Below are positions 1 through 10,899 of a DNA stretch of 10,899 nucleotides, piece by piece. The notes beneath the pieces were generated by a model. That model was not told the origin of the DNA. It did no database searches and saw nothing but the letters and a program-made list of their open reading frames with translations. A program made the translations under genes and the position numbers. Source of the stretch: a bacterium (GTDB lineage: Bacteria > Zhuqueibacterota > Zhuqueibacteria > Oceanimicrobiales > Oceanimicrobiaceae); the NCBI GenBank assembly GCA_046757025.1, contig JBHHXN010000173.1, positions 1 through 10,899 of the forward strand. Reading direction: 5' to 3'. How positions within the stretch are numbered: the first letter of the stretch is position 1; every line of letters starts with the position of its first letter.

Positions 1-788
1 GATTTTCAAACCGACGTCATCGAAGCCAGTCAAACCACGCCCATCGTGGTGGACTTCTGGGCGGAATGGTGCGCGCCCTGCCGGGTGCTGGGTCTTGTGC
101 TGGAAACATTAGCCGCAGCGGCAAATGGGGCCTGGCGCCTGGTGAAAGTCGATACCCAGCAAAACCAGCAAATCGCCATGGAGTATGGCATTCGAAGCAT
201 CCCGGCGGTGAAACTGTTCTACAAAGGAGAAGTGGCAGCGGAATTTGTCGGCGCATTGCCAGAATCGCAAATACTGCGCTGGCTGGAAGAGCACATGCCA
301 ACGAAATCGAAAAAGCTATTGGCGGAGGCTAAATCGTTTTTATCAAAAGGCGACACCAGCCGGGCGTAGGAACTGCTGAACCAGGCTATCGCCGAGGACA
401 AAAACAATCAGGAAGCAAAAGTGCTGCTGGCGGAAATTATTTTTGAAACCGACCCGGAGCGAGCCGGCTTGCTGGTGCAGAACATGCCGAAAGAACATCC
501 GCTGTTCAAAAGAGCGGAAGCAATTCAAAACCTCACCCCTCTCCTGTCGCAGCCGGCCCAAATCCCGCGCGAAGCACAGAAGGAAGATGAATCCAAAGAG
601 GCCTGGAACGGTTATTTAAAAGGAATCCAGGCACTGCGCGGTTACCGCTACGAAGACGCGCTGTCCATCGACAAAAGTATCGCCGAAGACGGGCCGAGAA
701 AAGCCTGTGTGGCGCTTTTCACTTTTCTGGGTAGTAATCATAAATTGATGAAAAATATCACCGCGCTGTTACTTCGGCGCTGTTTTAG
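1..788 (+). pseudogene. ybbN: Thioredoxin-domain + TPR co-chaperone (YbbN/CnoX-like), 5'-truncated by the window edge and disrupted
   Basis: Frame +1 from base 1 reads DFQTDVIEASQTTPIVVDFWAEWCAPC...YGIRSIPAVKLF (thioredoxin WCxxC). It continues in the same frame past TAG 367-369 (ELLNQAIAEDKNNQEAKVLLAE...) into a helical region with the YbbN-type ending EDGPRKACVALFTFLG. Adding one A to the A5 run at 751-755 restores the family-like end KKYHRAVTSALF* (TAG 786-788). Confidence 0.8.
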
Positions 789-870
789 TGAAGAGCGTCT
801 TCCTTTCATTTTCCAGCCAGAAACACCGTCCTGATTGACCTTTCACGTGTCATATCCCGCCACAAAGTAG

Positions 871-899
871 TTGATTTCCACGATTCATTTCACTATTAT
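871..899 (+). promoter_or_regulatory. Putative sigma70-type promoter for acnA
   Basis: TTGATT (871-876), 17-bp spacer, TATTAT (894-899), in the AT-rich intergenic region upstream of acnA. Confidence 0.45.
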
Positions 900-1034
900 T
901 GAAAGGCCGTTTTCTCTTAAAATCGACACAAAAAAATCGGTGTTGATAGGCAGAAAATGCAGGCTATTTTCTTTGAAATAAAATGATTAATTCATAAGGT
1001 TGTGACTTGTGATCTACAACAAAAGGAGTTACGA

Positions 1035-3722
1035 ATGAGCCATTCCCAGCAAATCAACAGTTTTAACAGTCGAACCACCATCGCAGTCGGTGCTCAATCC
1101 TACGAAATTTATCGCCTTGATGTATTAGAAAAAAGTGGGGTGGGTCAAATTTCTCACCTGCCTTTTTCCTTGAAAATATTGTTAGAAAATTTATTGCGAA
1201 AAGAAGACAACCGGTTTGTAAAAAAAGCCGACATCGAAGCGGTTGCCAACTGGGATCCCGCAAAAAAGTCAGAACAAGAAATCGCCTTCACCCCCGCGCG
1301 GGTGCTCATGCAAGATTTCACCGGTGTACCCGCCGTGGTGGATTTGGCCGCCATGCGCGAAGCCATTAAAAAACTCGGCGGCGATCCGCAAAAAATCAAT
1401 CCGCTGGTGCCGGCTGATTTAGTCGTCGACCACTCGATTCAGGTGGATAAGTTTGGCAGCGCCGACGCTGTGAAATTCAACACCGACAAAGAATACCAGC
1501 GCAATCGCGAGCGCTACACTTTTTTGCGTTGGGGGCAAAATGCCTTTCAGAATTTTAGAGTAGTACCACCTGAAACCGGCATCTGCCATCAGGTGAATTT
1601 GGAATATTTAGGCCAGGTGGTGTTCACGTCAAAAGAGGACGGAAAAACCGTGGCCTACCCGGACACACTGGTTGGAACCGATTCCCACACCACTATGATC
1701 AACGGTCTGGGCATCGTGGGCTGGGGCGTCGGCGGGATTGAAGCCGAAGCGGCCATGCTGGGCCAACCTATTTCCATGCTCATTCCAGATGTGATCGGAT
1801 TTAAATTTGTCGGCGAGCTTACCGAGGGCACCACCGCCACCGACCTGGTGCTCACGGTCACGCAAATGCTGCGTCAGAAAGGCGTGGTGGGTAAATTTGT
1901 GGAATATTTTGGACCGGGACTCAGTAGTCTGAGCTTGGCTGACCGGGCGACCATCTCTAACATGGCGCCGGAATACGGTGCCACCGTGGGTTTCTTCCCC
2001 GTGGACGCAGAAACCCTGAACTATCTCCGCCAATCCGGGCGTTCGGATGAATTGGCGAATTTAGTTGAAACCTACACCCGAGAGCAGGGCCTTTTCCGCA
2101 CCGACGACACGCCGGATCCGGTTTACACCGACACCCTGGAATTGGATTTGTCCACAGTGGAAGCCAGCATCGCCGGACCCAAAAGACCCCAGGATCGGAT
2201 ACCGCTTTCGCAATCTAAAAACGCTTTCAAGGAAGCGCTCACGAACCTCAAATTAAAAGACACGCGAGACAACATCAAAATTCAGCACGACGGCCATGAA
2301 ATAGAATTAAACAACGGCTCGGTGGTCATCGCGGCCATTACCAGTTGTACCAACACTTCCAATCCATCGGTGATGATCGGCGCCGGGCTGCTGGCGAAGA
2401 AGGCGGTGGAGCGCGGTTTGAAAACCAAACCGTGGGTTAAAACCAGTTTGGCGCCCGGTTCAAAAGTCGTGACGGATTATTTGCAAGCCGCTGGGTTATC
2501 TTCCTACCTGGAAGAATTGAAATTCAATTTGGTGGGATACGGCTGTACCTCTTGTATCGGCAACAGCGGCCCCTTACCGGAAGCCGTTGCCAGCGGCATC
2601 AAAGAAGGTAATCTGGTAGCGGTCGCGGTTTTGAGCGGCAACCGAAATTTTGAAGGCCGGGTGAATCCACACACCCGCGCCAACTACCTGGCCTCTCCGC
2701 CGCTGGTGGTGGCCTACGCCCTGGCCGGACGCATGGATATCGACTTTTACAACGAGCCGCTGGGATTCGACACCAACAACGATCCCGTGTTTTTAAAGGA
2801 CATCTGGCCCGACTTAAACGAAATTCAAAATGCGGTTACCGCCTCTGTAAAGAGAGAAATGTTCACAAAGGAATACGCGGAAGTATTCACCGGCGACGCC
2901 CGCTGGCAGACACTTGAGATTCCCGAAGGAGATCTTTACACCTGGGAGCCCAATTCTACCTATGTTAAAAATCCACCCTTCTTTGAAAATATGTCGCTTC
3001 AGCCAGAACCTTTGCAGGATATTCGCGGCGCGCGGGTTCTTGCTAAACTCGGAGACTCGGTGACCACCGATCACATTTCCCCCGCCGGCGCCATTCCCTT
3101 GGAAAGCCCGGCTGGCCAGTATTTGATCGCTCAGGGCGTGGACCCGAAAGATTTCAATTCGTTCGGTTCTCGCCGGGGTAACCACGAAGTCATGATGCGC
3201 GGCACCTTTGGCAACATTCGACTGCGCAATTTATTGGTGCCCGACATGGAAGGCAACTGGACTTTGCATTTACCCGAGAACAATCTTTCTTCCATTTACG
3301 GCGCGGCCATGCAATACAAAACAGAAGGCGTACCGCTGATCGTTTTAGCGGGCAAAGAATACGGCACCGGCTCGTCGCGAGACTGGGCCGCCAAAGGCAC
3401 CCGTCTCTTAGGAGTAGAAGCGGTTCTGGCAGAAAGTTTTGAGCGCATCCACCGCAGCAATTTGATCGGCATGGGGGTACTGCCGCTGCAGTTTAAAACC
3501 GGCCACAGTCATAAAACGCTTGGTTTGAGCGGTCTCGAAAAATATGACATCACCGGCATTGCGGATGATTTACAGCCCGGCAAAGAACTGCTGATCAAAG
3601 TGAAAGACGATGACGGGACCGAAAAATCGTTCCAGGTGCTAGCCCGAGTGGACACCCCCGAAGAGCTCAATTACTACAAACACGGCGGTATTTTACAATA
3701 TGTTTTGAGTCAGCTTGTGTAA
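1035..3722 (+). CDS. acnA: Aconitate hydratase A (AcnA/IRP1 family)
   Basis: Motifs [52 protein letters not shown] (three Fe-S cysteines), [35 protein letters not shown] at 1024-1028 favours ATG 1035 over GTG 1002. Confidence 0.97.
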
Positions 3723-3802
3723 TAAAGGATGGTTGGTGAATTGATTTAGCAGAAAATAATCCTGAGTTGATTTTTCAATTTCATACTGGTGCCATGCCAA
3801 TG

Positions 3803-3835
3803 ACAAATTACAAATTACAAATTACAAATTACAAA
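3803..3835 (+). repeat. Heptamer tandem repeat (ACAAATT)x4 plus partial copy
   Basis: acaaatt acaaatt acaaatt acaaatt acaaa, read directly in the acnA-DUF423 intergenic region. Confidence 0.9.
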
Positions 3836-3988
3836 AAATATTTTACTTAGACACATTTGCCAACTGATTTCAGAAAGTGACTTTTTCGCAACCTTGGATT
3901 AATTCTTTTTTCAACAATTGACCGAACAACATCAAACTTGTCACTGCAAGGATTCGGTCATGATCATGCTAATTTAATGAGGGAGGCT

Positions 3989-4357
3989 ATGGAAAGAATC
4001 TTTTTTTTCGCGGGCGCGGTTTCGGCATGTATCGCGGTGGCCGCCGGGGCGTTTGGAGCGCATGCTTTAAAATCCCGGCTTTCTTCCGAAATGTTCAACA
4101 TTTTTGAAGTGGGAGCGCGCTATCAGATGTATCATGCCCTGGCGCTGTTGGCGGTGGCCTGGGCTTGCAGTAAGTGGCCTGGCAGCCTGACGAACCTGAG
4201 CGGTTGGCTGTTCATCGCTGGCACGCTGGTATTTTCGGGAAGCCTGTATTTTCTGAGTTTAAGCGGTGTTCGCTGGCTGGGCGCGATTACGCCCCTCGGC
4301 GGAGCTGCTTTTTTAGCTGGCTGGGCTTGTCTGGCGCTGGCGGTTTTGAGGCAGTAA
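3989..4357 (+). CDS. DUF423 (YgdD/TMEM256) family small membrane protein
   Basis: GAFGAHAL, YQMYHALALL, FSGSLY and GAITPLGG motifs with four hydrophobic segments. GGAGG directly before ATG 3989. Confidence 0.92.
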   Translation: MERIFFFAGAVSACIAVAAGAFGAHALKSRLSSEMFNIFEVGARYQMYHALALLAVAWACSKWPGSLTNLSGWLFIAGTLVFSGSLYFLSLSGVRWLGAITPLGGAAFLAGWACLALAVLRQ

Positions 4358-4358
4358 T

Positions 4359-5132
4359 TTGGAAGAAAAAACTAAATCAAAAATAGAACTGGCCGACTCC
4401 ATCCTAGAGGTCGTAGAGCAGTTAGACCGCATCATCGAAAATGCTCGTTCGCATAACAGTCGCCTGGGTTTCTTTGCAGCGCTGTATCGCGAGGTAACCA
4501 TCCAGATTCAGGAAGGCATCGCCACCAATTTTTTTGAGGACGGCGAGCGCATGGAGCGTCTGGACGTGATTTTTGCCAATCGCTATTTACAAGCCCTGAG
4601 GGATTTTCAAAACGGCCAGCCACCAACCCGCAGCTGGCGGCTGGCGTTTGAAGCAGGGGCTTCCTGGAGACCCCTGATTCTGCAGCATTTGCTGCTGGGC
4701 ATCAACGCGCACATCAATCTCGATCTCGGCATCGCCGCTGCGCAAACCAGTCCCGGCGACGCGCTGGCCTCTCTGAAGTCGGATTTTTACAAGATCAACG
4801 ATATCCTGTCGGCACTGTTGGAGGTGGTTCAGGATAAGATCAGCGCCCTCTCCCCTGCTCTCAATTTGCTGGACAAAGTGGGCGGCCGCAGCGATGAAGC
4901 GATTATGAATTTTAGCATTCAAAAAGCCCGGGACGAAGCATGGAAGTTCGCACAGCAGCTGGCTCCGTTCAACGAGGAAGAACAGGAGACACACATCCAA
5001 CAAAAAGATGAGCGCATCGTTGCTCTGGGAAAAATCGTCCGCAGTCCAGTATGGGTGATCAATCTTTTTACTTTTATCATTCGAATTTTCGAGACCAGCA
5101 AAGTCAGCAAAATAATCAACGTGCTTTTTTAA
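4359..5132 (+). CDS. Conserved hypothetical protein, DUF5995-like
   Basis: 257-aa ORF (TTG start, 1 nt after the upstream stop) with LGFFAALYREVT, FEDGERMERLDVIFANRYL and QHLLLGINAHINLDL, recalled as DUF5995 family motifs. Confidence 0.8.
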   Translation: MEEKTKSKIELADSILEVVEQLDRIIENARSHNSRLGFFAALYREVTIQIQEGIATNFFEDGERMERLDVIFANRYLQALRDFQNGQPPTRSWRLAFEAGASWRPLILQHLLLGINAHINLDLGIAAAQTSPGDALASLKSDFYKINDILSALLEVVQDKISALSPALNLLDKVGGRSDEAIMNFSIQKARDEAWKFAQQLAPFNEEEQETHIQQKDERIVALGKIVRSPVWVINLFTFIIRIFETSKVSKIINVLF

Positions 5133-5182
5133 TTCTAAACGAAAACAGGCGTCCAAGCCTTCGAGATGATCAAGGAGTCCTC

Positions 5183-5626
5183 ATGAGTCCATATCTGGTA
5201 AAAATAAAAAAAATACGCGCGGATGCGCAGGTCCCGCACTACGCGCATTTTGGAGATAGCGGCGCCGACCTGTTTTCTGTGGAGGAAACGACGCTCGCCC
5301 CCATGCAACGCAAGGCTGTGGGCACCGGCCTGTGCGCCGAAGTGCCGCACGGTTTCGAGCTGCAAGTGCGGCCCAAAAGCGGTCTGGCCTTAAAATACGG
5401 TCTGACCGTGCTCAACACGCCCGGCACCATCGATTTCGGATACCGCGGGGAAATCAAAGTGATTTTGATCAACTTGAGCGACCAGCCCTACAAAATTGAA
5501 AAGAACCAAAAAATCGCCCAGTTAGTGGTGGCGTCTGTGGCCTACGCCGAATTTCAAGAAGTGACGGAGCTCACAGATACCAGCCGAGGAGAAGGCGGTT
5601 TTGGTTCGACAGGATTAAATAAGTAA
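5183..5626 (+). CDS. dut: dUTP diphosphatase (trimeric dUTPase)
   Basis: All five motifs present: SGADL, RPKSGLA, NTPGTIDFGYRGEI, KIAQLV, RGEGGFGSTG. AAGGAG at 5172-5177 before ATG 5183. Confidence 0.96.
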   Translation: MSPYLVKIKKIRADAQVPHYAHFGDSGADLFSVEETTLAPMQRKAVGTGLCAEVPHGFELQVRPKSGLALKYGLTVLNTPGTIDFGYRGEIKVILINLSDQPYKIEKNQKIAQLVVASVAYAEFQEVTELTDTSRGEGGFGSTGLNK

Positions 5627-5813
5627 GACGACGTACTACTAAATTAACTGAAACCAAAAACATGCAAGCTGTTTGCACTGCAAAAGTTTCAAACTATTTG
5701 ACTTTTAGTTTCTTGTTTTTAAATTAAAATTTATCAAAGCAAATCAAATAGCACACCACGTTTCCCCTGGCTGATGTTTGTGGCATCGAAGATGGATATC
5801 ATTATAATTTACA

Positions 5814-5897
5814 GCCTAACCTGTTAAAAGATAAATAAATAGTCGGATATCATGACAATTGGTATGATAGCCTGATCAGTAGATTTAGATGTTAATT
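5814..5897. other. Degenerate attC-like site / imperfect palindrome
   Basis: Bounded by GCCTAAC (5814-5820) and GTTAATT (5891-5897), with central imperfect dyad tcggatatcatgacaattggtatgatagcctga. L boxes are not clearly resolved. Confidence 0.3.
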
Positions 5898-6133
5898 CGT
5901 GGCGCCCCACGTCCGGCGCGTCGCTGGAGTAAAGCATAAAAAGTAGCACGAACCAACTAAGTTTTCAACCATAACATTTGCACATTAAATAAAGTTTTGC
6001 TAAATCAATAAATACTCAGGCGCTTTAAAATGTACGGCCTGTCTTGAGCCACGAATTAACGGATCGCGGGGTGCGTAATTCATGTAAGTTTCGACGTACA
6101 ATTTAATTTAACTCAAGTCCGTCTTGCACAACG

Positions 6134-6251
6134 AACTAACAAGCGGATGCACCCGTCACGGCAAATAACTTGTGCGCCTCTAACAAACTTAAAACTTTTA
6201 ATTACCACCCTGCAGCTTCGCCGTGCGGGCCATCCGCGCGATCCGTTATGT
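6134..6251 (+). mobile_element. Integron attC recombination site
   Basis: R'' AACTAAC (6134-6140). Left arm GCGGATGCACCCGTCACGGC (6143-6162) pairs with right arm GCCGTGCGGGCCATCCGC (6220-6237), leaving two unpaired bases on the left arm and one mismatch. AT-rich central loop, R' GTTATGT (6245-6251), 118 bp in total. Confidence 0.8.
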
Positions 6252-6302
6252 GGTAAGTATCCGAGGCAACATCCTGAGAATAGCAGCAAAAAATAGAGAG
6301 TC

Positions 6303-7649
6303 ATGGGACGACATCGAAAAATATCTTCATCGCAACGGGCGATGTTCAAATTCCTAAGGGAACATGAAACGAAGAAGAAAACCTTCTCAGCAAGTGAATT
6401 CGGAAAAGCCGCCGGGGTCCAACCAGACACAATCCGCACATATATTTCCAAGGGATATTTTTCTGAGTTCTTGATACCTATTGGAAAGGATGATCAATTC
6501 CAAGCGCAGGGAGTAGCCGAATTATCAGAGGGTGAGTTCCACCAGAGCATTACACAAACACAAAGTCTCAGAGAGCTAGGACATTTTTGTCGTTATCCCC
6601 TCTCCAAATCATTGTTACGCAAATCTCGTGATAACATGATACTTGCTCTTGAACTATACAATCGGCCGTCTCTCGAAAATAGACTGGATGCTTTTGTTGT
6701 GCTCTTTTGCATAGCATGGGAACAGTTATTAAAGGCACAAATAGTTGAAAAATATTCTGAGAACAAAATATTCCGTGCAGCTAAAACTGGTCAGTACCGT
6801 GAAACAATTAGTTTAATGGAATGCCTTGAGCTGCTTTATGAAAGTTCAGATTTCGTGCGCAAGAATGTAGAGCAAATCAAGTTTCTTCGGGATGAGGCAA
6901 CTCATCTCCTTATGCCGGAAGTTCAAGGTTTACTATCTCTGGTCTTTCAAGCTGGAGTCCTAAACTTTGCTGAAGCCTTCAAGAAAATAGCTCAAGTACC
7001 ATTTCTGCCGCAGTCATCTGTTGGACTACTCACACTCATTATGGAGCAGAGGAAACCAACAGTAGCAGCTCTTGAATCAACTTACGGAGAAAAAACAGCG
7101 CGCGAGATGCTTGATATGATTCAAACGCTTGAAAGCAACATCAGATCAGCCAATAATACACAGTTTGCCATATCAGTCGAATACAAACTGGTGTTTACGA
7201 AATCTAAAGACAAAGCAGACATAACTCTTGCCAAAGCTTCGGGTGCTACAAGTGATGCTGTTGTCATTGACAAACCCGTCGACTATCGCCGAACACATCC
7301 ATATTTCACATCTGATGTTGTAGAGCACATTCTCAAAAAATTGCGTCAACAGTTGCCAACCGAAGAACTCAAAAAACGTGAACGATTTAACCCGAAAGGA
7401 CAAGCGATTCTTTTCAATAAGCATGACTTCTTTTCTGTCGTCTTCAAGGAAGGATGGAAAAAATCCGACAAAAACGAGTACCACTACAGCGTTCCGATCA
7501 AATCTGGAAACCAACATGTTTATTCCATGAAGGCAATGGACTTCATTGTTGACAAGATAGTGCGAGACGCTCAATATCTGTACAGAGCAAGAGACTCTTA
7601 TTCGAGAGCACGAGCCAAAAGCAGAAAACGTTCAAAAGCGACCACATAG
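6303..7649 (+). CDS. DUF3644-domain protein (HEPN-like, RxxxxH motif) with putative N-terminal HTH; probable former integron cassette
   Basis: KSRDNMILALELYNRP...AFVVLFCIAWEQLLKA resembles DUF3644. LRDEATH gives R-x4-H. N-terminal FSASEFGKAAGVQPDTIRTYISK is HTH-like. Visibly AT-richer than the flanking genes and starts about 50 bp after attC. Confidence 0.75.
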   Translation: MGRHRKISSSQRAMFKFLREHETKKKTFSASEFGKAAGVQPDTIRTYISKGYFSEFLIPIGKDDQFQAQGVAELSEGEFHQSITQTQSLRELGHFCRYPLSKSLLRKSRDNMILALELYNRPSLENRLDAFVVLFCIAWEQLLKAQIVEKYSENKIFRAAKTGQYRETISLMECLELLYESSDFVRKNVEQIKFLRDEATHLLMPEVQGLLSLVFQAGVLNFAEAFKKIAQVPFLPQSSVGLLTLIMEQRKPTVAALESTYGEKTAREMLDMIQTLESNIRSANNTQFAISVEYKLVFTKSKDKADITLAKASGATSDAVVIDKPVDYRRTHPYFTSDVVEHILKKLRQQLPTEELKKRERFNPKGQAILFNKHDFFSVVFKEGWKKSDKNEYHYSVPIKSGNQHVYSMKAMDFIVDKIVRDAQYLYRARDSYSRARAKSRKRSKATT

Positions 7650-7697
7650 CATCATTGTTTGCAAAGATAAATCATCTCTTTAAAAAGAAAGTACTGA

Positions 7698-9281
7698 ATG
7701 GCCAACAAAGAAAACAACAACAAATCTCTTGAAACCTGGATCTGGGATGCTGCCTGCAGCATTCGCGGCGCTAAGGACGCTTCAAAATACAAAGATTATA
7801 TCCTCCCTCTCATCTTCACCAAGCGACTGTGTGACGTTTTCGATGACGAGTTGAATCGCATCGCTGAGGAAGTCGGTTCGCGCGAGAAGGCCTTTGCGCT
7901 GGTGAAACGAGATAAAAGCCTCGTGCGCTTTTACCTGCCCCTGGAGCCGGAAAATCCAGATGAGCCTGTCTGGTCGGCTATACGCAAGCTTTCGGATAAA
8001 ATCGGCGAACGATTGACCACTTACCTGCGCGACATCGCGCGCGAGAATCCCCTCCTTCAGGGCATCATCGACCGGGTGGATTTTAACGCGACCACCCACG
8101 GCCAGCGGGATATCGAGGATGACCGGCTCAGCAACCTCATCGAAGCCATCAGCATGAAGCGGCTGGGTTTACAGGATGTGGAGGCCGACATCATCGGGCG
8201 CAGTTACGAGTATCTTATCCGCAAATTTGCCGAGGGCAGCGGCCAGAGCGCCGGTGAGTTTTACACGCCGAAAGAAGTTGGCCTGATCATGGCGAAGATC
8301 ATGGACCCGGAGCCAGGCATGGAAATCTACGATCCGTGCTGCGGCTCTGCAGGCCTGCTGATAAAGTGCGAGCTGGCGCTGGACGAGAAAATGAAGTCTT
8401 CGAACTCTGTCAGGGTTTCAAACCCTGACAGAGTTACTGGGTATGCGCCGCTCAAACTCTTTGGTCAGGAGTACACGCCCGAAACCTGGGCCATGGCCAA
8501 CATGAACATGATCATTCACGACATGGAAGGGCAGATCGAAATCGGCGACACTTTCCGCACTCCCAAGTTCCGCAAACAGAACCGGCTGCAGACCTTTGAC
8601 CGCGTGGTGGCCAATCCCATGTGGAACCAGGACTGGTTCACCGAGAAAGATTACGATGCCGACGAGCTCGACCGCTTTCCGCAGGGCGCGGGCTTTCCCG
8701 GCAAGCAGTCGGCGGACTGGGGGTGGGTGCAGCACATGCACGCCAGTCTGAAAGGCACCGGACGGGCAGCAATTGTGCTTGATACCGGTGCGGCTTCGCG
8801 GGGCTCCGGTAATGCTGGTAAAAATAAAGAAAAAGAGGTGCGCAAATGGTTTGTGGAGAACGACCTGATTGAAGGGGTAATCTACCTGCCGGAGAATCTG
8901 TTCTACAACACCAGCGCACCGGGCATTGTTTTGTTTTTGCACAAAAACAAACCGGCTGATCGCAAAGGCAAGCTCTTCCTGCTCAACGCCAGCAAAGAGT
9001 TCGAGAAGGGCGACCCGAAGAACTACATACCGGACGAAGGCATCGAGCGCATTGCTGAGACTTTTAAGGCTTGGAAAGAAGAGGACAAGTTTTCGCGTAT
9101 CGTCGGGCTGGAAGAGATTCGCAAGAACGATTACAACATTTCACCGAGTCGGTATATTCACACCGGGGAGCGTGAGACTTACAGGCCGATTGCGGAGATT
9201 GTGACGGAGTTGGATAAGTTAGAGAGGGAAGAGCGGAGCATCAACCGAGATTTACGGGAGATTTTAAGCAAGATCATGTGA
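7698..9281 (+). CDS. hsdM: Type I restriction-modification methyltransferase subunit M (N6-adenine)
   Basis: N-terminal LETWIWDAACSIRG/YKDYILPLIFTKRL, GEFYTP, SAM motif I YDPCCGSAGLL, catalytic motif IV VANPMW, LPENLFYNT, YNISPSRYI. Confidence 0.95.
   Translation: MANKENNNKSLETWIWDAACSIRGAKDASKYKDYILPLIFTKRLCDVFDDELNRIAEEVGSREKAFALVKRDKSLVRFYLPLEPENPDEPVWSAIRKLSDKIGERLTTYLRDIARENPLLQGIIDRVDFNATTHGQRDIEDDRLSNLIEAISMKRLGLQDVEADIIGRSYEYLIRKFAEGSGQSAGEFYTPKEVGLIMAKIMDPEPGMEIYDPCCGSAGLLIKCELALDEKMKSSNSVRVSNPDRVTGYAPLKLFGQEYTPETWAMANMNMIIHDMEGQIEIGDTFRTPKFRKQNRLQTFDRVVANPMWNQDWFTEKDYDADELDRFPQGAGFPGKQSADWGWVQHMHASLKGTGRAAIVLDTGAASRGSGNAGKNKEKEVRKWFVENDLIEGVIYLPENLFYNTSAPGIVLFLHKNKPADRKGKLFLLNASKEFEKGDPKNYIPDEGIERIAETFKAWKEEDKFSRIVGLEEIRKNDYNISPSRYIHTGERETYRPIAEIVTELDKLEREERSINRDLREILSKIM
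8403..8435. repeat. Perfect 33-bp palindrome (REP-like) in frame within hsdM
   Basis: AACTCTGTCAGGGTTT-C-AAACCCTGACAGAGTT: 16-bp perfect arms, exactly 11 codons (NSVRVSNPDRV). Confidence 0.9.
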
Positions 9282-9296
9282 GTGGCCGCTTATTTG

Positions 9297-9580
9297 TGTC
9301 ATTTCGAAGAACCGCCCCTTTCTATTGTCATTTCGAGGAGCGCAGCGACGAGAAATCTTAGGCTCCATGCACTGAGCAAGCCCAAAGATTTCTCGCCCGG
9401 CAAAAAACCGCCGGACTCGAAATGACAGGGCGGGTGGTGAGCGTGGCACCTCGTGTTGTTGTCATTTCGAGGAGCGGCGGCGACGGCCCTCTGTCATTTC
9501 GAGGAGCGCAGCGACGAGAAATCTTGGGCTCGGCGCACCCAGCCGAGCCCAAAAGATTTCTCGCTTCGCTCGAAATGACA
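9297..9580. repeat. Left cluster of TGTCATTTCGA palindromic (REP/RPE-like) elements
   Basis: Half-site 9297-9308, full unit 9326-9427, half-site 9460-9485, full unit 9492-9580. Consensus TGTCATTTCGAGGAGCGCAGCGACGAGAAATCTT-variable hairpin-AAGATTTCTCG..CTCGAAATGACA. Confidence 0.92.
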
Positions 9581-9605
9581 ACGGTGTAGGAGATGCGAGA
9601 ATACA

Positions 9606-9902
9606 ATGGCTAAAACCTACTACGTCTACTTACTCACGAACTGGAACAACAAGGTTATGTATGTTGGCGTGACCAACGATTTGCTACGACGGATGTATGA
9701 ACACAAACAAAAACTCGTCAAAGGATTTACTGAGAAGTACAACGTCAACAAGCTTGTCTATTTTGAGGAGACCGATGACGTGACCGTAGCCATTGCCAGA
9801 GAAAAAGAAATCAAGAAGTGGCGAAGGGAGAAAAAGAATGGGCTGGTTGAAACCACGAATCCTGAGTGGAAGGACCTGAGCGAAGGTTGGTTTGATGACT
9901 GA
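9606..9902 (+). CDS. Small stand-alone GIY-YIG nuclease
   Basis: YYVYLL...MYVGVTNDLLRRMYEHK...GFTEKY...LVYFE...AIAREKEIKKWRREKK...NPEWKDL. The Tyr/Arg/His/Glu/Asn residues typical of the family are intact. AGGAG at 9588-9592. Confidence 0.93.
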   Translation: MAKTYYVYLLTNWNNKVMYVGVTNDLLRRMYEHKQKLVKGFTEKYNVNKLVYFEETDDVTVAIAREKEIKKWRREKKNGLVETTNPEWKDLSEGWFDD

Positions 9903-9938
9903 ATCACTGCTTCCGAATTGCTCGAAACGTTCCTCACT

Positions 9939-10020
9939 TGTCATTTCGAAGGAGCGTAGCGACTGAGAAATCTTACTGGGTGAGGTGCCAAAAGATTTCT
10001 CGTATTCGCTCGAAATGACA
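9939..10020. repeat. TGTCATTTCGA palindromic element (right of GIY-YIG gene)
   Basis: TGTCATTTCGAAGGAGCGTAGCGACTGAGAAATCTT...AAGATTTCTCGTATTCGCTCGAAATGACA. Confidence 0.92.
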
Positions 10021-10027
10021 GCGGTGG

Positions 10028-10129
10028 GGGGAGCGCGCGACGTATCGAGCGATTGCGGAGATTGTGGCGGAGTTGGAGGCACGAGACACAGATCTGTAGT
10101 TACGTAAGATTTTAGACAGAATCATGTGA
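10028..10129 (+). pseudogene. Second, orphan copy of the hsdM 3' end
   Basis: Translates GERATYRAIAEIVAELEARDTDL*LRKILDRIM* versus hsdM GERETYRPIAEIVTELDKLEREERSINRDLREILSKIM*. The 28-bp core 10050-10077 matches 9187-9214 at 27/28. Confidence 0.9.
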
Positions 10130-10144
10130 GACGTCACTTTTGTT

Positions 10145-10227
10145 TGTCATTTCGAAGGAGCAAAGCGACTGAGAAATCCTTTCCGGGTATGTGCTAAAAA
10201 GATTTCTCGCATTCGCTCGAAATGACA
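10145..10227. repeat. TGTCATTTCGA palindromic element (fourth full unit)
   Basis: TGTCATTTCGAAGGAGCAAAGCGACTGAGAAATC...GATTTCTCGCATTCGCTCGAAATGACA; near copy of 9939-10020. Confidence 0.92.
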
Positions 10228-10234
10228 GCGGTGG

Positions 10235-10357
10235 GGGGAGTGCGCGACGTATCGAGCGATTGCGGAGATTGTGGCGGAGTTGGAGGACGAGGCAATAGAA
10301 AACGATTCTTCTCTTAAGAAAATCGTTCAATAATTGATGAGCCAAACATGGAATTAG
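10235..10357 (+). pseudogene. Third, orphan copy of the hsdM 3' end, overlapping the hsdS start
   Basis: Translates GECATYRAIAEIVAELEDEAIENDSSLKKIVQ*LMSQTWN*. Core 10257-10284 is identical to 10050-10077. The distal stop TAG 10355-10357 lies just past the hsdS ATG at 10348. Confidence 0.85.
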
Positions 10358-10899
10358 AATTATTAAATCTTCCAGATGATTGGAGAATAGCGCGACTTGA
10401 CGAAGCCTTCGAGTTCACTAAGAAACCTTTCGGCATGAAGATCAGAAATGGTCAACTTGTGCCTTTTATTCCAATGGATAGAATTCCAATTGGACGTCTC
10501 TTTGTTGAGGCCGCTGAAGTTCGAGAAAAAGTAGGAAGTGGAACCTACTTTGAAAATGGAGACTTCCTTCTCCCCAAAATCACACCTTCTTTTGAAAATG
10601 GTAAGCAAGCAATCGCGAGATTAGACGGTGATTACGGCTATGCAACTACGGAAGTGATTCCTATTCGAGAAAGAGAAGGCATTAGTGACACGTATTTCCT
10701 TCATTACGTTTTATTGCATCCAGAAATCAGAGCAGACTTGGCCGGTAAGATGGACGGAACGACCGGTCGACAACGCCTTCGAAAAGAAGTAGTCGCCGAT
10801 CGCCTGATCCCCCTTCCCCCGCTCCCCGAACAAAAGAAAATCGCCCACGTCCTCTCCACGGTGCAGCGGGCGATTGAGCAGCAGGAGCGCATCATTCAG
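10348..10899 (+). CDS. hsdS: Type I R-M specificity subunit S (5' part, runs off the window)
   Basis: Not in the ORF track because it has no stop. My translation: MELELLNLPDDWRIARLDEAF...FENGDFLLPKITPSFENGK...ATTEVIPI...MDGTTGRQRL...IPLPPLPEQKKIAHVLSTVQRAIEQQERIIQ. It shows the LPxxW start, a TRD, and the conserved IPLPPLxEQxxI helix. Confidence 0.95.
   Translation, partial: MELELLNLPDDWRIARLDEAFEFTKKPFGMKIRNGQLVPFIPMDRIPIGRLFVEAAEVREKVGSGTYFENGDFLLPKITPSFENGKQAIARLDGDYGYATTEVIPIREREGISDTYFLHYVLLHPEIRADLAGKMDGTTGRQRLRKEVVADRLIPLPPLPEQKKIAHVLSTVQRAIEQQERIIQ

Follow-up and report, generated by a model that had tools for sequence, protein, structure and literature searches.

Single-domain GIY-YIG nucleases of the Ssn family, such as SsnA of Neisseria meningitidis, together with their NTS/SRM repeats, are among the described systems closest to the locus reported here (PMC11893778). 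The resemblance lies in a protein of about 95 amino acids with the same Y/Y/E spacing and in clusters of TGTC- or CGTC-tagged hairpins on both sides of the gene; the strict SRM motif flanks only 42% of Ssn homologues on both sides. The authors remark on the IS-like layout and leave open the mobility of the gene-plus-hairpin unit and the multiplication of its repeats; the term "restriction-modification" is absent from the main text. Unlike the units portrayed there, our hairpins are one base off the strict SRM, the cassette lies inside a type I restriction-modification (RM) operon, and the spacer of the array is a fragment of a host gene. Insertions with long target duplications (PMC2853133) are similar in having long direct repeats of variable length around the insert, in not needing an integrase and in being linked to RM genes. 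As portrayed there, however, the RM genes themselves are inserted and the target copies that form the repeats are nearly identical, whereas here a putative Ssn cassette is inserted inside an RM operon, the repeat is the end of the methylase gene and the copies appear to come from different alleles. In tandem paralog clusters, unequal crossing-over, circle excision and reintegration are described (PMC2568036), and crossing-over within a shared segment adds, removes or relocates the 3' region of a gene with its downstream DNA, including between strains; those paralogs are full-length, in contrast to the gene tails of 50-120 nt and the nuclease cassette found here. In the pneumococcal tvr locus (SpnIV; PMC6265443), modules between hsdM and hsdR excise and reintegrate via direct repeats, partly without the recombinase. 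As characterized in that report, the shuffled parts of tvr are hsdS target domains, and TvrR and a toxin-antitoxin pair take part; we saw none of these in our locus, where the repeat is the hsdM tail. Finally, the TGTC-tagged short palindromes, dimers and clusters recall CGTC-tagged REP and REP/BIME arrays (PMC3733652), but the partner here is a GIY-YIG nuclease without a linked tyrosine transposase; the account of CGTC repeats in that work likewise finds none for them.

We analyzed a stretch of 10,899 nt (the window; GenBank assembly GCA_046757025.1, contig JBHHXN010000173.1) from a bacterium of the Oceanimicrobiaceae, in which the interval between hsdM and hsdS is occupied by repeated sequence and a small gene (Table 1). 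As the first-pass annotation had proposed, the end of hsdM occurs three times, with starts spaced 863 and 207 bp apart. Tails 1 and 2 both end in ATCATGTGA and are followed after exactly 15 nt by TGTCATTTCGAAG (9297 and 10145), TCGAAATGACAGCGGTGG closes both modules directly before GGGGAG, and a gene is present in the first module only. The same annotation had every module supplying a working C-terminus. Tail 1 is indeed intact, but tail 2 carries the in-frame TAG and has 34 rather than 39 codons. Nor does the frame of tail 3 overlap the start of hsdS: it closes at TAA 10331-10333, 14 nt before the hsdS ATG, and gets to hsdS only when this stop is ignored (next stop at 10355). We consider it probable that the hsdM-hsdS junction serves as a cargo slot, occupied here by a likely Ssn gene with its hairpins, and that the tails are likely scars left by recombination between related alleles, after which hairpin-plus-tail units were gained and lost.

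Table 1. Features of the hsdM-hsdS interval, in window positions
Feature	Positions	Strand	Details
hsdM, type I methyltransferase subunit, intact	7698..9281	+	527 aa; PF02384 and PF12161
Tail 1, working hsdM 3' end	9165..9281	+	39 codons including stop
Spacer from hsdM stop to first hairpin arm	9282..9296	+	15 nt
Left cluster of TGTCATT-tagged hairpin repeats, SRM-like	9297..9580		half copies at 9297 and 9460; composite hairpins 9326-9427 and 9492-9580
GIY-YIG nuclease with a single domain, candidate member of the Ssn family	9606..9902	+	98 aa; PF01541
Composite hairpin A and outer linker	9939..10027		z -6.7; one-mismatch SRM match at 10020, minus strand
90-nt near-identical repeat, copy 1 (hairpin end and tail stub)	9990..10079	+	exact 45-nt core 10035-10079
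Tail 2, broken end of hsdM serving as the repeat unit's spacer	10028..10129	+	five codons short; TAG at 10097
Composite hairpin B and outer linker	10145..10234		z -2.7; one-mismatch SRM match at 10227, minus strand
90-nt near-identical repeat, copy 2	10197..10286	+	exact core 10242-10286
Tail 3, tail-2-like stub joined, three codons short, to the likely end of a third hsdM allele	10235..10342	+	TAA at 10331
hsdS, 5' part, cut by contig end	10348..10899	+	PF01420

The protein of the first module is within the size criterion of the Ssn family (single-domain GIY-YIG, under 150 aa): PF01541 covers residues 5-77 of 98, and the only other match is an overlapping one to T5orf172. Taking as homology reference a 94-aa protein of Neisseria gonorrhoeae rather than the N. 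meningitidis one, we found 45% identity over 91 aa, with E values of 4e-12 in the collection search and 1.7e-29 pairwise, below the criterion of 1e-10. The gonococcal gene is itself flanked by NTS: with up to 2 mismatches allowed, its 700-nt flanks contain 13 matches. The putative catalytic residues Y8, Y19 and E66 have the same spacing as Y6, Y17 and E64 of the Neisseria protein. The gene and its hairpin repeats thus likely belong to the Ssn family of single-strand-DNA-cutting nucleases with SRM repeats (PMC11893778), as described for its members there, and not, as the first-pass annotation had it, to a system without a described counterpart. Searches of viral contigs confirmed no relatives of the nuclease, and no solved structures were found for it. 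In fungal mitochondria, free-standing homing endonuclease genes bring a replacement 3' end for the gene they invade; here too a GIY-YIG gene follows a repaired gene end and is followed in turn by the displaced one, but those enzymes are modular double-strand cutters and the 98-aa protein lacks a DNA-binding module. A group I intron endonuclease was rejected (the protein scores 23 bits on the intron endonuclease model, whose cut-off is 56), as was a REP/BIME array with a RAYT, since the flanked gene is GIY-YIG and the tag TGTC instead of an HUH tyrosine transposase and GTAG.

What had been read as module ends are the arms of long hairpins, that is, the hairpin repeats of the GIY-YIG gene. Four composite hairpins are present, the pair in the left cluster having DNA folding z scores of -6.7 and -7.7. 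The strict published SRM pattern has no match in the window, but with one mismatch it occurs three times, once upstream of the gene (at 9580, minus strand) and twice downstream, against 0.17 expected and in none of 300 resampled sequences. The hairpin B unit of 207 bp is about 80% identical to hairpin A, and the 90-nt segment common to tails 2 and 3 has 2 mismatches and contains the 45-nt exact repeat. The insert is flanked by direct repeats of more than 30 bp (50 nt at 82-84%, 90 nt at 98%) without a mobility gene. Rfam gave no match. The outer linker of hairpin A is also found after other such hairpins: across 167 genomes its pattern turns up in 18, at 27 places altogether, and the reversed control gives 3. 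By eye, 13 of the 27 adjoin a hairpin. Three of these 13 have no RM tail, nor does the viral locus L293, and we rejected the idea that the linker is specific to gene tails.

A survey of homologues bears out the proposal that the hsdM-hsdS junction is a cargo slot. We compared 127 non-redundant homologues, having left out 3 loci without an hsdM stop, 29 that lay outside the close subfamily or were the window itself, and 10 duplicates. The hsdS gene lies directly 3' of hsdM in 57, cargo intervenes in 45 (of 102 with hsdS in reach) and hsdS was not reached in 25; the 57 with an empty junction are more distant than the window's own population. Among 48 of the 110 listed ORFs that were scanned, cargo includes BrnT/antitoxin, DUF4062, RhuM, YhcG, Fic and AAA proteins. 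Repeated tails with different cargo, also anticipated, were found in 11 of the 70 loci that carry cargo or do not reach hsdS (14 matches of at least 14 bits, with a control maximum of 11.0 bits over about 440 kb); the weak candidates L002, L057, L084 and L037, seen by self-alignment only, are not counted. Several extra tails resemble the working tail most closely right at the junction, with exact stretches of 22 nt in L047, 26 nt in L048 and 50 nt in L093, as a crossover in shared sequence predicts. These loci give a measured view of accessory genes entering the junction with the methylase unbroken and, in these 11 of 70, the displaced end kept.

In the sequence of events that we favor, DNA of another hsdM allele, comprising its own gene end and downstream cargo, would have recombined in via the conserved hsdM body, so that the incoming end repaired hsdM and the resident end was displaced to the front of hsdS. 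This would have happened at least twice, because three different allele ends are stacked. The 52-nt tail stub just outside the hairpin would have joined the cassette and may now serve as a homology arm, and crossing-over between the direct repeats (45 nt exact) would remove or add units without a dedicated recombinase. Ssn would travel as cargo; by cutting single-stranded DNA next to the hairpins as it enters, the nuclease may also promote such exchanges.

Contig G013:C206, from a related genus and with letters that occur in the same sequencing runs as the window, has an hsdM 5' stub, after which the profile marks at least four hairpin units with tails; the contig also carries two Ssn genes identical to each other (91% amino-acid and 87% nucleotide identity to the window's). 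Because the same unit is repeated there, the 207-bp unit, once read as a separately inserted non-autonomous element, is better seen as a single repeat within a hairpin array. A search of 167 genomes from the phylum placed the tail-2 unit only in G000 and G013, with short, partial matches in G164 and G001, and there were none in the viral contigs. In G132:C169, from another family (Ssn 63% identical), the same outer linker is followed by a different methylase tail: an Eco57I-like tail in triplicate around two 937-bp Ssn modules. Elsewhere, an Ssn cassette lies between hsdM and hsdS with the hairpin end and hsdS start repeated (L310), a methylase start is repeated around the Ssn gene (L327), and tandem Ssn modules lack any RM tail (L334). 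A flanking motif, written after seeing the first 29 Ssn loci, occurs on both sides in 24 of them (control 0 of 105) and in 37 of 58 new ones.

A possible but rather unlikely alternative casts Ssn as the agent of insertion. The nuclease would cut single-stranded donor DNA outside the right hairpin and so set the end of the cassette, the hsdM body would be the homologous anchor, and the cut end would be joined to the resident tail. In this way the cassette would spread into the ends of methylase genes and supply each with a new end. The predicted Ssn cuts, on the bottom strand at 10024/10025 and 10231/10232, lie 3 nt from the tail starts. The parallels in G132, L310 and L327 point the same way, and all four classifiable gene-end repeats among 87 Ssn loci are RM gene ends (the 106-nt repeat of L305 was not classifiable). 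Moreover, a purely recombinational account does not require that tails 2, 3 and all G013 units meet the hairpin at nearly the same place; with the linker and threefold tail of G132, this near-constant junction is a repeated geometry beyond what plain recombination calls for. We are similarly doubtful of the corollary that Ssn-hairpin cassettes are selfish elements, which would set their own right end by cutting, use the methylase body as landing pad, re-end the gene in each round and leave the old end behind; if true, it would supply the missing mobility mechanism of NTS-ssn-NTS units and explain those three parallels. Against this, gene-end repeats occur in only 4 of the 87 loci, one of them kin to the window, and the 11 loci with extra hsdM tails carry no Ssn gene. 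The linker also follows hairpins with no gene tail alongside, and we know of no joining activity for Ssn. In addition, Neisseria SsnA is described as lowering the integration of repeat-flanked DNA (PMC11893778). The locus is a small natural test case for the two questions that the Ssn paper leaves open, combining a junction 3 nt from a predicted cut, sample-to-sample variation of one unit, the more extended array of a related genus and an independent methylase-tail parallel; should Ssn be a mere passenger, the locus would neatly combine two things that are already known.

Our preferred reading, recombination between hsdM alleles, is supported by spare tails that look like the ends of other alleles. 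Tails 2 and 3 score 29 and 37 bits on a tail profile built from homologues whereas control DNA did not exceed 11.0 bits with the rebuilt profile, and the resemblance is therefore not due to chance. Tails 2 and 3 are near-identical over their common 90 nt, whereas they match tail 1 at only 82-84% over 50 nt. The first-pass annotation had offered tandem duplication followed by divergence, and we considered a plain duplication of the hsdM end and neighboring hairpin with neutral decay. In its favor, the 90-nt segment arose recently by duplication or conversion, and the tail stub agrees with tail 1 in 42 of 51, more than with the closest of 126 family tails (39). However, the 3' half of tail 2 scores 20.0 on a matrix of those 126 tails, close to the 19.1 of tail 1, whereas equally mutated copies of tail 1 average -24 and none of 5,000 matches the score of tail 2. 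The 3' half of tail 3 fits the matrix only with a three-codon gap (0 of 5,000; best of four gaps tried). Both halves thus keep family-like coding despite 19 and 32 differences in 48. Extra tails in other genomes, moreover, have different cargo behind them. The simulation largely refutes duplication and decay, which we regard as very improbable because both spare tails score as once-coding ends; they appear to be the ends of other hsdM alleles rather than decayed copies.

Site-specific integration at a GGGGAG core by a recombinase acting in trans, with each cassette bringing a replacement 3' end, is very improbable. Both window modules share the junction, G013 has a similar one, and the tvr locus, as reported, excises and reintegrates via direct repeats (PMC6265443). 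Yet common descent of the unit accounts for the shared junction, and tail 2 is broken. The expectation of a fixed GGGGAG junction across genomes also failed: other loci join from about -41 to beyond -420 nt, scattered over more than 350 nt, and extra tails begin at profile columns 1 to 91 of 132. As noted at first pass, no recombinase is in view; Pfam revealed none among the 11 window ORFs (two without any match), and the contig ends inside hsdS. With the window's hsdS as query, no continuation was found in G000 or G013. A tvr-type phase-variable locus was rejected as well, as there is one partial hsdS, no second copy in G000 and no recombinase.

Recombination between repeats, the second half of our preferred reading, is consistent with differences between samples. 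We compared contigs, which lose rare variants, from four sequencing runs of one study, one of them possibly the window's source. The 207-bp unit is present in three: in X1 and X2, positions 10050-10271 form a separate 222-nt contig, and in X4 the contig spans 10050-10228, all with depths like those of the flanks. That the triplication is an assembly artefact is thus highly improbable: the locus is rich in repeats and no single contig of the four runs covers all three tails, but the unit has its own sequence, recurs in G013 and was recovered separately in three runs at flank-like depth. The contigs of these runs revealed no allele without the entire Ssn module. The number of units is nonetheless variable, as had been suspected. 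In X3, one 971-nt contig runs from 9722-10034 directly into 10242-10899, with no other letters, and represents a one-copy (empty-site) allele for the 207-bp unit in one contig of one study. Because the contig of this sampled population skips the unit, ordinary recombination, rather than a dedicated integrase, is the likely means by which the array gains and loses units. The joint in X3 falls inside the 45-nt exact core, and its 45 letters fit both sides.

The final part of the window carries hsdM, then a gene for a GIY-YIG nuclease and then the start of hsdS. As the first-pass annotation had it, three copies of the hsdM 3' end (tails 1, 2 and 3, starting at 9165, 10028 and 10235) are spaced by 863 and 207 bp, and the two 15-nt spacers and common module ends also matched its description exactly. 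DNA folding identified these module ends as arms of four composite hairpins (z of -6.7, -7.7, -6.7 and -2.7 against shuffles). Tail 2, previously taken for a replacement C-terminus, is interrupted by an in-frame TAG at 10097 and lacks five codons relative to tail 1. The frame of tail 3, thought to overlap the start of hsdS, ends in TAA at 10331-10333, 14 nt before that gene. A 90-nt segment recurs in tails 2 and 3 with 2 mismatches and includes an exact stretch of 45 nt; the likeness of both tails to tail 1 is only 82-84% over 50 nt.

Coordinates of the genes at the hsdM-hsdS junction (forward strand)
Feature	Position
hsdM	7698-9281
GIY-YIG gene, 98 aa	9606-9902
hsdS start	10348 to contig end

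We scored the tails with a matrix built from 126 family tails, using 5000 randomly mutated copies of tail 1 for comparison. The 3' half of tail 2 scored 20.0 compared to 19.1 for tail 1, despite differing at 19 of 48 bases; the mutated copies averaged -24 and none attained the score of tail 2. Fitting the 3' half of tail 3 to the matrix required a gap of three codons, the best among four gap choices (0/5000). The common 5' stub was nearest to tail 1 (42/51; best other 39; 157/5000). The family-like 3' halves of tails 2 and 3 indicate, at the level of sequence, that the locus combines the ends of three distinct hsdM alleles, each formerly functional.

The cargo resembles Ssn, a family of single-domain nucleases. 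In excerpts of PMC11893778, SsnA is a 94-aa GIY-YIG protein that requires Y6, Y17 and E64 and cleaves single-stranded DNA immediately 5' of a hairpin with a CGTCATT tag. The window nuclease has Y8, Y19 and E66 at the corresponding positions. It shares 45% identity over 91 aa with an N. gonorrhoeae protein of 94 aa that has the SsnA catalytic residues and whose gene is surrounded by 13 matches to the tagged repeat (NTS). Matched strictly, the published repeat pattern (SRM) does not occur in the window; with one mismatch allowed it occurs three times, compared to 0.17 expected. Hairpins flank 24 of 29 close nuclease homologues by a motif composed after inspecting these loci (control 0/105), and the motif recurred at 37 of 58 new Ssn loci. 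Based on the catalytic residues, the 45% identity and the hairpin-flanked homologues, the cargo is likely an Ssn-SRM cassette. Other Ssn-like matches in the same genome bear stops or are fragments (contigs C28, C129, C259, C337, C109, C34 and C5), leaving the window copy as the only intact gene found with this query.

We then surveyed the hsdM-hsdS slot in homologues, taking 89 loci from one pair of searches (the best 80 of 493), to which a single further search added 80 (the best 80 of 243). We removed 10 duplicate loci, 3 that lacked an hsdM stop, and 29 that were either the window itself or not members of the close subfamily. In the 127 that remained, hsdS directly follows hsdM in 57, cargo intervenes in 45, and the other 25 stop short of hsdS. 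Searching with a tail profile, we obtained 14 matches of at least 14 bits, distributed over 11 of the latter 70 loci (8/45 with cargo, 3/25 incomplete); two controls, the opposite strand of the 108,613 bases searched and another 331,961 bases farther downstream, reached at most 11.0 bits. Repeated tails with differing cargo exist elsewhere. Their joints range from roughly -41 nt to positions past -420 nt (window, -117), and in most cases the retained tail continues to overlap the start codon that follows it. Among the 48 ORFs scanned out of 110 listed, cargo is diverse. An Ssn gene is absent from all 70 intervals; four carry a small GIY-YIG gene that is more distantly related (36-39% identity) and has its own hairpins. 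With scattered junctions and no Ssn in these intervals, the slot and its tail scars are general and do not require Ssn, and the junction varies. Of the first-pass annotation, the tail modules and the slot are upheld, whereas a fixed junction is not supported given the scatter, nor are intact replacement ends given the TAG in tail 2. The four distant genes and their hairpin arrays (loci L037, L046, L150 and L154) lie just after the hsdM stop, which three overlap by ATGA. Downstream of hsdM, L117 has three extra tail pieces and L093 one of 285 nt, each with different cargo genes on its two sides (AAA ATPase, YhcG, DUF4062).

Four runs of one study, one possibly the source of the window, contain the stretch and were compared at the contig level. 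In X1 and X2, 10050-10271 forms a contig of 222 nt, at depths of 9.0 and 12.9, and X4 has a contig with 10050-10228 (depth 12.7); depths of these 207-bp-unit contigs are near those of the flanks. In X3, a single 971-nt contig runs from 9722-10034 directly into 10242 onward, and 45 letters at the joint, the exact repeat, are compatible with either side. The 207-bp unit is thus missing from the dominant X3 allele, an outcome expected of a crossover in the 45-nt repeat, and this allele reads equally as precursor or deletion.

Related arrays occur elsewhere. A genome of the same family but another genus (G013; 6% contamination) has, on contig C206, approximately the first 38 nt of a window-like hsdM without the gene body. 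This stub is followed by a run of hairpin units whose spacers are of the tail-2 type; the profile detects four and alignment shows more. The contig also has two Ssn genes, identical to each other and 91% (aa) and 87% (nt) identical to that of the window. The G013 letters occur as variant joints in contigs of the same runs. The repetition of tail-2-type units here indicates that the 207-bp unit is an array unit common to two genera. The array's long hairpin-tail run, with stub and genes, occupies 7660-9936 of locus L221; its hairpin subfamily also lies, without tails, on four other G013 contigs, and on C232 (L292) a further unit at the contig end passes into other sequence before a Phd/PIN toxin-antitoxin pair.

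In another family, contig C169 of G132 has two 937-bp modules, each with hairpins and Ssn (63% identity). Three copies of an Eco57I-like methylase 3' end, all decayed and the third different, bound these modules; the outer linker is the same as in the window. This array (L223, 3116-5230) lies between murD and an aspartokinase-like gene, lacks the methylase body and has a small hairpin inserted in each tail. Short tandem repeats also lie downstream of an intact Eco57I-like methylase gene in G060 (C63; L295, 1700-2470). Two loci found among 58 further Ssn loci repeat gene starts. At L310 (G423, 1326-2036; another type I subfamily), an Ssn cassette lies between hsdM and hsdS, and 39 nt (82%) comprising the hairpin end, ribosome site and first hsdS codons recur upstream of the nuclease; at L327, 39 nt of a methylase start recur (97%).

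Allele exchange through the hsdM body followed by crossing-over between direct repeats is the most likely account, and we consider it probable. Exchange through the conserved body would import a new gene end and cargo, the incoming end displacing the old resident one; the tail stub beside a hairpin would become a homology arm, and crossing-over between direct repeats could then gain or lose units. The anatomy, the allelic origin of the tails, the scatter of junctions in other genomes, the copy-number variant and the amplification in G013 were demonstrated; we infer this order of events, the recombination pathway and any role for Ssn. The main rival, that Ssn cutting fixes the right end of the cassette, is rather unlikely. 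The 75-nt substrate and 20-nt product of SsnA, in excerpts of PMC11893778, place its cut 5 nt to the 5' side of the G in GTCAT, which predicts bottom-strand cuts at 10024/10025 and 10231/10232, 3 nt from the tail start, and the G132, L310 and L327 cases speak for it. However, gene-end repeats occur at just 4 of 87 Ssn loci (window not counted), tail scars arise without Ssn, the linker also adjoins hairpins without a gene tail, and SsnA lowers integration, according to the same excerpts. Plain duplication with decay covers the 90-nt repeat alone, given the tail matrix scores, and is improbable as a full account. A recombinase acting in trans (quite improbable) and an assembly artefact (highly improbable) likewise fit worse than allele exchange or Ssn cutting.

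The arrangement is real and a new combination of two known kinds. It works like an insertion with long target duplication (excerpts of PMC2853133) and like unequal crossing-over of gene-end units (excerpts of PMC2568036), and recalls direct-repeat excision at the tvr locus (excerpts of PMC6265443), but belongs to none of these as defined there. Duplicated hsdM tails were not described in the literature searched, which mostly excluded subscription journals, nor in passages of a 2025 review (PMC12707154).

Two further repeats lie in the window. A perfect 16-bp hairpin at 8403-8435 (z -6.7) sits in frame within hsdM, whose variable loop before the GQE motif has 39 residues with it, compared to 27-30 in most homologues. 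Many run contigs match the window at this piece only, which marks it as a dispersed repeat of another family. Upstream of a DUF3644 gene, 6134-6252 forms a 119-nt imperfect inverted repeat, which we take to resemble an integron attC site; it has one 87% copy, on contig C93.

Follow-up and report, generated by a model that had tools for sequence, protein, structure and literature searches.

The locus described here is a real Ssn-type nuclease-hairpin cassette, a variant of a published system and not a new kind of element. The cassette, a repeat cluster with a small GIY-YIG nuclease gene, lies between hsdM and hsdS of a type I restriction-modification operon. The window, that is, the whole stretch of DNA analysed (10,899 nt), is an entire contig of a host assembly of 5.96 Mb. 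Six heads of the type TGTCATTTCGA (at 9297, 9326, 9460, 9492, 9939 and 10145) and four ends of the type TCGAAATGACA (ending at 9427, 9580, 10020 and 10227) make up four full units and two half-sites. Together with an intact open reading frame of 98 aa at 9606-9902, these positions confirm the arrangement proposed in the earlier note; its spacing also holds, with the gene starting 25 nt past the upstream unit and ending 36 nt short of the downstream unit. Two points of that reading were refined: the units are made of two shorter monomers in inverted orientation, and the spacers, overlooked there, are decayed hsdM 3' ends. The features are as follows.

7698..9281, + strand: hsdM, type I methyltransferase, host gene (Pfam N6_Mtase and HsdM_N); its last ~115 nt are the source of the spacers
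9297..9309, + strand: half-site 1, a truncated monomer head 15 nt past the hsdM stop, matching the head after spacer B
9326..9427: doublet 1, monomer on the + strand (9326-9358) and inverted monomer on the - strand (9386-9427)
9460..9484, + strand: half-site 2, a monomer without its 3' arm, directly 5' of doublet 2
9492..9580: doublet 2, monomer on the + strand (9492-9524) and inverted monomer on the - strand (9554-9580)
9606..9902, + strand: ssn-type gene for a 98-aa single-domain GIY-YIG nuclease (Pfam, homologues, predicted fold)
9939..10020: doublet 3, monomer on the + strand (9939-9973) and inverted monomer on the - strand (9993-10020)
10028..10129, + strand: spacer B, a decayed copy of the hsdM 3' end including the stop codon; when the next head is included, identity is 68% over 145 nt
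10145..10227: doublet 4, monomer on the + strand (10145-10179) and inverted monomer on the - strand (10200-10227)
10235..10333, + strand: spacer C, a second decayed copy of the hsdM 3' end, directly 5' of hsdS
10348..10899, + strand: hsdS, type I specificity subunit, host gene (Pfam Methylase_S), starting at the first ATG of the frame and cut by the contig end

The NCBIfam hsdM model matched 7698..9281 with E 4e-60, below its cut-off. Directly upstream of hsdM, at 6303-7649, a 448-aa restriction-endonuclease-like protein (DUF3644 and EC042_2821-like) is encoded, a candidate defence gene. Inside hsdM, at 8403-8435, a perfect 16-bp inverted repeat forms a 9-residue in-frame insertion relative to the homologue in the relative G013; it looks like an unrelated REP-like element inserted into coding sequence, and seven similar palindromes occur in the genome. 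The four sequencing runs that contain the stretch are hydrothermal vent metagenomes from one study, which may be where the DNA comes from, and no RNA run was among those listed. Contigs from all four runs gave depth in 30/30 bins, with no single contig covering the whole stretch. Summed contig depth in these runs was ~60-270 at 9500-9640 and 10200-10269 versus ~10-20 elsewhere; other community members thus carry this repeat type. The promoter scan found four weak promoter-like sites (1.1 on average in shuffles); in three of these the repeat end ATGACA serves as the -35. The terminator scan found one terminator-like site, as chance predicts. A CRISPR array was rejected as a description of the locus since the units are irregular and the spacers come from the neighbouring gene, and a homing endonuclease was rejected for want of a DNA-binding domain.

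Each unit consists of two inverted monomers of the form TGTCAT-TTC-GA...GA-GAA-ATC with their heads facing outward, giving eight complete monomers, four on each side of the gene. As ssDNA, each of the four units forms a long hairpin on either strand (z -3.8 to -9.5), and 0/200 shuffles folded as well. Taken singly, the monomers gave weak ViennaRNA folds (-1.0 to -8.4 kcal/mol), far poorer than that of the whole doublet; the case for the monomer fold therefore depends on conservation and on the sheared pairing of tandem G-A mismatches. Each monomer would begin with a short outer stem, followed by a tandem GA/GA mismatch and an inner stem, in many cases capped by a GNA tri-loop. A finder for fully paired stems detected none of the monomers of the window, and the GA-type definition that replaced it was framed after the window had been seen; for this reason the fair tests are counts in which dinucleotides are unconstrained. 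When both dinucleotides were left free, GA/GA was present in 249 of the 259 monomers of homologue loci. The next two inner pairs were Watson-Crick in 211/239 and 196/239 monomers (C-G, G-C and A-T types), a second GA/GA was present in 25/239, and GNA tri-loops accounted for 101/139. The shortest form, the monomer at 9554-9580 in doublet 2, has a GCGAAGC core; unusual stability in DNA has been described for GCGNAGC mini-hairpins and for GNA loops (PMC13037366, PMC3201870). We infer that the monomer fold is selected at the ssDNA level.

The published system is that of Chenal et al. 2025 (PMC11893778), who described the Ssn family as site-specific ssDNA nucleases (SsnA, CDD cd10448) associated with NTS/SRM hairpins, with SRMs near 71% of Ssn homologues. 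In that study four Ssn enzymes bound and cut ssDNA a few nucleotides upstream of the repeat, with differing specificities. The protein of the window carries a single domain, Pfam GIY-YIG PF01541 (residues 5-77, E 1e-17), and is shorter than 150 aa. Its predicted model (pLDDT 94.9) gave as best PDB fold match a UPF0213 GIY-YIG protein (E 4e-4), followed by Slx1; a PDB search with its sequence found no match at E 0.1, a tblastn search of the phage collection found no match, and no Ssn model of NCBIfam matched it. In a plasmid collection of 7.3 Gb, tblastn found 32 records, including one of N. gonorrhoeae with 44% identity, 98% coverage and E 4e-12. The N. gonorrhoeae orthologue, of 94 aa, has 9 exact NTS copies in 3.3 kb at its locus (L034), and the pairwise E between the two proteins was 1e-29. 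Residues Y8, Y19 and E66 of the window protein align with Y6, Y17 and E64 of this orthologue and of SsnA, the residues mutated in PMC11893778, and are invariant in 25/25 aligned homologues.

Measured against the N. gonorrhoeae orthologue and not the N. meningitidis SsnA itself, the protein lies within the published homology thresholds (E < 1e-10, > 75% length); at 44% identity to this orthologue it falls short of 60% identity to SsnA, which PMC11893778 used only as a stricter tier. The published SRM pattern matched 0/8 window monomers exactly and 3/8, the short ones, with one substitution; it had 94 sites in the host genome, none in the window, and the same script found the pattern at L034 and at a further locus (L035). 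We therefore class the cassette as an Ssn variant: the protein agrees with the tested definitions apart from the 60% tier, and its repeats escape the published pattern. Like the published systems, it has a single-domain GIY-YIG protein of ~95 aa with the same catalytic Tyr, Tyr and Glu, a patchy spread over phyla, and oriented hairpins, headed by GTCAT and ending in an ATC tail, on either side of the gene. It differs in that, in the window hairpin, a GA/GA mismatch separates a variable outer stem of 3 bases from an inner stem that is also variable, whereas NTS/SRM hairpins have a continuous stem; moreover, its protein belongs to a separate clade, its repeat is undispersed in the host, and the cassette lies between copies of the hsdM 3' end.

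Two other systems resemble the locus. Di Nocera et al. 2013 (PMC3733652) defined a superfamily of CGTC-tagged REPs including Neisseria dRS3 and Rickettsia RPE-4 and RPE-6, which share with the window repeats the CGTC/TGTC head, an AT-starting stem, a short unpaired tail and a mostly dimeric, intergenic occurrence. The families described there have stems of 8-9 bp and loops of 4-5 nt, whereas the window monomers have an interrupted stem of variable length. REPtrons, in which a RAYT (TnpA-REP) is found with REPINs or BIMEs, likewise have a small nuclease gene among inverted tagged-hairpin doublets, dispersed doublets and tandem arrays. RAYTs, however, belong to the HUH tyrosine transposases; they both cut ssDNA and rejoin it, and their REPs carry a GTAG tag. 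The window protein is a GIY-YIG hydrolase with no HUH domain. We rejected a RAYT element, in agreement with the earlier note, since the three Y1_Tnp (PF01797) matches of the host genome are all on other contigs without these repeats. None of this is new in kind: the architecture, the activity and the REP/RAYT comparison were already in print (PMC11893778). GA-type heads were absent from 13 of 14 supplements of that paper and from 4 of PMC3733652; the figures of both papers and one oligo file may show variants. Among the literature matches listed for Ssn follow-up work, the repeat heads and a 12-bp inverted repeat of the host (see below), nothing relevant was found beyond these two papers.

The association between gene and repeat extends far beyond the host. 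We collected the 79 closest homologue loci, 68 of which have 500 nt on either side of the gene. A GA-type monomer lies within 500 nt of the gene in 65/68 of these close homologues, from many phyla, and on both sides in 45/68, while the published SRM pattern was found at 1/68. Only 124 of 10,000 random host windows have a GA-type monomer nearby, and 3 of 10,000 random 300-nt host windows have one on both sides. That homologues would be no more often flanked than random genes had been named in the earlier note as a refutation of its proposal, and the comparison of 65/68 with 124/10,000 turned out the other way. Near the gene GA-type monomers reached 3.1 per kb, while 186 kb of more distant flank contained 16, a 37-fold enrichment, and the TTC stem was present in 69/79 loci. 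A doublet of the window repeat type also lies ~170 nt from a distant GIY-YIG gene, not a close homologue, in a relative (G031:C233:940-1394).

Repeat variants also co-vary with the protein phylogeny, as the earlier note had proposed to check. Four repeat classes required 5 changes on the 83 labelled rows of the protein tree, against a shuffled mean of 33.7, and 0/200 shuffles were as low. This tree pooled the closest homologue loci with others after removal of 7 rows with stops and 1 duplicate; 41/76 close homologues were left out at random, and 24 of the 107 remaining rows carried no label. The window protein falls in a starred clade of 41 rows, 40 of them of its own repeat class, in a tree of 96 columns only with 7 starred branches; among the rows labelled fully paired, a few show GA behind the stem as well. 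Since kin share labels, this result indicates co-inheritance rather than matched specificity, and such co-variation is also expected from simple co-transfer of the gene with its flanks.

These data bear on the reading that the repeats act at the RNA level or are passive, being spread by a RAYT or DDE transposase with the nuclease gene as a passenger. CGTC-tagged REPs are indeed described without a dedicated transposase and as plausibly transcribed (PMC3733652), Y1_Tnp genes exist in the host genome, and there are repeat-rich genomes with no detected close homologue. We nevertheless regard it as very unlikely, given the 37-fold enrichment beside this gene clade, the match between repeat subtype and protein tree, the absence of such repeats at the Y1_Tnp genes and the direct cleavage data for four Ssn relatives (PMC11893778); an Rfam scan of 8300-10899 gave three matches, the best with E 1.5, all far under the gathering scores. 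It is highly probable that the locus is an Ssn-type cassette in which the GIY-YIG gene is packaged with TGTCAT-headed hairpins and acts like Ssn. The protein would bind each folded monomer on ssDNA and likely cut a few bases 5' of the head, this subfamily recognising the GA/GA-mismatch shape where Neisseria SsnA recognises a fully paired stem. Of the earlier note's central proposal, that the nuclease is cognate to these hairpins and spreads them, the first part thus gains support (65/68 flanked, subtype following the tree, relatives cutting such hairpins in PMC11893778), and the second stays a hypothesis against which the genome-wide counts speak.

An order-3 Markov control predicted ~6 GA-type monomers of any stem per genome, and the host genome, counted as the earlier note had suggested, has 99. 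All 8 monomers of the window subtype are at the window locus and none is dispersed, while the TGC (52) and TCT (34) subtypes are dispersed. The window subtype is carried by 19/40 relatives. A 25-row profile retrieved no close homologue (best E 2e-12) from five repeat-rich relatives, G003 (107 copies), G014 (63), G040 (157), G001 (65) and G031 (66); their assemblies are 95-99% complete and fragmented, so that a homologue may have been missed.

These counts weigh against an autonomous selfish element, in which the nuclease would excise and insert the cassette and seed repeats, as a RAYT does with its REPINs: the host gene is intact yet its subtype is undispersed, and no close homologue was detected in the fragmented assemblies of the five repeat-rich relatives. 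The idea was raised as a hypothesis in PMC11893778, where NTS-ssnA-NTS was likened to IS200/IS605, REP and BIME elements. It would account for the occurrence of close homologues, 69-91% identical, beside unrelated genes in many phyla, for the commonest layout, an outward-facing monomer pair hugging the gene (25/49 two-sided loci), and for dispersed doublets in carriers (9 to 113 copies, 5/5 genomes). GIY-YIG enzymes hydrolyse DNA and are not known to rejoin strands, so host repair would be needed for rejoining. On balance we consider such an element rather unlikely.

A decayed second ssn family in the host genome points in addition to an ordinary transposase. The eight other ssn-like copies all contain stops, and most of them lie within an element of ~460 nt in which fully paired hairpins are enclosed by a 12-bp terminal inverted repeat. 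These sites are C28:34307-34769, C129:9742-10204 and C90:17474-17739, with others on C337, C34, C5, C109 and C259. The 12-bp repeat has 35 exact copies in the host genome, 5 paired, and one of the 5 paired copies (C129) shows a perfect 8-bp target duplication. The terminal inverted repeat and the target duplication suggest, from sequence, that a transposase acting in trans spread this family. Elsewhere a hairpin doublet (C3) or heptamer repeats (C271) lie between these ends, as in a cargo-capturing MITE. Beside the C28 element (34307), a stretch of at least 122 nt occurs with ~100% identity at more than 30 other places, often at contig ends, and is likely the end of an active insertion sequence.

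The cassette itself occurs once in the host genome. Among 80 homologous hsdM loci, many redundant and some shortened, 0 GA monomers followed the stop, and the next ORF began within 11 nt in 54; the cassette is therefore read as an insertion in the hsdM-hsdS junction. These loci lack the cassette but are only 40-78% identical, and no close empty allele of this exact hsdM was found. At ten of the 80 loci (L116, L123, L135, L141, L165, L172, L174, L175, L186 and L189), another family of small GIY-YIG proteins, 33-38% identical to the window protein, is encoded within 2 kb after hsdM; several of the nine such loci inspected have their own CTTCGACTACGCTCAG-type repeats, and small GIY-YIG cassettes thus recur at the hsdM operon junction.

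The array preserves traces of its local history. The end of hsdM has undergone a long, imperfect duplication here: when translated, both spacers B and C give a decayed HsdM C-terminus, and each starts within 7 nt of a hairpin head. A direct repeat of 90 nt (98%) joins 9990-10079 and 10197-10286. The first part of spacer B is shared with spacer C (98% over 90 nt), and its end and the following head are shared with the live hsdM; this mosaic fits what unequal crossing-over between direct repeats would give. As read from oligo lengths, SsnA cuts ~3 nt outside the head (PMC11893778). The spacer starts lie at about this position, which is cited in favour of the selfish element discussed above; the agreement fits a link between cutting and spacers but is no proof of it.

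A longer version of the array is found in the relative G013 (G013:C206:7660-9936). It has at least 9 doublets or part-doublets, two ssn genes encoding identical proteins (91% identity to the window gene; L002 and L031) and the same hsdM-derived spacers, and it runs off the contig end. This array follows a 39-nt hsdM 5' stub in a different gene context, and the intact hsdM homologue of G013 (78%) has no repeat. Among assembled contigs of the one vent study, a contig of one run (X3) skips a 207-nt module, with 255 nt on the shorter side; this could reflect either a genuine variant or a collapse during assembly. Two read joints, 9428-10050 and 10082-9605, were discounted as probably short-sided or derived from a G013-like organism. 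The array has expanded and contracted, probably by recombination. Under the Ssn-type reading, the cassette would have reached the hsdM-hsdS junction by horizontal transfer and would then have come to lie between copies of the hsdM 3' end; by recombining with each other, these direct repeats would have caused modules to be duplicated and deleted. Cuts beside hairpins would stimulate that recombination and limit uptake of repeat-bearing ssDNA, as in Neisseria.

A bolder reading, which we judge unlikely, is that the window protein belongs to a large, self-mobile Ssn subfamily, missed by the SRM pattern, that reads a DNA-specific hairpin with tandem G-A pairs and a GNA mini-loop, nicks ssDNA just outside the hairpins and leaves host repair to integrate the cassette. 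Integration would here have copied the terminal ~110 nt of hsdM and left the junction no more than 7 nt from the head. If true, part of the target gene now travels with the cassette, which could return to type I restriction-modification operons and make hsdM whole again, and the locus would provide the first footprint, in sequence, of a transposition driven by a GIY-YIG hydrolase that has REP-like repeats.

The position in a restriction-modification operon also raises the question of a domesticated ssDNA restriction factor: the gene would be retained in such operons as an additional barrier to incoming single-stranded DNA, with the repeats serving mainly as its recognition sites. SsnA lowers transformation of N. 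meningitidis with NTS-bearing DNA (PMC11893778), a restriction-modification neighbour is present at 10/72 homologue loci, and a Planktothrix homologue lies between an MmeI-type gene and drmA. The figure of 10/72 is a raw count and five of the ten share one neighbour family; the other 62/72 loci have other or unidentified neighbours, many of them housekeeping. The proteins encoded on either side of the gene (128 of 132 scanned, from 72 loci) vary widely, and several cassettes interrupt operons, for example T2SS F/G, PBP/RodA, PntA/B and mutase/MeaB, which speaks for mobility of the unit. Mobile DNA of every sort accumulates in defence islands, and this host offers such a factor no dispersed cognate sites to police; a primary role of this kind is quite improbable.

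The comparison with the published family indicates that the SRM pattern misses GA-type hairpins almost entirely (1/68 loci against 65/68), and the association of Ssn proteins with repeats is therefore likely wider than reported. Spreading of repeats by Ssn enzymes is a hypothesis in print (PMC11893778), for which the window locus and the G013 array offer concrete junctions and a variable array. The clade of the window protein is a candidate ssDNA cutter of different specificity, and it may be relevant to the ssDNA tools proposed in PMC11893778.
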